In this document: piece by piece, positions 1-64,000 of the stretch | How the letters are laid out: each line of letters begins with the position of its first letter | Position numbering within the stretch: the stretch's first letter is position 1 | Source: Escherichia coli | GTDB taxonomy: Bacteria > Pseudomonadota > Gammaproteobacteria > Enterobacterales > Enterobacteriaceae | Direction: 5' to 3' (one strand) | NCBI RefSeq assembly: GCF_029227855.1 | Contig: NZ_CP074356.1 | Length of the DNA: 64,000 bases | Position numbers and translations under genes: made by a program | The notes under the pieces: model-generated | Database searches by the model: none | The model's input: only the letters and a program-made list of their open reading frames with translations | Told to the model about the DNA's origin: nothing

Positions 1-295
1 TGTCAAGCAAGCGTAAAATGTCGTCAAGTCCGGGTGTATTGTTGTCGTCCAGCAACAAACGGACGCGAACGCCACGCTTTGCTGCGGCTAACAGGGCGGA
101 AAACAGTAACCGACCCGACATATCGTCCTGCCAGATGTAATACTGAACATCCAGCGTATGCTCTGCCATTTCGGCCAGACGATACCGGGCGGCAAACGCA
201 TCCAGACTTTTCTCCAGAGGGAAAAGGCCACACTGACCGGGATGTTGCGAACACAGTGGCAGCACCGCGCTCGCCAGCCGGGGCAAATCATTCAT
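1..295 (-). CDS. clsC: Cardiolipin synthase C, N-terminal part (gene continues beyond window start)
   Basis: Reverse-complement translation from ATG at 295 gives [34 protein letters not shown]..., recognised as ClsC/YmdC N-terminus; start overlaps ymdB stop; not in ORF track because it is truncated by the window edge. Confidence 0.8.
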
Positions 296-821
296 CTCCT
301 TGTTGGGTAAGGAGTCTTTCGTAGAGGTGGGTGTTTTCTTCATCATAACAGACAAAGTATACCTGTTCGGGTAAAGCGTGACGGGTAATAAATTCTGAAA
401 CGGTTTTTACTGCGATTTCAGCCGCTGCCGCACGAGGGTAACCATAAACCCCAGTACTGATTGCAGGAAATGCCACTGACGTATAGCTGTTTGCCGCCAC
501 CAGTCGCAGACTATTGAGATAGGCATCCTGCAAAAGCTGGTCTTCGTTTTGTTCACCACCACGCCAGACTGGCCCGACGGTGTGCACTACGGCTTTAGCG
601 GGAAGATCGCCTGCAAGCGTAATAACGGCATGCCCCGTAGGGCAATCGCCCTGCTGTTGCCTGACTTTTAAACAGGCATCCAGCAGAGCCGGACCCGCTG
701 CGCGATGAATGGCCCCATCGACGCCGCCGCCTCCCATTAATGACGGATTAGCCGCATTCACAATCACATCAACGGCCAGTTTGGTAATATCACCCTGCAC
801 AACATGAATACGCGTTTTCAT
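288..821 (-). CDS. ymdB: O-acetyl-ADP-ribose deacetylase, macro-domain protein
   Basis: 177 aa ORF with macro-domain signature ([23 protein letters not shown]); position upstream of clsC as in E. coli. Confidence 0.9.
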
Positions 822-915
822 AACGCCTCCTTACACCTTCTTGTTTCTTAAGTGTACAGCAGGCTTTTTGGTTAAATCGCATTTTTCTGCTCAGCAAGGT
901 GAGTTGTTCAGAAAC

Positions 916-1295
<380 letters not shown>

Positions 1296-1296
1296 C

Positions 1297-1680
<384 letters not shown>

Positions 1681-1734
1681 ATTCTTCTCCCGAATAAATA
1701 TCCTCCGGCATAGCCGGAGGTTTTTCAAATGCGC

Positions 1735-2445
1735 CTATAAGGCTCTCTTACCAGCCGCGCCCTAACAGGCGCACACGATCTGACATTTGCATCCAACTTC
1801 GTTACTTACGGCCCGTAAACGGGCTGCCCGGATAGGGAATCGATAACTGCTCTCCCATTTTATCCTCTTCAAGCTGGTGCTTTATGTAATCCTGTATCTT
1901 CGCCGTGTTCTTACCCACCGTATCGACGTAGTACCCTCTGCACCAGAACTCCCTGTTCCTGTATTTGAATTTCAAATCACCAAACTGCTCGTAAAGCATC
2001 AGACTGCTTTTCCCTTTCAGATATCCCATAAAGCCGGATACGCTCATTTTGGGCGGGATCTCCACAAGCATATGGATATGATCTGCACAGCATTCAGCTT
2101 CCAGAATCCGTACACTTTTCCACTCACACAGCTTTCTCAAAATACTGCCTATTGCTCTACGCTTCTCTCTGTAGAACACCTGTCTTCGGTATTTTGGCGC
2201 AAAAACTATGTGATATTTACAGTTCCATCGGGTGTGCGCTAAGCTCTTTTCGTTCCCCATTGGGACCCCCTTTTGATTTCTTGTTTGACACTTGCAGTTG
2301 CCAGACCGCAAGGTGTTTTAACAAATCAAAAGGGGTTTTAATAACTGGCTTAAAGCTGAAAGCTTTCCGGAACCCCCAGCCTAGCTGGGGGTTTTCTGTG
2401 CACAAAAAAAACAGGGCTTGCGCCCTGTTTCTTTAATACAGATGT
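1735..2445 (-). mobile_element. IS200-family insertion sequence (about 0.7 kb) inserted between csgA and csgC; boundaries approximate
   Basis: Contains an IS200 TnpA ORF; its upstream leader has an A-run/palindrome/T-run (aaaaaaaacagggcttgcgccctgtttcttt, about 2405-2437) and a second stem-loop overlapping the RBS/ATG (about 2255-2290), as expected for the IS200 left end; the csgA-csgC spacing is about 770 bp versus about 60 bp recalled for K-12. Confidence 0.75.
1802..2260 (-). CDS. tnpA: IS200/IS605-family Y1 (HUH) transposase TnpA
   Basis: Starts MGNEKSLAHTRWNCKYHIVFAPKYRR, contains the HxH motif (ADHIHMLVEIPP) and C-terminal YxxxQ-type region; 152 aa. Confidence 0.9.
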   Translation of the reverse strand: MGNEKSLAHTRWNCKYHIVFAPKYRRQVFYREKRRAIGSILRKLCEWKSVRILEAECCADHIHMLVEIPPKMSVSGFMGYLKGKSSLMLYEQFGDLKFKYRNREFWCRGYYVDTVGKNTAKIQDYIKHQLEEDKMGEQLSIPYPGSPFTGRK

Positions 2446-2448
2446 GAA

Positions 2449-2904
2449 TTAGTACTGATGAGCGGTCGCGTTGTTACCAAAGCCAACCTGAGTGACGTTA
2501 ACGCTGGAGTTAGATGCAGTCTGGTCAACAGCAGCACCGTTACCGCCACCGAACTGTTTAACAGTCATAGTAGAATCTTTACCATTCCACTGATCAAGAG
2601 TAGCGCTGTTGCCGAAACCACGCTGAGTCAGATCGATTGAGCTGTCATCAGAACCTTGGCCAACATCTGCGCCGTTACCGCCGCCGTGCTGGGTAATGGT
2701 CAGATCAGAGTTACGGGCGTCAGCTTGCAGAGCAAGTGCAGAGTTACCGCCACCGTACTGGTAAATGTTCAGCTCTGAATTTGGGCCGCTATTATTACCG
2801 CCACCACCGTGGTTACCGCCGCCGCCGTACTGAGGAACAACACCTGCCAGAGCGCTACCGGAGAATACGATTGCTGCAATTGCTGCTACTTTTAAAAGTT
2901 TCAT
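2449..2904 (-). CDS. csgA: Major curlin subunit CsgA
   Basis: 151 aa, signal peptide, Gly/Asn/Gln-rich imperfect repeats (SxxxxxQxGxGNxA type). Confidence 0.95.
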   Translation of the reverse strand: MKLLKVAAIAAIVFSGSALAGVVPQYGGGGNHGGGGNNSGPNSELNIYQYGGGNSALALQADARNSDLTITQHGGGNGADVGQGSDDSSIDLTQRGFGNSATLDQWNGKDSTMTVKQFGGGNGAAVDQTASNSSVNVTQVGFGNNATAHQY

Positions 2905-2944
2905 GTAAAACCCCCATCGGATTGATTTAAAAGTCGAATAGTAA

Positions 2945-3400
2945 TTAACGTTGTGTCACGCGAATTGCCATTTGCGACTGTCTCTGCACTACAATTGCCG
3001 TTTTTTGAGTACCATACTGTGTAATATTTGCTTTATTACCAGAACCTTTCTGGATAATCATCGCAGTATTACCATAAGCACCTTGCGAAATACTGGCATC
3101 GTTGGCACTGCCCGCCTGATCAATATATGCAAGGTTATAATCTCCTGTCTGATCAATCTTTGCCCGGTTGCTACTACCTTCTTGCGCAACAACCGCCAAA
3201 AGTTTTGAGCCTCCCTGCCGTAACTGAGCACTATTATTAGTCCCAGCTTGACCAATTATGGCTGCCTGATTAAATGAAGACTTACTCAATTCATTTACCG
3301 CGAAGTTATATTCTGAATTAGCTAAATCATAACCTGCTGCGGCTGCAATCCCAGGCGCACCCAGTATTGTTAACATCATAAATAACAATTTGTTTTTCAT
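2945..3400 (-). CDS. csgB: Minor curlin subunit / nucleator CsgB
   Basis: ORF 2945..3427; start at MKNKLLFMMLTILG (151 aa); curlin repeat architecture; upstream of csgA. Confidence 0.93.
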   Translation of the reverse strand: MKNKLLFMMLTILGAPGIAAAAGYDLANSEYNFAVNELSKSSFNQAAIIGQAGTNNSAQLRQGGSKLLAVVAQEGSSNRAKIDQTGDYNLAYIDQAGSANDASISQGAYGNTAMIIQKGSGNKANITQYGTQKTAIVVQRQSQMAIRVTQR

Positions 3401-4155
3401 GTTGTCACCCTGGACCTGGTCGTACATTTAAGAAATTAAATCATTTCAACTTGGTTGTTAACGCAACATGTATTTTGTTAACGCTGCGTTACGATGGAAA
3501 GTATGTCTGCGGAAATATTTTTAATAACTCACCCGCGCGTTGTATTTTTCTTTTTTTGTTCATACCAAAGTATTAAAACCCACGTAAATACGCTGTTATC
3601 TACGCAAAAAAAAATATTTTGTTTTCTTTTAAATCTCCGTTTTCCGCAATCAAAAATCACCAGACAGCCATTCTTCTTGCCCGTCGCTGATTGCTGCGAT
3701 ATGTCTTGCGCACAAGCCGTGACAAACCTCGTCTTTTTGCAGTAAAAAATTGTCCACGGAGGTGTGAAGAAAAAACAACAACGTTTTACATGACGAAAGG
3801 ACTACACCGAAATATTTTTTATATGCATTATTAGTAAGTTAGCACCATTTGTATGATTTTTTAAAATTGTGCAATAAAAACCAAATGTACAACTTTTCTA
3901 TCATTTCTAACTTAACAAAACCTTAAGATTAACATTTTAATATAACGAGTTACATTTAGTTACATGTTTAACACTTGATTTAAGATTTGTAATGGCTAGA
4001 TTGAAATCAGATGTAATCCATTAGTTTTATATTTTACCCATTTAGGGCTGATTTATTACTACACACAGCAGTGCAACATCTGTCAGTACTTCTGGTGCTT
4101 CTATTTTAGAGGCAGCTGTCAGGTGTGCGATCAATAAAAAAAGCGGGGTTTCATC
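3401..4155. promoter_or_regulatory. Divergent csgBAC / csgDEFG intergenic control region (about 755 bp, AT-rich)
   Basis: Long AT-rich spacer between divergent csgB and csgD; known from E. coli to hold sigma-S promoters, multiple transcription-factor sites and the long csgD 5' UTR targeted by sRNAs. Individual sites not mapped here. Confidence 0.7.
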
Positions 4156-4806
<651 letters not shown>

Positions 4807-4810
4807 AGCC

Positions 4811-5200
4811 ATGAAACGTTATTTACGCTGGATTGTGGCGGCAGAATTTCTGTTCGCCGCAGGGAATCTTCACGCCGTTGAGGTAGAAGTCCCGGGATTG
4901 TTAACTGACCATACTGTTTCATCTATTGGCCATGATTTTTACCGAGCCTTTAGTGATAAATGGGAAAGTGACTATACGGGTAACTTAACGATTAATGAAA
5001 GGCCCAGTGCACGATGGGGAAGCTGGATCACTATAACGGTCAATCAGGACGTTATTTTCCAGACTTTTTTATTCCCGTTGAAAAGAGACTTCGAAAAAAC
5101 TGTCGTCTTTGCACTGATTCAAACTGAAGAAGCACTAAATCGTCGCCAGATAAATCAGGCGTTATTAAGTACGGGCGATTTGGCGCATGATGAATTTTAA
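4811..5200 (+). CDS. csgE: Curli secretion specificity factor CsgE
   Basis: 129 aa with signal peptide; gene order csgDEFG. Confidence 0.9.
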
Positions 5201-5224
5201 ATAAAAAATTGTTCGGAGGCTGCA

Positions 5225-5641
5225 ATGCGTGTCAAACATGCAGTAGTTCTACTCATGCTTATTTCGCCTTTAAGTTGGGCTGGAACCATGACTTTCCAGT
5301 TCCGTAATCCAAACTTTGGTGGCAACCCAAATAATGGCGCTTTTTTATTAAATAGCGCCCAGGCACAAAACTCGTATAAAGATCCGAGCTATAACGATGA
5401 CTTTGGTATTGAAACGCCCTCAGCGTTAGATAACTTTACTCAGGCCATCCAGTCACAAATTTTAGGTGGGCTACTGTCGAATATTAATACCGGTAAACCG
5501 GGCCGCATGGTGACCAACGATTATATTGTTGATATTGCTAACCGCGATGGTCAATTGCAGTTGAACGTGACAGATCGTAAAACCGGACAAACCTCGACCA
5601 TCCAGGTTTCGGGTTTACAAAATAACTCAACCGATTTTTAA
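5225..5641 (+). CDS. csgF: Curli assembly component CsgF
   Basis: 138 aa with signal peptide; gene order. Confidence 0.9.
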
Positions 5642-5667
5642 GCCCCAGCTTCATAAGGAAAATAATC

Positions 5668-6501
5668 ATGCAGCGCTTATTTCTTTTGGTTGCCGTCATG
5701 TTACTGAGCGGATGCTTAACCGCCCCGCCTAAAGAAGCCGCCAGACCGACATTAATGCCTCGTGCTCAGAGCTACAAAGATTTGACCCATCTGCCAGCGC
5801 CGACGGGTAAGATCTTTGTTTCGGTATACAACATTCAGGACGAAACCGGGCAATTTAAACCTTACCCGGCAAGTAACTTCTCCACTGCTGTTCCGCAAAG
5901 CGCCACGGCAATGCTGGTCACGGCATTGAAAGATTCTCGCTGGTTTATACCGCTGGAGCGCCAGGGCTTACAAAACCTGCTTAACGAGCGCAAGATTATT
6001 CGTGCGGCACAAGAAAACGGCACGGTTGCCATTAATAACCGAATCCCGCTGCAATCTTTAACGGCGGCAAATATCATGGTTGAAGGTTCGATTATCGGTT
6101 ATGAAAGCAACGTTAAATCGGGCGGTGTTGGGGCAAGATATTTTGGGATCGGTGCAGACACGCAATACCAGCTTGATCAGATTGCCGTGAACCTGCGTGT
6201 CGTCAATGTGAGTACCGGTGAGATCCTCTCCTCGGTGAACACCAGTAAGACGATACTTTCCTATGAAGTTCAGGCGGGGGTCTTCCGCTTTATTGACTAC
6301 CAGCGCTTGCTGGAAGGGGAAGTGGGTTACACCTCGAACGAACCCGTGATGCTGTGCCTGATGTCGGCTATCGAAACAGGCGTCATTTTCCTGATTAATG
6401 ATGGTATCGACCGCGGTCTTTGGGATTTGCAAAATAAAGCAGAACGGCAGAATGACATTCTGGTGAAATACCGCCATATGTCGGTTCCACCGGAATCCTG
6501 A
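5668..6501 (+). CDS. csgG: Curli outer-membrane secretion channel lipoprotein CsgG
   Basis: 277 aa; lipobox (LLSGC) after signal peptide. Confidence 0.93.
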   Translation: MQRLFLLVAVMLLSGCLTAPPKEAARPTLMPRAQSYKDLTHLPAPTGKIFVSVYNIQDETGQFKPYPASNFSTAVPQSATAMLVTALKDSRWFIPLERQGLQNLLNERKIIRAAQENGTVAINNRIPLQSLTAANIMVEGSIIGYESNVKSGGVGARYFGIGADTQYQLDQIAVNLRVVNVSTGEILSSVNTSKTILSYEVQAGVFRFIDYQRLLEGEVGYTSNEPVMLCLMSAIETGVIFLINDGIDRGLWDLQNKAERQNDILVKYRHMSVPPES

Positions 6502-6508
6502 TAGATAA

Positions 6509-6540
6509 AAATGCCGGAATTAATAATCCGGCATTTTACT
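6509..6540 (+). terminator. Intrinsic terminator after csgG
   Basis: Hairpin aaatgccggaattaataatccggcattt followed by T-rich tract. Confidence 0.6.
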
Positions 6541-6565
6541 GTTTAAGCGAAAGCGTGAGTGCCCC

Positions 6566-7057
6566 TCACGCTTTATTTTTGATTTGCTGCTCACGGTGAG
6601 CGGTCTTCGTACTACGCGCCGCCAGCCACAGGCCGCTGTTTTTCATTGCGTAACCAAATATCAACCCGAGCGCCAGCGAAGGTAACACCAGTTTCCAGTC
6701 ACCCTGCCCGGCAAACGTCGCGCATGCGCCTATAAACGTCCCCGGAACAAATGAAAGCAGCAGCTGTTTGGCCTGAATACACATCAGAAACGCGACAATA
6801 CCGGTTATGACATAACCGAGAATTTCCAGATGTGGTGCCAGTGCACTACCGTAAATAATGACCATCGCCCACACCACGCCACTAAGCAGGGTTGCAGCGG
6901 AGATCGCCAGCCCTTTCAGCCCACCTTGCGGGCAGGCAAAGTAGGCCGTACAGCCCAGGAAGCCCGCCCAGCTTAGTAAGCCCAGGGAAACAGCCACCCA
7001 TCCCCAGATACCGGAGAGAATGCCTGTTGTGATTGCAATAGAGAGAAGTATGTTCAT
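6566..7057 (-). CDS. ycdZ: Inner-membrane protein YcdZ
   Basis: ORF 6566..7105; probable start at MNILLSIAIT (163 aa); multiple transmembrane segments. Confidence 0.75.
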   Translation of the reverse strand: MNILLSIAITTGILSGIWGWVAVSLGLLSWAGFLGCTAYFACPQGGLKGLAISAATLLSGVVWAMVIIYGSALAPHLEILGYVITGIVAFLMCIQAKQLLLSFVPGTFIGACATFAGQGDWKLVLPSLALGLIFGYAMKNSGLWLAARSTKTAHREQQIKNKA

Positions 7058-7158
7058 GCCGCGCATGATAGCAGAAAACGCGGCCATGAATGAGATCGAG
7101 CACACATTTTATGCAACAACAAATTATCTGTTGCAGTTATGAGTGATGCAGATCACAT

Positions 7159-7713
7159 TTACTCTTCAGAATCTTCTTCCAGCTCGTCCCACATTGCACT
7201 AATAGCATCGCGGGTTAGCGGTGCCATGGTGCGCCAAAAAGGCGTAGTTGCATGGGCCTCCACTTTACCAAGGAACGCACCACACCAGGGTAACAGATAC
7301 TCACTGAACAGTGTTTCCAGTGCTTCGCTCTCATCTTCCGTTGACTGATCTTCCAGCCAGGAAGCCGCGAGCAGCAATGTGCCGATGTGATCGGCTGGCG
7401 TATCCGCTAATGGCATCCCCCGTTCGGAAAGAAAAGCGCGCACTTCCGCTTCCGTCGCGCCCTCAACCCATGCGCTACGATATGGCGGCACAGCACATTC
7501 ATTGCCGATAAACAACGCATTGTAATCGGCAGAGACTTGCGTCATATCACAGCTTTTCTGCAAACGTGTCAGCAACTCATCCTGCTCCAGTGGCCAGTTC
7601 GCAGCCAGTTTCCCCTCACGAATCAGGGTAAACAGCGGCACCAGTAAAGGATCTTGTGGTTGGCGGTAATAGAGCGAACCCAGCACACGACAGAGGATAG
7701 AAAACTCGTTCAT
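7159..7713 (-). CDS. ycdY: TorD-family redox-enzyme maturation chaperone YcdY
   Basis: 184 aa; position next to ycdX. Confidence 0.8.
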   Translation of the reverse strand: MNEFSILCRVLGSLYYRQPQDPLLVPLFTLIREGKLAANWPLEQDELLTRLQKSCDMTQVSADYNALFIGNECAVPPYRSAWVEGATEAEVRAFLSERGMPLADTPADHIGTLLLAASWLEDQSTEDESEALETLFSEYLLPWCGAFLGKVEAHATTPFWRTMAPLTRDAISAMWDELEEDSEE

Positions 7714-7736
7714 TAATATATTTCCATTACTAGTAA

Positions 7737-8474
7737 TTAAAGGTCTGCAAATTCCGCAATCGGTGCCATACCGCGAGATTCAAGGAAGTTCAGTAAGCGG
7801 CGCGGAGAAACATTCAAAATGCGCTCTGGCGGAAAATCTACCGCGTCGAGGATTTTAAGACACTCTTCAAATTCACCCATGGTAAACGCGGTGTGAGAAT
7901 CCGAGCCTAATGCCACCCAACCTCCAGCGTCACGTACTGCTGCGGCTACCGCACGACAATTGTCTTCACTTCCCTTACGTGAGTGTAAAAAAGAGGAATT
8001 ATTGATTTCCAGCGCCACCTGATGTTTCGCGGCTGCTTCAGCAACGGCTTTAACATCTATTTCATATTTCGGATTTCCGGGATGGCTTATTATATGCACA
8101 TTGCCGCTGGCGATAGTGGCGATCATCGCTTGCGTATTGGTCGCTTTGTCATGCGGCGCAAACACCGGCTCATGAAAACCGGCAATAATCAGATCCAGCG
8201 AATCAAACATTTTGCCACTGCAGTCAATTTCACCGTCAACATTTTTAATGTTAGCTTCGATGCCGCGCAGGATCCCAACCCCATCAACCACTCGCGGCCA
8301 GATACGCATGTTAATGAAGTGCCAGTGATGCGGCGCATCTTCCATATCCGGGCCATGATCGGTGATCGCAAAAAGTTTAATGCCCTTTTGTTTGGCCTGG
8401 GCAATGTAATCACTCAATGTGCTATATGCATGCGTGCTGGCAACGGTATGCATATGAAGGTCGACGGGATACAT
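7737..8474 (-). CDS. ycdX: PHP-domain metal-dependent phosphatase YcdX
   Basis: 245 aa; N-terminal [18 protein letters not shown] (PHP-domain His motif). Confidence 0.85.
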
Positions 8475-8528
8475 AACTCTCTCCTGTATTCAATTCCCGC
8501 CAAGGATAGCAGGAATCCTGATGCTTTA

Positions 8529-9506
<978 letters not shown>

Positions 9507-9700
9507 TTATCGTTATGATCTACAAAAGCCACCAGCATAACAAATCCGTGGTCGGTGGCAAAAAAAGCAGATTTCGCTTATTAAAACTGCATATTGATTG
9601 AAGTTTGAATAAACGCGCGATTTTTTAAAAAAGTTTGTTGACCTCAGGTCATGATTTCCCTAAATTAGCGCCCGTTCCAGCAAGACAGGAACAACAATTT

Positions 9701-9788
9701 GGTGAGGTGTCCGAGTGGCTGAAGGAGCACGCCTGGAAAGTGTGTATACGGCAACGTATCGGGGGTTCGAATCCCCCCCTCACCGCCA
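9701..9788 (+). tRNA. serX: tRNA-Ser (anticodon GGA)
   Basis: 88-nt sequence GGTGAGGTGTCCGAGTGGCTGAAGGAGCACGCCTGGAAAGTGTGTATACGGCAACGTATCGGGGGTTCGAATCCCCCCCTCACCGCCA with long variable arm and CCA end. Confidence 0.93.
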
Positions 9789-9798
9789 TATTTAAAGA

Positions 9799-9830
9799 AG
9801 AGCTCGTACGAAAGTACGAGCTTTTTTTTT
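9799..9830 (+). terminator. Intrinsic terminator after serX
   Basis: Hairpin agctcgtacgaaagtacgagct followed by T9 run. Confidence 0.8.
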
Positions 9831-9893
9831 CGTATATTGCATAGACCGGGGGGATGAGAAGCCCCAGGCGGAGGTCGACAACTAGCGACAGAC

Positions 9894-11261
9894 TCATTCA
9901 TCATCCTTGCGGTTGATAAGAATTTCTGCCTCTTTTACTACCACCTTATTACGCCCGGTCTCTTTCGCCTCGTAAAGTGCGTTATCAGCCAGTTGATAGA
10001 TCTCCTTAGGGTTTAACTCATTTTTCTGCGTTACAACAGCGCCAATACTAATCGTCACTTTTTGTGGTATGGCGTATTCAGGATTATCACCAGTTAAACG
10101 CTCAACATTTTCCCGAATCCTTTCCGCTAAAGCTTTCGCACGTTCAGTATCGATGTCCGTCAGCAAGACGCCAAACTCTTCGCCGCCGACGCGCGCAAAA
10201 AGGTCATCTGGCCGTATGCTTTTCCCAATGATACTCACCACTGTTTTTATCACCTGATCGCCAACCGGATGCCCCCAGGTGTCGTTGACTTTTTTGAAGT
10301 GGTCGATATCCATAATCATGACGCAATAAGGCGTTTTTTTGGCCGATGCTGATTGAACTGTCAGTTCATTAAAAAAATAATTTCTGTTAAATATATTGGT
10401 TAAGGAATCGCGATGTGCAATGTCCTTTGTTACTCGTAGCGCACTGAATATATGGCACATAAATATTACCATAACGGTTAACTTACTGACTACTTCAATA
10501 GTGCGACTAATATACCAAATGGACACGCTATACCTGCTCATAAATAAAAGAGAGACATTGTACAGTACGGCACAAAAAGCAATCACCGTCACTCCATTCC
10601 AGATATCACAGCGTAAACCATTAAAGTATAGATTAACTGAAAGCAAGGTTAACCACATGAAAATCATTATGGTAACATATGATGTTTTCCAAACCACCTG
10701 ATCATTTTCATTGGTTAACTCGGCAATGTGTAAATTGTAGCTCTCATAATGACTAGAAAGTATGTGAGCAACTATCGGCCCCCCAACAACAAAAAACAAA
10801 CTTATGCACAAAGTCATTTTTTTAGAAAATAAATTGCGCTGTTTTGTGTTTTCACTAACTTTATTCACCAATGCCAGAAATATTAATATGCACAAACTCA
10901 TCTGACGAAACAAATAATAGATTGCAATGTCATTTTGAACAACACTGCTTGTCAAACGCCCCTCAATAATTTGCTGAATGATAATGACGGTTTTAACAAA
11001 GTAAATCAAACAACTCAGAAAAGCCAAACTAAGTATACAGTTTGAAAATTGCCTACGGTCATAAATGAAATACAACTGCATAAAAATAAATGCAACAGTA
11101 TCGATAAAAAATAAAGCAATCATTACCATCAGATAGGTTGATCGTGGAACAACTTCCTCAACGCCTGGCTGATTAAACCAACTATTCACCAAAACCAAAG
11201 CAAGCCCAAACAATAAGCTCACTAATACAGTACTACTAATTCTCAAATAGTCTTTTTCCAT
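9894..11261 (-). CDS. dgcT: Membrane-anchored diguanylate cyclase (GGDEF/GGEEF domain)
   Basis: ORF 9894..11384; probable start at MEKDYLRISS (456 aa); N-terminal multi-TM region, C-terminal GGDEF domain with RVGGEEFGVLL; divergent from pgaA (ycdT in K-12). Confidence 0.85.
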   Translation of the reverse strand: MEKDYLRISSTVLVSLLFGLALVLVNSWFNQPGVEEVVPRSTYLMVMIALFFIDTVAFIFMQLYFIYDRRQFSNCILSLAFLSCLIYFVKTVIIIQQIIEGRLTSSVVQNDIAIYYLFRQMSLCILIFLALVNKVSENTKQRNLFSKKMTLCISLFFVVGGPIVAHILSSHYESYNLHIAELTNENDQVVWKTSYVTIMIFMWLTLLSVNLYFNGLRCDIWNGVTVIAFCAVLYNVSLLFMSRYSVSIWYISRTIEVVSKLTVMVIFMCHIFSALRVTKDIAHRDSLTNIFNRNYFFNELTVQSASAKKTPYCVMIMDIDHFKKVNDTWGHPVGDQVIKTVVSIIGKSIRPDDLFARVGGEEFGVLLTDIDTERAKALAERIRENVERLTGDNPEYAIPQKVTISIGAVVTQKNELNPKEIYQLADNALYEAKETGRNKVVVKEAEILINRKDDE

Positions 11262-11616
11262 AAAGCTACACCAATCTGTAGGTTGTAGATCCCTTTCTAT
11301 TATTAATAGATATAAGAACTGTACTGTTGTCAATATGAAATTCCGCCCACAAACAATACCAATGATGATAGTTGCATACCGCAATTATTATTGCCTTAGT
11401 GCTTTATACATTCTTCGCGACAAGACAGGCTTGCAAATACATATAAATGGTTATAAGGAAATCCTTATAAAACATTAATTCATAGATATATTAGGAATAA
11501 CAATTGAATCCGTGAGTACAGTAACGCTGCACTTCATCAGGACTTTCGAAAAATCGATATCATGCATCGGAATTTACTGATTTAATTATTTTAATCCTAA
11601 TTTATTTTGAAAAAGG

Positions 11617-11850
11617 CATTGGGATTTATGCCGTATTCCTGAAGTTCCTCATCATTGGAATGGATTTTCAGGCGAGAAAAGGATTTTATATGGATACTCT
11701 ACTCATCATTTCTTCTTCTCATCATCAACAATTCACGTCTCTCTTCCGCGTTTAATAACGGATTATGATGTGCAAAAAAAATATCTTTCGTTTCAGTTAC
11801 CTGTAATTAGATACAGAGAGAGATTTTGGCAATACATGGAGTAATACAGG
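11617..11850 (+). promoter_or_regulatory. pgaA promoter / long 5' leader with GGA-containing motifs, including one over the Shine-Dalgarno region
   Basis: About 590-bp AT-rich spacer before pgaA; GGA motifs near acatggagtaatacaggATG. CsrA control of the pgaA leader is established knowledge for E. coli, not read directly here. Confidence 0.5.
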
Positions 11851-14274
11851 ATGTATTCAAGTAGCAGAAAAAGGTGCCCGAAAACCAAATGGGCTTTGAA
11901 AATTCTTACTGCCGCATTTTTAGCAGCGAGTCCCGCGGCGAAGAGTGCTGCTAATAATGCCTATGATGCATTGATTATCGAAGCTCGCAAGGGAAATACT
12001 CAGCCAGCTTTGTTATGGTTTGCACAAAAATCAGCACTCAGTAATAACCAAATTGCTGACTGGTTACAGATTGCCTTATGGGCCGGGCAAGATAAACAGG
12101 TTATTACCGTTTACAACCGCTACCGTCATCAGCAATTACCAGCGCGTGGTTATGCAGCTGTCGCCGTCGCTTATCGTAACCTGCAACAATGGCAAAACTC
12201 GCTTACACTGTGGCAAAAGGCACTCTCTCTGGAGTCGCAAAATAAGGATTATCAACGGGGACAAATTTTAACCCTGGCAGATGCGGGTCACTATGATTCT
12301 GCGCTGGTTAAACTTAAGCAGCTTAACTCTGGAGCACCGGACAAAGCTAATTTACTCGCAGAAGCCTATATCTATAAACTGGCGGGGCGGCATGAGGATG
12401 AATTACGGGCGATGACAGGGTCATTACCTGAAAATGCCTTAACGCAACAATATCCCACAGAATACGTGCAGGCATTACGGAATAATCAACTTGCTGCCGC
12501 GATTGACGATGCCAATTTAACGCCAGATATTCGCGCTGATATTCATGCCGAACTGGTCAGACTGTCGTTTATGCCTACGCGCAGTGAAAGTGAACGTTAT
12601 GCCATTGCCGATCGCGCCCTCGCCCAATACGCTGCATTAGAAATTCTGTGGCATGATAACCCTGACCGCACTGCCCAGTACCAGCGTATTCAGGTTGATC
12701 ATCTTGGCGCGTTATTAACTCGCGATCGTTATAAAGACGTTATTTCTCACTATCAGCGTTTAAAAAAGACGGGGCAAATTATTCCGCCCTGGGCGCAATA
12801 TTGGGTTGCGTCGGCTTATCTCAAAGAACATCAGCCAAAAAAAGCACAGTCAATAATGACAGAGCTCTTTTATCACAAGGAGACCATTGCCCCGGATTTA
12901 TCCGATGAAGAACTTGCGGATCTCTTTTACAGCCACCTGGAGAGTGAAAATTATCCCGGCGCGCTAACTGTCACCCAACATACCATTAATACTTCGCCGC
13001 CTTTCCTTCGGTTAATGGGCACGCCTACGAGCATCCCGAATGATACCTGGTTACAGGGGCATTCGTTTCTCTCAACCGTAGCTAAATATAGTAATGATCT
13101 TCCTCAGGCTGAAATGACAGCCAGAGAGCTTGCTTATAACGCACCAGGAAATCAGGGACTGCGCATTGATTACGCGAGTGTGTTACAAGCCCGCGGTTGG
13201 CCTCGTGCGGCAGAAAATGAATTAAAAAAAGCAGAAGTGATCGAGCCACGTAATATTAATCTGGAGGTTGAACAAGCCTGGACAGCATTAACGTTACAAG
13301 AATGGCAGCAGGCAGCGGTCTTAACGCACGATGTTGTCGAACGTGAACCGCAAGATCCCGGCGTTGTACGTTTAAAACGTGCGGTTGATGTACATAATCT
13401 TGCAGAGCTTCGTATCGCTGGCTCAACAGGAATTGATGCCGAAGGTCCGGATAGTGGCAAACATGATGTCGACTTAACCACCATCGTTTATTCACCACCG
13501 CTGAATGATAACTGGCGCGGTTTTGCTGGATTCGGTTATGCCGATGGACAATTTAGCGAAGGAAAAGGGATTATTCGCGACTGGCTTGCGGGTGTTGAGT
13601 GGCGGTCACGTAATATCTGGCTTGAGGCGGAGTACACCGAACGCTTTTTCAATCATGAGCATAAACCCGGCGCGCGCCTGTCTGGCTGGTATGATTTTAA
13701 TGATAACTGGCGTATTGGTTCGCAACTGGAACGCCTCTCTCACCGCGTTCCATTACGGGCAATGAAAAATGGTGTTACAGGCAACAGTGCACAGGCTTAT
13801 GTTCGCTGGTATCAAAATGAGCGGCGTAAGTACGGTGTCTCCTGGGCTTTCACTGATTTTTCTGACAGTAATCAGCGTCATGAAGTCTCACTTGAGGGTC
13901 AGGAACGCATCTGGTCTTCACCATATTTGATTGTCGATTTCCTACCCAATCTGTATTACGAACAAAATACAGAACACGACACTCCATACTACAACCCTAT
14001 AAAAACGTTCGATATTGTTCCGGCATTTGAGGCAAGTCATTTGTTATGGCGTAGCTATGAAAATAGCTGGGAGCAAATCTTCAGCGCAGGTGTTGGTGCC
14101 TCCTGGCAAAAACATTATGGCACGGATGTCGTCACCCAACTCGGCTACGGGCAACGCATTAGCTGGAATGACGTGATTGATGCTGGCGCAACGCTACGCT
14201 GGGAAAAACGACCTTATGACGGTGACAGAGAACACAACTTATACGTTGAATTCGATATGACATTCAGATTTTAA
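11851..14274 (+). CDS. pgaA: Poly-beta-1,6-N-acetylglucosamine (PGA) outer-membrane export porin with TPR domain
   Basis: 807 aa; signal peptide; gene order pgaABCD. Confidence 0.93.
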   Translation: MYSSSRKRCPKTKWALKILTAAFLAASPAAKSAANNAYDALIIEARKGNTQPALLWFAQKSALSNNQIADWLQIALWAGQDKQVITVYNRYRHQQLPARGYAAVAVAYRNLQQWQNSLTLWQKALSLESQNKDYQRGQILTLADAGHYDSALVKLKQLNSGAPDKANLLAEAYIYKLAGRHEDELRAMTGSLPENALTQQYPTEYVQALRNNQLAAAIDDANLTPDIRADIHAELVRLSFMPTRSESERYAIADRALAQYAALEILWHDNPDRTAQYQRIQVDHLGALLTRDRYKDVISHYQRLKKTGQIIPPWAQYWVASAYLKEHQPKKAQSIMTELFYHKETIAPDLSDEELADLFYSHLESENYPGALTVTQHTINTSPPFLRLMGTPTSIPNDTWLQGHSFLSTVAKYSNDLPQAEMTARELAYNAPGNQGLRIDYASVLQARGWPRAAENELKKAEVIEPRNINLEVEQAWTALTLQEWQQAAVLTHDVVEREPQDPGVVRLKRAVDVHNLAELRIAGSTGIDAEGPDSGKHDVDLTTIVYSPPLNDNWRGFAGFGYADGQFSEGKGIIRDWLAGVEWRSRNIWLEAEYTERFFNHEHKPGARLSGWYDFNDNWRIGSQLERLSHRVPLRAMKNGVTGNSAQAYVRWYQNERRKYGVSWAFTDFSDSNQRHEVSLEGQERIWSSPYLIVDFLPNLYYEQNTEHDTPYYNPIKTFDIVPAFEASHLLWRSYENSWEQIFSAGVGASWQKHYGTDVVTQLGYGQRISWNDVIDAGATLRWEKRPYDGDREHNLYVEFDMTFRF

Positions 14275-14282
14275 GGATAAAT

Positions 14283-16301
14283 ATGTTACGTAATGGAAAT
14301 AAATATCTCCTGATGCTGGTGAGTATAATTATGCTCACTGCGTGCATTAGCCAGTCAAGAACATCATTTATACCGCCACAGGATCGCGAATCTTTACTCG
14401 CCGAGCAACCGTGGCCGCATAATGGTTTTGTGGCGATTTCATGGCATAACGTTGAAGACGAAGCTGCCGGCCAGCGTTTTATGTCAGTGCGGACATCAGC
14501 ACTGCGTGAACAATTTGCCTGGCTGCGCGAGAACGGTTATCAACCGGTCAGTATTGCTCAAATTCGTGAAGCACATCAAGGAGGAAAGCCGCTACCGGAA
14601 AAAGCAGTAGTGCTAACTTTTGATGACGGCTACCAGAGTTTTTATACCCGCGTCTTCCCAATTCTTCAGGCCTTCCAGTGGCCTGCTGTATGGGCCCCCG
14701 TCGGCAGTTGGGTCGATACGCCAGCGGATGAACAAGTAAAATTTGGCGATGAGATGGTCGATCGAGAATATTTTGCCACGTGGCAACAAGTGCGAGAAGT
14801 TGCGCGTTCCCGGCTCGTTGAGGTCGCTTCTCATACATGGAATTCTCACTACGGTATTCAGGCTAATGCCACCGGCAGCTTATTGCCTGTATATGTAAAT
14901 CGTGCATATTTTACTGACCACGCACGGTATGAAACCGCAGCAGAATACCGGGAAAGAATTCGTCTGGATGCTGTAAAAATGACGGAATACCTGCGTACAA
15001 AGGCTAAGGTAAATCCACACGTTTTTGTTTGGCCTTATGGCGAAGCGAATGGCATAGCGATAGAGGAATTAAAAAAACTCGGTTATGACATGTTCTTCAC
15101 CCTTGAATCAGGTTTGGCAAATGCGTCACAATTGGATTCCATTCCGCGAGTATTAATCGCCAATAATCCCTCATTAAAAGAGTTTGCCCAGCAAATTATT
15201 ACCGTACAGGAAAAATCACCACAACGGATAATGCATATCGATCTTGATTACGTTTATGACGAAAACCGCCAGCAAATGGATCGCAATATTGATGTGCTAA
15301 TTCAGCGGGTGAAAGATATGCAAATATCAACCGTGTATTTGCAGGCATTTGCTGATCCCGATGGTGATGGGCTGGTCAAAGAGGTCTGGTTTCCAAATCG
15401 TTTGCTACCAATGAAAGCAGATATTTTTAGTCGGGTTGCCTGGCAATTACGTACCCGCTCAGGTGTAAACATCTATGCGTGGATGCCGGTATTAAGCTGG
15501 GATTTAGATCCCACATTAACGCGAGTAAAATACTTACCGACTGGGGAGAAAAAAGCACAAATTCATCCTGAACAATATCGCCGTCTCTCTCCTTTCGATG
15601 ACAGAGTCAGAGCACAAGTTGGCATGTTATATGAAGATCTTGCCGGACATGCTGCTTTTGATGGCATATTGTTCCACGATGATGCTTTGCTTTCAGATTA
15701 TGAAGATGCCAGTGCACCGGCTATCACGGCTTATCAGCAAGCAGGCTTTAGCGGGAGTCTGAGCGAAATTCGACAAAACCCGGAGCAATTTAAACAGTGG
15801 ACCCGCTTTAAAAGTCGTGCGTTAACTGACTTCACTTTAGAACTTAGTGCGCGCGTAAAAGCCATTCGCGGTCCACATGTTAAAACTGCACGAAATATTT
15901 TTGCACTTCCGGTAATACAACCTGAAAGTGAAGCCTGGTTTGCACAGAATTATGCTGATTTCCTAAAAAGCTATGACTGGACCGCTATTATGGCTATGCC
16001 TTATATGGAAGGTGTAGCAGAAAAATCGGCTGACCAATGGTTAATACAATTGACCAATCAAATTAAAAACATCCCTCAGGCTAAAGACAAATCTATTTTA
16101 GAATTACAGGCACAAAACTGGCAGAAAAATGGTCAGCATCAGGCTATTTCTTCGCAACAACTCGCTCACTGGATGAGCCTATTACAACTGAATGGAGTGA
16201 AAAACTATGGTTATTATCCCGACAATTTTCTGCATAACCAACCTGAAATAGACGTTATTCGTCCTGAGTTTTCAACAGCCTGGTATCCGAAAAATGATTA
16301 A
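14283..16301 (+). CDS. pgaB: PGA N-deacetylase lipoprotein PgaB
   Basis: 672 aa; lipobox (LTAC); polysaccharide deacetylase-like N-terminal domain. Confidence 0.93.
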
Positions 16302-17619
16302 TCGCATCGTATCGTTTTTTATATTATGTCTGGTGTTATGCATACCCCTATGCGTAGCGTACTTTCACTCTGGTGAACTGATGATGAGGTTCGTTTTCTT
16401 CTGGCCGTTTTTTATGTCCATCATGTGGATTGTTGGCGGCGTCTATTTCTGGGTCTATCGTGAACGCCACTGGCCGTGGGGAGAAAACGCACCAGCTCCC
16501 CAGTTGAAAGATAATCCGTCTATCTCCATTATCATTCCCTGTTTTAATGAGGAGAAAAACGTTGAGGAAACCATACACGCCGCTTTAGCACAGCGTTATG
16601 AGAACATTGAAGTTATTGCCGTAAATGACGGTTCAACAGACAAAACCCGTGCCATCCTGGATCGCATGGCTGCACAAATTCCCCACCTGCGGGTCATTCA
16701 TCTGGCGCAAAACCAGGGGAAAGCCATTGCGCTTAAAACCGGAGCTGCCGCGGCGAAAAGTGAATATCTGGTGTGCATTGATGGCGATGCGTTATTAGAC
16801 CGCGATGCGGCGGCATATATTGTGGAACCGATGTTGTACAACCCGCGTGTGGGTGCCGTAACCGGTAATCCTCGTATTCGAACACGTTCTACCCTGGTGG
16901 GTAAAATTCAGGTTGGCGAGTATTCCTCAATTATTGGTTTGATCAAGCGAACCCAGCGTATCTATGGAAACGTATTTACCGTTTCCGGTGTTATTGCCGC
17001 ATTTCGTCGCAGCGCCCTGGCAGAAGTGGGTTACTGGAGTGACGATATGATCACCGAAGATATTGATATTAGCTGGAAGCTGCAGTTGAATCAGTGGGCG
17101 ATTTTTTACGAGCCACGGGCGCTGTGCTGGATATTAATGCCTGAAACGTTAAAAGGGCTGTGGAAACAGCGCCTGCGCTGGGCTCAGGGCGGTGCAGAAG
17201 TATTCCTCAAAAATATGACAAGGTTGTGGCGCAAAGAAAACTTTCGAATGTGGCCGCTGTTTTTTGAATACTGCCTGACGACAATATGGGCCTTCACTTG
17301 CCTGGTCGGTTTCATTATTTACGCAGTCCAACTTGCCGGTGTACCGTTAAATATTGAATTGACACATATCGCTGCGACACATACTGCCGGAATATTATTG
17401 TGTACGTTATGTTTACTGCAATTTATTGTCAGCCTGATGATCGAGAATCGCTATGAGCATAATCTGACTTCATCGCTTTTCTGGATTATTTGGTTCCCGG
17501 TTATTTTCTGGATGCTGAGTCTGGCAACGACATTGGTATCATTTACACGAGTCATGTTGATGCCTAAAAAGCAACGCGCCCGTTGGGTAAGTCCCGATCG
17601 CGGGATTCTGAGAGGTTAA
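16294..17619 (+). CDS. pgaC: PGA synthase, family-2 glycosyltransferase PgaC
   Basis: 441 aa; GT2 motifs ([16 protein letters not shown]). Confidence 0.93.
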
Positions 17620-17620
17620 T

Positions 17621-18034
17621 ATGAACAATTTAATTATTACGACCCGACAATCGCCAGTACGTTTAATGGTTGATTATGTTGCCACAACCATCTTATGGAC
17701 ATTATTTGCTTTGTTCATATTCTTATTCGCCATGGATCTGCTGACGGGTTATTACTGGCAAAGCGAGGCCAGAAGCCGACTTCAGTTCTATTTTTTGCTG
17801 GCAGTGGCGAATGCCGTCGTGTTAATTGTCTGGGCGCTGTACAATAAGCTACGTTTTCAAAAACAGCAGCATCATGCAGCCTACCAATATACGCCGCAAG
17901 AATATGCTGAGAGCTTAGCAATACCTGATGAGCTCTATCAGCAACTACAAAAAAGCCACAGGATGAGCGTACACTTCACCAGGCAGGGGCAAATAAAAAT
18001 GGTGGTTTCAGAAAAAGCGCTAGTCCGGGCGTAA
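17621..18034 (+). CDS. pgaD: PGA synthesis accessory membrane protein PgaD
   Basis: 137 aa, two TM segments; immediately follows pgaC. Confidence 0.9.
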
Positions 18035-18045
18035 ACACCCAAAAC

Positions 18046-18070
18046 AAAGCCCGGTTCGCCCGGGCTCTGC
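18046..18070. terminator. Hairpin between convergent pgaD and phoH (likely terminator, stronger for the phoH direction)
   Basis: aaagcccggttcgcccgggctct; T-rich tract on the minus-strand side. Confidence 0.55.
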
Positions 18071-18083
18071 GCCGATAATACAC

Positions 18084-19007
18084 TTAACTGTATGCATGTA
18101 GCGTACGTTGGCAAAGTGCCGAACGTACGCAATCCTCTTTACCGAATCGGACGATCCCGACCATTTCATCTTCTTCGAAACGTTCCAGCGCGTCACTTAA
18201 TCCGGAGCGCACGCCGCGAGGCAAATCGCATTGCGTGATATCACCGTTGACGATAACCGTCACGTTCTCCCCGAGGCGGGTTAAAAACATTTTCATTTGC
18301 GCGGCAGTCACATTCTGCGCCTCGTCAAGAATGACGACTGCATTTTCAAAGGTACGTCCACGCATATAGGCGAACGGCGCAATTTCCACCTTCCCTATTT
18401 CCGGTCGCAGGCAGTACTGCATAAAGGAAGCCCCTAAGCGCCGGACCAGCACGTCGTAGACCGGACGAAAATAGGGAGCAAACTTTTCTGCGATATCTCC
18501 AGGTAAGAAGCCAAGATCTTCATCGGCTTGCAGAACTGGACGGGTGACGATAATCCTGTCGACATCCTTATGTATCAGGGCCTCTGCCGCTTTTGCTGCG
18601 CTGATCCAGGTTTTTCCGCACCCGGCTTCGCCCGTGGCGAATATCAGCTGCTTACTCTCAATAGCCTTCAGATAGTGCAATTGCGCTTCATTTCGCGCGA
18701 GGATGGGCGAGGTATCGCGACTGTCGCGGGCCATACCAATGGCTTCTACGCCGCTCATCTGCACAAGCGAGGTGACCGATTCTTCTTCACGCTGCTTATG
18801 GCTGCGCGAATCCCGTCTCAGCACACGTTTTGCCTCGCGACGAGCTTTGATCACTGCTTTTTGTCTTCCCATGGAGAGCACCTTGAGTTGTTTGTATTCA
18901 TCACACGCGCCGTTGGCAGCGCGATTATGCGCACGAACATCAGAGGGTTGGCTTCCTTGTAAGCCATAGTTTGCTTTTGGATAAAATGCCGAAAAACGGC
19001 TACGCAC
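18084..19007 (-). CDS. phoH: PhoH, phosphate-starvation-inducible ATPase (start codon uncertain; see findings)
   Basis: Walker A GEAGCGKT; longest in-frame ORF starts at GTG 19007 (307 aa); internal ATG gives MGRQKAVIKARR (262-aa form). Confidence 0.85.
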   Translation of the reverse strand: MRSRFSAFYPKANYGLQGSQPSDVRAHNRAANGACDEYKQLKVLSMGRQKAVIKARREAKRVLRRDSRSHKQREEESVTSLVQMSGVEAIGMARDSRDTSPILARNEAQLHYLKAIESKQLIFATGEAGCGKTWISAAKAAEALIHKDVDRIIVTRPVLQADEDLGFLPGDIAEKFAPYFRPVYDVLVRRLGASFMQYCLRPEIGKVEIAPFAYMRGRTFENAVVILDEAQNVTAAQMKMFLTRLGENVTVIVNGDITQCDLPRGVRSGLSDALERFEEDEMVGIVRFGKEDCVRSALCQRTLHAYS

Positions 19008-19296
19008 ACCGTTTGCGGCGTCGGTAACACGAGTAAAGAGAGGAAGTGAGAAAAATACAGAGTGACGAAGTTGCTACCGGAGGAGAAATCTCCGCGAGTG
19101 GTGGAGCCTTGCTTAACAAAACATTGTCCAGAACAGGACGTTACCATACGCGATCTCCATAGTGACTGACTATCACTGCCGGGAACTTCCGCTGCTACTT
19201 AATAAGTACAACAGATCTCGCATTCATTGCAACAATATATTCACTTATATTTAACTACAAAACACCATTTCAGTGACATTAGTTTCTACTGGAAAG

Positions 19297-19314
19297 ATGA
19301 CAGAGTGATGACAG
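19297..19314 (-). promoter_or_regulatory. Pho box (PhoB-binding site) upstream of phoH
   Basis: Minus-strand reading CTGTCATCACTCTGTCAT: two CTGTCAT repeats with 11-bp periodicity. Confidence 0.7.
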
Positions 19315-19334
19315 TGATGAAAAAAGCTGTGTGC

Positions 19335-19488
19335 TTTCAGCAGGATTCGCATCAGGCATCAGCGCACGAACGCCGGATGCGGCGTGAACGCCTGATCCAG
19401 CCTACCAAACCCGCACCGATTGTAGGCATGATAAGACGCGCAAGCGTCGCATCAGGCATCTGCGCACGAACGCCTTATCCGCCTAAAC
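19335..19488. repeat. Cluster of REP (repetitive extragenic palindromic) elements between efeB and phoH
   Basis: Repeated gcatcaggcatc(a/t)gcgcacgaacgcc...gatgcggcgtgaacgcc(t/g)tatcc units typical of E. coli REP/BIME. Confidence 0.8.
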
Positions 19489-19491
19489 ACA

Positions 19492-20763
19492 TTAAACCCG
19501 CAATAACGCGCTTCCGAGATAATCGTTCGCGTCCTTCACTCCCGGCAGCGAAAAAAAATAACCACCGCCGATAGGTTTAACGTATTCCTCCAGCGCTTCG
19601 CCATTGAGCCTTTTTTGTACTGTCAGGAAGCCTTTTTCCAGATCGTGTTGATAGCAGACAAACAGTAGCCCCATATCCAGTTGTCCGGAGTTGGTGACGC
19701 CCAACGAATAACTGTAGCCACGACGCAGCATCAGGCTGGACTCACTCTCTGGCGTGCGGGGATTCGCCAGCCGGATATGGCTGTCCAGCGCAATCACCTT
19801 CCCCTCCGGATCGCTGGCGTAATCGGGAACATCATGCTCATGCTGCATTCCCAGCGGCGCACCGGTTTGTTTGTCGCGACCAAAAATCGTCTGCTGTTCT
19901 TTCAGTGGCGTTCTGTCCCAAAACTCCACCCGAAACTGAATCAACCGCACCGCCTGATAGCTGCCACCGATTGTCCACTCAGGCTCCTGCTGATCTGCCG
20001 TTACCCACACCACTTTTTGCATCAACTTATCATTCTGGCTATCGGGATTGGCAGTGCCGTCTTTGAAACCCAGCAAATTTATCGGCGTCTCTTTGCCTTT
20101 ACTACGCGCCGCGTGATCGGAAATAAACCCTTCCCGCTTCCAGCGCACACTGAGCAAATCCGGCGTGTGTTTGATGATATCGCGCAGCGCATGGATCACC
20201 GTATCCTGGGTGTTGGCGCAAATTTGTAGCAACACATCACCATGACATAACGCCGCATCAAGCGAGTCATTGGGGAAACGCGTCATCTTCTGCAGCTTTT
20301 TCGGCATCTGCGACGCAAGGCCAAAGCGCTCATCAAACAATGAGTGGCCCACCGATAATGTGATGGTGAGATTATCGGGCGCAATGTAGCCGCCAAGAAT
20401 GCCGGAATCGAGTGGTGGCAGGCGCGGATTTGGCGTTTCTGGTGCCGCTCCGCCCTGAGTCAGAAAAGAAAAACGCTGAGTCAACAAGCGAAACAACCGT
20501 TCAAGATCGGCTTTATCGCTGGCAAGCACATCAAACGCCACCAGCATCATTGCGGCCTGTTGTGGCGTCAGGATCCCTGCCTGATGCTCACCATAAAACG
20601 GCTGCTTCTCATTGCGTGCATCCGGTGAAAGCGTCCCCGGTGCACTTTGCGTTTTTTGTGCATGAGCGACCGGACAACTTCCTGCCAGCGCCAGTGCACC
20701 AATCCCTTTCAGTAAACGTCGGCGTGACGGTTCATTCACGCCGTTTTCATCTTCATACTGCAT
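19492..20763 (-). CDS. efeB: Tat-exported DyP-type haem peroxidase / deferrochelatase EfeB
   Basis: 423 aa; twin-arginine signal ([17 protein letters not shown]). Confidence 0.92.
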
Positions 20764-20768
20764 AACGC

Positions 20769-21896
20769 TTAATCCAGCCCCAGCACACCGCGAAGTTGCG
20801 CCAGATCTTCCGCCAGCGCAGTAATCGGCCCTTTCAGCGCATTACGGTCAGCATCGGTCAATTTGTCGTAGGTTTCAAAACCGTCTTTAGTACGGTATTT
20901 CGCCAGAATGGTATCGACCTTTTTGAAGTTGGCATCGACTTTTGCCAGCAGTTCCGGGTTGGCTTTTTGTAGTTGTGGACGCAGCAGATCGACAATTTTC
21001 TGCGAGCCTTCAACGTTAGCCTGGAAATCCCACAGATCGGTGTGGCTGTAGCGATCTTCTTCACCGCTGATTTTGCTGGCTGCCACTTCCTCAATCAGTC
21101 CGGCTGCGCCGCCGACCACTTTTGACGGAGGGAAAGCCAGTTCACTGATGCGTTTTTGCAAATCGACCACATCGGTATAAAGCTGGTCGGCATACTTATC
21201 CATCCCTTTAGTGGTGTTATCGCCAAACAATGCTTTTTCCAGACGGTGGAAACCGGTGAATTTTGGATCGGCGGCTTTTTGCTCGTAATCATCTTCACGG
21301 GCGTCAATGCTACCATCCAGATCGGAGAACAGTTCAGCAATCGGTTCAATGCGCTCATAGTGCTGGCGCGTCGGCGCATACAGTGCTTTCGCTTTTTCGA
21401 TATCGCCTGCTTTAATAGCGTCGGTAAAGGCTTTGGTGTCGGTCACCAGCTGCGTGGTTTCCGCCATGACATACGCTTTATATGCAGTAATTGCACCACC
21501 GAGACTTAACAGCGCATCACTTTGCGCCGCATCCGCCGTTGCTTCACCTTTGACGATCAACTTCCCTTTCGGGTTAGTCAGCAGACCGCAGGTCATATCG
21601 TATTCGCCAGGCTGTAAATTCGCCGTCATTTTCTGGCTAAAGCCAGGGGCGATATTTTCTCGCTCTTCCACCACCATCACGCCTTTGAGGATCTCCCACT
21701 CCAGCGCCTTCTGGCTGTGGTTCTGAATAATGAACTGTGTTTTCCCGGCGTTAACCGTAATGGTCATCGGTTCGCACTGCTTATCCGTCACGGTGACTTT
21801 GACTTGCGGAATATCGGCGGCGTTAGCCATAAAAGCAGAAGAGAACAGCGCAGCCACGCTCAACTGCAATGCGTTACGGCGGAAGTTAATGGTCAT
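20769..21896 (-). CDS. efeO: Periplasmic iron-uptake protein EfeO
   Basis: 375 aa with signal peptide; gene order efeUOB. Confidence 0.92.
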
Positions 21897-21953
21897 GACG
21901 AGACTATCCCTTTAAAGTATGTTGTAACTAAGCAAGAGTTTGCGTCGTATTTG

Positions 21954-22784
21954 TTACGCGGAGCGAGACGCTGTCGCCCCTGCGCGTGGTGGCAGAGCAA
22001 ATGCCACCAGCGCCGGGATGAGATAAATAAACCAGACGGCGACTTCGCTGACACTTGGCGCTTCCTGATAGCCAAAAATCCCTTCCATCAGCGTGCCAAA
22101 CAGCGAGTGAGTTGAGAGCACCGCACTCATATCGAAGGCGATTTCCTGAAAGTGGTTCCACAATCCGGCTTCATGAAATGCGCGAATGGCACCAGCTGCC
22201 AGCCCAGCGGCGACGAAGAGAATAAACAGGCTGGTCCATTTAAAAAATGCACCAAGATTGAGGCGAATACCGCCCCAGTAGAGCAGGAAGCCGAGCACCA
22301 CGGCTGTAGCAAGACCGAGCATTGCACCCAGCGGCGGCCAGATCCCGACATCTTGTTGAAATGCCGCCAGCAGGAAAAAGACCGACTCCAGCCCTTCCCT
22401 TGCAACGGCAAAAAAGACCATCATCACCAGCGCCCAGCCATGATGATTTCCACGCTGCAATGCGCTATCGACTGCCTGCTCCAGTTGTACTTTGACGTTG
22501 CGCGACACTTTGCGCATCCAGAAAACCATCCAGGTAAGGATCACCACGGCGATCACCGCCACGATACCTTCAAACAGTTCCTGTTCTTTTTGCGGAAATT
22601 CGCCGGTGGTTTCGTTAATGAAGATACCCAAGCCCAGGCACAACGCAGCGGCAAGCAACACGCCAATCCACATCACACCAATCCATCGGCCTCGCTGGGT
22701 ACGCTTAAGATAGCTGGCAATCAAACTGACAATCAGCGCGGCTTCAAGTCCTTCGCGCAACATAATGAGAAATGGAACAAACAT
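21954..22784 (-). CDS. efeU: Ferrous iron permease EfeU (Ftr1 family), intact
   Basis: ORF 21954..22793; start at MFVPFLIML (276 aa); two REGLE motifs (MLREGLEAA, VAREGLESV). Confidence 0.9.
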   Translation of the reverse strand: MFVPFLIMLREGLEAALIVSLIASYLKRTQRGRWIGVMWIGVLLAAALCLGLGIFINETTGEFPQKEQELFEGIVAVIAVVILTWMVFWMRKVSRNVKVQLEQAVDSALQRGNHHGWALVMMVFFAVAREGLESVFFLLAAFQQDVGIWPPLGAMLGLATAVVLGFLLYWGGIRLNLGAFFKWTSLFILFVAAGLAAGAIRAFHEAGLWNHFQEIAFDMSAVLSTHSLFGTLMEGIFGYQEAPSVSEVAVWFIYLIPALVAFALPPRAGATASRSA

Positions 22785-22841
22785 GCCACCCACCCTTAAA
22801 CGTTTTTCTGAGTCAATCTATGCAAAGAAAAGTAAATCGCA

Positions 22842-22860
22842 GTGATAGCGATTATCATTA
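22842..22860. promoter_or_regulatory. Candidate Fur box in efeU promoter
   Basis: gtgatagcgattatcatta resembles the GATAATGATAATCATTATC consensus; about 60 bp upstream of efeU start. Confidence 0.6.
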
Positions 22861-23437
22861 CGGCAAAGAAAAATACAAGCGGAATGTTTATAAAATGATG
22901 TTGGAATGTAAACAAAGAGAGGTAATGCCAGGGGATATAAACGATTATTCCAGGTACAAAGATGGGATTGTTTACAACGAGCCATGTGTTCTTGCCAGAT
23001 GCCGCGTAAACGCCTTATCCAGCCGACAAAACTGTCCAGACTCAATGCATCAGAGCTTCCATGTAAAACTGATAAGCGGGTGTATCAAGCAATTTCGTCC
23101 ATCCGCGATTATCAAATCTAACTTTTTGCCCGGAACATAATAACAGCTCGGGTGTTGGTGGCGTCAAAGTCGCTGAAGCGTTCCCCGAAGGCCGGGGCAG
23201 CCCACATGGATGTGGGCTGAGGGCGCGTCTTACAGGACATTACCTCGCGCCCGACCCGGTAGCCGAAGGGGATAAGCTGAAGGTACCGCGCAGCGGCGAT
23301 TTTGTTCGCCAGAGCCCGGGGTGCAGGGGGTGGCGGCGATTGGCCGCCCCCTGCACCATTCAATTTATATGGCGAGGCACATTAAGGGAGCGCAACCCGC
23401 TGCTGAAGCCAAACAAAACCGCCGCAGGCTAAGTCCC

Positions 23438-24946
<1,509 letters not shown>

Positions 24947-25129
24947 CTAAAGTCTCCAAAAAATTATTATCGGCAATGTCGAAACTTGCCGTTATATCTG
25001 CCACCGGAACGGGGTAGCAGAGTTTATGTTTTACCAGGGCGACCGTATCCTGCCGGAAGCGCTGGTTATTCACAATCGATTTAACACACCATTTACATTA
25101 AATTTTAGTGCTCAGCGACACTATTTTTC

Positions 25130-25350
25130 ATCAGGTTGCACTCTCTCACATTTTTTGCGGTTGCACCTTTCAAAAATGTTAACTGCCGCAGAGAAAAAGT
25201 CTGAGTTATTTTTTTAATCCCTGTCATATCGATTTCTTTTATTAACATTTCATTCATTTTTAAGCTTGCTACGCAGGTCACATTTAACATGGTTGCACAA
25301 AGTTGCAACATCATGGATATTTCACGATAACGTTAAGTTGCACCTTTCAG
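25130..25350. promoter_or_regulatory. put control region with multiple GTTGCA PutA operator motifs
   Basis: GTTGCA occurs at least five times (ggttgcactc, ggttgcacctttc, ggttgcacaaagttgcaacatc, agttgcacctttc) between divergent putP and putA. Confidence 0.8.
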
Positions 25351-25368
25351 AACAACAGGAGTAATGGC

Positions 25369-28300
25369 ATGGGAACCACCACCATGGGGGTTAAGCTGGA
25401 CGACGCGACGCGTGAGCGTATTAAGTCTGCCGCGACACGTATCGATCGCACGCCACACTGGTTAATTAAGCAGGCGATTTTTTCTTATCTTGAACAACTG
25501 GAAAACAGCGATACTCTTCCGGAGCTACCTGCGCTGCTTTCTGGCGCTGCCAATGAGAGCGATGAAGCACCCACTCCGGCAGAGGAACCACACCAGCCAT
25601 TCCTCGACTTTGCCGAGCAAATTTTGCCCCAGTCGGTTTCCCGCGCAGCTATCACCGCTGCCTATCGCCGCCCGGAAACCGAAGCGGTTTCTATGCTGCT
25701 GGAACAAGCCCGCCTGCCGCAGCCAGTTGCTGAACAGGCGCATAAACTGGCATATCAACTGGCCGATAAACTGCGTAATCAAAAAAATGCCAGTGGTCGC
25801 GCAGGTATGGTCCAGGGGTTATTGCAGGAGTTTTCGCTGTCATCGCAGGAAGGCGTGGCGCTGATGTGTCTGGCGGAAGCGTTGTTGCGTATTCCCGACA
25901 AAGCCACCCGTGATGCATTAATTCGCGACAAAATCAGCAACGGTAACTGGCAGTCACACATTGGTCGTAGCCCGTCCCTGTTTGTTAATGCCGCTACCTG
26001 GGGGCTGCTGTTTACCGGCAAACTGGTTTCCACCCATAACGAAGCCAGCCTCTCCCGCTCGCTGAACCGCATTATCGGTAAGAGCGGTGAACCGCTGATC
26101 CGCAAAGGTGTGGATATGGCGATGCGCCTGATGGGCGAGCAGTTCGTCACTGGCGAAACCATCGCGGAAGCGTTAGCCAATGCCCGCAAGCTGGAAGAGA
26201 AAGGTTTCCGTTACTCTTACGATATGCTGGGCGAAGCCGCGCTGACTGCCGCAGATGCACAGGCGTATATGGTTTCCTATCAGCAGGCGATTCACGCCAT
26301 TGGTAAAGCGTCCAATGGTCGTGGTATCTATGAAGGTCCGGGCATTTCAATCAAGCTGTCGGCGTTGCATCCGCGTTACAGTCGCGCCCAGTATGACCGG
26401 GTAATGGAAGAGCTTTACCCACGTCTGAAATCACTCACCCTGCTGGCGCGTCAGTACGATATTGGTATTAACATCGATGCCGAAGAGGCCGATCGTCTGG
26501 AGATCTCCCTCGATCTGCTGGAAAAACTCTGTTTCGAGCCGGAACTGGCAGGCTGGAACGGCATCGGTTTTGTTATTCAGGCTTATCAAAAACGCTGTCC
26601 GTTGGTGATTGATTACCTGATTGATCTCGCCACCCGCAGCCGTCGCCGTCTGATGATTCGCCTGGTGAAAGGCGCGTACTGGGATAGTGAAATCAAGCGC
26701 GCGCAGATGGACGGCCTTGAAGGTTATCCGGTTTATACCCGCAAGGTGTATACCGACGTTTCATATCTCGCCTGTGCGAAAAAGCTGCTGGCGGTGCCGA
26801 ATTTAATCTACCCGCAGTTCGCAACGCATAACGCCCATACGCTGGCGGCAATTTATCAACTGGCGGGTCAAAACTACTACCCGGGTCAGTACGAGTTCCA
26901 GTGCCTGCATGGTATGGGCGAGCCACTGTATGAGCAGGTCACCGGGAAAGTTGCCGACGGCAAACTTAACCGTCCATGTCGTATTTATGCTCCGGTCGGT
27001 ACCCATGAAACGCTGCTGGCGTATCTGGTGCGTCGCCTGCTGGAAAACGGTGCTAACACCTCGTTTGTTAACCGTATTGCTGACACCTCTTTGCCACTGG
27101 ATGAACTGGTTGCCGATCCGGTCACTGCTGTAGAAAAACTGGCGCAACAGGAAGGTCAAACTGGATTACCACATCCGAAAATTCCCCTGCCACGCGATCT
27201 TTACGGTCACGGGCGCGACAACTCGGCAGGGCTGGATCTCGCTAACGAACACCGTCTGGCCTCGCTCTCTTCTGCCCTGCTCAATAGTGCACTGCAAAAA
27301 TGGCAGGCCTTGCCAATGCTGGAACAACCGGTCACGGCTGGTGAGATGTCGCCCGTTATTAACCCGGCAGAGCCGAAAGATATTGTGGGCTATGTGCGCG
27401 AAGCCACGCCGAGTGAAGTAGAACAGGCGCTGGAAAGTGCGGTTAATAACGCGCCAATCTGGTTTGCCACGCCTCCGGCTGAACGCGCGGCGATTTTGCA
27501 TCGCGCTGCCGTGCTGATGGAAAGCCAGATGCAGCAACTGATTGGTATTCTGGTGCGTGAAGCCGGAAAAACCTTCAGTAACGCCATTGCCGAAGTGCGC
27601 GAAGCGGTCGATTTTCTCCACTACTACGCCGGACAGGTGCGGGATGATTTCGCTAACGAAACCCACCGTCCATTAGGGCCTGTGGTGTGTATCAGTCCGT
27701 GGAACTTCCCGCTGGCTATTTTCACCGGGCAGATCGCCGCCGCACTGGCGGCAGGTAACAGCGTGCTGGCAAAACCGGCAGAACAAACGCCGCTGATTGC
27801 CGCGCAAGGGATCGCCATTTTGCTGGAAGCGGGTGTACCGCCAGGCGTGGTGCAATTGCTGCCAGGTCGGGGGGAAACCGTGGGCGCGCAACTGACGGGT
27901 GATGATCGCGTGCACGGGGTGATGTTTACCGGATCAACCGAAGTCGCTACGTTACTGCAACGCAATATCGCCAGCCGCCTGGACGCTCAGGGTCGCCCTA
28001 TTCCGCTCATCGCTGAAACCGGCGGCATGAACGCGATGATTGTCGATTCTTCAGCACTGACCGAACAAGTCGTAATAGATGTGCTGGCCTCGGCGTTCGA
28101 CAGTGCAGGTCAGCGTTGTTCGGCACTGCGCGTGCTGTGCCTGCAAGATGAGATTGCCGACCACACGTTGAAAATGCTGCGCGGCGCAATGGCCGAATGC
28201 CGGATGGGTAATCCGGGTCGCCTGACCACCGATATCGGTCCGGTGATTGATAGCGAAGCGAAAGCCAATATCGAGCGTCATATTCAGACCATGCGTAGCA

Positions 28301-29331
28301 AAGGCCGTCCGGTGTTCCAGGCGGTGCGGGAAAACAGCGAAGATGCCCGTGAATGGCAAAGCGGCACCTTTGTCGCCCCGACGCTGATCGAACTGGATGA
28401 CTTTGCCGAATTGCAAAAAGAGGTCTTTGGTCCGGTGCTGCATGTGGTGCGTTACAACCGTAACCAGCTGCCGGAGCTGATCGAGCAGATTAACGCTTCC
28501 GGCTATGGTCTGACGCTTGGCGTTCATACGCGTATTGATGAAACCATCGCCCAGGTCACTGGCTCGGCCCATGTCGGTAACCTGTACGTTAACCGTAATA
28601 TGGTGGGCGCAGTGGTCGGGGTGCAGCCGTTCGGCGGCGAAGGGTTGTCCGGTACCGGGCCGAAAGCAGGCGGTCCGCTCTATCTCTACCGTCTGCTGGC
28701 GAATCGCCCGGAAAGTGCGCTGGCAGTGACGCTCGCGCGTCAGGATGCAGAGTATCCGGTCGATGCGCAGTTGAAAGCCGCATTGACTCAGCCGCTAAAT
28801 GCACTGCGGGAATGGGCGGCAAACCGTCCAGAATTGCAGGCGTTATGTACGCAATATGGCGAGCTGGCGCAGGCAGGAACACAGCGATTGCTGCCAGGGC
28901 CGACGGGTGAACGCAACACCTGGACGCTGCTGCCGCGCGAGCGCGTGTTGTGTATTGCGGATGATGAGCAGGATGCGCTGACTCAGCTCGCCGCCGTGCT
29001 GGCGGTGGGCAGCCAGGTGCTGTGGCCGGATGACGCGCTGCATCGTCAGTTAGTGAAGGCATTGCCATCGGCAGTCAGCGAACGTATTCAACTGGCGAAA
29101 GCGGAAAATATAACCGCTCAACCGTTTGATGCGGTGATCTTCCACGGTGATTCGGATCAGCTTCGCGCATTGTGTGAAGCCGTTGCCGCGCGGGATGGCG
29201 CAATTGTTTCGGTGCAAGGTTTTGCCCGTGGCGAAAACAATATCCTTCTGGAACGGCTGTATATCGAACGCTCGCTGAGTGTGAATACCGCTGCCGCTGG
29301 CGGTAACGCCAGTTTAATGACGATCGGTTAA
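25369..29331 (+). CDS. putA: Bifunctional proline dehydrogenase / P5C dehydrogenase and transcriptional repressor PutA
   Basis: ORF 25303..29331; start at MGTTTMGVKLDDATRERIKSAA (1320 aa); RHH DNA-binding N-terminus, PRODH and aldehyde dehydrogenase domains. Confidence 0.95.
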   Translation: MGTTTMGVKLDDATRERIKSAATRIDRTPHWLIKQAIFSYLEQLENSDTLPELPALLSGAANESDEAPTPAEEPHQPFLDFAEQILPQSVSRAAITAAYRRPETEAVSMLLEQARLPQPVAEQAHKLAYQLADKLRNQKNASGRAGMVQGLLQEFSLSSQEGVALMCLAEALLRIPDKATRDALIRDKISNGNWQSHIGRSPSLFVNAATWGLLFTGKLVSTHNEASLSRSLNRIIGKSGEPLIRKGVDMAMRLMGEQFVTGETIAEALANARKLEEKGFRYSYDMLGEAALTAADAQAYMVSYQQAIHAIGKASNGRGIYEGPGISIKLSALHPRYSRAQYDRVMEELYPRLKSLTLLARQYDIGINIDAEEADRLEISLDLLEKLCFEPELAGWNGIGFVIQAYQKRCPLVIDYLIDLATRSRRRLMIRLVKGAYWDSEIKRAQMDGLEGYPVYTRKVYTDVSYLACAKKLLAVPNLIYPQFATHNAHTLAAIYQLAGQNYYPGQYEFQCLHGMGEPLYEQVTGKVADGKLNRPCRIYAPVGTHETLLAYLVRRLLENGANTSFVNRIADTSLPLDELVADPVTAVEKLAQQEGQTGLPHPKIPLPRDLYGHGRDNSAGLDLANEHRLASLSSALLNSALQKWQALPMLEQPVTAGEMSPVINPAEPKDIVGYVREATPSEVEQALESAVNNAPIWFATPPAERAAILHRAAVLMESQMQQLIGILVREAGKTFSNAIAEVREAVDFLHYYAGQVRDDFANETHRPLGPVVCISPWNFPLAIFTGQIAAALAAGNSVLAKPAEQTPLIAAQGIAILLEAGVPPGVVQLLPGRGETVGAQLTGDDRVHGVMFTGSTEVATLLQRNIASRLDAQGRPIPLIAETGGMNAMIVDSSALTEQVVIDVLASAFDSAGQRCSALRVLCLQDEIADHTLKMLRGAMAECRMGNPGRLTTDIGPVIDSEAKANIERHIQTMRSKGRPVFQAVRENSEDAREWQSGTFVAPTLIELDDFAELQKEVFGPVLHVVRYNRNQLPELIEQINASGYGLTLGVHTRIDETIAQVTGSAHVGNLYVNRNMVGAVVGVQPFGGEGLSGTGPKAGGPLYLYRLLANRPESALAVTLARQDAEYPVDAQLKAALTQPLNALREWAANRPELQALCTQYGELAQAGTQRLLPGPTGERNTWTLLPRERVLCIADDEQDALTQLAAVLAVGSQVLWPDDALHRQLVKALPSAVSERIQLAKAENITAQPFDAVIFHGDSDQLRALCEAVAARDGAIVSVQGFARGENNILLERLYIERSLSVNTAAAGGNASLMTIG

Positions 29332-29335
29332 ACAG

Positions 29336-29370
29336 GTAGCCGGAGGATGTTACAACCTCCTCCGGCATCT
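29336..29370. terminator. Bidirectional hairpin between putA and rutR
   Basis: gtagccggaggatgttacaacctcctccggcatcttt. Confidence 0.65.
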
Positions 29371-30009
29371 TTAACGTGGTCGAATCCCCTCAATAATAAT
29401 CCGCTGCACGTTTTCAACCGTTTGATTGAAAAATACCTCATCGCGCAACGTCGCGCCTGTCACCGCCTCCACCTGAGGGGCGAAATCGGCGTAATGTTGA
29501 GTGGAAGCCCAAATCATAAAAATCAAATGCTGCGGGTCAATCGGCGCGAGTTTGCCGCTTTTTACCCAACCGGCAATCAGCGCCGATTTTTCATCAATTA
29601 ATGCCTTCAAATCGCCCGTCAGTTCATCCATTAACAGCGGCGCGCCTGCCAGCATCTCCATACAGAACAGGCGCGAAGCCTGCGGATAATCGCGTGAGAC
29701 TTCCAGCTTCAGACGGATGTACTCTTTGATCGCCGCCAGCGGGGCGAAATCTTCACGAAACGCTTTTAACGGTGCCAGCCAGATATCGAGAATCTGCCGC
29801 AGCACGGCAATATACAGCGCCTCTTTTGACGGAAAGTAATACAGCAGATTGGTTTTTGAAACACCCGCCAACTCTGCGATCTGCTCCAGCCTTGTGCCGT
29901 GAAAACCGAATTGTGAAAAAGTGTCCAGTGCTGCGCTAAGAATCGCTTTTTTCTTCGCGCTCACTGCGCGCGAACGTTTACCCGTTGTTTTCACTGCGCC
30001 TTGCGTCAT
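29371..30009 (-). CDS. rutR: TetR-family repressor of the rut operon, RutR
   Basis: ORF 29371..30036; start at MTQGAVKTTGKRS (212 aa); TetR-type N-terminal HTH. Confidence 0.9.
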   Translation of the reverse strand: MTQGAVKTTGKRSRAVSAKKKAILSAALDTFSQFGFHGTRLEQIAELAGVSKTNLLYYFPSKEALYIAVLRQILDIWLAPLKAFREDFAPLAAIKEYIRLKLEVSRDYPQASRLFCMEMLAGAPLLMDELTGDLKALIDEKSALIAGWVKSGKLAPIDPQHLIFMIWASTQHYADFAPQVEAVTGATLRDEVFFNQTVENVQRIIIEGIRPR

Positions 30010-30239
30010 GCGCTCTCCCCTCTTGTAGATTGGCAACAGGATAGCAAAACCCCTGCCCGGCCTCGACCTTCTGCACTTTCATCGCGCACGGATGCATGTT
30101 TTATGTGCAACTGTTTTGACCGTTTAGTCCACTTTTTTCCAGATATTTTAGATAACTTAACATTAACACATTAATAACATTCACTTTTTAAAAACTGGCA
30201 TCCGCTTTGCAAACAAACCATTACGCGGCTGAAAAGGAT

Positions 30240-32080
<1,841 letters not shown>

Positions 32081-32091
32081 GGAGTTTAACG

Positions 32092-32478
32092 ATGCCAAAA
32101 TCCGTAATTATTCCCGCTGGCAGCAGCGCACCGCTGGCCCCCTTCGTTCCCGGCACGCTGGCTGATGGCGTGGTGTATGTCTCCGGTACGCTGGCTTTTG
32201 ATCAACATAATAACGTGCTGTTTGCCGATGACCCAAAGGCGCAAACCCGCCACGTTCTGGAAACCATCCGCAAGGTGATCGAGACGGCGGGTGGCACGAT
32301 GGCGGATGTGACCTTCAACAGCATCTTTATTACCGACTGGAAAAATTACGCCGCGATTAACGAAATCTACGCCGAGTTTTTCCCGGGTGACAAACCGGCG
32401 CGATTCTGCATTCAGTGCGGACTGGTAAAACCTGACGCGCTGGTGGAAATCGCCACAATTGCGCATATCGCCAAGTGA
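32092..32478 (+). CDS. rutC: RidA/YjgF-family protein RutC
   Basis: 128 aa; gene order. Confidence 0.9.
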
Positions 32479-32485
32479 GGCCGCG

Positions 32486-33286
32486 ATGAAACTTTCACTC
32501 TCACCTCCCCCTTATGCTGATGCGCCCGTAGTGGTGTTGATTTCGGGTCTTGGCGGTAGCGGCAGTTACTGGTTACCGCAACTGGCGGTACTGGAGCAGG
32601 AGTATCAGGTAATCTGTTACGACCAGCGCGGCACCGGCAATAATCCCGACACGCTGGAAGAAGATTACAGTATCGCCCAGATGGCAGCGGAACTGCATCA
32701 GGCGCTGGTAGCCGCAGGGATTGAGCGTTACGCGGTGGTCGGCCATGCGCTCGGTGCACTGGTGGGAATGCAGCTGGCGCTGGACTATCCCGCGTCGGTA
32801 ACTATGCTGGTCAGCGTTAACGGCTGGCTACGAATAAACGCCCATACGCGCCGCTGTTTTCAGGTTCGCGAACGATTACTGTATAGCGGCGGCGCGCAGG
32901 CATGGGTGGAAGCTCAGCCATTGTTCCTCTATCCCGCCGACTGGATGGCGGCCCGCGCACCTCGCCTGGAAGCTGAAGACGCGCTGGCACTGGCGCATTT
33001 TCAGGGCAAAAATAATTTACTGCGTCGACTTAACGCCCTCAAACGCGCTGACTTTAGTCACCATGCGGATCGCATCCGCTGCCCGGTGCAAATCATCTGC
33101 GCCAGTGATGATCTGCTGGTGCCATCAGCATGTTCTAGTGAACTTCATGCCGCCCTGCCCGATAGCCAGAAAATGGTGATGCGCTATGGCGGACACGCCT
33201 GCAACGTGACCGATCCCGAAACGTTTAATGCTCTGTTACTCAACGGGCTTGCCAGCCTGTTACATCACCGTGAAGCCGCCCTGTAA
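32486..33286 (+). CDS. rutD: Alpha/beta-hydrolase RutD
   Basis: Start [14 protein letters not shown] (266 aa); ORF track start 32459 is an upstream alternative. Confidence 0.88.
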
Positions 33287-33295
33287 GGAATTGCT

Positions 33296-33886
33296 ATGAA
33301 CGAAGCCGTTAGCCCTGGTGCGCTTAGCACCCTGTTCACCGATGCCCGCACTCACAACGGCTGGCGGGAGACACCCGTCAGCGATGAGACATTACGGGAG
33401 ATTTATGCCCTGATGAAATGGGGGCCGACATCAGCTAACTGTTCTCCGGCACGGATCGTGTTTATCCGCACTGCAGAAGGAAAAGAACGTCTGCGCCCGG
33501 CGCTTTCCAGCGGCAATCTGCAAAAAACCCTAACCGCGCCCGTCACCGCTATCGTCGCCTGGGACAGTGAATTTTATGAACGGTTACCACAGCTGTTTCC
33601 TCACGGCGATGCCCGCAGTTGGTTTACCTCCAGCCCACAACTTGCCGAAGAAACAGCGTTTCGCAACAGTTCCATGCAGGCGGCCTATCTGATCGTCGCC
33701 TGCCGGGCGCTGGGGCTGGATACCGGCCCGATGTCCGGCTTTGACCGTCAACACGTGGACGACGCCTTTTTTACGGGCAGCACGCTGAAGAGCAATCTGC
33801 TGATTAATATCGGCTATGGCGATAGCAGCAAGCTTTATGCGCGCCTGCCACGTCTGTCCTTTGAGGAAGCCTGCGGGCTGTTGTAA
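33296..33886 (+). CDS. rutE: Nitroreductase-family malonic semialdehyde reductase RutE
   Basis: 196 aa; gene order. Confidence 0.9.
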
Positions 33887-33896
33887 GGAGCAAACT

Positions 33897-34391
33897 ATGA
33901 ACATTGTCGATCAACAAACTTTTCGCGATGCGATGTCCTGCATGGGCGCGGCGGTCAATATCATCACCACGGACGGTCCAGCCGGGCGCGCCGGGTTCAC
34001 AGCCAGCGCCGTCTGCAGCGTGACCGATACGCCGCCCACATTACTGGTGTGCCTGAATCGTGGGGCGTCCGTCTGGCCGGTATTCAATGAAAATCGAACG
34101 CTGTGTGTAAATACACTTAGCGCCGGGCAGGAGCCGCTTTCAAACCTTTTTGGCGGCAAAACGCCCATGGAACACCGCTTTGCCGCCGCCCGCTGGCAGA
34201 CTGGTGTGACCGGATGCCCGCAACTGGAAGAGGCACTGGTTTCGTTTGACTGCCGTATCAGCCAGGTGGTGAGCGTCGGCACCCACGACATTCTATTTTG
34301 CGCCATCGAAGCGATTCATCGTCACGCCACCCCCTACGGGCTGGTGTGGTTTGATCGCAGTTATCACGCGCTGATGCGCCCTGCTTGTTAA
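33897..34391 (+). CDS. rutF: Flavin reductase RutF
   Basis: Start [14 protein letters not shown] (164 aa) within ORF 33816..34391. Confidence 0.88.
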
Positions 34392-34411
34392 CCTCCTTAA
34401 GGAGACAGCTG

Positions 34412-35740
34412 ATGGCAATGTTCGGTTTTCCTCACTGGCAGTTAAAATCGACCTCTACAGAGAGCGGCGTGGTCGCGCCGGATGAACGATTGCCGTTTGC
34501 TCAGACGGCAGTAATGGGCGTTCAACACGCGGTGGCGATGTTTGGCGCGACGGTGTTAATGCCTATTCTGATGGGGCTGGATCCCAATCTTTCCATTTTG
34601 ATGTCGGGGATCGGCACGTTACTGTTTTTCTTTATTACCGGCGGGCGCGTCCCCAGTTATCTCGGTTCCAGCGCGGCTTTTGTCGGCGTGGTGATTGCCG
34701 CGACGGGCTTTAACGGTCAGGGCATTAACCCGAATATCAGCATCGCGCTGGGCGGGATTATCGCCTGTGGGCTGGTTTATACCGTCATTGGCCTGGTGGT
34801 GATGAAAATCGGTACGCGCTGGATTGAACGACTGATGCCGCCAGTGGTGACGGGTGCGGTGGTGATGGCGATTGGCCTGAACTTAGCGCCTATCGCAGTG
34901 AAAAGTGTATCGGCTTCGGCCTTTGATAGCTGGATGGCGGTAATGACAGTGCTGTGTATTGGGCTAGTGGCGGTGTTTACCCGTGGCATGATCCAGCGAT
35001 TATTGATTCTCGTAGGATTAATTGTCGCCTGTCTGCTGTATGGCGTGATGACCAACGTTTTAGGGCTGGGAAAAGCCGTCGATTTTACTCTCGTCAGCCA
35101 TGCTGCCTGGTTCGGTTTGCCACATTTTTCCACTCCTGCTTTTAATGGTCAGGCAATGATGCTGATTGCGCCCGTGGCGGTGATTCTGGTGGCAGAAAAC
35201 TTAGGTCATCTCAAGGCGGTCGCCGGGATGACCGGACGCAATATGGATCCATATATGGGGCGGGCATTCGTGGGCGATGGGCTGGCAACGATGCTTTCCG
35301 GCTCTGTCGGCGGTAGCGGCGTGACCACCTATGCTGAAAATATCGGTGTGATGGCCGTGACAAAAGTCTACTCGACGCTGGTGTTTGTTGCTGCTGCCGT
35401 CATCGCCATGCTGTTGGGCTTTTCGCCGAAATTTGGCGCGCTGATTCATACCATTCCAGCACCGGTGATTGGTGGTGCATCAATTGTTGTGTTCGGGCTG
35501 ATTGCCGTCGCAGGCGCAAGGATCTGGGTACAAAACCGTGTCGATTTAAGCCAGAACGGTAATTTGATTATGGTCGCAGTAACCTTAGTGCTGGGCGCGG
35601 GTGATTTTGCTCTCACGCTGGGCGGTTTTACGTTGGGAGGGATCGGTACAGCAACCTTTGGCGCGATTTTACTCAATGCGTTGTTAAGCAGAAGGTTGGT
35701 TGACGTTCCACCGCCAGAAGTTGTTCATCAGGAGCCATAA
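34412..35740 (+). CDS. rutG: Pyrimidine permease RutG (NCS2 family)
   Basis: Start MAMFGFPHWQ (442 aa); polytopic membrane protein. Confidence 0.9.
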   Translation: MAMFGFPHWQLKSTSTESGVVAPDERLPFAQTAVMGVQHAVAMFGATVLMPILMGLDPNLSILMSGIGTLLFFFITGGRVPSYLGSSAAFVGVVIAATGFNGQGINPNISIALGGIIACGLVYTVIGLVVMKIGTRWIERLMPPVVTGAVVMAIGLNLAPIAVKSVSASAFDSWMAVMTVLCIGLVAVFTRGMIQRLLILVGLIVACLLYGVMTNVLGLGKAVDFTLVSHAAWFGLPHFSTPAFNGQAMMLIAPVAVILVAENLGHLKAVAGMTGRNMDPYMGRAFVGDGLATMLSGSVGGSGVTTYAENIGVMAVTKVYSTLVFVAAAVIAMLLGFSPKFGALIHTIPAPVIGGASIVVFGLIAVAGARIWVQNRVDLSQNGNLIMVAVTLVLGAGDFALTLGGFTLGGIGTATFGAILLNALLSRRLVDVPPPEVVHQEP

Positions 35741-35747
35741 ATAGAAA

Positions 35748-35780
35748 ACCGCCGGGGTAACCGGCGGTGATGACTTTTTG
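35748..35780 (+). terminator. Intrinsic terminator after rutG
   Basis: accgccggggtaaccggcggt followed by T-rich tract. Confidence 0.6.
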
Positions 35781-35822
35781 ACGAGCTTCAGACAAAAATG
35801 CATGCGTCATTGATTAGCCCGG

Positions 35823-35996
35823 CTAGTTGTCGCTTTTACCGTGACTGCTCTTGCCACCTTTTTTACCTGCTTCTGATGCGCGCTGCGGGTCATTCTTGAA
35901 ATTACCCCCGCTGTGCTGTCCACCTTTTTTACCTGCTTCTGATGCTCTTTCGCGGTCTTCTGCAAAATTGCCGGAACCGCCACGATGGTTTGCCAT
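35823..35996 (-). CDS. ymdF: KGG-repeat stress-induced small protein YmdF
   Basis: 57 aa starting MANHRGGSGNF with duplicated (Q/E)RASEAGKKGG motif. Confidence 0.85.
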   Translation of the reverse strand: MANHRGGSGNFAEDRERASEAGKKGGQHSGGNFKNDPQRASEAGKKGGKSSHGKSDN

Positions 35997-36350
35997 TACT
36001 GACCTCCGTCTGGGTATAGACATCATATTGCATAGAATTAACGCGGCGTATGGCGGCTGCCATATTTTCGCTACGTGGGACTAAGCTTAGTGAACTGACG
36101 CGGGCAGACCCGCATTTAGTAATATCCTGCAACAGCTTCTTAGCGAGAATAGATATCATCTCCAATAATTATCCATAAGCCGCTCTTATGATTAAAAAAA
36201 CGCGATGAGATAAAAATGTGTCATTTTGCGACAAAATTAAGTGCTTGTGAAAGTTGTTATAAATCAAATAAGTGGTTGTGAAATTTGCACTCTGAAAAGG
36301 ACGTCTTATCTTTAAATAAGTGGTAGCGAATCGCTACGGAATAGAGATAA

Positions 36351-36965
<615 letters not shown>

Positions 36966-36985
36966 TCTTCAACAGGAGGATACGC

Positions 36986-37213
36986 ATGCCAACTCAAGAA
37001 GCGAAAGCTCATCACGTCGGTGAATGGGCATCTCTGCGCAATACGTCGCCGGAAATAGCCGAGGCCATTTTCGAAGTCGCCGGGTACGACGAAAAAATGG
37101 CGGAAAAGATTTGGGAAGAAGGTAGCGATGAAGTGTTAGTCAAAGCCTTTGCTAAGACCGATAAAGATTCGCTTTTTTGGGGCGAACAGACCATCGAACG
37201 TAAAAACGTTTAA
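36986..37213 (+). CDS. yccJ: Small protein YccJ
   Basis: 75 aa immediately downstream of wrbA. Confidence 0.85.
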
Positions 37214-37218
37214 TACGC

Positions 37219-37248
37219 GACTCCCCCGCTTCTCGCGGGGGAGTTTTC
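37219..37248. terminator. Bidirectional terminator between yccJ and agp
   Basis: gactcccccgcttctcgcgggggagtttt. Confidence 0.8.
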
Positions 37249-37250
37249 TG

Positions 37251-47898: not shown

Positions 47899-50643
47899 GT
47901 GAATTTAACCCTGACCCGAAGACTCTGGATGGGCTTTGCCCTGATGGCGCTGTTAACCCTGACCAGTACCCTGGTGGGATGGTACAACCTGCGCTTTATC
48001 AGCCAGGTGGAAAAAGACAACACTCAGGCATTGATTCCTACCATGAATATGGCGCGCCAGTTGAGCGAAGCCAGCGCCTGGGAACTTTTCGCCGCGCAGA
48101 ACCTGACCAGTGCCGATAACGAAAAGATGTGGCAGGCGCAGGGGCGAATGCTCACCGCACAAAGCCTGAAGATTAATGCGTTGCTGCAAGCGTTACGGGA
48201 ACAAGGTTTTGATACCACCGCTATTGAACAACAGGAGCAGGAGATTTCCCGTTCGTTACGTCAACAAGGGGAGCTGGTGGGGCAGCGTTTGCAACTGCGC
48301 CAGCAACAACAGCAACTCAGTCAACAGATAGTCGCCGCCGCCGATGAAATCGCACGCCTGGCGCAAGGTCAGGCGAATAATGCGGCAACCTCCGCCGGAG
48401 CGACCCAGGCCGGGATTTACGATTTGATTGAACAACATCAGCGTCAGGCCGCAGAAAGTGCACTCGATCGGCTGATTGATATCGATCTTGAGTATGTTAA
48501 CCAGATGAATGAACTGCGCCTTAGCGCCCTGCGGGTGCAGCAAATGGTGATGAATCTGGGGCTGGAACAGATCCAGAAAAATGCGCCAACGCTGGAAAAG
48601 CAGCTCAATAATGCGGTGAAAATTCTGCAACGTCGGCAAATACGCATTGAAGATCCGGGAGTTCGTGCGCAGGTCGCAACAACGTTAACTACCGTTAGCC
48701 AATATAGCGATCTGCTGGCGCTGTTCCAGCAGGACAGTGAAATCAGCAATCACCTGCAAACTCTCGCCCAAAATAACATCGCCCAGTTCGCGCAGTTTAG
48801 TAGCGAAGTCAGTCAGCTGGTCGATACCATTGAGCTGCGTAATCAGCACGGACTGGCGCATCTGGAAAAAGCCAGTGCACGCGGGCAATACAGCCTGTTA
48901 TTGCTGGGAATAGTTTCTCTTTGCGCACTGATTCTGATCCTCTGGCGCGTGGTTTATCGCTCAGTCACGCGTCCACTTGCCGAACAAACGCAGGCGCTGC
49001 AACGGCTGCTGGACGGTGATATTGACTCCCCTTTCCCGGAAACCGCTGGCGTACGGGAGCTGGACACCATCGGGCGGCTGATGGATGCGTTTCGCAGCAG
49101 TGTTCATGCACTGAATCGCCACCGCGAACAGCTGGCGGCGCAGGTCAAAGCGCGTACAGCTGAATTGCAGGAACTGGTGATAGAACACCGACAGGCACGG
49201 GCGGAAGCAGAAAAAGCCAGCCAGGCAAAATCGGCGTTTCTGGCGGCGATGAGTCATGAGATCCGCACACCGCTGTACGGTATTCTCGGCACCGCACAGC
49301 TGCTGGCAGATAACCCCGCACTTAACGCCCAGCGCGATGATTTGCGCGCAATTACTGACTCTGGTGAATCGTTGCTGACCATCCTCAACGATATTCTCGA
49401 TTATTCGGCTATCGAAGCAGGCGGCAAGAATGTTTCGGTCAGCGATGAACCCTTTGAACCGCGCCCGCTGCTGGAAAGTACCCTGCAATTAATGAGCGGA
49501 CGGGTGAAAGGTCGCCCGATTCACCTGGCAACAGCAATTGCCGACGATGTACCGACTGCGTTAATGGGCGATCCGCGGCGTATTCGTCAGGTCATTACCA
49601 ACCTGTTGAGCAACGCCCTGCGTTTCACCGACGAAGGGCACATTATCCTGCGTAGTCGCACTGATGGCGAACAATGGCTGGTCGAAGTGGAAGACAGCGG
49701 CTGCGGTATTGATCCCACGAAACTGGCTGAAATCTTCCAGCCATTTGTTCAGGTTAGCGGCAAACGCGGCGGCACCGGGCTGGGGCTGACCATCAGTAGC
49801 CGTCTGGCCCAGGCGATGGGCGGCGAACTGAGCGCCACCAGCACGCCGGAAGTTGGAAGCTGTTTTTGTTTACGCTTGCCGTTACGTGTTGCCACTGCTC
49901 CCGTGCCAAAAACAGTCAATCAGGCGGTGCGTCTGGACGGTTTACGTTTGCTGTTAATTGAAGATAACCCGCTAACCCAACGAATTACCGTCGAGATGCT
50001 GAACACCAGTGGGGCGCAGGTCGTTGCGGTAGGAAATGCCGCACACGCGATAGAGACGTTGCAAAATAGCGAACCGTTTGCTGCCGCACTGGTGGATTTT
50101 GATCTGCCCGATATCGACGGCATTACGCTTGCCCGGCAACTGGCACAGCAATATCCGTCGCTGGTTTTGATTGGCTTTAGCGCTCATGTCATCGACGAAA
50201 CGTTGCGCCAGCGTACCAGTTCATTATTTCGCGGGATTATCCCTAAACCGGTGCCGCGTGAAGTGCTCGGTCAGTTACTGGCGCACTATCTCCAACTGCA
50301 AGTCAATAACGATCAACCGCTGGATGTATCGCAACTCAATGAAGATGCTCAGTTGATGGGGACGGAGAAGATCCACGAATGGCTGATATTATTTAAACAA
50401 CATGCCCTGCCGCTTCTCGATGAAATCGACATTGCCCGCGCCAGCCAGAACAGCGAAAAAATAAAGCGTGCCGCACATCAGCTAAAAAGCAGTTGCACGA
50501 GTCTGGGAATGCGTAGCGCCAGCCAGCTTTGCGCACAACTGGAGCAGCAGCCATTATCTGCCCCCCTTCCACACGAAGAAATTACACGCAGTGTTGCCGC
50601 TCTGGAAGCATGGTTGAATAAGAAAGACCTGAACGCGATTTGA
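47899..50643 (+). CDS. torS: Hybrid sensor kinase TorS
   Basis: ORF 47692..50643; probable GTG start at 47899 ([16 protein letters not shown], 914 aa); HisKA (SHEIRTP), HATPase, receiver and HPt domains. Confidence 0.9.
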
Positions 50644-50714
50644 ATCAATATCAGCCAGTTAAGAACAACTAGAATAGTGGCATTTGGTATGCAACTTAAC
50701 AGACTGGCAAAATC

Positions 50715-51788
50715 ATGACAGAGAAAAGAAGAACCCGCTGGCAGCGGCGGCCAGGCACGACGGGCGGCAAATTACCGTGGAATGACTGGCGCAATGCCAC
50801 GACCTGGCGTAAAGCGACGCAATTATTGCTGTTGGCAATGAATATTTATATTGCCATCACGTTCTGGTATTGGGTGCGCTATTACGAAACGGCAGGTAGT
50901 ACAACATTTGTCGCCAGACCGGGAGGTATCGAAGGCTGGCTACCGATTGCCGGTCTGATGAATCTGAAATATAGCCTTGCAACAGGTCAGTTACCGTCCG
51001 TCCACGCCGCCACGATGCTGTTATTGGTCGCTTTTATCGTCATCAGTCTATTACTCAAAAAGGCCTTTTGTTCATGGTTATGCCCGGTTGGTACGCTTTC
51101 TGAATTAATCGGCGATCTCGGTAACAAACTGTTTGGTCGGCAATGTGTCCTTCCCCGCTGGCTGGATATTCCTCTGCGCGGCGTGAAGTATTTGCTGTTG
51201 AGTTTTTTTCTCTATATTGCGTTATTGATGCCCGCTCAGGCGATTCACTATTTTATGTTGTCGCCCTACAGCGTGGTGATGGACGTTAAAATGCTCGATT
51301 TCTTTCGTCATATGGGGACCGCGACATTAATCAGCGTGACCGTTTTGCTGATTGCCAGCCTGTTTATTCGCCATGCCTGGTGTCGTTATCTTTGCCCATA
51401 TGGCGCGCTGATGGGCGTGGTTTCGCTATTATCGCCGTTTAAGATTCGTCGCAATGCCGAAAGTTGTATCGACTGTGGCAAATGCGCAAAAAATTGCCCA
51501 TCACGGATCCCGGTAGATAAATTAATTCAGGTACGAACAGTGGAATGTACCGGCTGTATGACTTGCGTAGAGTCATGTCCGGTAGCCTCAACATTGACCT
51601 TTTCACTGCAAAAACCTGCGGCAAATAAAAAAGCCTTTGCGTTGTCTGGCTGGTTAATGACGCTACTGGTTCTGGGGATTATGTTTGCGGTGATTGGTTA
51701 CGCAATGTATGCGGGAGTATGGCAAAGCCCGGTGCCGCAGGAATTGTACCGACGCTTAATTCCGCAAGCGCCAATGATTGGTCACTAA
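50715..51788 (+). CDS. yccM: Membrane 4Fe-4S ferredoxin-type protein YccM (NapH/MauN-like)
   Basis: 357 aa; CxxCxxCxxxCP clusters (CIDCGKCAKNCP, CTGCMTCVESCP). Confidence 0.88.
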   Translation: MTEKRRTRWQRRPGTTGGKLPWNDWRNATTWRKATQLLLLAMNIYIAITFWYWVRYYETAGSTTFVARPGGIEGWLPIAGLMNLKYSLATGQLPSVHAATMLLLVAFIVISLLLKKAFCSWLCPVGTLSELIGDLGNKLFGRQCVLPRWLDIPLRGVKYLLLSFFLYIALLMPAQAIHYFMLSPYSVVMDVKMLDFFRHMGTATLISVTVLLIASLFIRHAWCRYLCPYGALMGVVSLLSPFKIRRNAESCIDCGKCAKNCPSRIPVDKLIQVRTVECTGCMTCVESCPVASTLTFSLQKPAANKKAFALSGWLMTLLVLGIMFAVIGYAMYAGVWQSPVPQELYRRLIPQAPMIGH

Positions 51789-51800
51789 ATTAGCAACAAG

Positions 51801-51836
51801 CGGAACATCACCTCGCACGGGGTGATGTTCACAAAA
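51801..51836. terminator. Bidirectional hairpin between yccM and gnsA
   Basis: cggaacatcacctcgcacggggtgatgttcac. Confidence 0.6.
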
Positions 51837-52010
51837 TCACATTATTTTGATTTTGACATCATAACTTTCAAGCCCGGTCATTTTTTCCCGTGCGGTGAAG
51901 CGAATTTCAGAGACTTCTTTCCCTGTATTCTTGTTCAGCTCGGCGATTTTTTGCGCGATAAAGTCGGCGATTTCCGTTTCGGCTTGTTTTTTTAACTCTT
52001 CAATATTCAC
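51837..52010 (-). CDS. gnsA: GnsA (57-aa suppressor protein)
   Basis: Minus-strand translation VNIEELKKQAETEIADFIAQKIAELNKNTGKEVSEIRFTAREKMTGLESYDVKIKIM; apparent GTG start preceded by GAGG; below the ORF-track length cut-off. Confidence 0.8.
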   Translation of the reverse strand: MNIEELKKQAETEIADFIAQKIAELNKNTGKEVSEIRFTAREKMTGLESYDVKIKIM

Positions 52011-52230
52011 TGTTAACCTCGTCTGGTCTTGAAAGACAGCAACACGCCAGTAAGGTGTTGGTTCCCGGTACCCTGGTCAGGTAAGAAATGTTATAAGCCA
52101 TCTCCCCGAAAGATTCAATAATCAACAGGTTATCGCTTACTATACATACAGCGTTGAAGAAAAATAAGGCAGATATAAAAAAGGCTCCACGAGGGAGCCT
52201 GATATTATTTTGTGAAATCCAGCGGCGCAT
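52000..52230 (-). CDS. ymcE: Small hydrophobic protein, probable YmcE
   Basis: ORF 52000..52263; 76-aa product from MRRWISQNNIRLPRG with hydrophobic core; position between cspG and gnsA. Confidence 0.55.
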   Translation of the reverse strand: MRRWISQNNIRLPRGAFFISALFFFNAVCIVSDNLLIIESFGEMAYNISYLTRVPGTNTLLACCCLSRPDEVNSEY

Positions 52231-52403
52231 GCTCAGTGCGTATTTGCAGCGCGACGTTATCAAAGGTGATCATCGTCGATTTACAAAAAATACACTTTGC
52301 CCCTAAAGGATTTCGCTCCGTCACATCGAATGCCGATGTGCGGTACTGTGAACCATGACAACATGGACAGCGGAAATGGAGATGTTGAGTAATAACGGCA
52401 ACC

Positions 52404-52616
52404 TTAGAGCGTAACAACGTTCGCTGCCGCGGGACCACGTTGCCCCTGCTCAATAGAAAATTCAACTTTCTGATTTTCGTTCAGCGTGCGGAATTCATTG
52501 CTCTGGATGGCGGTGAAATGGACGAAAACGTCTTTGCTGCCATCATCAGGAGTGATAAAGCCAAAACCTTTATCTGCGTTAAACCATTTTACTAAACCAG
52601 TCATTTTATTAGACAT
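52404..52616 (-). CDS. cspG: Cold-shock protein CspG
   Basis: 70 aa; [21 protein letters not shown] cold-shock domain. Confidence 0.93.
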
Positions 52617-52901
52617 ATTTTACTTCCTTCATTTTGGGCCTTTCGGCAAACAGGGCTTTAATACAGAAACTACTTAGTGTTCAGGAGAGAGACTCAAAAG
52701 AAGGGGATAATGCCTGATAATGAGAACTGCTTTATTAAACTACTTTGTATGCTGTCTGTCTTTCAAACCGACGCAGCTATTAACGCATGATAATTGAGAT
52801 TAAGCAAATTTTATTTTAGCCGTCCGGCGGTCTTAAATATCGCTGGCTTTATTTTATTAACCCCGTATAGTGCAGCGCAGTATTTTCAGTAAGGAATTTG
52901 T

Positions 52902-53114
52902 TTGTCCCGTAAAATGACAGGAATTGTCAAAACCTTTGATCGCAAAAGCGGCAAAGGATTCATTATCCCCTCCGACGGTCGTAAAGAAGTCCAGGTCCAT
53001 ATTTCCGCATTCACTCCCCGCGACGCAGAAGTGCTTATACCAGGATTACGCGTGGAATTTTGCCGCGTAAATGGCCTGCGAGGACCAACAGCGGCAAATG
53101 TTTATTTGTCTTGA
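52902..53114 (+). CDS. cspH: Cold-shock-like protein CspH
   Basis: 70 aa; [21 protein letters not shown]; divergent from cspG. Confidence 0.9.
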
Positions 53115-54412
53115 TGGAGAGCGCACGCCGGTATGCGTGCTTCATTCACGATTTGCGTAAAACCGGCCAACGAACACATGCCCTGCGCGTTTCGCTCTTC
53201 ACATCCTGCCAGGGTCAGTTTCACCTCTCCGGGCGGCGTATTTAATGACAGCGGCGTTTTATCACGCATCTGCTGTAAAGTCTGGAAGACCAGCGAAACC
53301 TGAATCCAATGGCTGTTATCGCTTAGCCGACGCCAGCGTTCAAACACCAGTTCACCACCTGGCGGTGTGTTATCCGGCTGACCTGGAAGCGTCCAGTTGA
53401 GCTCCAGTGCGCCGCCGAGATTTGCCAGATTAGTATCGTGTCCGGCGATAAACAGCACTGAAGTGGGTAATGTCACACCATACACCTGTTTTTGCGGTGG
53501 ATGGGGCATCAACGCTGTCATGATCAAATCCAACAACGGGGTGGCACGACTGCGGGCAACCTCTGGCGTGCGTTGTAGCAAATAAAACTGCGCGTTATGC
53601 AGGCTTAGCAAGGTGTTCCACTGGTGTGAATCGGTGATCCTTCCCCACCCCGGCTCCGGCATTCCCTGTGCTTGTTGCAGGAGAAATATCTCCGTCAGCA
53701 TTGATGCGAGGCTTACCGCACCGGTTAATGAGACATTGTCGGCGCTCACCTTGAGTTCCGATGGTAATGCCTGCGTTAATGAACAGCTTTCGTCCTGTTT
53801 CTCACGGTTAAGGCACAAGTTTGATTGCGGGAAATTAAGCACCCGTTCCAGTTCACGAAACGCCGTTTGCCGATGCCCGGTAAAGTCAGCAATTGACCCT
53901 CCTGCCCTGCTGAGGATCGCGCCAGTCACGTTCGCGTTATCCAGTTGGCAAACGCCAGTTTTTAGAGGATTAAATAACGGATCGGGACTGGAGGTATCTG
54001 CCTGGGTATGTACGCTTATTGCACAGTCAGGTGCCAGCCCGGCGGCGAAGGCTTCGCCTGTTTTACGGGTACGCTCGTCGACATCAGCAATAATCGCGAC
54101 CTGACCAGGCTGCGGGCAGCCCTTTTTCGTCAGCAATCCGTCGGCTACCAGACGCTGGCGTTGGTAATGTCCGAGATAGGCGATCAGCTCACCACCGCGC
54201 GGTGTCAGCCAACCCAGTTTTACCGGCCAGGTTGGCCATGCGTCTGGGGTGACATCCTGCATCAGTTGCGTGGCCTTGGTTGGTGCACGCACACCATGAC
54301 GACTGACAATCACCACACTTTCCAGCTTCAGCTCCGGCTCACTCTGAGCGAATGCAGATTGCGGGGTGAACGGAATCAGAAGAGATAAAAATGGGATCAA
54401 GATCGCTTTCAT
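53102..54412 (-). CDS. appA: Periplasmic phytase / acid phosphatase AppA
   Basis: ORF 53102..54442; start [14 protein letters not shown] (signal peptide); RHGVRAP motif. Confidence 0.93.
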
Positions 54413-54491
54413 CGATATGTTTCCGCTTTTCATATCCGACATTATTGATTGCCTGATACGACGCTAATGCGCCGCATCAGACTTACGTTCG

Positions 54492-54584
54492 TTAACTTTT
54501 CAGACGCGGGTCCAACCATACCAACACAAGGGTGGAGAGCGAACACATCAACAAAATGCCGACGAACCAAAGTAAATACCACAT
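54492..54584 (-). CDS. appX: Small membrane protein AppX (cytochrome bd-II accessory subunit)
   Basis: Minus-strand 30-aa ORF MWYLLWFVGILLMCSLSTLVLVWLDPRLKS between appB and appA; below ORF-track length cut-off. Confidence 0.8.
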   Translation of the reverse strand: MWYLLWFVGILLMCSLSTLVLVWLDPRLKS

Positions 54585-54596
54585 TGTTCCTGCTCC

Positions 54597-55733
54597 TTAG
54601 TACAACTCGTTTTCGTTACGGCGGAGAGTTTCTGTTGTCATGCGCCCCCACATTTTGTAGTAGCTCCAGAGAGTGTAGAGCAACACAATGGGCAAAAATA
54701 TCAGCACGATTACCAACATAATGCTCAGCGTCAGCTGGCTGGAAGTGCTGTCCCACAACGTCAGGCTGGAGATCGGACTCACGCTTGACGGCATGACAAA
54801 GGGGAACAGCGTGATGCCTGCCGTGAAAATCACGCCAAATTGCATCAATGACGCCATCAAAAATCCCCAACCCGGGCGACCACGATAAATCGCCATCACC
54901 GTCAGCAATGGGCAGAAGAACCCCAGCAGCGGGAAGATCCACAGAACGGGCGATTCGACGAAATTATTCATCCAGGCACCAGGTAGCACTGCCACCAGTT
55001 TCATTAACGGATTGGAAGGACCGTTAGCATCCTGGGCGAGCAGTACAAAGCCATCAATACCGACCCACAGCCAGTAACCCGCCAGCAAAAAGCACAGCAT
55101 CACCAACAGTGCAGCCCGTTTAGTCGCCAGCTGTGAACGCAGATGAATCACACCAACAGTTTTCAGTTGTAACCAGACGCCACCTTGCAAAATCACCATT
55201 CCAAGGCTGAGCAATCCGCACAATAAAGGGAATGGCGTCAGCAGTTGCCAAAAGCTGCCGAGATATTCCACGCGTAATTGCGGTGTGAAGGCAAAAGGCA
55301 CGCCGAGCAGCAAGTTGCCGAAGGCAATACCGAAGACTACCGGCGGCACCAGACTGCCGATGACCAGTCCGGCATCCCACATTTTACGCCAGCGTGCATC
55401 GGCGATTTTTCCGCGATAATCAAAGGCCAGCGGGCGGAAGAATAGCGAGCACAGCACCAGAATCATCGCCACATAAAAGCCGGAAAACGCCGCTGCATAA
55501 ACTCTGGGCCAGGCGGCAAATAATGCCCCACCTGCGAGGATTAACCAGACCTGATTGCCTTCCCAGTGCGCGCCAACGCTGTTTATCACTATCCGGCGTT
55601 CATCATCATTACGCGCCACCAGAGGCAGCAGACAGCCGATCCCCATGTCAAATCCGTCGGAGATCATAAAGACCACCAGGATCACGCCAATCAGCAGCCA
55701 CCAGATGAAGCGCAATGTTTCATAATCAAACAT
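54597..55733 (-). CDS. appB: Cytochrome bd-II ubiquinol oxidase subunit II
   Basis: 378 aa polytopic membrane protein downstream of appC. Confidence 0.92.
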
Positions 55734-55744
55734 GATTTTCTCCT

Positions 55745-57289
55745 TTACCCCTGTTGCTGCGTCGGTTGTTCACTCTGCATCGCGCTCGGCCCCAGACGGG
55801 CATATTTCTGCATCAGGTAGACTTCGGCGATTAAGAACAGGGTGTAAAGCCCTACGATCATGATCAGTGAGAAAGCCAGTTGTCCTGTGGTTAAGGCGGA
55901 GTGCGCGGAGTATGTCGGTAAGATGTCCTGTATCGCCCACGGCTGACGACCAAACTCGGTCATAAACCACCCGGCTTCAATCGCAATCCACGGCAGCGGC
56001 AAACTCCAGAGCGCCATTTTCAGCACCCAGCGATGCTGGTCGATTTTGCCACGCAGCGTCTGGACAAGCGCAATAAGCATCACCAGTAGCAGCAGGGAAC
56101 CACAGCCCACCATGATGCGGAAACTCCAGAATACCGGCGCAACCTGAGGTATCGCGCCACGCATCGCCGCCTGGTACTGTGCGGCTGTGACATGATTCAT
56201 ATCCGGCGCATAGCGGGAGAGCAACATGCCGTAACCAAGGTCGCCTTCCAGCTCCCGAAATGCCTGCAACACATGCGGCTCACGATTGCCTTGCGATATT
56301 TCCTGCATTAACAGCCAGGCCATACGTCCGCGTTGCAAGCGTGGGTAGGTTTCAGCCATCAAATTCTTCAGACCCGGCACGGGCTTATCTAATGAGTGAG
56401 TGGCGAGGATCCCTAGCAGCGCGGGAATTTTGATAGCAAAGGCGTTACGCTCTTGATCCTGTTCCGGCCAGGCAACCACATGGAACGGTGCAGGTGCAGG
56501 TTCCGTTTGCCATTCCCCTTCCATCGCCGCCAGTTTTACCGGTTGTACTTGCGCGACTTCATACGCAGAACTGTCTCCGAGTTGCAGCGTGCCGATAATC
56601 GCCAGAGTACCGAAGACGGAACCGATGGCAAACGAGCGTAATGCGACATCGCGCTCCCGTCCGCGCAGTAAATACCAGGCGCTGATCGCCATAATAAACA
56701 TGGCCCCGGTCACGTAGCCCGCCATTACGGTGTGCACAAATTTCACCTGGCTGACCGGGTTAAAGACCAGCTCGCTGAAACTGGTCATCTCCATACGCAG
56801 GGTGTCGATATCAAAATGCGCACCGGTCGGGTATTGCATCCAACCGTTGGCATTCAATATCCACAATGCAGAGAGATTTGAACCGAACGCCACCAGCCAC
56901 GTCACCAGCAGGTGCTGGTATTTATTCAGCCGCTGCCAGCCGAAGAAGAACAGCCCGACAAAGGTGGATTCGAGGAAGAAGGCCATTAATGCTTCCATCG
57001 CCAGCGGTGCGCCAAAAATATCGCCCACATAGTTGGAATAGAATGACCAGTTAGTACCAAACTGAAACTCCATGGTCAGGCCGGTAGCCACGCCAAGAGC
57101 AAAGTTGATACCGAAGAGCTTACCCCAGAAGCGCGTCATATCGCGGTAGATTGTTTTGCCGGTGACCACGTAAATGGTTTCCATGATAGCCAGCAAAAAA
57201 ATCAGCCCCAGGGTAAGGGGTACAAATAAAAAGTGATACAGCGCGGTCAGAGCAAACTGCCAGCGCGATAAATCAATGACATCCCACAT
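55745..57289 (-). CDS. appC: Cytochrome bd-II ubiquinol oxidase subunit I
   Basis: ORF 55745..57295; start [12 protein letters not shown] (514 aa). Confidence 0.92.
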
Positions 57290-57422
57290 GCGCACTCCTG
57301 TAGGCGAAGAGAGAAAAATAACCCGATAATGGTAGATCTCCCTCTTTATCCTGAAACTCTACGACCAGAGGTATTCGCCGATTGCGATATTCATAAGCCT
57401 GAAAGCGATACTTACCGTCTTT

Positions 57423-58280
57423 TTACGACGGTGCCCCTTCCGCCAGCCACTGACATACCTCACTAAGCCGCTGCGCAGAGTCGACCAAATCTTCTGGCGC
57501 TGCCAGAACCACTTCCGGTATCGGGCAGATTTCATAACTTTCCAGTAACGGGCCTTTTAAGGTGTCCGTACAGCGTAAATGCCAGACATGGCGTAACCCC
57601 GTGGCGTTGATATAGCTCTCGCCATAGCCAATGGTACGAATCTGAATATTTCCCGGCCCACAGAGACGTGAGAGAAAAAGCCGATCAGCCTCGCTGATGG
57701 GTAATTGCGTCAGATTAATGCTGTGCGGCTGCGCGTCGGGGTTACGTACATGCGCCAGTAACTCATGCGCCAACGGTAGGCCATTCATCAGGCCATCAAT
57801 GGGCGGCGGTAACAGCGAATCTGTCGGCAAGACGTTTTGCGTTGCCGCCTGCCACAATGCCAGCGGCGCGCAGCCAGCCTCCAGTTTGTCCTCCAGCAAC
57901 TTGTCGCCGCGACGTCTGCGCACCCGCCATAATCCGCAGAAGATCGCCTCCTGTATTTCACTTTCACTGTCGTCAGCCTGCTGCATGCGCACTGACACTT
58001 CCCCTTCCCCGAGAAGCGTATTGATAAAGTGACGATCGTCGGCGTTGAGATTTAACAGATCGACTGCCAGCACCTCGCCCAGCGGCGGCTGGCGCTCGCT
58101 TAGTTGATGTTGTAACTCGTTTAATAGCGCAATCACCTGCGGGCTGTGAGCACATTGCTCCAGGGCCGCCATACTCGGTTCATCATTCACCTGACAGGTG
58201 ATCGGCAGTGGATTCATGCTGAAACTGTCATCGTTCGGTTGCGTTCCTGGCCCCAGCAGATGGAAAAAAGTTTCGCTCAT
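57423..58280 (-). CDS. hyaF: Hydrogenase-1 operon protein HyaF
   Basis: ORF 57423..58340; start [12 protein letters not shown] (285 aa), overlapping hyaE stop. Confidence 0.88.
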
Positions 58281-58675
58281 GAGGCACGCTCCTGCTGCGG
58301 TTCGACAAGTCCGCGCATCAGGTTTATCAGTTCCGCCCACGGGTGAATACCATTCAGCACGCCGCGATAGTTTCCGCCGGTAAATACTAATGTGGCGGGA
58401 AAGCGAAAGACGCCAAAGCGATCGCCGATGGCTTCGCTCTGCTCAAGGTCAGCAATCGCTACCTGCCATGTATAGTCGGGAAACTCGCGCAGTAATTCGC
58501 CAATCATGACCGGGTTATCGCTGACTTCTGGCGTGCGTTTCGGGTCACTGCTTAATAACACCACGCCGTCTGGCGCTTGCGTAAGCCAGTCGTCGAGACG
58601 GGATTCACTGATCGGCGTCCAGCCACGCGCCAGCATTCGTTGCCACAACGCATTAAATGGTGTGTCGTTGCTCAT
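58277..58675 (-). CDS. hyaE: Hydrogenase-1 operon protein HyaE
   Basis: 132 aa; gene order. Confidence 0.88.
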
Positions 58676-59259
58676 CCCTGTTCCTCCAGCCTCATCCTGT
58701 ACTGACGCAAGCGAACGCCTTCGTAATTTTCCATCGACAGACAGTCATAATTGAGACAGCGCGATTCATTAGCCGGTTGCGGCACAATTCCCCACGCAGC
58801 CAGCTGCGCCAGCGCCGATTGTTCCGCAGCGGGCAGTTGCTCCCGCGCCAGTTCGCTCAGGCTACCGCCGTAGTCGTCGAGCATTGCGGGTTGCAGACCG
58901 ACGAGGGCAATATGTGCTGGCAAATGACCACGTATATCCGCCAGCGCCAGCACTTCGGAGAAGCTGTTCTGGTGCAGGCTCATTTTCTTCGCGCTGAGAT
59001 AAGCCGGAATGCGTTCTCCGGCATAGGTTCGTAGCGTTCCGGGTTCCAGCCCGTAATCAATGGCATCGAGGATCAACAAGTGACTGGCGCTTTCGACATA
59101 CCCCAGCAAGTTCAGTCCCTGAGTACCGCCATCTACAATCTCCACATCCTCAGGCCAGTGGTAATGGGCATACAGCCGTTCCGCCACCCGCACGCCGAAG
59201 CCTTCATCGGCCCACAGCAGGTTGCCCAGCCCCATTACCACCACGCGTTGCTCACTCAT
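58672..59259 (-). CDS. hyaD: Hydrogenase-1 maturation endopeptidase HyaD
   Basis: 195 aa; [22 protein letters not shown]. Confidence 0.9.
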
Positions 59260-59963
59260 GAACGCTCCTTGTTACTTATTTTGCCAAATTTGTGGCTACG
59301 GTAGCCGTTGACCATGGTGGAGATCACCGTGTCGTCGGACATGATGTCTTCACGCAGCGCCATGTAGACATGACCTATCACAAACGCGCCAATCAGCCAC
59401 ATCCCCAGCCGATGCCAGCTGTGAATGTCCATTGAGTTGCCACCCGTCCAGTAGAAAAATTCCACCACATAACGGAACGGCGCAAAAATAGCGTACTGAC
59501 TATGTTCGCTGTACAGCGCAAAGCCGGTGACGATCATAAATAACGACATCAGGAAATAGCCGAACATCGCCGCCTGGGCGATGGGGTTATGGCCTATATC
59601 GGCACTCGGGCGTTTTGCCAGAAACAGATACCAGCGGATTTCATACCACACGCCCTGCCACCAGCTTTTGCGCCATACTGGCACGATAAACAGCTCGCGT
59701 GAGTAGCGATTGCCGACAAAAGCCCAGTAGATCCGCATCAGCAAGACCACGGTAAAAATCATCCCGGCGCTGAAGTGAATCAACCTGATATAGCCCATGT
59801 AGAACAGATACGTCGCCTCGCCGCTGACGGAAGGTAGCGGCTTGCCGATAAAGTATCCGGTGACCATCAACACCGCCATGCATAACACCGTCAGCCAGTG
59901 CCAGATACGAACTGGCGCTTCAAAGACATAGTGGCTGACAACGTTGTCGCTTTTCTGTTGCAT
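59256..59963 (-). CDS. hyaC: Hydrogenase-1 b-type cytochrome subunit HyaC
   Basis: 235 aa membrane protein. Confidence 0.9.
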
Positions 59964-59981
59964 GATGATTCTCCTTCGCTG

Positions 59982-64000: not shown

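Follow-up and report, generated by a model that had tools for sequence, protein, structure and literature searches.

A 64,000-nt stretch of Escherichia coli DNA (GCF_029227855.1, contig NZ_CP074356.1; hereafter the window) carries, we are largely confident, a recent and precise insertion of IS200C that lies directly after the csgA terminator, occupies a target typical of its family and probably lowers the expression of csgC. By alignment and family matches, positions 1693-2403 are an intact copy of this known insertion sequence, which belongs to the IS200 group of the IS200/IS605 family. The curli genes on either side are intact, and the order csgB-csgA-csgC, with csgDEFG divergent, is syntenic with the annotated regions of K-12, N1131 and JNEC-KY178. 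The features of the locus are collected in Table 1.

An intact IS200C copy between csgA and csgC

We set the boundaries of the element by aligning the window with the empty sites of K-12 MG1655, E01 and JNEC-KY178. The insert covers 1693-2403, or 711 bp, with a boundary ambiguity of up to two T, and comparison of filled and empty sites revealed a precise insertion with no target duplication. In csg sense, the empty site reads ...GCCCTGTTTTTTTT/CGGGAGAAGAATATG, where the slash marks the point of insertion, and the filled site reads ...TTTTTTTT, followed by the IS from GTGCACAGAAAACCCCCAGC... to ...CCGGAGGATATTTATT, and then by CGGGAGAAGAATATG. JNEC-KY178, K-12 and E01 all have the empty form CTCCCG/AAAAAAAACAGGGC. 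The IS begins directly 3' of the T8 tract of the csgA terminator, at a point 12 nt before the csgC ATG, and tnpA is oriented as csgA and csgC are. Independent confirmation of the right and left ends came from Yersinia pestis, where two IS1541 copies (L120/L121) follow each other head to tail and the sequence reads ...GGAGGATATTTATT/GTGCCCAG..., with the junction itself being ...ATATTTATT/GTGC...

Table 1. Features of the csg locus and of the IS200C copy in the window.
Feature	Position	Strand	Remarks
csgC, 110 aa, intact	1348..1680	-	NCBIfam NF007507, 171 bits (cut-off 75)
csgC ribosome-binding region CGGGAGAAGAAT	1681..1692	-	kept directly 3' of IS right end
IS200C, complete, 711 bp	1693..2403	-	left end 2403, right end 1693; empty-site alignment
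Right-end hairpin CCTCCGGCTATGCCGGAGG (1702-1720), then tail ATATTTATT (1693-1701)	1693..1720	-	dG -15.9 kcal/mol
tnpA, Y1 HUH transposase, 152 aa, intact	1802..2260	-	459-nt ORF; PF01797, NF033573
SD-sequestering stem-loop	about 2266..2335	-	fold; Rfam RF01405
Left-end perfect palindrome AACCCCCAGCTAGGCTGGGGGTT	2371..2393	-	dG -18.7 kcal/mol; RF01405 positions 1-23
csgA native intrinsic terminator AAAGAAACAGGGC-GCAA-GCCCTGTTT, overlapping T8 (2404-2411)	2404..2434	-	dG -18.6 kcal/mol
csgA, 151 aa, intact	2449..2904	-	NCBIfam NF007470, 239 bits (cut-off 160)
csgB	2945-3400	-	
csgDEFG	from 4156		divergent

A preliminary description of this DNA had placed the element at 1735-2445. The length was right, but the empty-site alignment shows that the span was shifted by 42 bp, so that it wrongly took in the hairpin and T8 of the native csgA terminator (2404-2434) and left out the right-end hairpin (1702-1720) and tail (1693-1701). 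The alignment with K-12 csgA-csgC to which it pointed for the boundaries is what yields the interval 1693-2403 without target duplication. The same description had correctly recognized a complete IS200 TnpA gene in the orientation of the csg genes (ORF 1802-2260), which scores 130.6 bits against Pfam PF01797 (residues 11-129) and 147.7 bits against the NCBIfam equivalog NF033573, 'IS200/IS605 family transposase', with a cut-off of 55. It was right, too, about a left-end terminator palindrome (2371-2393) and a stem-loop sequestering the ribosome-binding site; the Rfam family RF01405 (STnc490, the IS200 left end and 5'UTR) matches this region over its full length (model positions 1-124, window 2270-2393) with 146.1 bits, a gathering score of 56 and an E-value of 7e-31.

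Solved relatives of TnpA include 2ec2, 2a6m (IS608) and 2xm3 (ISDra2). The DHIH of TnpA aligns with the DHIH of 2ec2, and its RGYYV tyrosine region with RSYFV; on this alignment TnpA carries an HUH motif and a putative catalytic tyrosine. The DNA of the element is identical to that of the copy in AR_0137 (0 differences in 711), and because that copy is annotated with WP_000526135.1, TnpA should be identical to this protein. Within the 711 bp, tnpA is the sole ORF with a family match, and the element is without tnpB. Terminal inverted repeats are absent, as the start of the left end, GTGCACAG, and the finish of the right end, ATATTTATT, are not complementary, and there are subterminal hairpins at both ends (2371-2393 on the left and 1702-1720 on the right). 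The element thus displays every testable defining feature of the IS200 group.

Two other assignments were considered and rejected. Membership of TnpA among the RAYT proteins fails on score (32.2 bits against a REP_Tyr_transpos cut-off of 80) and on context, the flanks of the element being a terminator and the csgC ribosome-binding site, not REPs. A group IIC intron fails because the only ORF encodes a Y1 transposase, the likeness being confined to target choice, and Rfam scans of the window found no group II intron RNA family.

Folding of the left end gave a 10-bp palindrome hairpin and a long stem that pairs the Shine-Dalgarno sequence (z-score -7). The window contains a single copy of the 19-nt palindrome, which is absent from all of 100 shuffles and is presumed to be the hairpin that TnpA binds. 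In IS200, the left-end palindrome is a known bidirectional terminator, which in Salmonella is reported to end approximately 85% of impinging transcripts, a figure that belongs to another copy and context (PMC4513863, PMC5435999). The Shine-Dalgarno stem of Salmonella IS200 spans nts 69-138, and the other strand of the same region gives rise to the antisense RNA art200 (STnc490) (PMC4513863). At the other end of IS200C, both a terminator scan and folding indicated that the right-end hairpin is terminator-like on both strands, and the right end as a whole, consisting of GAAAAA, the hairpin and ATATTTATT, is terminator-like as well. Both hairpins of IS200C have GAAAA(A) on their 5' side.

The element itself is no different from its closest known counterparts. 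IS200 of Salmonella enterica, IS1541 of Y. pestis and IS200C of E. coli have in common a length of ~0.7 kb with a single tnpA, the lack of terminal inverted repeats and of target duplication, a right-end hairpin, and a left-end palindrome-terminator with a Shine-Dalgarno stem matching RF01405 at full length. Copies of IS1541 in Y. pestis also have the same left flank of hairpin and T tract. What is unusual here is the location inside the csgBAC unit.

Distribution and recurrence of the insertion

We surveyed 5426 complete E. coli genomes, 5402 of which match the flanks of the insertion. The csgA-csgC site is filled in seven of the 5426 (0.13%), namely MEW, N1131, AR_0137, 005008, AR_0114, L6-21 and EC16, with the remaining 5419 counted as empty. 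All seven carry the insertion at the same position (offset by one T in AR_0114) and in the same orientation, with a RefSeq annotation of IS200C, and csgC is intact in every carrier. A 0.7-kb segment native to the csgA-csgC spacer is rejected by these counts, with K-12 itself among the empty genomes. The preliminary description had treated the segment as foreign to the spacer and the strain as non-K-12, and both readings hold: only 7/5426 genomes carry the segment, and the K-12 site is empty and its flanks are only 95.3% identical to those in the window.

JNEC-KY178 is collinear with the window over all 64 kb, where we counted 8 mismatches and 1 gap. Structurally, the two differ only by the 711-bp IS. 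Because this near-identical strain is empty at the very same nucleotide, the insertion is, by this comparison, recent. One could suppose instead that the spacer originally contained the segment and that most strains have since lost it through precise excision, as IS200/IS605 elements do excise precisely and a single pair of filled and empty sites cannot be polarised. This idea is effectively refuted by the 5419/5426 empty sites, which include all examined close relatives of each carrier, and by the mismatch between element and flank histories, in that elements within identical flanks have diverged by 3%, and the flanks around identical elements by 2.8%.

The details of that mismatch point to repeated insertion rather than to common descent of all filled sites. 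Between N1131 and EC16, the flanks show 0 differences in 2800 nt and the IS copies differ at 23 positions. Between the window and AR_0137/005008, the IS copies are identical and the flanks differ at 78/2800 positions, with the nearest flanking SNPs only 30 and 19 nt from the junctions. The flanks of AR_0137 are nearly identical to those of K-12, and K-12 is empty. Finally, the junction in AR_0114 is T7-IS-T instead of T8-IS, as if the element had entered one nucleotide earlier. From these comparisons, we count at least three, and probably five, separate insertions at the csgA site, and part of the pattern could stem from gene conversion among IS copies. We found no direct description of IS200 in csg in the literature we searched.

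Such a series of independent events at the same nucleotide in diverged backgrounds might mean that the uncoupling or silencing of csgC is positively selected, for example through altered curli fibres. We regard this as very unlikely. The other IS200-group copies that we examined lie at equivalent terminators near unrelated genes, and recurrence at the csgA site is therefore expected from targeting alone. In addition, the insertion is confined to 0.13% of complete genomes with no lineage sweep visible, and csgC has stayed intact in all carriers.

Host terminators as targets of the IS200 group

The preliminary description gave no reason for the position of the element. The csgA site is a typical target of the IS200 group, that is, a GC-rich hairpin followed by a T-rich pentanucleotide (~TTNTT). 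In all six other E. coli copies of IS200C that we examined, the left flank is a hairpin followed by a T tract. Four of the six come immediately after a gene of the same orientation (mdh, mdoH, thrC and a 3-hydroxybenzoate monooxygenase gene), and the remaining two lie between yeaY and fadD and downstream of ymgL. We also scanned one genome per species for the left-end palindrome, which yielded 120 loci, and assembled from these loci and the E. coli copies a set of 93 distinct, bona fide left-end junctions with a flank of at least 80 nt. Hosts include Y. pestis, Vibrio, Brenneria, Edwardsiella, Mailhella/Desulfovibrio, Oxalobacter, Sutterella and Bacillota MAGs.

Multi-copy families make up most of these 93 junctions and come from about six genomes or genera (Y. 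pestis, Vibrio, Mailhella/Desulfovibrio, a Bacillota MAG, a Peptococcaceae MAG and Oxalobacter), with others contributing the rest. At 74/93 junctions (80%), the IS is preceded by a perfect, GC-rich hairpin that has 6 bp or more and ends 2-12 nt upstream of the element. T-rich positions taken from the same DNA as controls have such a hairpin in 4.6% of cases, which corresponds to a 17-fold enrichment at the junctions (binomial p = 2e-80). The mean dG of the 45 nt upstream was -19.6 kcal/mol at junctions vs -6.4 kcal/mol at controls, and of the other 19 junctions most show an imperfect hairpin of around -20 kcal/mol. The flank ends in five bases that conform to ~TTNTT, position -2 being T in 98% of sites and position -5 in 95%, and in about 97% of sites, in very different hosts, the IS starts exactly at the end of the T tract.

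Some megablast matches seemed to run from the IS into csg-like flanks (query 134-879 or 111-851), which had suggested that the IS carried the csgA terminator with it to other places. This transduction idea was rejected, as the loci concerned show unrelated terminators with similar T tracts.

We found no direct statement or explicit mechanistic description of terminator targeting by IS200 or IS1541 in the literature we searched, and older papers may contain one. A further example of the arrangement is the IS1541 copy between pheL and pheA in Yersinia (PMC3082878), and a 2025-26 preprint mention of terminator enrichment upstream of IS200/IS605 elements is statistical only. Insertions inside coding regions are on record as well, with hisD984 published for IS200 (PMC4513863) and an insertion of IS1541 in the caf1 region cited in PMC2806898. 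Because intragenic insertions of both elements are known, the data suggest that a host hairpin is not obligatory for insertion.

The association with terminators could therefore be a matter of survivorship, with IS200 entering 3' of any TTNTT and only the harmless insertions behind terminators persisting. Intergenic positions after a terminator are neutral, the preprint takes the enrichment of terminators in front of IS elements to favour their persistence (10.1101/2025.07.22.666184), and coding-region insertions are known under selection (PMC4513863, PMC2806898), all of which would fit such an account. We nevertheless think it unlikely. Against it stands the nucleotide-exact start at the end of the T tract, seen in about 97% of sites in hosts so different; only 4.6% of T-rich control positions have such hairpins; and the many other neutral intergenic TTNTT sites should then be occupied too. 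Because of this nucleotide precision and the enrichment over T-rich controls, we favour a mechanistic contribution to the hairpin association over selection alone.

What such a mechanism might look like can be drawn from better-studied relatives. IS608 of Helicobacter pylori and ISDra2 of Deinococcus radiodurans belong by sequence to the same Y1 HUH fold family (E 4e-19 and 2e-16 to the solved structures), have subterminal hairpins at both ends and insert 3' of a short sequence without duplication, with the top strand on the lagging-strand template. IS200C, in contrast, has no tnpB, and its target is a T-rich pentanucleotide, unlike TTAC or TTGAT, that almost always follows a host hairpin; the proposed GAAAA guide 5' of both its hairpins is assigned by analogy. 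Target recognition in IS608 and ISDra2 falls to a guide sequence that lies 5' of the hairpin foot (PMC7290912). By the same logic, TnpA of IS200C would integrate a single-stranded circle 3' of the T-rich target. The GAAAA in front of the left-end hairpin would probably recognise this target; on the left, GAAAA(A) could base-pair with the T-rich target, and on the right with the TTATT end. The csgA terminator, with its resemblance to the element's own right end (GAAAAA-hairpin-ATATTTATT), may help in capture. In the Y. pestis tandem, a right end did itself serve as the target. We looked for covariation between the GAAAA guide and the target, and variation among the sampled elements was too small.

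The GC skew is -0.028 on the + strand of the window, in all four quarters, and csgBAC lies on the + strand of K-12 at 1.10 Mb, on a replichore that we take from established knowledge of the K-12 map. Because of this skew and this map position, the top strand of the IS at the csg site is leading-strand sequence, i.e. it lies on the lagging-strand template, as in IS608 and ISDra2. Taking these elements together, we put forward the tentative proposal, which we hold as a possibility a little short of probable, that IS200-group transposases use host intrinsic terminators as structure-specific landing pads on the lagging-strand template. The terminator, with its A-rich 5' flank, GC hairpin and TTNTT, would then mimic the right end of the element.

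Two other systems offer partial parallels. The homing sites of class C (IIC) group II introns are terminator stem-loops with a TTGT/T behind them (PMC7923331); these introns choose a similar target, a harmless landing site with little impinging transcription, but their machinery, a ribozyme and a reverse transcriptase, is unrelated. Insertion sequences that target REP/BIME sequences, and the RAYT/TnpA-REP proteins, are likewise directed to or associated with extragenic hairpins, and TnpA-REP is a sister clade of the Y1 transposases (PMC3333891). The difference is that the target here is a terminator and not a REP.

Predicted consequences for csgC and for the IS200 group

Upstream of the insertion, the csgA terminator has the canonical shape of an intrinsic terminator when written out to the T tract (AAAGAAACAGGGC-GCAA-GCCCTGTTTTTTTT). 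It is common to all strains, identical in the empty sites and left intact by the IS. We established it by folding; a simple terminator scan missed it, probably with the extension of the stem using up the T tract. The insertion also leaves csgB, csgA, the csgC Shine-Dalgarno sequence and the csgC ORF unchanged, and folding predicts no difference in local structure around the csgC start between the empty and the filled site.

What has changed is the distance and the number of hairpins in between. csgC is now 711 bp further from PcsgBA, and a transcript from this promoter would meet three terminator-like hairpins before csgC (the native csgA terminator, the left-end palindrome of the IS and its right-end hairpin) vs one before the insertion. 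Because the csgA terminator precedes csgC in the native state, csgC would already depend there on terminator read-through or on another source. Given the two further terminator-like hairpins, we infer that csgC expression, already low, should fall further, several-fold, and we expect a mild phenotype. The lost expression may be replaced in part by weak read-through from the tnpA promoter.

The preliminary description had expected the terminator of the IS to block or alter read-through from csgBA into csgC. That csgC expression and curli quality control would be affected, as it predicted, is plausible from the layout of the locus, but the novelty of the block was overstated, because the native csgA terminator, a hairpin with T8 and a dG of -18.6 kcal/mol that already intervenes, had been overlooked. 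This terminator also bears on an older question. CsgC is very scarce and acts sub-stoichiometrically, and a 2015 review left the restriction of csgC transcription unexplained (PMC4389571); the conserved csgA terminator is an obvious candidate for the answer.

The same facts leave some room for an insertion that is neutral for csgC, a silent passenger, with an own promoter or tnpA read-through keeping expression at the same low level. We consider this doubtful, though less so than the survivorship account of terminator association. CsgC is needed only in sub-stoichiometric amounts and is natively very scarce (PMC4389571), a strong-looking terminator stands before csgC in all strains, the Shine-Dalgarno sequence and ORF are intact with an unchanged local fold, and the same insertion persists in several unrelated lineages. 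An own, as yet unmapped promoter of csgC or tnpA read-through might indeed be an alternative source. Set against this, no promoter-like site turned up from the right end of the IS to csgC or in the last part of the IS. A simple consensus scan, which is a weak test, found no convincing promoter facing csgC between tnpA and csgC, and a candidate picked out by eye, TTGAAA...GATATT, was rejected for its 20-nt spacer, which is too long. Moreover, the tnpA promoter is described as intrinsically weak, the right end has a terminator-like hairpin, and IS200 was discovered as a polar insertion (PMC4513863). We therefore retain lowered csgC expression as the preferred reading.

The element is a known one, its position, though rare, has been annotated before, and the insertion is an ordinary strain polymorphism. 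The locus itself matters little: the curli genes are intact, and at most the insertion turns down csgC, a gene with weak expression to begin with and only subtle phenotypes when lost. The strain of the window and JNEC-KY178 form a natural near-isogenic pair, with 8 SNPs in 64 kb plus the 711-bp IS, that could be used to test how csgC is transcribed.

The wider meaning lies with the family. If host terminators do act as landing pads, this would explain the precise position of nearly all copies from Enterobacterales to Bacillota, as well as the IS1541 tandem of Y. pestis and the recurrent insertions at csgA. Insertions at attenuators inside operons, such as those at csgA/csgC, mdoH/yceK and pheL/pheA, would then leave the distal gene almost completely insulated where a leaky terminator had stood before. 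The rule that insertion occurs at the end of a terminator T tract could aid the annotation of IS boundaries and the prediction of insertion hotspots, and could flag operon-internal attenuators that are vulnerable to polar insertions.

Structured RNAs and tRNA genes

Several Rfam matches and two tRNA-Ser genes lie in the window (see the table). The full-length ES056 match lies a short distance 5' of csgD, whose start codon is at 4156, and the Ysr251 match overlaps the 3' end of phoH (ORF 18084-19007, minus strand) on the opposite strand. The cspA thermoregulator match probably corresponds to the cspG leader, as judged by synteny with JNEC-KY178, a near-identical strain with an empty csgA-csgC site.

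Location of RNA genes, interrupted genes and sites with a nearby downstream start
Feature	Location	Strand	Detail
RF02752 (ES056 sRNA)	window 4009-4100	+	full length, 119.7 bits
tRNA-Ser	window 9701-9788	+	anticodon GGA
RF02855 (Ysr251, Yersinia antisense sRNA)	window 18089-18282	+	192.8 bits
naRNA4 (Rfam)	window 41589-41667	+	62.9 bits, slightly over gathering score
cspA thermoregulator (Rfam)	window 52350-52772	-	157.6 bits
tRNA-Ser	window 63317-63404	+	anticodon TGA
pgaA interrupted by IS3-family element	L136 34268-38027		E. coli N1131
clsC, truncated	L004 1-787		E. coli MEW
next-gene SD region after IS200C	window 1681-1692		SD/start 12-17 nt after right end
mdoH-IS-yceK	L011		SD/start 12-17 nt after right end
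3-hydroxybenzoate monooxygenase gene-IS-dusC	L013		SD/start 12-17 nt after right end

Other insertion elements in the carriers

Two further strains carrying IS200C between csgA and csgC have a disrupted gene elsewhere. pgaA, interrupted in N1131, is intact in JNEC-KY178, with which the window is collinear. In MEW, an isolate from an ivory gull, the truncated clsC, a neighbour of ymdB, borders an IS100 (IS21-like) transposase gene.

Junctions and strand placement of IS200C

The csgA-IS junction in E. coli AR_0114 (L007) reads T7/IS...TTATT/T-CGGGAG, slashes marking the element's ends, whereas the other carriers have T8/IS...TTATT/CGGGAG. The AR_0114 junction looks as if the IS had entered the T tract one nucleotide sooner, or as if the sequence held two homopolymer errors. 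The N1131 copy has one extra T at its right end. At yeaY-IS-fadD in E. coli 14EC020 (L014), IS200C lies at the opposite face of an apparent bidirectional terminator. Should the genes there be oriented as in K-12, this copy would sit on the template for leading-strand synthesis and would seem to depart from the rule that the top strand of IS200-group elements lies on the lagging-strand template.

Targets of IS200C and IS1541

A head-to-tail pair of IS1541, the Yersinia pestis relative of IS200C, is found in Y. pestis NCTC5923 (L120/L121; n=2 copies; NZ_UAVH01000012.1, ~55.7 kb). Copy 2 begins directly after the right-end hairpin and ATATTTATT tail of copy 1, so that IS1541 here has its own right end as a target resembling a terminator. 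Of the seven E. coli sites, three have the SD and start codon of the next gene 12-17 nt past the right end of IS200C; thus IS200C repeatedly splits gene pairs spaced only by a terminator and then an RBS.

Follow-up and report, generated by a model that had tools for sequence, protein, structure and literature searches.

The 755-bp region that separates csgB from csgD in this Escherichia coli strain is, with a probability that we put at roughly 0.93, the canonical csg regulatory hub of the species, with its established elements intact and its function predicted to be intact as well. The csgB-csgD control region is an already known feature. We analyzed it within a 64,000-nucleotide stretch of DNA (here called the window), determining sequence identity, motif positions, and the allele frequencies of variants directly, and we infer protein binding, curvature, and regulatory logic from published work on K-12 and O157:H7.

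In the scheme drawn from studies of K-12 (PMC12713406, PMC3535384, PMC4894380), csgDEFG would be driven by a weak sigma-S/sigma-70 promoter on the plus strand, with its start site at about 4008. This promoter would depend on the upstream activators OmpR (-59..-44), MlrA (-145..-112), and IHF and would be opposed by H-NS and CpxR acting on AT-rich, intrinsically bent DNA. The 148-nt csgD leader would fold into two stem-loops and serve as a target of Hfq-dependent small RNAs, and CsgD bound to a box at 3525-3535 upstream of csgB would switch on csgBAC on the minus strand.

The csgB-csgD region is the largest gap in its neighborhood and is conserved across E. coli

The region and the two genes that bound it are as follows.

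2945..3400, minus strand: csgB coding sequence (curli nucleator), left boundary, from the open reading frame (ORF) list; MKNKLLFMMLTILG...
3401..4155, no strand assigned: csgB-csgD divergent intergenic control region, 755 bp, 34.3% GC
4156..4806, plus strand: csgD coding sequence (master regulator, 216 aa), right boundary, from the ORF list

According to the ORF coordinates, the start codons of csgB (3400) and csgD (4156) face away from each other with exactly 755 bp between them. The nearest complete genome is that of JNEC-KY178 (NZ_AP045174.1, 3095983..3159271), a clinical isolate from Japan. In a comparison covering 2404..8000, csgB and csgD showed no substitutions relative to this strain, in which they are annotated as csgB and csgD (WP_000481500.1); the flanks are likewise the annotated csgB and csgD in K-12 and in 18 other fetched records. 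Matches covering 80% or more of the region, at 97.2 to 99.9% identity, were found in 5,329 of 5,426 complete E. coli genomes, which bears out the identification of the locus in an earlier note as the hub of curli regulation. None of the complete RefSeq E. coli genomes contains an exact match to all 755 bp. Across the sampled strains the intergenic length is 743 to 755 bp; the published length is 754 bp, and natural polymorphism of the region has been described (bioRxiv 10.64898/2026.04.22.719398). Five or six of the matches fell on records labeled as plasmids, which could be mislabeled replicons or plasmid-borne chromosomal segments.

The earlier note had ranked this region among the largest intergenic regions of the window and had called it very AT-rich, with poly-A/T tracts; all three descriptions hold. 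In the RefSeq annotation of JNEC-KY178, no other intergenic gap of the syntenic 64 kb is as long as that between csgB and csgD (754 bp); next in size are efeU-putP (653 bp), phoH-efeB (619 bp), and dgcT-pgaA (589 bp), and the ORF-based list of gaps in the window concurs once small genes and a spurious ORF are allowed for. The GC content is 34.3%, versus 50.4% for the window, and falls to 24% upstream of the csgD promoter (3801..4008). Equally AT-rich stretches of 755 bp make up 2.5% of all those in the 64 kb. The two other 755-bp blocks of lowest GC content are found at 39364..40118 (31%) and 10860..11614 (32%); the latter overlaps the dgcT-pgaA intergenic region, also a biofilm-related control region.

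Runs of A or T of at least 5 nt occur 12 times in the region, or 15.9 per kb versus 4.2 per kb window-wide. This number is three times the expectation from mononucleotide shuffles (4.0 +/- 1.9, P<0.0005) and lies closer to that from dinucleotide-preserving shuffles (8.8 +/- 2.2, P=0.10). The tracts thus exceed what base composition predicts, but the richness in AA and TT largely accounts for them. An AA/TT periodicity of ~10.8 bp is modest, with uncorrected P values of about 0.003 to 0.01 in sub-regions. Binding of H-NS and IHF and curvature of the csg region are statements of the literature (PMC12713406, PMC4894380), in which H-NS covers the K-12 csgD promoter from +28 to -201 (PMC12713406, PMC3535384, PMC4894380). 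In the window, the low GC content (24 to 34%), the density of A/T tracts, and the modest periodicity are indirect evidence for such binding and curvature.

The csgD promoter and leader match those of K-12

Two features make up the csgD-proximal end of the region.

3975..4002, plus strand: csgD core promoter, with a -35-like TTGATT at 3975-3980, a 16-bp spacer, and a -10 TAGATT at 3997-4002, assigned by inspection
4008..4155, plus strand: csgD mRNA 5' leader, ~148 nt, 100% identical to K-12

The position of the start site, ~148 nt before the ATG, is derived from the literature: an MqsA palindrome has been placed 78 bp upstream of the csgD start site (PMC4894380), and because this palindrome ends at 3930 in the window, we set the start site at 4008. 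The core promoter is identical to that of K-12, and positions 3958-4008 are invariant in 19 of 19 aligned strains. On sequence grounds, the csgD core promoter is the wild-type, tightly regulated form.

A single-base change in the csgD -10 region of O157:H7, AATCT to ATTCT, leads to constitutive curli production (PMC7232329). The A-to-T change (ATTCT) is absent from the window, in which 3998-4002 reads AGATT, or AATCT on the opposite strand (3997-4002 reads TAGATT, or AATCTA). The window therefore shares the promoter and hexamer position with the curli-constitutive alleles of O157:H7 43895 and FB38 and, with its wild-type AATCT, does not belong to this class. A generic scan for sigma-70 promoters and terminators over 3350..4200 returned two promoter-like matches, fewer than expected from shuffled sequence, neither of which was the real csgD or csgB promoter; such a scan is uninformative for the weak, activator-dependent promoters of these genes.

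The leader is structured and is predicted to be targeted by small RNAs. The Rfam family ES056 (RF02752), which comprises two stem-loops, matches at full length at 4009..4100 with 119.7 bits (gathering threshold 43, E=2e-23), and a search of 3300..4300 at a permissive E value recovered ES056 and no further known RNA.

Putative regulator sites upstream of csgD and csgB are largely those of K-12

The following sites lie upstream of csgD; negative numbers are counted from the csgD start site.

3863..3896 (-145..-112), plus strand: putative MlrA box, imperfect palindrome AAAATTGTGCA-N12-TGTACAACTTT, two mismatches to the consensus, identical to K-12
3906..3940, no strand assigned: CpxR boxes and proximal IHF zone, holding a 1-bp deletion at ~3908, T to C at 3916, and G to A at 3928
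3919..3930, plus strand: MqsA-type palindrome, degenerate, AACCTTAAGATT here versus AACCTTAAGGTT in K-12
3949..3964 (-59..-44), plus strand: putative OmpR activator site, direct repeat GTTACATTTAGTTACA, exact pattern match, identical to K-12

Two further elements lie near csgB.

3455..3484, minus strand: two GCGTTAACAA direct repeats upstream of csgB, from a pattern scan, with a single-nucleotide polymorphism (SNP) at 3468 between them
3525..3535, minus strand: putative CsgD box CGGGTGAGTTA, exact match to CGGGKGAKNKA, 125-135 bp upstream of the csgB ATG

We take the GTTACATTTAGTTACA repeat to be the OmpR site of Prigent-Combaret 2001 and Jubelin 2005, the palindromic consensus applied at 3863..3896 to be the MlrA consensus of Ogasawara 2010 (FEMS Microbiol Lett), and CGGGKGAKNKA to be the CsgD-box consensus described for Salmonella by Zakikhany et al. 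2010. The evidence gathered here for the OmpR, MlrA, and CsgD sites is the pattern match itself. The CsgD box is identical to that of K-12 and contains no variable column across 19 strains. OmpR has been reported as required (PMC12713406). For CpxR, IHF, and H-NS we used coordinates second-hand from PMC4894380, which quotes K-12 CpxR boxes at -90..-102 and -68..-80 and a promoter-proximal IHF site at -37..-96. Scans with degenerate IHF, CpxR, CRP, and RcdA consensus sequences gave low-specificity matches, with one to three mismatches in AT-rich DNA, and these were not treated as sites.

The MqsA-type palindrome (AACCT-N2-3-AGGTT) departs from its intact form by one mismatch in the right half-site, caused by the G-to-A change at 3928 (-80). 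A five-base change in this palindrome has been found to abolish MqsA binding (PMC4894380). We considered whether the broken palindrome is special to this strain and rejected the idea: among 17 sampled strains, nine carry A at 3928 (ST131 and O26 included), six carry G, and two carry T. The A at 3928 that breaks the palindrome is a common polymorphism.

A different change was seen in another strain of the sample, WCHEC000837 (L015), whose csg intergenic region is 743 bp long. In this strain, the 10 bp homologous to 3948..3957 are deleted, and with them the first GTTACA half-site for OmpR; this deletion is a candidate natural curli-negative allele.

Differences from K-12 are concentrated away from the csgD promoter and leader

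The earlier note had proposed an alignment to K-12 as a check on the region. Compared with K-12 MG1655 (NC_000913.3, 1103197..1103950, 754 bp), which has the same flanking genes in the same orientation, the region is 98.3% identical, with 13 differences. There are ten substitutions (3468, 3557, 3648, 3657, 3668, 3767, 3779, 3842, 3916, and 3928), a run of nine A's at 3606-3614 (A9) in place of A7, and a 1-bp deletion at ~3908 (CTAAAC to CTAAC), near -100 of the csgD promoter; neither this deletion nor a broken MqsA palindrome is found in K-12, whose palindrome is perfect. None of the 13 differences lies in 3929..4155, so that the region matches K-12 exactly from the OmpR site through both promoter hexamers and the start site to the end of the leader, with its Shine-Dalgarno region.

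We placed these differences in an alignment of 19 E. coli sequences, mostly picked at even steps down a similarity ranking; some tallies were made on 17 of them. The alignment contains 67 variable columns, which are unevenly distributed. Next to the invariant core promoter, the csgB-proximal 140 bp and the leader have ~4 variable columns per 100 bp, and the middle and the upstream-activator zone have 12 to 17 per 100 bp. At 3557 and 3657 it is the K-12 allele that is private in the 17-strain sample. The C-to-A change at 3468 (-68 from the csgB ATG) is shared only with JNEC-KY178, one of 5,357 genomes. The -100 deletion occurs as an exact, full-length match only in JNEC-KY178 and could be shared by at most 12 of 5,238 genomes. 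Most differences from K-12 are common E. coli polymorphisms, the rare ones being 3468A, the -100 deletion, and A9. Together, the 13 differences are best read as the natural variation of a rare lineage, to which JNEC-KY178 is the closest among complete genomes.

Alternatively, the control region might be functionally altered in this lineage, with a changed curli level or temperature dependence. The -100 deletion and the SNPs at -92 and -80 could weaken repressor sites for CpxR and MqsA, and the deletion could also turn the upstream MlrA and IHF complexes by ~34 degrees relative to the core promoter. The variants do lie inside the reported CpxR boxes, IHF site, and MqsA palindrome, and the deletion is almost unique to this lineage; in addition, a 2026 preprint ties polymorphism of the csg region to variability of the rdar morphotype (bioRxiv 10.64898/2026.04.22.719398), and one altered base in the csgD promoter can be enough to turn curli on (PMC7232329). 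We nevertheless regard such an alteration as unlikely. The mutations known to switch the phenotype affect the -10 hexamer, of which the window has the wild-type form, and the A allele at -80 is carried by about half of the sampled strains. Moreover, deletion of cpxR, mqsR, rstA, basR, or rcdA left csgBA expression unchanged in K-12 (PMC12713406), and because cpxR and mqsR were dispensable in this sense, variants in the CpxR/MqsA zone would be unlikely to matter much. In weighing the preferred reading of an intact hub, we counted against it the rare variants in regulatory DNA (3468A, the -100 deletion in a reported CpxR box, and A9), the broken though common MqsA palindrome, and the modest curvature periodicity.

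A polymorphic A-tract is the only difference from the nearest relative within the region

Two features overlap in the middle of the region.

3606..3614, plus strand: A9 homopolymer, the longest allele seen and the sole difference from JNEC-KY178 in the region
3494..3745, plus strand: spurious 83-aa ORF, open by chance

The control region is 99.9% identical to that of JNEC-KY178, which has A8 in place of A9 and shares the other 12 differences from K-12. The length of the tract is polymorphic in E. coli, with alleles from A5 to A9 seen. Exact matches with the same flanks in complete E. coli genomes numbered 2,494 for A6, 1,993 for A7, 34 for A8, and 0 for A9; the A8 records listed are of diverse origin (human, sewage, dog, and cow).

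The private A9 (versus A8) reflects either recent slippage or a miscalled homopolymer, and it is most likely without phenotypic effect. A miscall, whether of A9 in the assembled window or of A8 in JNEC-KY178, would make the two control regions identical. We give this explanation real weight while holding it to be the weaker of the two possibilities. The A9/A8 difference is the sole indel over 63 kb between two near-identical strains, it affects one of the window's two longest homopolymers, and A9 was seen in none of 5,426 complete genomes, all of which would fit an error; the other four homopolymers of at least 8 nt in the window have the same length in JNEC-KY178, and the variation from A5 to A8 over E. 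coli indicates that slippage does occur at this site. In a further and very improbable scenario, the A-tract would be a spacer prone to slippage, its length setting the helical phase of the CsgD complex near csgB relative to the nucleoprotein complexes near csgD. If this were true, A9 and the -100 deletion together would give the lineage a curli pattern of its own, such as a change in bimodality or in the response to temperature.

The 83-aa ORF contains the polymorphic tract, and its frame is intact only with A6 or A9. It begins with ATG and has 83 open codons, and it is open in 9 of the 19 strains, as might be expected if a small protein were made from inside the control region. That a protein is encoded here is scarcely credible, given that the frame is truncated at 45-75 codons in the other 10 strains, including K-12, UTI89, and JNEC-KY178, that a Pfam scan of the product returned no match, and that regulatory function accounts for the conservation of the surrounding DNA. 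The suspicion that this ORF is noise was well founded.

An IS200 copy beside csgC arrived without changes in the control region

The earlier note had pointed to an IS200 in csgBAC and to the need to confirm that the control region is otherwise unaltered. The element is present between csgA and csgC, outside the control region.

1699..2403, minus strand: IS200C copy, from BLAST against JNEC-KY178, alignment of the junctions, and the tnpA ORF
2270..2393, minus strand: STnc490 (Hfq-binding RNA), Rfam match at full length with 146 bits, coinciding with the IS200 5' end

The insertion, with junctions at ~2404 and ~1698, is immediately flanked on one side by the T8 run of the csgA terminator hairpin and on the other by the ribosome-binding site of csgC; it lies 13 nt before the csgC ATG and has the same orientation as csgBAC. 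At this position IS200C may uncouple csgC from csgBA transcription.

Over 63 kb, the window differs from JNEC-KY178 by 8 SNPs, the A9/A8 indel, and the IS200, which JNEC-KY178 lacks between csgA and csgC. Because the control region of this IS200-free strain differs by a single A, the region was not remodeled along with the insertion, and we rejected the possibility that IS200 arrived together with control-region changes. An identical insertion site was found in at least seven other complete E. coli genomes (MEW, AR_0137, 005008, N1131, AR_0114, L6-21, and EC16). The flanks of MEW and N1131, the two that we fetched, diverge from the window by 0.6 to 0.75%, versus only 0.02% for IS200-free JNEC-KY178. 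The presence of IS200 in more divergent genomes and its absence from the nearest relative suggest either that the site is a hotspot for repeated insertion or that recombination has transferred the segment.

Relation to Salmonella and implications for curli regulation

The csgD-csgB (agfD-agfB) region of Salmonella enterica is shorter, at about 520 bp, and its CsgD box presumably follows the same consensus as the box in the window. Compared by description, the Salmonella region has the same divergent layout and receives the same OmpR, MlrA, IHF, H-NS, and CpxR inputs (PMC13304067). H-NS has been reported as an activator in Salmonella and as a repressor in E. coli (PMC12713406).

By sequence, then, this strain retains an intact master switch for curli, a result that matters little beyond annotation. 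Should the strain show a curli defect or change, the IS200 beside csgC or regulators acting in trans (rpoS, mlrA, and ompR) would be a more plausible source than the control region. The analysis makes two small additions to what is known of the region. One is the distribution of A-tract lengths over about 5,300 genomes. The other is that about half of the sampled E. coli strains lack the K-12 MqsA palindrome, which bears on the generality of the regulation reported for it.

Follow-up and report, generated by a model that had tools for sequence, protein, structure and literature searches.

In the window, as we call the whole 64-kb stretch of Escherichia coli DNA analyzed here, serX lies immediately beside the diguanylate cyclase gene dgcT (ycdT). 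The serX gene, encoding tRNA-Ser(GGA), occupies positions 9701 to 9788 of the positive strand (ARAGORN; Rfam tRNA, 53.8 bits). It is preceded by ghrA, the gene for glyoxylate/hydroxypyruvate reductase A, at 9467 to 8529 on the negative strand, identified from the list of open reading frames (ORFs), by tblastn (100% over 312 amino acids) and from the PGAP annotation of an identical genome. On the other side of serX, dgcT (9894 to 11261, negative strand) encodes a MASE4-GGDEF diguanylate cyclase of 455 amino acids according to its ORF and translation and to the same PGAP annotation; its homologues have precomputed matches to Pfam families PF17158 and PF00990. The ORF and its translation place the dgcT stop codon at 9894 to 9896 on the negative strand, and the gap between the end of serX and this codon is exactly 9789 to 9893, or 105 bp. 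Next come pgaABCD (11851 to 18034, positive strand; annotation carried over from the 100%-identical genome JNEC-KY178) and phoH (18084 to 18872, negative strand; tblastn, 99%), the conserved far edge of the variable interval. In the PGAP annotation of JNEC-KY178, serX and dgcT are likewise 105 bp apart. An earlier reading of this DNA, made from the sequence only, had placed serX directly beside ycdT, and the tRNA predictions (ARAGORN and Rfam), the ORF and the annotation of the identical genome all agree with it.

The sequence-only reading had also put an IS3 element, ymdE and ycdU between serX and ycdT of K-12. This is the gene order of MG1655: dgcT, IS3D (insE4/insF4), the ymdE pseudogene, ycdU, serX and ghrA, with a distance of 3,330 bp between dgcT and serX. 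The segment is missing from the window, as had been claimed. Tblastn and blastn searches of all 64 kb turned up no gene for YcdU, YmdE, an EAL protein, an integrase or the transposase of IS3, and between serX and dgcT of the window the searches for ycdU, ymdE, the EAL gene and IS3 gave no match but a repeat unit. Thus, serX is only 105 bp from dgcT because the islands that occupy the site in other strains are all missing here.

An intrinsic terminator of serX was recognized in the sequence of the spacer at 9801 to 9831 on the positive strand. It consists of a perfect 9-bp hairpin (9801 to 9822) followed by a run of nine thymines (T9, 9823 to 9831), and the combination of a GC-rich hairpin with a T run marks it as a putative rho-independent terminator. 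The predicted fold of the spacer RNA has an energy of -36.6 kcal/mol, with a z score of -5.05 on the positive strand and -3.7 on the negative strand. The hairpin at 9801 to 9831 probably also stops the convergent dgcT transcript: the stem is palindromic, dgcT is convergent, and a pattern scan placed the hairpin on the negative strand, so the terminator probably serves both genes. The scan reported the hairpin on the negative strand only, with the tail CTTCTTTAAA, despite the stronger T9 on the positive strand; this single-strand listing looks like an effect of the way in which the scan tool handles overlapping sites. The spacer had been described as mostly serX terminator, which is not the case. 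The terminator takes up about 31 of the 105 bp (approximately 30%), and the spacer is mostly repeat unit.

This unit, found by blastn against K-12 at 9770 to 9891 on the positive strand, corresponds to 122 of the 181 bp of the repeat that lies downstream of serX and is thus a single, truncated copy. The last 19 nucleotides of the tRNA belong to it, as do the terminator and another 60 bases (9832 to 9891), and the 41 nucleotides from 9851 to 9891 are the 5' part only of an RtT-type element. In K-12, Tandem Repeats Finder (TRF) described an array downstream of serX with a period of 181, 3.4 copies and 99% matches, and the window unit aligned by blastn with three full copies and one partial copy. 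The Rfam RtT model (RF00391; gathering score, 45) matched two of the K-12 units at 46.3 bits and a third at 36.1 bits. No RtT match was obtained between 9600 and 10000 of the window even in a permissive search (E ≤ 1), and the window fragment is thus not recognized as RtT. Other sub-threshold Rfam matches in the window (among them sX4, MicC and Thr_leader) were rejected as chance matches driven by the tRNA and the terminator.

The K-12 serX units resemble the repeats of tyrT-tyrV (RtT, RF00391; rttR) in that they begin with a tRNA 3' end, are arranged in tandem and match the RtT model. The serX and tyrT units have in common the motif GGATGAGAAGC..CGACC..GGTTCGAC, and their likeness is confined to about 35 nucleotides at 83% identity. 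The window differs from this system in holding a 5' fragment of one unit only, below RtT scoring. The architecture of the tyrT-tyrV locus, with 178-bp tandem repeats downstream of the tRNA genes, was reportedly described by Egan and Landy in 1978, Rossi et al. in 1981, and Bosl and Kersten in 1991. A full-text literature search on RtT repeats of serX and tyrT returned unrelated "Rtt" papers only.

The motif formed by the serX 3' end and the terminator occurs once in the window, twice in ET5, three times in CFSAN061772, strain 789 and the divergent Escherichia strain SCPM-O-B-8794 (L013), and four times in K-12. The 181-bp unit is variable in copy number, with one to four copies of this motif, presumably through unequal recombination, and the window retains a single, truncated unit. 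In L013 (9386 to 9768), a 180-bp unit is accompanied by a short unit of 106 bp. The junction of the short unit reads GGGGTTCGAATCCCCCCC, as if the T-arm of the tRNA had recombined with a similar RtT motif, GGGGTTCGAC; this hints at a tRNA-derived origin of the RtT unit.

The boundaries of the variable segment do not coincide with the ends of the two genes. The left boundary falls within the repeat unit, 62 bp beyond the tRNA: genomes with the island cease to match the window at 9850/9851. On the right, homology to K-12 resumes in blastn only at 9940, within dgcT. The variable 3' end of dgcT (9894 to 9939, negative strand) is the right-hand breakpoint of an OI-47-type island, as seen from blastn, the translations and the tails of homologues. 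Over the last 13 DgcT codons, the tail up to the stop codon reads KEAEILINRKDDE in the window and RDVVNFCESP in the K-12 type (K-12-type locus L001, 9199 to 9235). Taken slightly farther upstream, DgcT ends in NKVVVKEAEILINRKDDE in the window and in NKVVVRDVVNFCESP in K-12 and in the strains with the full island; this island-associated tail is not the one that the window carries. The last 13 codons differ completely between the two types because the island breakpoint falls inside dgcT. The 48 bp unique to the window (9892 to 9939) had no match in K-12, in the full island or in the rest of the window. The possibility that this stretch is a leftover scar of the island was ruled out, given that none of its 48 bp matches the island.

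The island itself is intact in O157:H7 MB41-1 and in Res13-Sevr-PER07-33, where the whole, ycdU included, is about 33 kb long (46% GC). After ycdU, it encodes an ACP S-malonyltransferase (the full-length ymdE product), a LolA-like protein, an ABC transporter and two ketosynthases, followed by an ACP, FabZ, an SDR and AcpS, a ShlB/FHA two-partner secretion pair and a fimbrial operon. At the dgcT end, a winged-helix regulator (GrvA-like) is followed by an EAL protein encoded directly before dgcT. The annotation of the intact island lists no integrase, and neither end repeats nor a recombinase of the OI-47-type island was found. The intact island corresponds to the published O-island 47 of E. coli O157:H7 EDL933, which spans 31,727 bp from z1528 to z1556 (PMC8565820). 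An aryl-polyene cluster, considered as the identity of the ycdU-linked genes, was dropped, the gene content and the published size being those of OI-47.

The K-12 IS3D element is flanked by CAC on one side and AAA on the other and thus lacks a 3-bp target duplication. When located in the intact island, its two flanks are separated by 31,742 bp: one falls within ymdE, and the other lies 10 bp beyond the stop codon of dgcT. Because of this spacing, ycdU and the truncated ymdE (ymdE') of K-12 are, as judged from the sequences, the stub of an OI-47-type island left by an IS3-associated deletion, and the K-12 content is accessory, as had been supposed. OI-47 and the K-12 segment IS3D-ymdE'-ycdU sit in the same serX-dgcT interval, with ycdU and ymdE' forming the left edge of the island. 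In the window, by contrast, the island is wholly missing, and dgcT retains the tail that the island replaced elsewhere.

We then considered which of the two states is ancestral. In a survey of homologues, KEAEILINRKDDE-like tails, with substitutions, were found in DgcT alleles that are 97, 89, 87, 86 and 76 to 77% identical to that of the window. The RDVVNFCESP tail was invariant and was found only in alleles with 89 to 95% identity, save for one aberrant sequence of 76% identity (P0032), which is probably frameshifted. The truncated unit also abuts the dgcT stop in the divergent Escherichia strain L013, whose DgcT is 77% identical, and in a lineage with the 89% allele (L094; gene order pgaBA-dgcT-serX-ghrA), in which all of the region from 9300 to 10100 aligns with the window at 93%. 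Three Salmonella-labelled contigs (L095 to L097, approximately 4001 to 5540) contain an 86%-identical dgcT with pgaA and pgaB beside genes for TraG_N, TraI, TraX and Rep3; pgaCD fall outside the loci read. Homology to the window spans dgcT, the repeat fragment and the T run in these contigs and ends inside the serX terminator hairpin. Judging by its Tra and Rep neighbors, this pga-dgcT copy is in a plasmid or ICE context. PLSDB contained no close plasmid match to the variant (the best was 88 to 89% identical), and the long PLSDB matches were all in very large "plasmid" records (160 kb to 4.8 Mb) that look like chromosomal fragments.

Four diverged dgcT lineages, the one with the Tra/Rep-flanked copy among them, have thus kept the truncated fragment in fusion with the dgcT stop. 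One could suppose that this RtT/tRNA-like fragment is the functional end of a mobile pga-dgcT cassette, serving either as a recombination handle that targets serX-downstream repeats or as a 3'-UTR/terminator module. We consider such a role unlikely; if it were true, the tail swap brought about by OI-47 would alter DgcT activity and the control of PGA and biofilm in K-12-type strains.

Since the window-type tail and junction recur in deeply diverged dgcT alleles, parsimony suggests that the state seen in the window is ancestral and that the DgcT tail of K-12 is derived. This polarity comes from parsimony over diverged alleles, not from a species tree, and recombination could have spread either junction. 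The converse history, in which the window lineage once had a K-12- or OI-47-like segment and deleted it, making the adjacency of serX and dgcT derived, appears very improbable. Deletion or new end-joining might well give a unit truncated at 122 of 181 bp and a dgcT tail unlike that of K-12, and O157 deletions around serX are on record (PMC3064760), but alleles of only 76 to 89% identity, and the Tra/Rep-flanked copy as well, have a unit truncated at this very point and a tail homologous to that of the window. In addition, neither K-12 nor the full island contains a counterpart of the 48-bp tail. Moreover, it is the K-12 tail that is invariant and, with the exception of the one aberrant sequence, exclusive to close alleles, whereas the deep dgcT lineages appear to carry the window-type tail.

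A second site of insertion lies within serX. The last 14 bp of the gene, CCCCCTCACCGCCA (9775 to 9788, positive strand), are the attB core of P4-like integrase islands and occur once in the 64 kb. On the other strand, this core is identical to TGGCGGTGAGGGGG, the published direct repeat of OI-43/48 and SRL-PAI (PMC3064760). The serX islands in the literature include OI-48/SpLE1, SRL-PAI and PAI-CFT073/UTI89-serX, and OI-43/48 and SRL-PAI excise through site-specific recombination (PMC3064760; PMC7545054). A tyrosine-integrase island ending in a repeat of the 14-bp core was found between serX and the next element in LTC201, O157 MB41-1, strain 789 and UTI89. In the first three strains, where the island has a second copy of the core at its far end, the next element is, respectively, window-type dgcT, the full OI-47 or the IS3 stub; UTI89 has the window arrangement plus the 62-kb PAI-UTI89-serX. 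The integrase gene of the serX islands was seen at the end with the displaced partial serX, on the dgcT/ycdU side (L003, 6638 to 8014; L007, 4563 to 5939; L098, 5138 to 6340).

In its tRNA gene and its 14-bp core, the window agrees with the family of SRL-PAI, OI-43/48 (TAI, SpLE1) and PAI-UTI89-serX. It differs from this family in having a single core and neither island nor integrase, and in this it is like the intact serX of O157:NM 493/89 (PMC3064760). Neither a second core, by counting, nor an island integrase, by tblastn with the integrase, was present in the 64 kb. The tRNA-Ser(GGA) gene is intact, ends in the core and has no displaced copy. The serX attB of the window is thus empty, because the core is single copy and there is no integrase.

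The K-12 segment could be thought of as another such tRNA-targeted island, one that used the att core of serX and whose att scars would be the repeated 3' ends of the gene; the last 19 nucleotides of serX do occur in four copies downstream of the gene in K-12. However, these copies recur at intervals of exactly 181 bp and belong to a tandem array, 99% identical, with matches to the RtT family, and they do not flank ycdU-ymdE-IS3. The boundaries of the segment, 62 bp past the tRNA on the left and within dgcT on the right, are not those of an insertion at the core, the intact island is annotated without an integrase, and in O157 and strain 789 the integrase islands enter separately, on the serX side of ycdU. 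An origin of the K-12 segment by integration at the core is therefore extremely unlikely. The search for att-like repeats of the serX 3' end around the K-12 insert, proposed in the sequence-only reading, turned up tandem RtT-type units rather than flanks; the true att duplications, those of the 14-bp core, flank a different class of island, the integrase islands. The serX-proximal site is indeed unoccupied in the window, as that reading stated, but the K-12 segment is not its occupant, as it sits off the att core and has no integrase.

To see how common each arrangement is, we used 5,426 complete E. coli genomes, with counts based on megablast coverage thresholds and places no more than approximately 1 kb apart joined. 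The comparison of the serX-ycdT junction across E. coli, which had been suggested as a check, separated a window-type unit/dgcT junction (1,436 genomes) from a K-12-type dgcT tail (2,753 genomes). The window-type junction was contiguous with serX in 1,157 genomes, at 95.8 to 100% identity, and the other 279 or so had something inserted at serX; the window arrangement is thus found in about 21 to 26% of E. coli genomes. Among genomes with the K-12-type tail, 2,298 had an identical IS3/dgcT junction and 411 had EAL-dgcT, the intact right end of the island. One IS3-associated 31.7-kb deletion is accordingly common to approximately 42% of sequenced E. coli genomes. The ycdU gene was present in 2,603 genomes. 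Finally, 1,044 genomes, such as those of strains 042 and ET5, lacked dgcT and pgaABCD and had a DUF2726 gene between serX and phoH. The three main classes add up to 5,233 genomes, with 193 (3.6%) in none of them.

An assembly artefact, be it a collapse of 181-bp repeats or a mis-join at a repeated tRNA (the serW/serX twins), is extremely unlikely: many drafts of related species do break within 400 bp after serX, but a complete genome matches the window at 100% identity through the junction, the contiguous junction is present in 1,157 complete genomes, and a collapse of repeats could not make the alternative dgcT tail. As for the drafts, 10 of 80 assemblies (L012, L020, L021, L038, L046, L047, L052, L053, L056 and L077) end less than 400 bp beyond serX, which suggests that repeats near serX (the serW twin, units or islands) routinely break short-read assemblies.

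Outside E. coli, the locus was followed in a GhrA-anchored survey of 80 Enterobacteriaceae species, with one genome per species. In 74 of the 80, serX adjoins ghrA. Between serX and phoH there are as few as 195 bp in some species and more than 10 kb in others, and the cargo differs by species; together with the published islands, this range agrees with the earlier description of serX as a variable insertion hotspot. The shortest distance, with phoH directly beside serX (195 bp), belongs to several species of Citrobacter and to a single lineage of Escherichia, and E. albertii has the DUF2726 state. The pgaABCD-dgcT cassette between serX and phoH, an alternative to the DUF2726 cassette, has a GC content of 43.7% as opposed to 50.4% for the window. 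In Escherichia whittamii (L015, 23 to 9015), a type I-F CRISPR-Cas system (Csy1-4) and a chaperone-usher fimbrial operon lie beside serX.

We conclude that, very probably, the hotspot is layered with two separate insertion sites and the 105-bp spacer shows their ancestral condition, in which neither is occupied. The first site is the 14-bp serX core (9775 to 9788), at which P4-like tyrosine integrases would insert islands of 60 to 110 kb and duplicate the core. The second lies 62 to 150 bp farther on, where the truncated RtT-type unit meets the 3' end of dgcT, and is taken in other lineages by the integrase-less island of approximately 33 kb (OI-47 in O157). The arrival of OI-47 would not have been a clean insertion, as it would have replaced about 89 bp of the target, including the last 13 dgcT codons. 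In the K-12-type lineage, a later IS3-associated deletion of 31,742 bp then left ycdU, a C-terminal fragment of ymdE and IS3D. The layers are thus the cassette (pga-dgcT or DUF2726), then OI-47, then the integrase islands, in addition to changes in the copy number of the repeat unit, and the window has only the first of them, the cassette.

An empty serX site beside dgcT is a common, ordinary and already-known kind of strain difference, since both the serX hotspot and the presence of OI-47 in O157 as opposed to K-12 are established. On its own, the finding is of little weight: it shows that in this strain an island hotspot that is already well documented stands empty. For annotation, it means that K-12 should not be taken as the reference state, with ycdU, ymdE and IS3 being a decayed remnant of OI-47 and the DgcT C-terminus derived. 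The by-products of the analysis are the swap of the 13-codon DgcT tail, the shared IS3 deletion, the variable RtT-type units and the pga-dgcT copy beside Tra and Rep genes. They may be of interest for the regulation of c-di-GMP and PGA or for tRNA-linked repeats, and none of them is surprising.

Several minor observations were made along the way. In the K-12-type strain Res13-Lact-ER02-39, pgaA is interrupted by IS1 (L005, 14222 to 17422), and pgaB of strain 789 has an internal stop (L008, 13289 onward); decay of the pga operon is thus under way in some lineages. Within the window, Rfam placed Ysr251 (Yersinia sRNA 251, annotated as antisense) at 18089 to 18282 on the positive strand with 192.8 bits, over the 3' end of phoH and on the strand opposite to it. 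Other window RNAs at the gathering score were STnc490 (2270 to 2393), ES056 (4009 to 4100), naRNA4 (41589 to 41667), the cspA thermoregulator (52350 to 52772) and a second tRNA-Ser, with the anticodon TGA (63317 to 63404).

Follow-up and report, generated by a model that had tools for sequence, protein, structure and literature searches.

The dgcT-pgaA intergenic region of an Escherichia coli chromosome, a probable intact orthologue of the CsrA-controlled region of K-12

The closest described system is the 5' untranslated region (UTR) of pgaA in E. coli K-12 (Wang et al. 2005; Figueroa-Bossi et al. 2014, PMC4052769), which is 234 nt long (PMC3571907, PMC4052769). Six CsrA sites were footprinted in this leader, two of which overlap the Shine-Dalgarno (SD) sequence and the start codon (Wang 2005, as cited in PMC7652899 and PMC3571907). 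CsrA bound to the SD and AUG sites blocks ribosome binding and accounts for ~60% of the repression (PMC7652899). The upstream pair of CsrA sites is located in the left arm of a weak hairpin. Half of a Rho-loading site is formed by the right arm (+82..+107), and the opening of this hairpin by CsrA leads to Rho-dependent termination in the distal leader (PMC4052769). The rut bubble published for K-12 extends from +50 to +130 (PMC4052769). Other leaders controlled by CsrA or RsmA, such as those of glgC, cstA and Pseudomonas aeruginosa psl, are alike in that the GGA motifs often lie in the loops of short hairpins and one of them covers the SD, where the protein competes with the 30S subunit (PMC7652899). 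The pgaA leader differs from them in that it also couples CsrA binding to Rho-dependent termination, and it shares no sequence homology with them.

The transcription of pgaA is controlled as well. In K-12, the regulated promoter is contained in reporter constructs whose upstream end is at -124 or -116 (PMC4052769, PMC3571907). NhaR binds upstream of this single promoter and activates it, and CsrA also represses nhaR (PMC7652899). The NhaR-activated promoters pgaA, nhaA and osmC are attributed to Goller et al. 2006 in PMC7652899 and PMC6307784. On the divergent side of the locus, CsrA directly targets the ycdT/dgcT mRNA, which has one consensus site (PMC6028588, PMC5389547), and the diguanylate cyclase mRNAs ycdT/dgcT and ydeH/dgcZ are described as CsrA-repressed (Jonas et al. 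2008, as cited in PMC3971182, PMC5389547 and PMC6028588).

The window, the whole stretch of 64,000 nucleotides of E. coli DNA that was analysed, contains the following genes around the region of interest.

9894-11261, minus strand: dgcT (ycdT), membrane-bound diguanylate cyclase of 455 aa, identified from its open reading frame, its GGDEF domain and the annotation in JNEC-KY178.
11851-18034, plus strand: pgaABCD operon, identified from NCBIfam equivalog matches.
11851-14274, plus strand: pgaA.
14283-16301, plus strand: pgaB.
16294-17619, plus strand: pgaC.
17621-18034, plus strand: pgaD.

The spacer between dgcT and pgaA occupies positions 11262-11850 and measures 589 bp, its bounds being the two start codons read from the sequence (for dgcT a minus-strand ATG, 11261-11259, and for pgaA a plus-strand ATG that starts at 11851). 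The original prediction had described an AT-rich spacer of about 590 bp between a GGDEF cyclase gene and pgaABCD, and its placement was exact. The spacer has a GC content of 33.3%, compared with 38% in dgcT, 44-47% in the pga genes and 50.4% in the whole window. The C-terminal GGDEF domain of DgcT matches TIGR00254 at 1e-45 in a profile search, with an intact GGEEF active site and an RPDD I-site, and the gene at the same position in the 99.9%-identical JNEC-KY178 is annotated dgcT. PgaA, PgaB, PgaC and PgaD are each full-length and score above the curated NCBIfam equivalog cut-offs. The proposed link between c-di-GMP synthesis and PGA production holds in part. The Pga machinery is activated by c-di-GMP (PMC4287979), whereas a role specific to DgcT is suggested mainly by adjacency, and the expression of ycdT was reported to be very weak (PMC4287979).

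Positions 11200-11900 of the window were used as a megablast query against 5426 complete E. coli genomes. The region was matched in 4284 of them, with a query coverage of at least 80% in 4140, and among the matches listed it is flanked by genes annotated dgcT and pgaA. It was undetected by megablast in the other 1142; roughly one in five complete E. coli genomes lacks the dgcT-pga block (compare PMC5635171). K-12 MG1655 is 95.2% identical over 701 bp, and JNEC-KY178 is 99.9% identical, with one substitution. The alignment to K-12 is collinear from end to end and differs in 34 columns (29 substitutions, an inserted A at 11455, a 1-bp deletion at -60 and a 3-nt insertion in an A-run). These differences are distributed over the parts of the spacer listed below, with 16 in the distal spacer, nine in the promoter block and nine in the leader.

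11262-11341, minus strand: dgcT-proximal block, conserved in alleles that are ~74% identical.
11342-11489, no strand: variable distal spacer between both promoter regions, with 16 of the 34 differences from K-12 and poorly kept in divergent alleles.
11490-11613, plus strand: pgaA promoter and NhaR-responsive region (-124..-1), by homology to the published reporter fragments.
11614-11850, plus strand: pgaA 5' untranslated leader of 237 nt (234 nt in K-12), its start placed by homology.

The original prediction had left in question whether the region is intact, and this can be answered: aligned to K-12, the spacer 11262-11850 contains no insertion sequence, truncation or rearrangement. The interval is thus very probably (about 0.93) the intact E. 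coli dgcT(ycdT)-pgaA divergent control region, orthologous to that of K-12, to which the published mechanism would apply by homology because the GGA triplets and the Rho-loading stretch are kept.

The leader, where most of the published control takes place in K-12, was compared element by element.

11615-11632, plus strand: 5'-terminal stem-loop GGCAU/AUGCC with GGGA in an 8-nt loop (+2..+19), predicted in both the minimum free energy (MFE) and centroid structures.
11663-11782, plus strand: C-rich, G-poor bubble, a putative Rho-loading region, by composition.
11674-11720, plus strand: anti-terminator hairpin (+61..+107), from the K-12 experiments (PMC4052769).
11674-11694, plus strand: left arm of this hairpin (+61..+81) with two CsrA sites (GGA at 11681 and 11692), identical to K-12.
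11690-11755, plus strand: upstream open reading frame (uORF) of 21 codons, MDTLLIISSSHHQQFTSLFRV, read from the sequence.
11774-11781, plus strand: A8 homopolymer of variable length in the distal leader (A5 in K-12).
11831-11857, plus strand: translation-initiation hairpin AAUACAU/AUGUAUU with a 13-nt loop, predicted in the window and in K-12.

With a transcription start at 11614, the closing G and C of the published hairpin become +61 and +107, and the AUG of the uORF lies at +77..+79, the published position being 'nucleotide 78' (PMC4052769). The leader differs from that of K-12 by six substitutions and the 3-nt expansion of the A-run (~97% identity). Its eight GGA triplets, at +9, +44, +49, +68, +79, +147, +225 and +236, are all as in K-12. 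Alignment with the K-12 leader, one of the checks that had been proposed, therefore finds every GGA triplet of K-12 in place, and the claim of a long, GGA-bearing leader repressed post-transcriptionally by CsrA is borne out by orthology to the K-12 UTR. Four of the six footprinted K-12 sites could be placed here (+68, +79, SD and AUG). Eight GGA triplets in the 240-nt leader exceed the 2.5 expected from mononucleotide shuffles (P=0.0005) and the 4.6 expected from dinucleotide-preserving shuffles (P=0.023), and just 0.7% of the 240-nt tiles covering the window contain as many or more. The enrichment is real yet moderate, and the decisive evidence is the orthology to the experimentally studied K-12 leader.

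At the translation start, the string acatggagtaatacaggATG quoted in the original prediction is found at 11835-11853. It includes the GGA over the SD that had been pointed out (11838, within the Shine-Dalgarno GGAG) and a further GGA at 11849 that overlaps the AUG (caGGAug). Both are identical in nine alleles, as is the whole sequence of the predicted initiation hairpin. Within the loop closed by its 7-bp stem lie the SD GGAG (11838-11841) and the larger part of the start-codon GGA (11849-11851). The latter (+236) straddles the boundary between loop and stem, and the AUG lies in the 3' arm. The predicted unpaired probability of the SD and AUG GGAs is 0.73-0.79. At the opposite end of the leader, the 5' stem-loop is predicted in the window and in K-12; its GGGA is conserved in 9/9 alleles, and the GGA at +9 has an unpaired probability of 0.85. 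Read on the minus strand, this stem-loop is followed by TTTTTCAAAA and is labelled terminator-like by the scan. This may be coincidental, or the structure could end antisense transcription before it enters the promoter. The terminator-like hairpin was rejected as a separate element, since it is only the 5' stem-loop of the leader read backwards and such counts do not exceed the shuffle expectation. A search of 11262-11850 with the covariance models of Rfam 15 returned a chance-level microRNA match only (E=0.43); there is no model for the pgaA leader. The Rfam scan of 9400-12100 at E<=1 gave the tRNA and chance-level matches only.

The basal stems of the anti-terminator hairpin are predicted in the window, with an MFE of -6.0 kcal/mol compared with -6.4 in K-12. 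The sequence folds no better than shuffled sequence, with z = -0.2 for the hairpin and -0.05 for the whole leader. Near-zero values are expected of a deliberately weak structure; they provide no independent support, and the hairpin rests on the published experiments. Across +53..+169, 78-nt windows contain 23-27% C and 9-12% G. The right arm of the hairpin differs from K-12 at two positions that pair with each other in the predicted upper stem: +82 is U in place of C and +88 is A in place of G, so that C-G becomes U-A. Among six distinct alleles this is the one compensatory pair, and it is matched by 178 of 500 shuffles, which is not significant. The same two positions are also synonymous third-codon positions of the uORF. 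Simple linkage explains the joint occurrence of both changes equally well, because the bases are just 6 nt apart.

The distribution of these variants was followed in the complete genomes. The U..A form of the hairpin is found exactly in 423 genomes, forms one base off in 29 and forms two or three bases off in 3706. The one genome examined among the 29, O145:H28 RM13516, carries a C..A intermediate. The A-run haplotype is likewise counted in 423 genomes, the same number as the U..A allele. The 65-nt query is matched exactly, with A8, in up to 189 of them, and those sampled from the 232 inexact ones have a run one base longer or shorter. The hairpin/A-run haplotype is therefore a minority form, present in 423 of ~4160 genomes that bear the region (about 10%).

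The promoter block -124..-1 is orthologous to the NhaR-binding fragment of the NhaR-activated K-12 promoter and contains the T-N11-A box given below.

11545-11557, plus strand: best NhaR-like T-N11-A box (-69..-57), from a scan against the Krol 2018 consensus TCgaAAAAatCtA.

This consensus is itself weakly defined. At -69..-57 it is matched by K-12 in 10/13 positions (TCGAAAAATCCGA) and by the window in 9/13 (TTCGAAAAATCGA), and the identity of the site is presumed from this match. Relative to K-12, the window has lost one base (C) at -60 (11554/11555) and has an A->T change at -56 (11558), within the NhaR-like box. After the deletion the T-N11-A pattern still reads at -69..-57, at the same distance from the pgaA start. 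The full 67-nt promoter allele with the -60 deletion occurs in one other complete genome among the 5426 searched, JNEC-KY178; this count refers to full-length matches, the other matches at >=99% identity being partial. The pgaA promoter was missed by a simple sigma-70 scan, which reported one promoter-like site on the minus strand, with counts at or below the shuffle expectation.

On the dgcT side, the block 11262-11341 is kept in SW07164 and SCPM-O-B-8794, whose alleles are ~74% identical, while the adjacent DNA diverges. Its minus strand carries a perfect TTGACA (11333->11328) and a single AGGGA (11294->11290), and AUGGAA covers the dgcT start codon (GGA 11259->11257). The block probably comprises the dgcT promoter and a short 5' UTR. 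In the putative UTR, A(N)GGA motifs are present near the translation start, namely AGGGA and the start-codon AUGGAA, inside the conserved block. The gene is the same dgcT, divergent from pgaA, as in the CsrA-repressed group of ycdT/dgcT and ydeH/dgcZ mRNAs, and the likeness to that group consists in the presence and conservation of the motif.

Farther along the dgcT side, ycdU and IS3 had been noted as missing nearby, and this is true. Between ghrA and dgcT the window has only tRNA-Ser(GGA) (serX, 9701-9788). In K-12, serX and dgcT are separated by three RtT repeats, ycdU, a pseudogene and IS3. Like the window, JNEC-KY178 and others, in total 1127 of the 5426 complete genomes, join serX directly to dgcT; other genomes bear one or more RtT repeats. 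Because so many complete genomes share this junction, the lack of IS3 and ycdU is a frequent natural arrangement, free of the IS3 insertion of K-12, and not damage. The DgcT proteins of the window and K-12 are ~94% identical overall and end differently, in ...VVVKEAEILINRKDDE (455 aa) and ...VVVRDVVNFCESP (452 aa), respectively. The DNA homology to K-12 ends inside the 3' end of the gene, at the last 13 dgcT codons (~9894-9935), and the dgcT stop codon of K-12 is followed, after 3 bp, by the right end of IS3. A sub-threshold match to the Rfam sRNA sX4 at 9685-9859 (32 bits, the gathering score being 70) spans serX and the following stem-loop, and is probably just the tRNA plus its terminator.

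More distant alleles indicate which parts of the region are kept. SW07164 and SCPM-O-B-8794 retain six of the eight GGA triplets, with that at +44 shifted by one base and those at +79 and +147 lost, and their promoter core, rut stretch and initiation hairpin are conserved far better than the remaining spacer. In these two genomes, labelled E. coli, the divergence (~74% identity to the usual allele) comprises the 5' end of dgcT, the spacer and the first part of pgaA. A few kb from there, SW07164 has ghrA and ycdX genes whose protein accessions are the same, or nearly the same, as in the other E. coli considered here, which suggests that the segment was imported or is anciently divergent. In O145:H28 RM13516 (locus positions 1-870), pgaA is flanked by an EAL-domain gene in place of the dgcT side. 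Its sequence becomes homologous to the window again at about -128 from the pgaA start, with other DNA upstream, and this genome is a natural deletion map of the pgaA promoter. A scan of one genome per species for the exact translation-initiation pattern yielded nothing beyond one genome labelled E. coli, a contaminant contig and a fortuitous match in a rumen MAG. A 382-bp contig assigned to Tannerella forsythia ATCC 43037 (contig049) consists entirely of a K-12-like pgaA leader, 96% identical to the window, and almost certainly entered that assembly as E. coli contamination.

Other readings of the region have to be weighed against orthology with an unchanged mechanism. It is unlikely, though it deserves consideration, that the region is intact and yet regulated differently, the -60 deletion and the A->T change at -56 weakening or re-phasing NhaR, and the U82-A88 plus A8 haplotype shifting the CsrA/Rho set point. 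The deletion does fall inside the best consensus match and belongs to an allele of great rarity, the leader haplotype is a minority one, and published point mutations in the hairpin change expression in either direction (PMC4052769). On the other hand, the T-N11-A pattern is regenerated one base upstream at an unaltered distance from the start, the consensus that would have to be impaired is poorly defined, the predicted energy of the hairpin is nearly unchanged, and every CsrA motif is untouched by the hairpin pair, the A-run and the -60 variants. Translation of the uORF provides a different explanation of the same leader, in which translation, or its control by CsrA, would set the access of Rho in the manner of leader-peptide attenuation, instead of the hairpin alone. 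The AUG overlaps the second GGA of the left arm, and so a CsrA site, an AAGGA lies 7 nt upstream, all nine alleles have the frame, eight of them with 21 codons, and both differences between the window and K-12 are synonymous third-position changes. Across alleles, however, substitutions that alter the peptide are no rarer than silent ones: K-12 and SW07164 disagree at 5/21 residues, Nissle and DS566 have T3N and S17C, and a frameshift changes the end of the O145 frame. The conservation of the nucleotides is explained by the overlapping rut site, and mutation of the AUG had no effect in the K-12 study (PMC4052769). The leader-peptide idea is accordingly very improbable. It was dropped on the amino-acid changes, the frameshifted allele and the negative AUG-mutant result, and the uORF is regarded as a by-product of a constrained RNA sequence.

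The composition of the locus could also be taken to mean that the spacer is mainly part of a horizontally acquired, H-NS-silenced island in which the GGA triplets are incidental. The whole dgcT-pgaABCD block (9894-18034) has a GC content of 38-47% against a window average of 50%, and this low GC, together with the patchy presence of the block, is consistent with an accessory island. The still lower GC of the spacer and the confinement of the exact initiation pattern to E. coli, with one genome per species scanned, point the same way. As an account of the control of pgaA, this reading is scarcely credible. The GGA enrichment persists even against dinucleotide shuffles and AT-rich tiles, and the motifs hold fixed positions in divergent alleles. 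CsrA binding and regulation were shown experimentally for the K-12 orthologue, where the loss of CsrA-dependent regulation upon mutation of GGA sites has already been reported, and binding of H-NS would supplement the control by CsrA, not replace it.

Orthology to the K-12 control region is therefore the preferred reading, and no observation speaks against it. The window shares with the K-12 pgaA 5' UTR the locus, the flanking genes, the uORF, the eight GGAs and a rut bubble with C in excess of G, and the left hairpin arm and the SD and AUG CsrA sites are identical. It departs from it in the length of the leader (237 and 234 nt, through A8 in place of A5), in the six substitutions that include C82U and G88A, and in the -60 deletion of the promoter. 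As far as can be judged from the sequence, all the elements needed by the published mechanisms appear to be retained, and with ~97% identity of the leader the CsrA, Rho and NhaR mechanisms are presumed to be unchanged in this allele.

In this mechanism, the NhaR-activated promoter on the plus strand (about 11490-11613) would start the 237-nt pgaA leader at ~11614. The weak +61..+107 hairpin would be opened by CsrA dimers bound to both GGA sites of its left arm. The opened hairpin would then free the C-rich Rho-loading sequence of the right arm and allow Rho-dependent termination before pgaA. CsrA bound to the GGAs over the SD and the AUG would also block ribosome binding and destabilise the mRNA. 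Titration of CsrA by CsrB, CsrC or McaS would permit transcriptional read-through and the production of PgaABCD, and c-di-GMP would subsequently activate PgaCD allosterically. On the minus strand, the short conserved block would bear the dgcT promoter and leader, the dgcT mRNA being also a CsrA target. The original prediction overlooked the hairpin opened by CsrA, with the exposed Rho-loading site and the premature termination, as well as the NhaR activation of the pgaA promoter and the divergent dgcT/ycdT mRNA as a direct target of CsrA.

The feature itself is already known, and what is mildly new is the catalogue of natural variants. Beyond correct annotation its importance is small, the region being a textbook case in which CsrA controls a biofilm polysaccharide operon at several levels (translation, mRNA stability and Rho-dependent termination). 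Part of its value is that a neighbourhood devoid of IS3 and ycdU is recognised as a normal layout and not as a lesion. The catalogued alleles, namely the swap of the hairpin pair with its C..A intermediate, the length of the A-run and the rare -60 deletion, are ready test cases for the hairpin/Rho model and for the definition of the NhaR site. The strain may be seen, doubtful as this is, as carrying an unusual allele of the known switch, in which the -60 deletion and the minority leader haplotype together could alter the NhaR (salt/pH) and CsrA/Rho control of PGA. If this were true, they would be natural tuning variants of an attenuator in PGA biofilm production.

Follow-up and report, generated by a model that had tools for sequence, protein, structure and literature searches.

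Is phoH of this Escherichia coli genome broken by a frameshift, or does its 5' region hold a second coding unit? PhoH is a widespread phosphate-starvation ATPase, and its gene lies on the minus strand of the window (the whole 64,000-nt stretch of DNA that was analysed) in the order efeB–phoH–pgaD, the same as in K-12. The original prediction had described the phoH 5' region as split over two reading frames and had suspected a 1-bp frameshift relative to a 354-aa PhoH. We found all ORFs and distances that it rested on. An ORF starting MVTSCSGQCF (hereafter leader ORF, 18851..19147, minus strand; 98 codons plus TGA) opens at ATG 19147, in frame -1 with respect to phoH, is preceded at 7 nt by the Shine-Dalgarno (SD) sequence GGAG (19155..19158, minus strand), and stops 20-22 nt inside phoH. 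Upstream of ATG 18872 the PhoH frame continues for 201 nt before it meets an in-frame stop at 19074-19076, which allows a mechanical 307-aa ORF (18084-19007) from GTG 19005..19007 (minus strand); the leader ORF overlaps this ORF by 157 nt. Counted from ATG 19147, the phoH stop is reached after 1064 nt, and phoH of K-12 MG1655 (b1020) is indeed annotated with 1065 nt, corresponding to 354 aa.

The Pho box expected about 150 bp upstream of ATG 19147 was confirmed as TGTCATCACTCTGTCATC (PhoB site of promoter P1, 19296..19313, minus strand; 149-166 nt upstream). It is the same as the PhoB ChIP-seq motif instance for K-12 phoH (PMC10294691), is unchanged in 8 E. coli sequences, and is placed upstream of phoH as a -35 substitute, the position typical of the Pho regulon. 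A structured leader of about 400 nt separates the PhoB-dependent promoter from the phoH start. A sigma-70 promoter scan for a second promoter, P2, gave no match. Downstream of phoH, a terminator-like GC hairpin followed by a T-run, AGCCCGGGCGAACCGGGCTTTGTTTT (18041..18066, minus strand), was read from the sequence between the convergent phoH and pgaD genes. A possible intrinsic attenuator, GCCGTTTTTCGGC followed by ATTTTAT, was rejected: its U-tract is not conserved beyond Escherichia and Citrobacter, and the terminator scan missed the site.

The conserved PhoH protein has 262 residues

The phoH coding sequence (18084..18872, minus strand) specifies 262 aa plus stop from ATG 18872 (MGRQK) and is uninterrupted in the window. 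Its translation contains the Walker A motif GEAGCGKT of P-loop NTPases (encoded at 18609-18632, minus strand), and it matches PF02562 over residues 57-261 (E = 4e-77) and the PhoH equivalog NF007827 over residues 9-261 (model positions 1-253) with 512.3 bits, the cutoff being 380. Residues 1-262 are 93–100% identical over 80 species. Compared to K-12, 260 of the 262 residues are identical and 9 of the 789 nucleotides of the coding sequence are mismatched. PGAP calls a product of 262 aa (789 nt) from ATG 18872 in window-type and K-12-type alleles alike, with the identical accession WP_000533536.1 among these calls, and sets no pseudogene flag on phoH of the window. Hence phoH is intact in the window, and the suggestion of a truncated or pseudogenised gene is contradicted by the complete 262-aa product and its equivalog score. 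A frameshifted pseudogene was likewise rejected on position: the part conserved in 80 species begins at residue 1, and the change of frame falls upstream of it.

Gene callers give 262, 307 or 354-356 aa for this one gene. The 354-356 aa forms come from many callers, and some still use the GTG (cluster P0002, 307 aa, 1,357 member sequences). The original prediction had proposed either this GTG or the internal MGRQK ATG as native start. The GTG is not credible, since an in-frame start codon at -45 occurs in few sequences only. The internal ATG is most likely the start of the working PhoH: its SD, AAGGTG (18879..18884, minus strand), lies 6 nt upstream, is invariant in 81 sequences, and is also retained in most distant taxa. 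Among the K-12 genes for which Ribo-RET has reported conserved in-frame internal starts is phoH, where conservation at synonymous sites is raised (bioRxiv 10.1101/520783).

The frame split is a common natural allele

Alignment showed the window leader to be, in net terms, 1 nt shorter than that of K-12 (441 versus 442 nt from the Pho box to the MGRQK ATG). As the two differ by this net 1 nt, the K-12-identical sequence named in the original prediction as evidence against it is not what the window contains. The difference falls within a dimorphic hypervariable block (19031..19131, minus strand; alignment columns 46-168) with 77.9% identity to K-12, compared to 98.7% in the 3' leader, and 97.3% identity to Escherichia sp. 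E1V33. This block of about 100 bp, with about 22% mismatches to K-12, probably holds more than one indel. The proposed 1-bp deletion is thus borne out as a net shortfall of 1 nt but not as a simple slip. The only difference private to the window is a substitution at 19148.

We defined the window-type state by a span of 171 nt, a length shared by 15 of the 15 matches listed at at least 96.5% identity. Among 5,417 complete E. coli genomes, approximately 1,965 carried a window-like allele (about 36%) and 3,452 a K-12-like one. Since about 36% of the complete E. coli genomes share this layout and the frame split also recurs in other genera, it is not a product of chance. The apparent frameshift relative to the 354-aa K-12 PhoH is a common natural allele of the leader frame. 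In one strain, E. coli EEC_W5 (L003), the leader ORF is shortened to 44 codons, and early termination is therefore at least tolerated.

The leader ORF is conserved in position and variable in frame

The motif GGAGATCGCG-N-ATGG, comprising the SD and start codon of the leader ORF (window 19158–19145), is kept in 81 of 81 Enterobacteriaceae sequences, and a leader SD and ATG were still recognisable in four of five distant taxa (Serratia, Yersinia, Shimwellia and Rahnella). The leader ORF reaches the phoH start region in all 81 sequences, being fused to phoH in 54, ending at +22 in 22 and ending at -23 in 5; because the sampled species are related by phylogeny, these counts do not represent independent events. 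Fusion, with the ATG in frame 90 to 94 codons upstream and no stop in between, was seen in 54 of the 80 species, from many genera. The unfused ORF in the -1 frame, present in 27 of the 81 sequences, includes the window, Salmonella and Citrobacter. The 275-nt, 98-codon layout ending at +22 is also found in Salmonella, Citrobacter, E. albertii, E. whittamii and one Enterobacter. A separate ORF of 70–133 codons, which stops 21-63 nt upstream of phoH, is present in Yersinia, Serratia, Rahnella and Shimwellia, and in five out of five more distant Enterobacterales the leader ORF is unfused to PhoH.

Frame switches fall in at least three alignment columns (134, 154 and 195). Column 195, in the T-run at 18989-18999, is the site of the 1-nt switch of Citrobacter, Salmonella and E. 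albertii. This run was one of two named in the original prediction; it is indeed a place where frames change in these taxa, but the gap of the window sits elsewhere, in the diverged block.

Openness is maintained without selection on the peptide

In the frame set by its ATG the leader is free of stop codons, apart from a terminal one in the -23 group; the two other frames contain about 3 and about 7 on average. When dinucleotides were shuffled, the leader frame stayed open about 5% of the time. When conserved columns were held fixed and local composition was preserved, 4-13% of the shuffles were open, compared to 24 of 24 observed genus representatives. The frame that stays open changes with the phase of the ATG: stops close the alternative frame in 46 of the 54 in-frame species and the PhoH frame in all 27 out-of-frame species, while the third frame is closed always. 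This conservation of SD, ATG and openness, in whichever frame the ATG sets, argues that the upstream frame is not spurious, as the original prediction had allowed.

Nevertheless, no trace of coding constraint was found within it. Column entropy at the three codon positions was 0.83/0.80/0.83 in the extension versus 0.13/0.06/0.90 in PhoH. Variable sites within genera were distributed 134/126/152 over the codon positions of the leader (p = 0.27), indicating no codon periodicity, versus 87/26/676 in PhoH (p = 1e-213). As there is no third-position excess in the extension either across or within genera, no selection at the amino acid level is visible. The leader peptide matches no Pfam or NCBIfam family, and PGAP annotates nothing at this ORF. 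A frame that is open across Enterobacterales without selection on its peptide appears, therefore, to be translated for its own sake.

The leader RNA contains covarying hairpins and a C-rich tract

Double-sided base changes in the predicted leader helices were counted in 173 cells, compared to 48.5 +/- 9 in shuffles, none of 500 reaching 173, and 15-60 in slid controls. Directly after the leader start codon, helix 2 forms the hairpin GTCC-TGTTCT-GGAC (19126..19139, minus strand), with 99.7% of cells paired and one compensatory UA>CG change according to RNAalifold and pair counts; it is kept in Enterobacterales CwR94. Helix 3, CGCGGAG...CTCCGGT (19076..19096, minus strand), has double-sided changes in 3 of 6 pairs (for instance GC:57 and AU:14 at columns 87/108). 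It is followed by a pyrimidine tract (19023..19075, minus strand; alignment columns 109-168) that is C-rich and G-poor (mean C 0.34, G 0.09, T 0.34), and conserved in composition but not in sequence. C minus G is at least 0.17 over about 54 nt of this tract in 81 of 81 sequences, a composition that qualifies it as rut-like. A similar tract occurs in distant taxa, and it exceeds the maxima of the PhoH coding sequence only moderately.

Further downstream, the nested hairpins of helices 5 and 6 (18985..19022, minus strand) include the T-run, and helix 5 shows double-sided changes in 6 of 6 pairs, one of which occurs as CG:25, GC:25, GU:13 and AU:3. Helix 7, GGCTT-ACAAGG-AAGCC (18950..18965, minus strand), presents the motif AAGGA and is invariant in 81 sequences. 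In Rahnella its stem is replaced by GGUCU/AGACC, amounting to two compensatory pairs, with the AAGGA loop unchanged, and the variants in Yersinia and Serratia likewise retain AAGGA. The reverse complement of helix 7 appears on the plus strand as a terminator-like site (18949-18966). Helices 8 and 9, CAT-AAT-CGCGCTGC...GGCGCG-TGT-GATG (18899..18929, minus strand), form a covarying hairpin with double-sided changes in 3 of 6 pairs of helix 9 (CG:37, UG:27, UA:17; CG:57, UA:18) that persists, with other stems, in Yersinia, Serratia and Rahnella.

Rfam 15 identified no family over the leader, the only signals being sub-threshold naRNA4 (REP-like) matches outside it at 19362-19483. The folding energy of the whole leader was unexceptional (z = -1.1) and lends no support to a globally stable fold. 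A helix in which an anti-SD masks the SD was rejected because the duplex energies fell within the shuffle distributions and the positions were inconsistent; the long-range pair CACC/GGUG given by RNAalifold was discarded as an SD mask as well, showing one-sided changes only. Predicted accessibility of the SD was equivocal.

Three GGA motifs are invariant: ACAAGGA in the helix 7 loop, AUGGAGA, which lies at the SD of the leader, and AUGGGAAGA, at the start of PhoH. One GGA in a hairpin loop with a second near the SD or start codon is the arrangement sought in sequences bound by CsrA, and the loop ACAAGGAAG of helix 7 fits the CsrA consensus, WCANGGANGW, at 9 of 10 positions. The invariant AAGGA hairpin is a possible control point of this kind, a candidate for CsrA-type protein binding. 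phoH is missing from the supplements of E. coli CsrA CLIP-seq, in which growth was, in our reading, phosphate-replete and phoH weakly expressed; the Salmonella CsrA data mention phoL alone and not phoH. A literature search returned no link of phoH to Rho or bicyclomycin.

A probably translated leader ahead of an intact phoH

Our preferred explanation, which we consider likely from these sequence comparisons, is that the leader ORF is translated whatever its frame relative to phoH, ahead of an intact 262-aa PhoH. The ATPase, with AAGGTG as its own SD, would be made from ATG 18872, while the conserved SD and ATG in the leader would open an ORF on which ribosomes run on to the phoH start region. 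Selection would act on the openness of this ORF and not on its peptide, so that the frame of the leader relative to phoH would be free to change. In K-12-type alleles and most genera the leader happens to be in frame, giving rise to the annotated 354-aa 'PhoH'.

Translation of the leader in vivo would then serve the expression of phoH. The likeliest routes would be that ribosomes shield the long rut-like leader from attack by Rho or RNase, and also that they are delivered, or unmasked, at the phoH start; Rho protection, translational coupling and CsrA control are mechanisms that we infer from sequence features. Going further, we tentatively propose that the phoH leader may be an undescribed control unit common to the Enterobacterales, in which an obligately translated ORF of 70-133 codons, irrelevant in peptide and frame, a rut-like tract and the AAGGA-loop hairpin as candidate contact for CsrA or the ribosome would together gate PhoH synthesis in phosphate starvation. 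The free frame would then leave E. coli naturally dimorphic, with about two thirds of strains making a 354-aa fusion in addition to PhoH of 262 aa. About one third, the strain of the window among them, would make a separate 98-aa by-product instead of the fusion. This broader proposal is possible, although we hold it to be doubtful in its full extent.

Alternative readings of the same data were weighed against this explanation. One alternative is that the 354-aa PhoH is real and ancestral, with a fast-evolving, disordered N-terminus, and that the window allele represents loss of the long isoform, a functional change or a hypomorph. The in-frame ATG and open frame of 54 of the 80 species agree with this, as do the curated K-12 annotation, the 354-356 aa given by many callers, and the work of Kim et al. 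1993, in which a 39-kDa product and an N-terminal sequence agreeing with the 354-aa form were reportedly obtained. However, the extension shows no third-position excess, lies outside both the PhoH equivalog and the Pfam model, and is unfused in 27 of the 81 Enterobacteriaceae sequences as well as in each of the five more distant Enterobacterales. The internal SD and ATG are invariant, and a simple loss would not lead one to expect that the out-of-frame version, too, is kept open. We consider this reading unlikely. Slightly less probable still is the view that the leader is an untranslated, structured 5' region whose open frames arise incidentally from skewed composition and from conserved elements in RNA or DNA. 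It would account for the lack of codon periodicity, the covarying hairpins and invariant RNA motif, and the lack of PGAP annotation, and TGA and TAG are rarer in a G-poor tract. Yet composition-preserving nulls were open in 4-13% per lineage versus 24 of 24 observed, the same sequence has stops in the other two frames, openness changes frame along with the phase of the ATG in at least three independent indel events, and both the ATG and its canonical SD, spaced by 7 nt, are invariant.

Two further possibilities concern the frame junction itself. Programmed -1 ribosomal frameshifting could rejoin the leader ORF to PhoH so that the long protein is still made, given that the leader ORF is exactly -1 to phoH, that the frames overlap by >200 nt in the window, and that an A-rich run, GAC AAA AAG, directly precedes the leader stop. 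None of the 27 out-of-frame sequences has a canonical X_XXY_YYZ heptamer in the leader frame where fusion would be possible, and the A-run is broken (CAGAAAG) in several out-of-frame species, which makes this very improbable. An error of sequencing or assembly, proposed in the original prediction as a homopolymer miscall in this genome, can be practically dismissed: the alignment gap does abut a T-run (GTATTTTT-CTC, ~19050-19056), but the 171-nt configuration occurs in about 1,965 independent complete genomes, out of 5,417, and the surrounding block differs from K-12 by about 22%.

Relation to known leader systems

The gene of the window shares its locus, Pho box and equivalog with K-12 phoH (psiH, b1020). 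The K-12 record contains 92 extra N-terminal residues that are out of frame in the window and without protein-level conservation anywhere.

Long leader ORFs may control a downstream gene by their translation, as in secM-secA. The phoH leader resembles this pair in having a sizeable upstream ORF with its own SD that ends near the start of the regulated gene in structured RNA. SecM carries a conserved signal peptide and an arrest motif. In contrast, the phoH leader peptide is unconstrained, its ORF is often fused to or overlaps phoH, and a specific SD-masking helix at phoH could not be shown. Rho attenuation dependent on a leader ORF operates in tnaC-tnaA, mgtL-mgtA and corL-corA, with ORFs of roughly 8-40 codons that contain sensing codons or motifs. 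The phoH leader ORF is similarly situated upstream of, or covering, a C-rich, G-poor tract, a likeness of composition only, but it has 70-133 codons and no sensing feature was found in it. In such an arrangement, access of Rho would be set by the occupancy of the leader by ribosomes.

CsrA-bound leaders such as those of glgC and pgaA are comparable at the level of sequence in presenting GGA in a hairpin loop, and GGA overlaps the start regions of both the leader ORF and phoH. Finally, the two SD-ATG pairs of K-12-type phoH, with 354- and 262-aa products predicted, resemble the in-frame dual initiation seen by Ribo-RET and in IF2 and ClpB. Unlike in those isoforms, the phoH extension is unconstrained and is out of frame or separate in one third of the Enterobacteriaceae and in distant families.

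Consequences for annotation and for phoH control

The K-12 reference gives PhoH 354 aa whereas PGAP gives it 262 aa; our analysis indicates that the conserved protein is the 262-aa one and that what lies upstream is a separate leader, apparently translated. A conserved, structured and translated leader would imply a so far undescribed post-transcriptional control of phoH. An ORF open in any frame with a neutral peptide would moreover illustrate, in nature and cleanly, how selection can act on translation itself and not on what it produces. The dimorphism of E. coli and the natural truncation in strain EEC_W5 offer ready genetic tests. As a minor observation, the plus strand carries ORFs antisense to phoH.

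The window carries one of two common phoH leader alleles

The locus in the window is efeB–phoH–pgaD, read here on the minus strand. On this strand a 307-aa ORF opens at GTG 19007 and ends with its stop at 18084; going upstream, its frame meets another stop at 19074–19076. A 98-codon leader ORF occupies 19147–18851 in a frame other than that of phoH. Upstream, a Pho box (19296–19313, minus strand) has exactly the sequence of the PhoB site found by ChIP-seq at K-12 phoH (PMC10294691). ATG 19147 and the phoH stop are 1064 nt apart; a 355-codon frame would need one more. The original prediction had located all of these elements correctly and proposed a 1-bp indel relative to the 354-aa protein, which is the annotated length of phoH (b1020) in K-12 MG1655. 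Direct alignment with K-12 showed that the phase difference is real, the window being 1 nt shorter, but that it is not a simple slip: the sequences are near-identical apart from a ~100-bp block (about 19131–19031) with 77.9% identity, in which more than one indel is likely. The last ~170 nt 5' of the internal ATG were invariant among eight E. coli sequences compared, and the 789-nt coding body differs from K-12 at 9 sites (1.1%).

A 171-nt query over the variable block matched 5,417 of 5,426 complete E. coli genomes, falling into a window-like class (about 1,965 genomes, identity at least 90%) and a K-12-like class (3,452 genomes, 80–90%). Among the matches listed, 15 of 15 window-like ones at ≥96.5% identity span 171 nt and 24 of 25 K-12-like ones span 172 nt. 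PGAP annotation is absent under this stretch in both classes, which share one protein accession for a phoH call of 789 nt (262 aa) from the MGRQK ATG. Since another Escherichia species carries a haplotype 97% identical to that of the window, and the two main E. coli alleles, 22% apart in the block, are each closer to E. albertii than to each other, the comparison identifies the block as an old, mosaic, trans-species polymorphism. Parts of 19031–19131 have been exchanged by recombination between E. coli E69, Escherichia sp. MOD1-EC7003 and other strains (comparison loci L008–L013). Over 651 nt, T19148 is the sole private difference of the window from its closest relatives; the other E. coli compared have G at this position, which is -1 of the leader ATG and varies between genera.

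A sequencing or assembly error, one of the explanations originally offered, is thus excluded by an allele that is old, mosaic and present in about 1,965 complete genomes. The same population data exclude a strain-specific pseudogenisation, and the idea of a truncated phoH is contradicted by the 262-aa product, which matches the PhoH equivalog model NF007827 end-to-end (residues 9–261; 512 bits, cutoff 380). The original observation is therefore confirmed and its interpretation was partly right; as a strain-specific anomaly, phoH of the window is ordinary, combining a common allele with an annotation discrepancy.

PhoH most probably starts at the internal ATG

The 262-aa PhoH is intact, is served by a separate SD and ATG that are both invariant, and matches PF02562 over residues 57–261. 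In the protein-family model search, the first ~100 residues of the K-12 protein lay outside every model and the 98-aa leader ORF had zero matches. PhoH is 93–100% identical in 80 Enterobacteriaceae species representatives, the match starting at residue 1 (MGRQK) in all, which bears out the suggested internal start, also called by PGAP. A conserved in-frame internal start has been listed for phoH among other genes by Ribo-RET (bioRxiv 10.1101/520783), and this entry fits two start sites in K-12 phoH. PhoH codons 2-3, the rare E. coli codons GGA AGA, do not vary in >81 species, and over the first ~15 codons most synonymous positions are likewise fixed. This points to constraint on the nucleotide sequence of the initiation region, in which the start codon is overlapped by a GGA motif (18862–18872). 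Two database records look mislabelled or contaminated: 'Chryseobacterium sp. 18061' (L017, CACSKA010000011.1), with an Enterobacteriaceae-type phoH locus ~identical to that of 'Citrobacter sp. 18056' (L018), and a 92%-identical PhoH under the name Bacillus amyloliquefaciens (P0067).

The leader ORF is kept open irrespective of its frame

The leader SD and ATG (GGAGATCGCG-N-ATGG; 19158–19145, minus strand) are conserved 270–282 nt 5' of the PhoH ATG in all 81 sequences with enough upstream DNA. The ORF is in frame with PhoH in 54 (K-12, Enterobacter, Klebsiella, Kosakonia, Buttiauxella). It lies in the −1 frame in the others, with 97–98 codons and an end 22 nt beyond the PhoH ATG in 22 (the window, E. 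albertii, E. whittamii, Salmonella, Citrobacter, one Enterobacter) or with 84 codons ending 23 nt before it in 5 (Pseudescherichia, Kluyvera). The used frame contains no stops, against means of about 3 and about 7 in the other two. It stayed open in about 5% of dinucleotide shuffles and, under a stricter null in which conserved columns were fixed and local composition preserved, in 4–13% per lineage, compared with 24/24 observed. Which frame is open depends on which one is used: 46/54 in-frame species have the alternative frame closed, 27/27 out-of-frame sequences have PhoH's own frame closed, and the third frame is closed throughout. The indels that change phase do not coincide in the alignment (column 134 for the window type, column 195 for Citrobacter/Salmonella/E. 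albertii, column 154 for one Enterobacter), which implies that the frame switched several times, always into an open one. Together, the stop-free frame, the nulls, the tracking of usage and the scattered indels argue that openness itself is selected, whatever the phase. The suggestion that the upstream frame is spurious is rejected on the conserved SD+ATG, the openness beyond nulls and the closure of unused frames.

Constraint on the leader acts on the RNA

Codon-position entropy of the extension in the 54 in-frame species was 0.83/0.80/0.83, versus 0.13/0.06/0.90 in the PhoH body. Within genera, where sites are unsaturated, variable sites numbered 134/126/152 (p = 0.27) versus 87/26/676 (p ≈ 1e-213), and 42/44/46 in the out-of-frame ORF of Citrobacter. 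This equal variability, unlike that of the PhoH body, indicates that the upstream ORF does not evolve like a protein and that its peptide is neutral. RNAalifold on the 81-sequence alignment found local hairpins, with compensatory changes in helices 3, 5, 6 and 9; double-sided cells numbered 173, against 48.5 ± 9 in shuffles (0/500 reached 173) and 15–60 in slid controls. Helix 7 (GGCTT-ACAAGG-AAGCC; 18965–18950, minus strand) is invariant, and the tract between helices 3 and 5 drifts in sequence but is C-rich and G-poor in all species (C 0.34, G 0.09). No Rfam family matched these hairpins or the tract. These patterns place the constraint at the nucleotide level. The leader RBS of E. coli (UAUGGAGA, 19150–19160) is complementary to the phoH RBS (UCUCCAUG, 18868–18878), and folding predicts a pairing between them, with each about 0% unpaired in the ensemble; complementarity is weaker in other genera (GCUAUCCAUGG).

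Distant Enterobacterales have a separate leader ORF

Gene calls for PhoH are 262–271 aa long in Yersinia ruckeri, Serratia, Rahnella, Shimwellia and the unclassified Enterobacterales genome CwR94. A homologous SD+ATG opens a 70–133-codon ORF in four of the five; CwR94 has a 73-codon ORF whose start differs in sequence, with the hairpin directly after the ATG kept. Stops lie 21–63 nt 5' of the PhoH ATG in any of three phases. Helix 7 is retained, its AAGGA loop staying the same and its stem changing in a compensatory way (Rahnella GGUCU/AGACC), and helix 9 is retained with different stems. As leader ORF and phoH are separate in these genomes, fusion (K-12 type) and overlap (window type) are best read as two Enterobacteriaceae-specific states of an older, separate, long and putatively translated leader ORF. 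A Pho-box-like sequence (TGTCATTATACTGTAATCATC or TGTCATTATACTGACAT) ~75 nt 5' of the leader ATG is conserved in Yersinia, Rahnella and Serratia (L088–L090), suggesting that the promoter-leader-phoH unit is ancient as a whole. In the window, the efeB-phoH spacer (19339–19483) contains REP/BIME-like palindromic repeats that match Rfam naRNA4 below its gathering score of 59.5 (at 33.8 and 32.1 bits), and a GC-rich hairpin with T-run (AGCCCGGGCGAACCGGGCTTTGTTTT, 18041–18066) between convergent phoH and pgaD is a possible bidirectional terminator.

Possible function of leader translation

We infer that ribosomes translate the phoH leader and that this translation is what would matter for phoH expression. 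The favoured scheme is that translation may shield the long C-rich leader, whose C-rich, G-poor tract is rut-like in composition, from RNases or from Rho, in a putative role, jointly with ribosomes being delivered or unmasked at the phoH start. Accessibility and duplex predictions did not support a specific masking helix at that start. Programmed −1 frameshifting joining the leader ORF to PhoH is unsupported: none of the 27 out-of-frame sequences has a canonical slippery heptamer (X_XXY_YYZ) in the leader frame where the two could be fused. The AAGGA hairpin of helix 7 resembles a CsrA site and is a candidate; phoH is absent from published E. coli CsrA CLIP-seq targets. This architecture, in which the leader ORF is held open whatever its frame or sequence, seems to be undescribed so far and is a variation on known leader-ORF systems. 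In E. coli EEC_W5 (L003, NZ_CM130020.1, ~500–520), whose allele is of the K-12 type, helix 3 has lost 1 nt (CTCCT-CGG), a deletion private to this strain that leaves a leader ORF of 44 codons ending 140 nt before phoH; as the only early-terminating case seen, it offers a natural strain in which to test the hypothesis of leader translation.

Follow-up and report, generated by a model that had tools for sequence, protein, structure and literature searches.

The window analyzed here, a 64-kb stretch (64,000 nucleotides) of Escherichia coli contig NZ_CP074356.1, carries an efeU gene that is free of the frameshift found in K-12 and is directly followed by efeO and efeB. The locus is very probably an ordinary, intact efeUOB operon of the form typical for the species, repressed by Fur through a box located at positions -78 to -60 from the efeU start codon, and the whole system is expected to be active.

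The efeU gene and its operon partners

The efeU coding sequence (21954-22784, minus strand, with the ATG at 22784) is uninterrupted and encodes a 276-aa Ftr1-type inner-membrane iron permease. In the list of open reading frames, it is contained in a minus-strand ORF of 279 codons that begins with GTG (21954-22793), so the annotated ATG lies three codons inside. The protein matches the Pfam family FTR1 (PF03239) over residues 1-275 with 300.3 bits (cut-off of 25.3), the NCBIfam EfeU equivalog model NF041756 with 331.2 bits (cut-off of 255), and TIGR00145 with 351.7 bits (cut-off of 303.8). Translation followed by a regular expression search located two REGLE sequences of the REXXE type, one at residues 10-14 (22743-22757, minus strand; codons CGC GAA GGA CTT GAA) and the other at residues 129-133 (22386-22400, minus strand; codons AGG GAA GGG CTG GAG). 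The initial annotation had described efeU as encoding a full-length Ftr1-type permease with both REGLE motifs, and this description holds. EfeU of the window is 100% identical (276/276) to WP_000497942.1, the protein of O157:H7 and E. coli W. Given this identity to the reportedly functional EfeU of O157:H7, the protein would be expected to mediate Fe2+ uptake at low pH.

The two partner genes are located directly downstream on the same strand. The efeO gene (20769-21896, minus strand), which is separated from efeU by 57 bp, encodes a 375-aa periplasmic protein with cupredoxin and M75/imelysin domains. It matches NCBIfam model PRK10378 over its entire length (774 bits, positions 1-375 of 375), Pfam Cupredoxin_1 and Peptidase_M75 are also matched, and the HxxE motif is present as HRLE at residue 217. 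The efeB gene (19492-20763, minus strand) follows after a further 5 bp and encodes a 423-aa Tat-exported DyP-type haem peroxidase/deferrochelatase, which matches TIGR01412 with 618 bits. As for EfeO, the match covers the full length of the family model and is far above the cut-offs. The N-terminus of EfeB contains the twin-arginine sequence SRRRLLKG, and residues D235, H329, and R347, which we take to be the catalytic and haem-ligand residues, are present. In the proposed mechanism, EfeU would act as an Ftr1-type inner-membrane permease, with its two REXXE motifs binding iron and passing it on, and would cooperate with the periplasmic cupredoxin/M75 protein EfeO and the Tat-exported DyP haem peroxidase EfeB. 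The system would import ferrous iron when conditions are aerobic, acidic, and poor in iron.

An operon can be intact in sequence yet inactive or functionally unimportant in a given strain, either through lineage-specific substitutions in EfeB and EfeO or because Feo, siderophores, and other iron systems make it redundant. EfeB of the window differs from its O157:H7 and K-12 counterparts by 8 residues each, EfeO differs by 2 residues from O157:H7 and by 3 from K-12, and deletion of efeOB in the ExPEC strain PCN033 left virulence unchanged (PMC7549933), so that the operon may contribute little to physiology. However, the retained Tat motif and the three EfeB residues, the full-length matches of EfeO and EfeB to their family models, and the identity of EfeU to the O157:H7 protein argue against inactivity, and we regard a silent or dispensable operon as improbable in this strain.

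The K-12 frameshift and the occurrence of intact efeU

The annotation of K-12 MG1655 (NC_000913.3) lists efeU (b4490) as a pseudogene. According to PMC3577903, the loss of 1 bp in codon 36 makes the K-12 gene cryptic, the O157:H7 gene is complete, and Fe2+ uptake in acid medium requires full-length EfeU. When the minus strand of window positions 21940-22960 was aligned with the K-12 locus, 13 substitutions and one 1-bp gap were found over 1,011 aligned K-12 bases. The gap, which is the sole indel in the efeU alignment (column 282), corresponds to nucleotide 106 of the coding sequence, the first base of codon 36. At the boundary of codons 35 and 36, the window has a GG dinucleotide (22678-22679, minus strand), and K-12 has a single G, which is the lesion already published for K-12. 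The K-12 reading frame runs into a stop at codon 37, and restoring the G yields a protein that is identical to EfeU of the window. The frameshift that the initial annotation had ascribed to K-12 is thus real, and the alignment to MG1655 b4490 revealed neither this deletion nor any other frame-disrupting difference in efeU of the window. With codon 36 free of the K-12 deletion, EfeUOB as a whole should be active in the strain analyzed here.

The 947-bp efeU region was found in 5,417 of 5,426 complete E. coli genomes. A 60-base K-12 probe that spans the deletion matched exactly in 368 of 5,379 complete genomes; five of these 368 were sampled, and all five were K-12 derivatives (ER1709, AML003_ev02, J53, DCM272-43-68, and 'K-12'). 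Among the matches listed, the remaining full-length matches to this probe span 61 bases, which corresponds to the extra G, and the 61-mer of the window itself is present without mismatch in 3,637 genomes. At the site of the deletion, a derivative of E. coli B is full length as well. Intact efeU is the norm for the species, and the K-12 allele is the exception. With K-12 being exceptional, models that are based on this strain underestimate the iron-uptake capacity of E. coli.

The intact gene, together with other differences, had initially been taken as pointing to a wild-type, non-laboratory lineage. A natural lineage is shown on other grounds: window positions 12000-36000 are 100% identical over 24 kb to JNEC-KY178, a human clinical isolate from Japan, and other clinical isolates are ~99% identical over the same region. 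We rejected the use of an intact efeU to mark wild lineages, as E. coli W, a laboratory/industrial strain, has the identical intact gene. Being the species norm and also present in W, the intact gene excludes only K-12 and is silent on the distinction between 'wild' and 'laboratory' strains.

The Fur box and the region upstream of efeU

In the gene orientation, the 19-mer that best matches the Fur consensus GATAATGATAATCATTATC is CGTAATGATAATCGCTATC (22844-22862, minus strand), located at -78 to -60 from the efeU ATG. The two agree at 15 of 19 positions; no other site in the 64 kb reaches 15 matches, and 0.23 such sites are expected by chance, as estimated from 100 composition-matched random sequences. 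This bears out the earlier proposal of a Fur box about 60 bp upstream of efeU, for which the string gtgatagcgattatcatta had been given (22843-22861, plus strand, 59 bp from the ATG). The box also matches the ChIP-exo motif TGAnAATnATTcTCA at 10 of its 13 specified positions. In an alignment of seven diverse strains, K-12, W, O157:H7, and three or four further strains have the same box sequence. Between -78 and the ATG, the only difference is one T-to-C change at -46, whereas positions -79, -80, -81, and -90 vary, and sequences beyond about -130 are unrelated between lineages. At the sequence level, this conserved segment next to variable upstream DNA is a phylogenetic footprint. A terminator-like hairpin that was returned by a scan at 22835-22853 was rejected as a terminator, since it corresponds to the Fur-box palindrome within the leader.

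Published Fur ChIP-exo data collected under iron-replete conditions contain peaks in the spacer upstream of efeU in MG1655 (1080516-1080528), W3110 (1081715-1081727), and W (1188592-1188604) (PMC10164565, Dataset 2). With efeU annotated as starting at 1081778 in W3110 and at 1188655 in W, the peaks of these two strains map to -63 to -51, and the box of W3110 is located at -78 to -60. The 13-bp peak intervals overlap the Fur box by only 4 bp, with the peak centre ~12 bp downstream of the box centre. The older efeU start coordinate of MG1655, which is presumably 1080579, would give the MG1655 peak the same offset of -63 to -51. In the published data, efeO and efeB are part of the 36-gene core Fur regulon, and deletion of fur de-represses both genes in nine strains, BL21 among them, with log2 fold changes for efeO ranging from 1.06 to 7.67 (PMC10164565). 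The Fur-2 iModulon contains efeU and efeO. By extension from strains with an identical box, Fur would be expected to occupy this site in vivo in the strain analyzed here, and its loss would be expected to de-repress the operon. It is highly improbable that the box is a chance AT-rich palindrome and that the iron regulation of efeUOB is indirect: the match of just 15 of 19 positions and the displacement of the ChIP-exo peaks would fit such a reading, but the box is the best site in the window and lies in the 653-bp spacer before an iron-uptake operon, it is unchanged across diverse strains while the adjoining upstream sequence varies, and both Fur occupancy of the spacer and de-repression in fur mutants have been published for several strains (PMC10164565). 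For MG1655, W3110, and W, the published ChIP-exo data also record Fur peaks inside genes at pgaB or pgaABCD (PMC10164565); pgaABCD falls within window positions 12000-36000.

A scan of positions 19300-23500 with a strict sigma-70 consensus returned no promoter-like sites. A speculative promoter can be proposed by hand at 22851-22878 (minus strand), in which a weak -35 hexamer (TTGTAT) and a good -10 hexamer (GATAAT) are separated by a 16-nt spacer. This reading places the -10 hexamer within the Fur box, and the tentative assignment is the basis of the proposed occlusion mechanism. Transcription would begin upstream of efeU, and Fe2+-Fur bound at -78 to -60 would repress it, probably through occlusion of the -10 region. 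High pH would add repression through CpxAR, in line with the published finding that CpxAR represses efeUOB at high pH (PMC3852070), and the CpxR regulon in RegulonDB includes efeU. In the stretch that separates the Fur box from the start codon, the window contains a CpxR-box-like sequence, GCAAAGAAAAGTAAA (22822-22836, plus strand), with one mismatch to GTAAA-N5-GTAAA. Six such one-mismatch sites are present in the window against 3.7 expected, which is not a significant enrichment, and the position of GCAAAGAAAAGTAAA may fit the published CpxAR control. Overall, identical or near-identical sequences in other strains, considered together with the literature, suggest that the operon would be active in this strain, regulated by iron, and responsive to pH, with induction in acid.

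The remainder of the putP-efeU spacer (22785-23437) differs among strains. It is 653 bp long in the window, 542 bp in K-12, and 219 bp in strain WL297, and in O157:H7 it holds an inserted hypothetical ORF of 1,344 bp; only the last ~130 bp before efeU can be aligned across all seven strains compared. A 123-bp segment of the window (23202-23324) has no K-12 counterpart, and 11 K-12 bp are missing at the 23354/23355 junction. The 123-bp segment is part of the TRIP1b repeat locus. The K-12 copy of TRIP1b has been described as partial, with 125 bp deleted internally (PMC10888264), and TRIP1 seems to be more complete in the window than in K-12. A GC-rich hairpin with a 15-bp stem that includes 12 G-C pairs (23320-23357) is located immediately beyond the 3' end of putP, inside or adjacent to TRIP1, and may be the putP terminator. 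REP-like palindromes (…GGATAAGGCGTT.ACGC…) are found at ~22991-23027, upstream of the efeU promoter, and at 19380-19491, downstream of efeB. The hypervariable sequence upstream of the 78-bp leader could conceivably adjust the expression of efeUOB or the termination of putP differently in each lineage, although we give this idea little credence. If it were true, 'intact' efeUOB operons would differ in regulation between lineages. On the other side of putP, the spacer between putA and putP contains a 69-aa ORF (25105-25314, minus strand), which is the hypothetical protein WP_000979516.1 in JNEC-KY178; in the corresponding spacer of K-12, the tiny ymdG is annotated instead.

Comparison with known iron permease systems

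The yeast high-affinity iron permease-oxidase Ftr1p/Fet3p is similar to the system of the window in that EfeU is a member of Pfam FTR1 and contains two REXXE motifs, and PMC3577903 gives the similarity between EfeU and Ftr1p as ~25%. The partners are different: in EfeUOB, they are the periplasmic cupredoxin/M75 protein EfeO and the DyP peroxidase EfeB, and not a multicopper oxidase. Within E. coli, the efeU pseudogene of K-12 MG1655/W3110 (b4490; efeU_1/efeU_2) has an identical Fur box, leader, and 'repaired' protein, and it differs in having one G fewer at codon 36, leading to the stop at codon 37, whereas the window retains this G.

EfeUOB (YcdNOB) of E. coli Nissle 1917 is said to be the subject of Grosse et al. 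2006 (Mol Microbiol 62:120), and Cao et al. in 2007 reportedly found EfeUOB of O157:H7 to be functional. The latter system (YcdNOB; Cao et al. 2007, Mol Microbiol 65:857) shares with the window the same EfeU, the efeU-efeO-efeB gene order, the Fur box, and the 78-bp leader. The two differ at 2 residues of EfeO, at 8 residues of EfeB, and in the putP-efeU spacer, which is unrelated upstream of about -130. The analysis confirms that the strain has the standard form of the Fur-regulated low-pH ferrous-iron uptake system, which matters little beyond annotation. In summary, the system of the window is the known EfeUOB (YcdNOB) system, already known since 2006-2007, and does not depart from it.

Follow-up and report, generated by a model that had tools for sequence, protein, structure and literature searches.

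A full-length TRIP1b copy, assigned by homology and position, between putP and efeU of Escherichia coli

The window analyzed here is a stretch of 64,000 nucleotides of Escherichia coli DNA (assembly GCF_029227855.1, contig NZ_CP074356.1). Within it, two neighboring genes on the minus strand, putP (23438..24946) and efeU (21954..22784; intact here, a pseudogene in K-12), flank a 254-bp element at 23143..23396 whose plus strand is G-rich; the sense strand of putP corresponds to its C-rich strand. The initial annotation had described a GC-rich, structured block between these genes, and this was borne out: G+C was 0.62-0.70 in 100-nt windows over 23150-23400, compared with 0.32-0.49 immediately upstream in the AT-rich efeU promoter region, and amounted to 63.4% for the element proper. 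The remark that the block is not a canonical REP copy also held, as no sequence similarity to REP was found. A separate REP-like unit lies close by, outside the element, at 22994-23024 (permissive Rfam scan).

Two palindromes had been proposed in this block, and both exist in a form other than that first described. The first, reported as a perfect 16-bp inverted repeat, was resolved by an inverted-repeat search into two 10-nt arms, CAGCCCACAT (23198-23207) and ATGTGGGCTG (23210-23219), with a GG spacer. The second is a real hairpin and ends 81 bp from the putP stop codon (23438), close to the distance originally given; its arms, GGTGCAGGGGGTGGC (23320-23334) and GCCGCCCCCTGCACC (23343-23357), are 15 nt long rather than 18, contain one G.T mismatch and enclose an 8-nt loop.

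These hairpins are parts of a larger predicted fold. With RNA parameters, the plus strand folded at -132.4 kcal/mol (z -4.8) and the minus strand at -119.1 kcal/mol (z -3.7), and none of 200 shuffles was as stable in either case. Folding with DNA parameters gave z scores of -5.25 and -4.37 for the plus and minus strands, respectively, again with 0 of 200 shuffles as stable on either strand. In plus-strand coordinates, a long-range closing stem is formed by a 5′ arm, TTGGTGGCGTCAAAGTCGCTG (23155..23175), that pairs with a 3′ arm, CAGCGGCGATTTTGTTCGCCAG (23291..23312), in both single-sequence and consensus folds; the 3′ arm includes an 18-mer that is invariant across all Escherichia full-length copies. 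Enclosed by this stem are the central hairpin, CAGCCCACAT-GG-ATGTGGGCTG (23198..23219), and a second internal hairpin (GGGCGCG ... CGCGCCC, 23221..23252) predicted in RNA, DNA and consensus folds. Beyond it lies the strong hairpin with the 15-nt arms (23320..23357), which was also recovered in RNA and DNA folds and overlaps a G-rich tract, GGGGTGCAGGGGGTGGCGGCG (23318..23338). A repeat search additionally detected an internal direct repeat on the plus strand, with copies GTTCCCCGAAGGCCGGGG at 23180..23197 and GTTCGCCAGAGCCCGGGG at 23304..23321, spaced 124 nt apart. Finally, alignment with other copies revealed an 11-bp deletion (CCCTGCGCGCT) at approximately 23354..23355, its exact place being ambiguous within a CCCTGC repeat. 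In the window copy this deletion removes the 5′ half of a terminal stem (the partner of GGAGCGC) and lengthens the strong hairpin by GGT/ACC.

The block had been labeled as being of unknown function. This label does not stand, since the sequence corresponds to TRIP1b, a catalogued repeat (PMC10888264), and its paralogs are characterized replication elements (PMC10287960, PMC11194060, PMC13308219). TRIP1 was catalogued by Rudd in 1999 and surveyed in 6725 genomes by Li et al. in 2024; its loci are named a (after aqpZ), b (after putP), c (after yohI/dusC), d (after alx) and e (after copA), and the K-12 TRIP1b copy occupies 1080855-1081000 (PMC10888264). Published TRIP1b lies 41 bp past the putP stop codon, and the same 41 bp separate the end of our element (23396) from the start of the putP stop (23438); the window element is therefore TRIP1b. 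Its flanking genes, putP and efeU, place it at one of the five fixed loci of the family. Alignments of copies bounded the homologous unit at about 23143 (ACAGCTCGGGTGTTGGTGG...) and 23396 (...GGAGCGCAAC). Identity was 89.5% over 267 nt with TRIP1a of strain VG1046, 85.7% over 265 nt with TRIP1c and 86-97% in full-length alignments with paralogs. Homology covered at least 80% of the length, G+C fell within 62-65%, and the predicted structure, at the plus-strand stability given above and with 77-78 consensus pairs, agreed with the stable "double-Y" fold of TRIP1. By homology and position, then, 23143-23396 is a full-length TRIP1-family copy at the TRIP1b locus. It differs from the published TRIP1b form, which is 146 bp long and lacks an internal 125 bp: the window copy is 254 bp long and the internal segment is present. 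Two older repeat names, RSA and Box C, were also considered, but the literature on them gave no help, and identity was settled by the TRIP1 paper (PMC10888264).

TRIP1a and TRIP1c are the same sequences as RRS-lysO and RRS-dusC, termed "replication risk sequences" by Pham et al. (2023, PMC10287960; 2024, PMC11194060), who state outright that RRS is TRIP1 and also mention "a third partial repeat" (PMC11194060). The window copy shares the 222-bp RRS core, with query positions 25-237 being 91-97% identical to the copies at lysO and dusC. The G-rich strand of RRS bears the G-quadruplex (G4) motif GGGGGTGCAGGGGGCGGCGG (PMC11194060), to which the G-rich tract of the window copy is homologous. Compared with this tested motif, the window tract differs at two positions (one G fewer and one C-to-T change). 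The corresponding 25-mer, GGGGTGCAGGGGGTGGCGG, had a G4Hunter score of 1.80 (RRS, 1.84; short form of K-12, 1.36) and was the top-scoring 25-mer within the 64-kb window. Thus, the window copy appears to keep an almost unchanged G-rich quadruplex/hairpin core, in which the quadruplex is predicted.

The suggestion that the block might be a remnant repeat element, to be checked by BLASTN as a dispersed repeat, proved correct with respect to dispersal. A megablast search with positions 23118-23400 against 5426 complete E. coli genomes returned matches in 5425 of them, at a median of 3 and a maximum of 8 places per genome. Paralogs occupied the aqpZ-lysO and dusC-yohP spacers and, in some strains, alx-sstT. 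Most catalogued E. coli copies are found at the five fixed loci, and some genomes have up to 10 places. Outside E. coli, Klebsiella chromosomes carried up to 13 copies, spread over unrelated loci and with one direct pair separated by 437 bp; the Klebsiella copies (~85% identical) surfaced only via chromosomes mislabeled as plasmids in a plasmid collection. An exact 18-mer scan of species-representative genomes gave true matches only in Escherichia TRIP1 copies, together with ~60 chance matches, and understates the distribution of the family, as the Klebsiella copies escape it.

The putP-efeU spacer is polymorphic. The full-length TRIP1b allele was present in 956 of the 5426 complete E. coli genomes (~18%), the short K-12-type form in ~2606, and the repeat was absent from ~1863. 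Among the repeat-free alleles are a 219-bp spacer of B2 type, which has a canonical putP terminator, and that of O157, which has an island gene. Approximately 351 of the 956 full-length genomes share the extra 11-bp deletion of the window copy; the same deletion was seen in one TRIP1d copy (Escherichia sp. MOD1-EC7003), and nearly all other copies are without it. The 146-bp K-12 copy has a 125-bp internal deletion that eliminates the first G-run and the greater part of the fold. Its junction lies within the internal direct repeats GTTCCCCGAAGGCCGGGG and GTTCGCCAGAGCCCGGGG, whose 124-nt spacing compares with the 125 bp deleted. Because the deletion endpoints fall in these repeats, short TRIP1b appears to have arisen from the long form by slippage, and the position of the junction favors this order. 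On the other hand, one TRIP1a haplotype (VG1046 type) nearly matches the full-length form throughout its interior, and gene conversion from TRIP1a may have given rise to the full-length allele. With about one-third of complete E. coli genomes lacking TRIP1b and about half carrying it with 125 bp deleted, we infer that this copy is dispensable. The published survey describes TRIP1b solely as the 146-bp partial form (PMC10888264), and a full-length, G4 motif-bearing allele at the putP locus is apparently the sole unreported point in our data.

A check of the palindromes by covariation across Enterobacteriaceae had also been proposed. A consensus fold was derived from 22 full-length sequences, all different, of E. 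coli, E. albertii, E. whittamii and two further Escherichia species. It contained 77 pairs, with 98.9% of cells paired, a value that dropped to ~44% when the 3′ partners were slid by 1-3 columns. Double changes that kept pairing occurred in 8 pairs, compared with 3.3 +/- 1.2 in column shuffles, and none of 500 shuffles reached the observed number. With a mean column identity of 92%, the Escherichia copies are close relatives, and their covariation alone is modest evidence. When Klebsiella copies were added, 15 of 78 pairs were compensatory; they fell in the closing stem, in the central and G-rich hairpins and in a terminal stem. In the closing stem, Klebsiella copies had U-A to C-G and G-C to C-G replacements (pairs 18/173 and 22/169). 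Three pairs of the central hairpin were double-changed in TRIP1d copies and one in Klebsiella, with pairing kept, and the second internal hairpin showed a compensatory G-C to A-U change in TRIP1d (pair 86/106). In the strong hairpin, C-G to A-U double changes were found in E1V33, E. whittamii and Klebsiella copies, and the stem was intact. The fold is thus conserved in both genera, and the compensatory changes in Escherichia and Klebsiella imply selection on it within the TRIP1 family. Covariation is blind to whether DNA or RNA folds and to which strand does so; shared pairs had 9 G.U and 5 A.C cells, each strand's own prediction recruiting its own wobble pairs. In one Klebsiella copy the hairpin was kept and the G-runs were broken, suggesting that selection may act on the hairpin and not on the quadruplex.

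What such a fold can do is known from the paralogs. RRS-lysO and RRS-dusC combine a G4 with stable hairpins, block DNA polymerases and trigger single-stranded gaps on the lagging strand (PMC10287960, PMC11194060). They are described as folding as single-stranded DNA at the unwound fork, with Pol I, II, III and IV blocked; stops of Pol I, II and IV at the RRS G4 motif were shown in vitro (PMC11194060). When an RRS lies on the template of the lagging strand, the polymerase skips and leaves a gap of a few hundred to ~2000 nt that is occupied by SSB and RecA, and both proteins are found over up to 2 kb of lagging-strand template beside the RRS at any placement in that orientation (PMC11194060). 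Deletion of both RRS was impossible without a compensating 200-kb amplification, and K-12 has a conditional need for at least one of its full-length copies (PMC11194060). With an RRS inverted, the RecA/SSB peak was missing in vivo, viability was still supported and supercoiling was altered (PMC11194060). In a single-molecule preprint (Kusi-Appauh et al. 2026, PMC13308219), the G4 strand as lagging-strand template produced gaps at nearly every passage, and the C-rich strand in the same role produced gaps in ~66% of passages, of about half the size (~325 nt), in vitro.

The window copy is oriented differently from this pair. Within the element, the plus strand of the window is the G-rich one; its counterpart in K-12 is the minus strand at 1.08 Mb, which belongs to the right (clockwise) replichore. 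GC skew of the window plus strand is -0.028 over the whole window. The G-rich strand is therefore the leading-strand template here, whereas in RRS the G4 strand is the lagging-strand template. Moreover, RRS form a symmetric inverted pair ~650 kb from dif, and the window element is a third copy. Arithmetic on K-12 map positions, with a position of dif that we assume, would put TRIP1b ~0.5 Mb from dif. Strain 7/2 (NZ_CP023820.1) matches the window exactly at the TRIP1b locus; its TRIP1a and TRIP1c are oriented as in K-12, and its TRIP1b points the opposite way, ~190 kb to the terminus side of TRIP1a and inverted to it. The canonical RRS pair is present separately in this genome. Since both of these features, template strand and symmetric pairing, differ from those of the tested RRS, we regard the element as an RRS homolog, not a demonstrated RRS.

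The weight of such arguments is limited by the behavior of the family itself. Inverted TRIP1a was found in 1295 of the 5426 genomes (24%) and inverted TRIP1c in 2000 (37%), with both inverted in E. coli E69. Relative to the upstream gene, K-12 copies are co-oriented with dusC and alx and antisense to aqpZ and putP, and orientation also flips between alleles of one locus. Orientation relative to the fork is thus not strongly conserved in the TRIP1 family, and any inference from orientation is weakened accordingly.

Taken together, the full-length, undeleted TRIP1b of the window, homologous to RRS and in the "inverted" configuration, probably serves as a dispensable extra copy. Under this interpretation, passage of a clockwise fork would use the G-rich strand as leading-strand template and expose the weaker C-rich strand on the lagging-strand template. 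With its G-rich strand on the leading-strand template, the copy should act like the experimentally inverted RRS: it would be able to fold and impede polymerases, weak gaps or none would be expected, and it may take over the conditionally essential function of RRS. It may also do nothing detectable, given that inversion of RRS left no RecA/SSB peak in vivo. The two differences in the G4 tract also speak against an active copy, as does the 11-bp deletion, which reinforces the competing hairpin and takes away the terminal stem. In addition, 250 bp of inverted homology to RRS-lysO at a distance of ~190 kb would provide a substrate for chromosomal inversions. TRIP1a/1b rearrangements are on record (PMC10888264).

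The best surviving alternative, which we consider possible but clearly less probable, is that the element is an inert leftover, one more selfish or neutral dispersed repeat of the MITE or REP type that contributes locally only homology for recombination. The polymorphism of presence, absence and deletion at putP-efeU, the occurrence of both orientations at the same locus, the high copy number at unrelated loci in Klebsiella with its pair 437 bp apart, and the 11-bp deletion of the window copy would all be expected of such a repeat. However, neither terminal inverted repeats nor a target-site duplication was found, and comparison of filled and empty alleles revealed replacement of the whole spacer with non-homologous flanks instead of a clean insertion. 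A MITE was rejected on these grounds: terminal inverted repeats (sought in alignments, by eye), target duplications and clean empty sites were not seen at three loci. Compensatory substitutions, which indicate that the fold is selected in the family, and the conditional essentiality of at least one full-length copy in K-12 also argue against inertness.

A function at the 3′ end of the putP mRNA, in which hairpins of the C-rich strand stop or stabilize the transcript in a REP-like manner and replace a terminator, seems unlikely. It was one of the options raised at the outset, as a putP 3′-UTR structure or 3′-derived sRNA, together with the observation that the T-tract typical of an intrinsic terminator is missing. 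The latter observation is correct for the putP (minus) strand; the sole terminator-like match at the element is on the plus strand, where a hairpin is followed by a poor T-run (ATTCAATTTA). The repeat begins 41 nt past the putP stop with no T-tract terminator between, and the very stable minus-strand RNA fold (-119 kcal/mol, z -3.7) would suit such a role. Alleles of the locus point in the same direction: a repeat-free one (SaT040) has a textbook intrinsic terminator right after putP and repeat-bearing ones are without it. Nevertheless, orientation with respect to the upstream gene varies between loci and flips between alleles, and a 3′-UTR role therefore cannot be the function of the TRIP1 family. 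In addition, no Rfam family corresponds to such a structure, and a transcript of this kind was not described in the literature searched. Given that the sequence is catalogued as TRIP1b, that its paralogs act as folded single-stranded DNA and that orientation is inconsistent, we do not favor the 3′-UTR or sRNA options; a local side-effect of the repeat on putP 3′-end formation is possible.

It is more doubtful still that full-length TRIP1b constitutes a natural third RRS, with polarity opposite to that of the canonical pair. A site on the plus strand 1.2 kb from the repeat, TTAAAGTATGTTGTAACTAAGCA (21912..21934), is a perfect match to the Ter consensus GNRNGTTGTAAYKA; we take it to be TerE, its name and polarity being assigned on our assumption about the E. 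coli Ter sites. TerE presumably blocks forks of the one direction that makes the G4 strand of TRIP1b the lagging-strand template. If so, only a counter-clockwise fork that had moved past the terminus and through Tus-TerE would use this strand as its lagging-strand template. The copy might then mark or relieve such escaped forks, or reshape supercoiling and back up RRS function, in the ~18% of E. coli that carry it, and the inversions of TRIP1a (24%) and TRIP1c (37%) would represent a population-level polymorphism in programmed-gap sites.

An independent sRNA gene on the G-rich (plus) strand, ending at the strong hairpin followed by AUUCAAUUUA, appears very improbable. The conserved fold with covariation, the terminator-like match on the plus strand and an AT-rich, weakly conserved left flank are compatible with such a gene. 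In contrast, scanning of 22700-23600 on both strands revealed no promoter-like site, and a permissive scan of Rfam 15 found no credible family, the best overlaps (15-18 bits against a threshold of 80; E 2.8-6.6) being no better than noise. The T-run is poor, the flanks are locus-specific, so that no shared promoter travels with the element, and published work accounts for the fold at the DNA level.

An 81-aa protein encoded by the overlapping minus-strand ORF (23118-23363), already judged non-protein-like in the initial annotation, can for practical purposes be dismissed: every copy has open frames of 78-89 codons and PGAP sometimes annotates a hypothetical protein here, but the longest open frame shifts strand and frame among copies, 1-nt and 11-nt indels separate them, no Pfam match was found and long open frames are expected at 63% G+C. 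Another small ORF past the 3′ end (...AGGAGCGCAAC, RBS-like and followed by ATG in some copies) was also rejected, as its 3 and 12 codons are unrelated in the copies that have it and it is absent in the window.

With the assignment to full-length TRIP1b as our preferred interpretation, the element can be compared with known systems. K-12 TRIP1b has the same locus, upstream of efeU/ycdN, and the same orientation and b-specific 5′ and 3′ segments, but is 146 bp long with a 125-bp deletion, whereas the window copy has 254 bp, is undeleted in this part and has its own 11-bp deletion near the 3′ end. RRS-lysO and RRS-dusC form the same helices, are homologous across the whole 222-bp core and score nearly alike in G4Hunter (1.84 versus 1.80). 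They differ from the window copy in two bases of the G4 motif, in the template strand (G-rich strand as lagging- versus leading-strand template) and in placement (symmetric, 650 kb from dif, versus a third copy), and the window copy is dispensable in nature. REP/BIME elements are likewise GC-rich, intergenic and palindromic, follow genes, and can stabilize mRNA 3′ ends and serve recombination; however, REP units are ~35 bp long with hundreds of copies, whereas TRIP1 is ~265 bp long with 3-8 copies, and the two have no sequence similarity. Among bacterial sequences, the pilE G4 of Neisseria gonorrhoeae is the sole other case for which gap formation via a G-quadruplex has been reported; it has no sequence relationship to TRIP1, is much shorter and functions in antigenic variation by recombination. 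ERIC/IRU and other enterobacterial MITE-like repeats are also structured, intergenic, 100-300 bp long and variable in copy number by genus; no terminal inverted repeats or target duplications were found for TRIP1, and we take its sequence to be unlike that of ERIC/IRU.

As a discovery the finding is small and its substance is already known, since the family was catalogued in 1999 and surveyed in 2024, the locus has been described and the replication function of the paralogs is published. Nonetheless, a specific and testable mechanism replaces the label "unknown function." The "partial third repeat" of K-12 would have arisen by slippage deletion from an element that ~18% of complete E. coli genomes still carry at full length, its G4 core nearly intact. 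To date, RRS have been studied genetically in K-12, whose TRIP1b is crippled; in strains with the full-length allele, the lysO/dusC pair may not be conditionally essential. Finally, the full-length TRIP1b and the common inversions of TRIP1a and TRIP1c call into question how strictly the orientation and position of RRS are conserved.

Orientation of the repeat varied at both RRS loci, i.e., TRIP1a between aqpZ and lysO and TRIP1c between dusC and yohP. Orientations were compared between segments from VG1046 (L002) and K-12 (L008) for the former locus, and between E69 (L042) and K-12 (L009) for the latter. Of 5426 complete E. coli genomes, 1295 carried TRIP1a flipped with respect to aqpZ, and 2000 carried TRIP1c flipped with respect to dusC. 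These flipped alleles had flanks of their own and were also detected in other Escherichia species. Both copies were flipped in E. coli E69, and thus the G-rich strand is the leading-strand template at both loci in this strain. It has been reported that the sequence and positioning of RRSs are highly conserved, a statement with which the orientation polymorphism of TRIP1a and TRIP1c sits uneasily.

We also examined the surroundings of TRIP1b (23143-23396) in the putP-efeU spacer. A REP-like palindromic unit, GCCAGATGCCGCGTAAACGCCTTATCCAGCC (22994-23024), partially and weakly matched naRNA4, a family derived from REP elements (27 bits, E 0.02), and the spacer segment of about 530 bp containing both this unit and TRIP1b was missing in the repeat-free allele. 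The spacer of one strain carrying this allele, SaT040 (segment L098), was 219 bp long and had a canonical intrinsic terminator directly after putP and on its strand (GCAGAGGGCAATC...GATTGCCCTCTGC followed by T6; about L098 2440-2480). In O157:H7, an unrelated 447-aa gene adjoins putP instead. On the other side of the spacer, efeU (21954-22784, minus strand) is intact in the window genome, whereas it is a pseudogene in K-12. Beyond efeU, at a distance of 1.2 kb from TRIP1b, the efeO-efeU spacer contained a perfect Ter site, TTAAAGTATGTTGTAACTAAGCA (21912-21934, plus strand). This site is TerE, and its orientation is the one that blocks forks heading to higher window coordinates.

An 11-bp deletion, CCCTGCGCGCT, was identical in TRIP1b of the window (at about 23354) and in TRIP1d of Escherichia sp. 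MOD1-EC7003 (at about 14150 of segment L082), probably reflecting recurrent slippage between CCCTGC repeats. At the place occupied by TRIP1d in BL21, the alx-sstT spacer of K-12 (L010 1547-1944) contained some 210 bp of another repeat, which is short and GC-rich (CCCTCTCCC...GGGAGAGGG...GGGGTGAGGG) and occurs about six times per genome; the BL21 and K-12 alleles had no common sequence from the alx stop codon to the sstT promoter region.

Several PLSDB "plasmid" records were whole chromosomes, including CP125156.1 (5.37 Mb), NZ_CP134663.1, NZ_OL790696.1 and NZ_CP141089.1. One such chromosome, of E. coli from a gull, had 10 places matching the TRIP1 repeat, more than any genome of the complete-genome set.

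In Klebsiella (K. pneumoniae and K. aerogenes; segments L099-L102), the TRIP1 family occupied up to 13 places per chromosome, at loci unrelated to those of E. coli (near pcaC, sitD, ybhB-proY and yfaE-glpQ). One spacer contained a direct pair of copies 437 bp apart (L099 1064-1285 and 1501-1722). In the K. aerogenes copy located after sitD (L100 1495-1762), both long G-runs were broken (GGGAG and CAGAGGG), and the C-rich arm had a matching change, CCCTCTG, opposite CAGAGGG, so that the corresponding part of the hairpin was preserved. Judged from this sequence, the broken G-runs together with the retained hairpin hint that selection may maintain the hairpin rather than the quadruplex.

What the first reader, a model, noticed from the sequence alone, without database searches (positions are those of the whole stretch)
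25130..25350. Dense GTTGCA operator array in the putP-putA control region
At least five GTTGCA motifs, including a back-to-back pair (ggttgcacaaagttgcaac), lie in the 420-bp divergent region. This matches the PutA autoregulatory operator arrangement and confirms the locus is organised canonically.
Basis: partly seen in the sequence, partly recalled or inferred. Interest (0 to 1): 0.15.

Follow-up and report, generated by a model that had tools for sequence, protein, structure and literature searches.

The report
PutA repressor sites between putP and putA
The five GTTGCA motifs are real and are the well-known docking sites through which the E. coli proline enzyme PutA switches off its own gene and the proline transporter gene, so this is an ordinary, already described control region.

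Summary
Observation confirmed. The window is E. coli chromosome. putP (23438-24946, -) and putA (25369-29331, +) diverge from a 422-bp spacer. That spacer carries GTTGCA on the putA-sense strand at 25135, 25160, 25292, 25302 and 25337, plus one reverse hit at 25304 because site 4 reads GTTGCAAC. About 0.3 hits are expected by chance (Poisson P about 1.6e-5).

[quoted passage not shown] The five sites sit at the same positions in K-12, where the operators were defined.

In 79 distinct putP-putA spacers from Enterobacteriaceae, sites 1, 2 and 4 are invariant and site 3 is kept in 78. Their spacing is rigid: 25 bp for O1-O2 and 10 bp for O3-O4. The spacer as a whole is only 66% identical.

Site 5 is the exception. 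It is fixed in E. coli (5373 of 5426 complete genomes) but absent outside the E. coli clade, where other genera carry differently placed extra sites.

Site 3 overlaps an inferred putA -35, site 4 the promoter spacer, and site 5 the start of the transcript, which fits repression by promoter occlusion.

Verdict: already known, canonical, low interest.

The parts
23438..24946 (-). putP, sodium/proline symporter (502 aa), one of the two repressed genes
   Evidence: ORF. Pfam SSF, E = 2.3e-149. Annotated putP in K-12 and in strain 7/2.
24947..25368 (.). put control region: 422-bp divergent spacer, 38.8% G+C against 50.4% for the window
   Evidence: Present in 5420 of 5426 complete E. coli genomes, at >=99% identity in 5335.
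25135..25140 (+). Operator 1 (GTTGCA), putP-proximal pair; conserved footprint AGGTTGCACT at 25133-25142
   Evidence: Exact in 79 of 79 distinct enterobacterial spacers, with 100% conserved flanks AG...CT.
25160..25165 (+). Operator 2 (GTTGCA); context GCGGTTGCACCTTT at 25157-25170. From my memory, this is the sequence of the oligonucleotide co-crystallised with PutA52 (PDB 2RBF).
   Evidence: Exact in 79 of 79. It lies 25 bp from operator 1 in 77 of 78 species.
25292..25297 (+). Operator 3 (GTTGCA); overlaps the inferred putA -35 hexamer TTGCAC (25293-25298)
   Evidence: Exact in 78 of 79 (E. whittamii has GTTGCG). Part of the 21-bp conserved block 25291-25311 (>=98% in every column).
25302..25309 (+). 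Operator 4 (GTTGCA, extended to the perfect palindrome GTTGCAAC); 10 bp from operator 3, inside the inferred putA promoter spacer
   Evidence: Exact in 79 of 79. The 10-bp offset from operator 3 is found in all species.
25337..25342 (+). Operator 5 (GTTGCA); about +9 to +14 of the inferred putA transcript, 32 bp before the ATG. Specific to the E. coli clade.
   Evidence: Only 5 of 79 spacers have it (E. coli, cryptic Escherichia clades, E. whittamii), and column identity is 31%. The 31-mer around it is exact in 5373 of 5426 complete E. coli genomes.
25293..25321 (+). Inferred putA promoter: -35 TTGCAC (25293-25298), 17-bp spacer, -10 GATATT (25316-25321)
   Evidence: Inference from sequence. 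A relaxed scan picks GATATT with an upstream hexamer. GATATT is highly conserved and sits at a fixed 14 bp after the start of operator 4 in 65 of 78 species (the other 13 were scored at 10 bp by a loose GATA string search). No transcription start data could be consulted.
25369..29331 (+). putA, trifunctional repressor / proline dehydrogenase / P5C dehydrogenase (1320 aa). The RHH DNA-binding domain is residues 1-52 (25369-25524).
   Evidence: Pfam PutA_1st (E = 1.2e-21), Pro_dh-DNA_bdg, Pro_dh and Aldedh. Residues 1-52 are 100% identical to PDB 2GPE and 2RBF.

Best explanation
These are the PutA operators of the E. coli proline-utilisation (put) control region.

When proline is scarce, the PutA dimer stays in the cytoplasm. 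Its single N-terminal ribbon-helix-helix module inserts a two-stranded beta-sheet into the major groove at each GTTGCA site, roughly one dimer per 9-bp site.

Sites 3, 4 and 5 cover the -35, the spacer and the first bases of the putA transcription unit, and so occlude RNA polymerase. Sites 1 and 2, 25 bp apart and about 190-220 bp upstream of the putP start codon, repress putP.

When proline is available it reduces the FAD of PutA. PutA then moves to the membrane to work as an enzyme, leaves the DNA, and both genes are derepressed.

Shown here: the motif array and its statistical enrichment; identity of the sites with K-12; identity of the RHH domain with the crystallised one; strong purifying selection on sites 1-4 and on their spacing.

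Taken from the literature: binding, repression and the functional switch.

Inferred: the promoter positions relative to the sites.
For: - Motif positions and enrichment.
- Gene identities and the RHH domain.
- K-12 carries the same five sites, and the strain SNPs lie outside them.
- Conservation: sites 1, 2 and 4 are exact in 79 of 79 and site 3 in 78 of 79 distinct spacers from about 25 genera, while the spacer averages 66% identity to the window. 22 of the 30 hexamer windows that are >=98% conserved in the spacer belong to the operators. O1-O2 spacing is 25 bp in 77 of 78 species and O3-O4 spacing is 10 bp in all.
- The conserved flanks extend to 8-10 bp per isolated site, matching a roughly 9-bp contact.
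- Plesiomonas keeps O1, O2 and O4 with the same spacing.
- An Azospirillum PutA without an RHH domain has no GTTGCA in 5.8 kb.
- Literature: PutA binds only the putA/putP spacer in genomic SELEX (PMC8249747). EcPutA shifts the 420-bp put control DNA with Kd about 45 nM (PMC5293562). The functional switch is described in PMC5293562 and PMC5879082.
Against: - The primary mapping and crystal paper (Zhou et al. 2008) could not be read here. The statement that exactly these five motifs were shown by gel shift to be operators, and the split of three sites for putA and two for putP, rest on my memory of it.
- Site 5 is not conserved outside the E. coli clade, so conservation gives no support for that one site.
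- The promoter placement is inferred. The strict consensus scan found no putA promoter, and the putP promoter(s) that sites 1 and 2 act on could not be located from sequence.
- No binding data exist for this particular strain.
Confidence: 0.95

Rival explanations
1. The motif cluster is a chance product of an AT-rich spacer and has no function.
For: GTTGCA is not over-represented in the 64-kb window as a whole: 51 hits against 54.9 in shuffles. Another stretch, 6891-7252 in the ycdZ/ycdY coding sequence, has 4 hits.
Against: Six hits were found where 0.30 are expected (P about 1e-6). None of 20,000 shuffles reached 5. Four hexamers and their mutual spacing are invariant across 79 spacers that are otherwise 66% identical.
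Confidence: 0.01
2. The hexamers are half-sites for CytR, whose optimal site is a pair of GTTGCATT octamers, working together with CRP. They would not be PutA sites.
For: RegulonDB models the CytR site as octamer repeats GTTGCATT in direct or inverted orientation (PMC3013702). The spacer also contains CRP-like half-sites TCACATTT.
Against: None of the five sites is followed by TT. The flanks are CT, CC, CA, AC and CC, and C/A at that position is 100% conserved. The pair spacings of 25 and 10 bp (start to start) do not match the preferred 2-bp gap between octamers. I know of no put gene in the CytR regulon (own knowledge). PutA itself selects this spacer in SELEX.
Confidence: 0.02
3. The conserved TTGCA(C/A) blocks are conserved mainly because they are -35-like promoter hexamers (TTGACA-like) of the several put promoters. 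On this reading, operator function is secondary.
For: TTGCAC at 25293-25298 lies 17 bp upstream of the conserved GATATT and is the best candidate putA -35.
Against: Invariance covers the leading G and 1-3 flanking bases, and is identical in form at four places. Sites 3 and 4 are 10 bp apart and cannot both be -35 elements of one promoter. Sites 1 and 2 are on the putA-sense strand, the wrong strand for putP -35 elements. A dual role for site 3 fits repression by occlusion and does not compete with it.
Confidence: 0.02

Closest known systems
E. coli K-12 put control region with five PutA operators (Zhou et al. 2008, J Mol Biol 381:174; PDB 2RBF = PutA52 bound to operator 2)
   Same: Same species and same locus. 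The spacer is 99.3% identical (3 SNPs in 423 bp). The five GTTGCA are at identical positions, and the operator-2 context GCGGTTGCACCTTT is present once at 25157. The RHH domain is 100% identical to the crystallised protein.
   Different: Three SNPs (25017, 25276, 25349), all outside the hexamers and outside the roughly 9-bp contacts. Nothing else differs.
Salmonella enterica and other enterobacterial put control regions
   Same: Divergent putP-putA. Operators 1-4 have identical sequence and spacing, and the -10 GATATT is conserved.
   Different: They lack operator 5. Salmonella, Kluyvera and E. albertii instead have an inverted TGCAAC about 101-105 bp upstream of putA, where E. coli reads TGCTAC. 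Pluralibacter and relatives have one at about -42, and some Enterobacter and Pseudocitrobacter have a direct copy at about -103.
Other ribbon-helix-helix repressors with tandem operator sub-sites (Arc, MetJ, CopG, ArtA)
   Same: Recognition is by a beta-sheet in the major groove. Short sub-sites are repeated about one helical turn apart, as with operators 3 and 4 at 10 bp. PMC2777438 discusses PutA among RHH proteins.
   Different: PutA is described as binding as a single dimer per site rather than as a cooperative dimer of dimers (PMC2777438). Its RHH is fused to a 1320-aa enzyme. Release from DNA is by relocation to the membrane, not by a co-repressor.
CytR operators (GTTGCATT octamers)
   Same: They share the hexamer GTTGCA (PMC3013702).
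   Different: Different flanking bases, different spacing, a different protein family (LacI) and a dependence on CRP. Membership was tested and not met.

Membership tests
PutA (trifunctional, RHH-bearing) operator array of the put control region | Divergently transcribed putP and putA separated by a spacer of about 420 bp | tested here: met
   putP is at 23438-24946 (-), putA at 25369-29331 (+), and the spacer is 422 bp.
PutA (trifunctional, RHH-bearing) operator array of the put control region | [quoted passage not shown] | tested here: met
   Pfam PF21775 PutA_1st, E = 1.2e-21. Residues 1-52 are 100% identical to PDB 2GPE and 2RBF.
PutA (trifunctional, RHH-bearing) operator array of the put control region | Several copies of GTTGCA in the spacer, above chance | tested here: met
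   Five direct copies and one overlapping inverted copy against 0.30 expected, P about 1e-5 to 1e-6.
PutA (trifunctional, RHH-bearing) operator array of the put control region | Sites identical to those of the strain in which the operators were mapped (K-12) | tested here: met
   Same five positions in K-12 AG100. The SNPs lie outside the sites.
PutA (trifunctional, RHH-bearing) operator array of the put control region | Sites under purifying selection in relatives that keep the RHH domain | tested here: met
   Operators 1-4 are exact in 78-79 of 79 spacers. Operator 5 fails this test outside the E. coli clade but is fixed within E. coli.
PutA (trifunctional, RHH-bearing) operator array of the put control region | Physical binding of PutA to the hexamers, and loss of repression when they are mutated | not testable with these tools
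   Literature only: SELEX peak on the spacer (PMC8249747); EMSA on put control DNA (PMC5293562). The site-resolved data of Zhou et al. 2008 could not be read.
CytR operator | Octamer GTTGCATT repeats, direct or inverted, preferably 2 bp apart | tested here: not met
   No site is followed by TT. Start-to-start spacings are 25, 132, 10 and 35 bp.
CRP site (TGTGA-N6-TCACA) overlapping operator 1 | At least 7 of 10 matches to the two pentamers | tested here: inconclusive
   GTTGCACTCTCTCACA at 25135 has 3 mismatches. TGCTACGCAGGTCACA at 25267 has 2. The right halves TCACATTT are conserved. No binding data were consulted.

The most novel reading that the evidence does not exclude
The textbook five-operator array may not be the conserved unit. 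The ancestral enterobacterial array would be two rigid pairs: O1-O2 at 25 bp and O3-O4 at 10 bp.

The putA-proximal fifth operator would be a recent gain, fixed in the E. coli clade. It coincides with decay of an inverted site about 100 bp upstream (TGCAAC in E. albertii and Salmonella, TGCTAC in E. coli). Other genera have placed their extra site elsewhere.

On this reading the auxiliary PutA operator turns over between lineages and may set lineage-specific tightness of putA autorepression.
Probability: 0.45. Interest if true: 0.25.

Novelty: already known. Interest (0 to 1): 0.08.

Why it matters
It matters little as a discovery, because this is a textbook autoregulatory region of E. coli. 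Confirming it is useful as an anchor: it fixes the identity, orientation and intactness of the put locus in this window.

The comparative data add a small point of interest. Four operators and their spacings are frozen across the family, whereas the fifth site is E. coli specific. From my memory of Zhou et al. 2008, that fifth site is one of the three reported as needed for putA repression in K-12. Results on put repression from K-12 may therefore not transfer quantitatively to Salmonella, Klebsiella or Enterobacter.

Tried and rejected
- **Primary papers not held.** I tried to read Zhou et al. 2008 (PMID 18586269, PMC2665032) and six related papers from the Becker/Tanner groups (PMC2664619, PMC3715380, PMC2242416, PMC5650515, PMC3234807, PMC2666929, PMC1390768). 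None is held. A whole-word search for PutA plus GTTGCA finds no paper in the searchable library. An 'anywhere' search was useless because 'puta' matches 'putative'.
- **Start-site data.** A dRNA-seq paper recalled as PMC4288677 is not held. Promoter positions therefore remain inferred.
- **RNA families.** Rfam at permissive threshold over 24850-25450 gave no match, so there is no known RNA element in the spacer.
- **Strict promoter scan.** It gave one hit on the putP strand (-35 ATGAAA 25131..25126, -10 TAAAAT 25107..25102), no more than shuffles give, and in a poorly conserved stretch. It is not relied on.
- **The annotated 69-aa 'hypothetical protein' inside the spacer** (25105-25314, -; WP_000979516.1). 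It has no Pfam match. Outside Escherichia and Citrobacter it breaks into separate pieces, with similarity only where it overlaps the operators. I rejected it as a gene.
- **DNA looping with fixed helical phasing between the two operator pairs.** The O2-O3 distance varies from 130 to 136 bp among species, more than half a helical turn. Strict phasing is therefore not conserved, and the idea is not supported, though it is not excluded for E. coli itself.
- **CytR, chance and promoter-hexamer readings.** See the rival explanations.
- **Papers on putA/putP mutations** in long-term stationary phase and in infections (PMC7858067, PMC7845604). The mutations reported are in the coding sequences, not the operators, so they are not informative here.

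Full report
**What is there.** Window 24947-25368 is the 422-bp spacer between two divergent genes. One ORF runs on the - strand (23438-24946, 502 aa) and one on the + strand (ATG at 25369, stop at 29331, 1320 aa). The first is a sodium:solute symporter. The second has the domain series PutA_1st (RHH), PRODH, Pro_dh-DNA_bdg, Pro_dh and Aldedh.

The spacer is 100% identical to E. coli strain 7/2. It is present in 5420 of 5426 complete E. coli genomes, at >=99% identity in 5335 of them. RefSeq annotates the neighbours as putP and putA, flanked by efeUOB/phoH on one side and rutR/rutA-G on the other. Over 39 kb the window is 98.6% identical to strain 7/2, so it comes from a different E. coli strain.

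**The observation.** GTTGCA is found on the + strand (the putA-sense strand) at 25135, 25160, 25292, 25302 and 25337. It is found once on the - strand at 25304, because the fourth site reads GTTGCAAC, a perfect 8-bp palindrome. The quoted 'back-to-back pair' ggttgcacaaagttgcaac is at 25291-25309.

The hexamer is not enriched in the window overall: 51 hits against a shuffle mean of 54.9. Six of the 51 hits sit in this single 422-bp stretch, where 0.30 are expected. This gives Poisson P(>=5) = 1.6e-5 and P(>=6) = 7.7e-7, and none of 20,000 shuffles of the spacer reached 5. GGTTGCAC occurs three times in 64 kb, all three in the spacer. The only corrections are 422 rather than 420 bp, and exactly five independent sites.

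**Is it functional? Comparative test.** A scan of one genome per species with the first 200 residues of PutA returned 80 loci from about 25 enterobacterial genera. 78 of them have a divergent putP, which gives 79 distinct spacers when the window is included.

- By plain string search, sites 1, 2 and 4 are exact in 79 of 79 and site 3 in 78 of 79. The exception is E. whittamii, which has GTTGCG.
- Identity of the spacer columns to the window averages 66%.
- Only five clusters of hexamer windows that are >=98% conserved exist in the spacer, and three of them are the operators: AGGTTGCACT (25133-25142), GTTGCACC (25160-25167) and the 21-bp block GGTTGCACAAAGTTGCAACAT (25291-25311). These account for 22 of 30 such hexamer windows.
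- Spacing is also frozen. O1-O2 is 25 bp in 77 of 78 species (26 in one) and O3-O4 is 10 bp in all. O2-O3 drifts between 130 and 136 bp.
- The conserved flanks give isolated sites a footprint of 8-10 bp. That agrees with the roughly 9-bp contact I recall from the PutA52-operator 2 crystal structure.

Two further comparisons fit. Plesiomonas shigelloides, a deeper branch with 79.5% PutA identity, keeps O1 and O2 25 bp apart, an exact O4, a degenerate O3 (GCTGCA) and the GATATT -10. An Azospirillum PutA that lacks the RHH domain has no GTTGCA anywhere in 5.8 kb. That is a single, GC-rich negative control.

**The fifth site is different.** O5 (25337) is present only in E. coli, the cryptic Escherichia clades and E. 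whittamii, 5 of 79 spacers. Column identity there is 31%, below the spacer average. Within E. coli it is fixed: the 31-mer around it is exact in 5373 of 5426 complete genomes.

Other genera carry an extra site elsewhere:
- an inverted TGCAAC at alignment position 25267 (Salmonella, Kluyvera, E. albertii and others; 10 exact, 36 with one mismatch; E. coli reads TGCTAC);
- a direct copy at 25265 (4 species);
- an inverted copy at 25326 (5 species, Pluralibacter and relatives).

This looks like turnover of an auxiliary operator around a fixed core of two pairs. The 25267 element also forms the left half of a CRP-like 16-mer, TGCTACGCAGGTCACA (2 mismatches of 10). Its conservation may therefore have another cause.

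**Who binds.** PutA residues 1-52 are 100% identical to PDB chains 2GPE_A and 2RBF_A, and to the N-terminus of 4O8A.
- Genomic SELEX with purified PutA gives a single peak in the E. coli K-12 genome, on the putA/putP spacer. The authors state that without proline PutA binds operator sequences there and represses transcription (PMC8249747).
- EcPutA, and a chimera carrying only its RHH domain, shift the 420-bp put control DNA, with Kd values of 45 and 58 nM (PMC5293562).
- K-12 AG100 carries the five hexamers at the same positions. The three SNPs that separate it from this window (25017, 25276, 25349) are outside them.

From my own knowledge of Zhou et al. 2008 (J Mol Biol 381:174), which is not held in the library:
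- five operators, each containing GTTGCA, were mapped by gel shift;
- three are needed for putA repression and two for putP repression;
- PutA52 was crystallised on operator 2, and the sequence GCGGTTGCACCTTT occurs once in the window, at 25157;
- flanking bases modulate affinity through Lys9.

**How it most likely works.** The best candidate putA promoter is -35 TTGCAC (25293-25298, inside O3), a 17-bp spacer, and -10 GATATT (25316-25321). GATATT is highly conserved and lies a fixed 14 bp after the start of O4 in 65 of 78 species; the other 13 were scored at 10 bp by a loose GATA string search. That puts the start near 25328 and O5 at about +9 to +14. O3, O4 and O5 would thus cover the -35, the spacer and the initial transcribed region, which is classic occlusion. 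This placement is inferred, since no start-site data could be read.

O1 and O2 lie 189-219 bp upstream of the putP start codon. I could not place the putP promoter they act on from sequence alone. The only consensus-scan hit (-10 TAAAAT at 25107..25102) lies in a poorly conserved stretch.

All five sites have the same polarity, and each is a partial version of the palindrome GTTGCAAC (O4 8/8; O2 and O5 7/8; O1 and O3 6/8). That suits a two-fold symmetric RHH dimer. This point is sequence observation plus inference.

**Rivals.**
- Chance is excluded by enrichment and conservation.
- CytR recognises GTTGCATT octamers (PMC3013702). None of the five sites is followed by TT, and the conserved next base is C or A.
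- The view that the blocks are merely -35 hexamers fails for O1 and O2 (wrong strand for putP) and for O3 and O4 together (10 bp apart).
- The PGAP 'hypothetical protein' of 69 aa inside the spacer (25105-25314, -) has no family and is not maintained as an ORF outside Escherichia and Citrobacter. Its apparent conservation is that of the operators read in frame.

**Comparison with the known, and verdict.** This is the E. coli put control region itself, not a relative of it. Every membership feature that can be tested in silico is met. Binding itself rests on the literature. Novelty: already known. Interest is low (0.08). The only addition is comparative: a frozen four-site core with rigid 25-bp and 10-bp spacings, and an E. 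coli-specific fifth site.

Noticed in passing
window 25070-25097 (- strand): A conserved block in the putP-proximal half reads, on the putP-sense strand, TGTAA (25097..25093), TGTTA (25086..25082) and TGTGA (25074..25070). The centre-to-centre distances are 11 bp and then 12 bp. This matches the ArcA-P footprint reported at putP P1, where DR1 and DR2 are protected and a predicted DR3 at 12-bp spacing is not (PMC3798270). That the ArcA repeat element is TGTTA-like is from my own knowledge. The invariant TTTAACAC (25080-25087) would then be ArcA DR2.
   Followed up: partly
window 25081, 25177 (-), 25242, 25284: TTAACA/TGTTAA occurs four times in the 422-bp spacer (0.34 expected), each time in highly conserved columns. 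One copy is explained by the ArcA box above. The other three (25177-25182, 25242-25247, 25284-25289) are unexplained. They could be further ArcA-type half-sites or promoter hexamers.
   Followed up: partly
window 25004-25011 and 25036-25062: An invariant CCGGAACG and an 80-99% conserved GC-rich block (GCGACCGTATCCTGCCGGAAGCG) lie in the presumed putP leader or promoter-proximal region, 60-115 bp upstream of the putP start codon. There is no Rfam match. Function unknown.
   Followed up: no
window 25146-25153 and 25278-25285: There are two conserved copies of TCACATTT, which resembles a CRP half-site. One begins 11 bp after the start of operator 1. The other forms the 16-mer TGCTACGCAGGTCACA (2 mismatches to TGTGA-N6-TCACA) just upstream of operator 3. 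PutA and CRP may compete at operator 1. This was not tested.
   Followed up: partly
window 25105-25314 (- strand): RefSeq/PGAP annotates a 69-aa hypothetical protein (WP_000979516.1) entirely inside the put control region, spanning operators 1-4. It has no Pfam family and is not conserved as an ORF outside Escherichia and Citrobacter. It is probably a spurious gene call.
   Followed up: yes
window 6891-7252: This is the second densest GTTGCA cluster in the window: 4 hits in 362 bp, inside the ycdZ/ycdY coding sequences and their short spacer. It is probably chance, and conservation was not examined.
   Followed up: no
window 21954-22793 (- strand) and 41556-41648: efeU is an intact ORF here (279 aa), whereas it is frameshifted in K-12. 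The window lacks the IS1397 insertion that strain 7/2 carries between cbpM and torD.
   Followed up: partly
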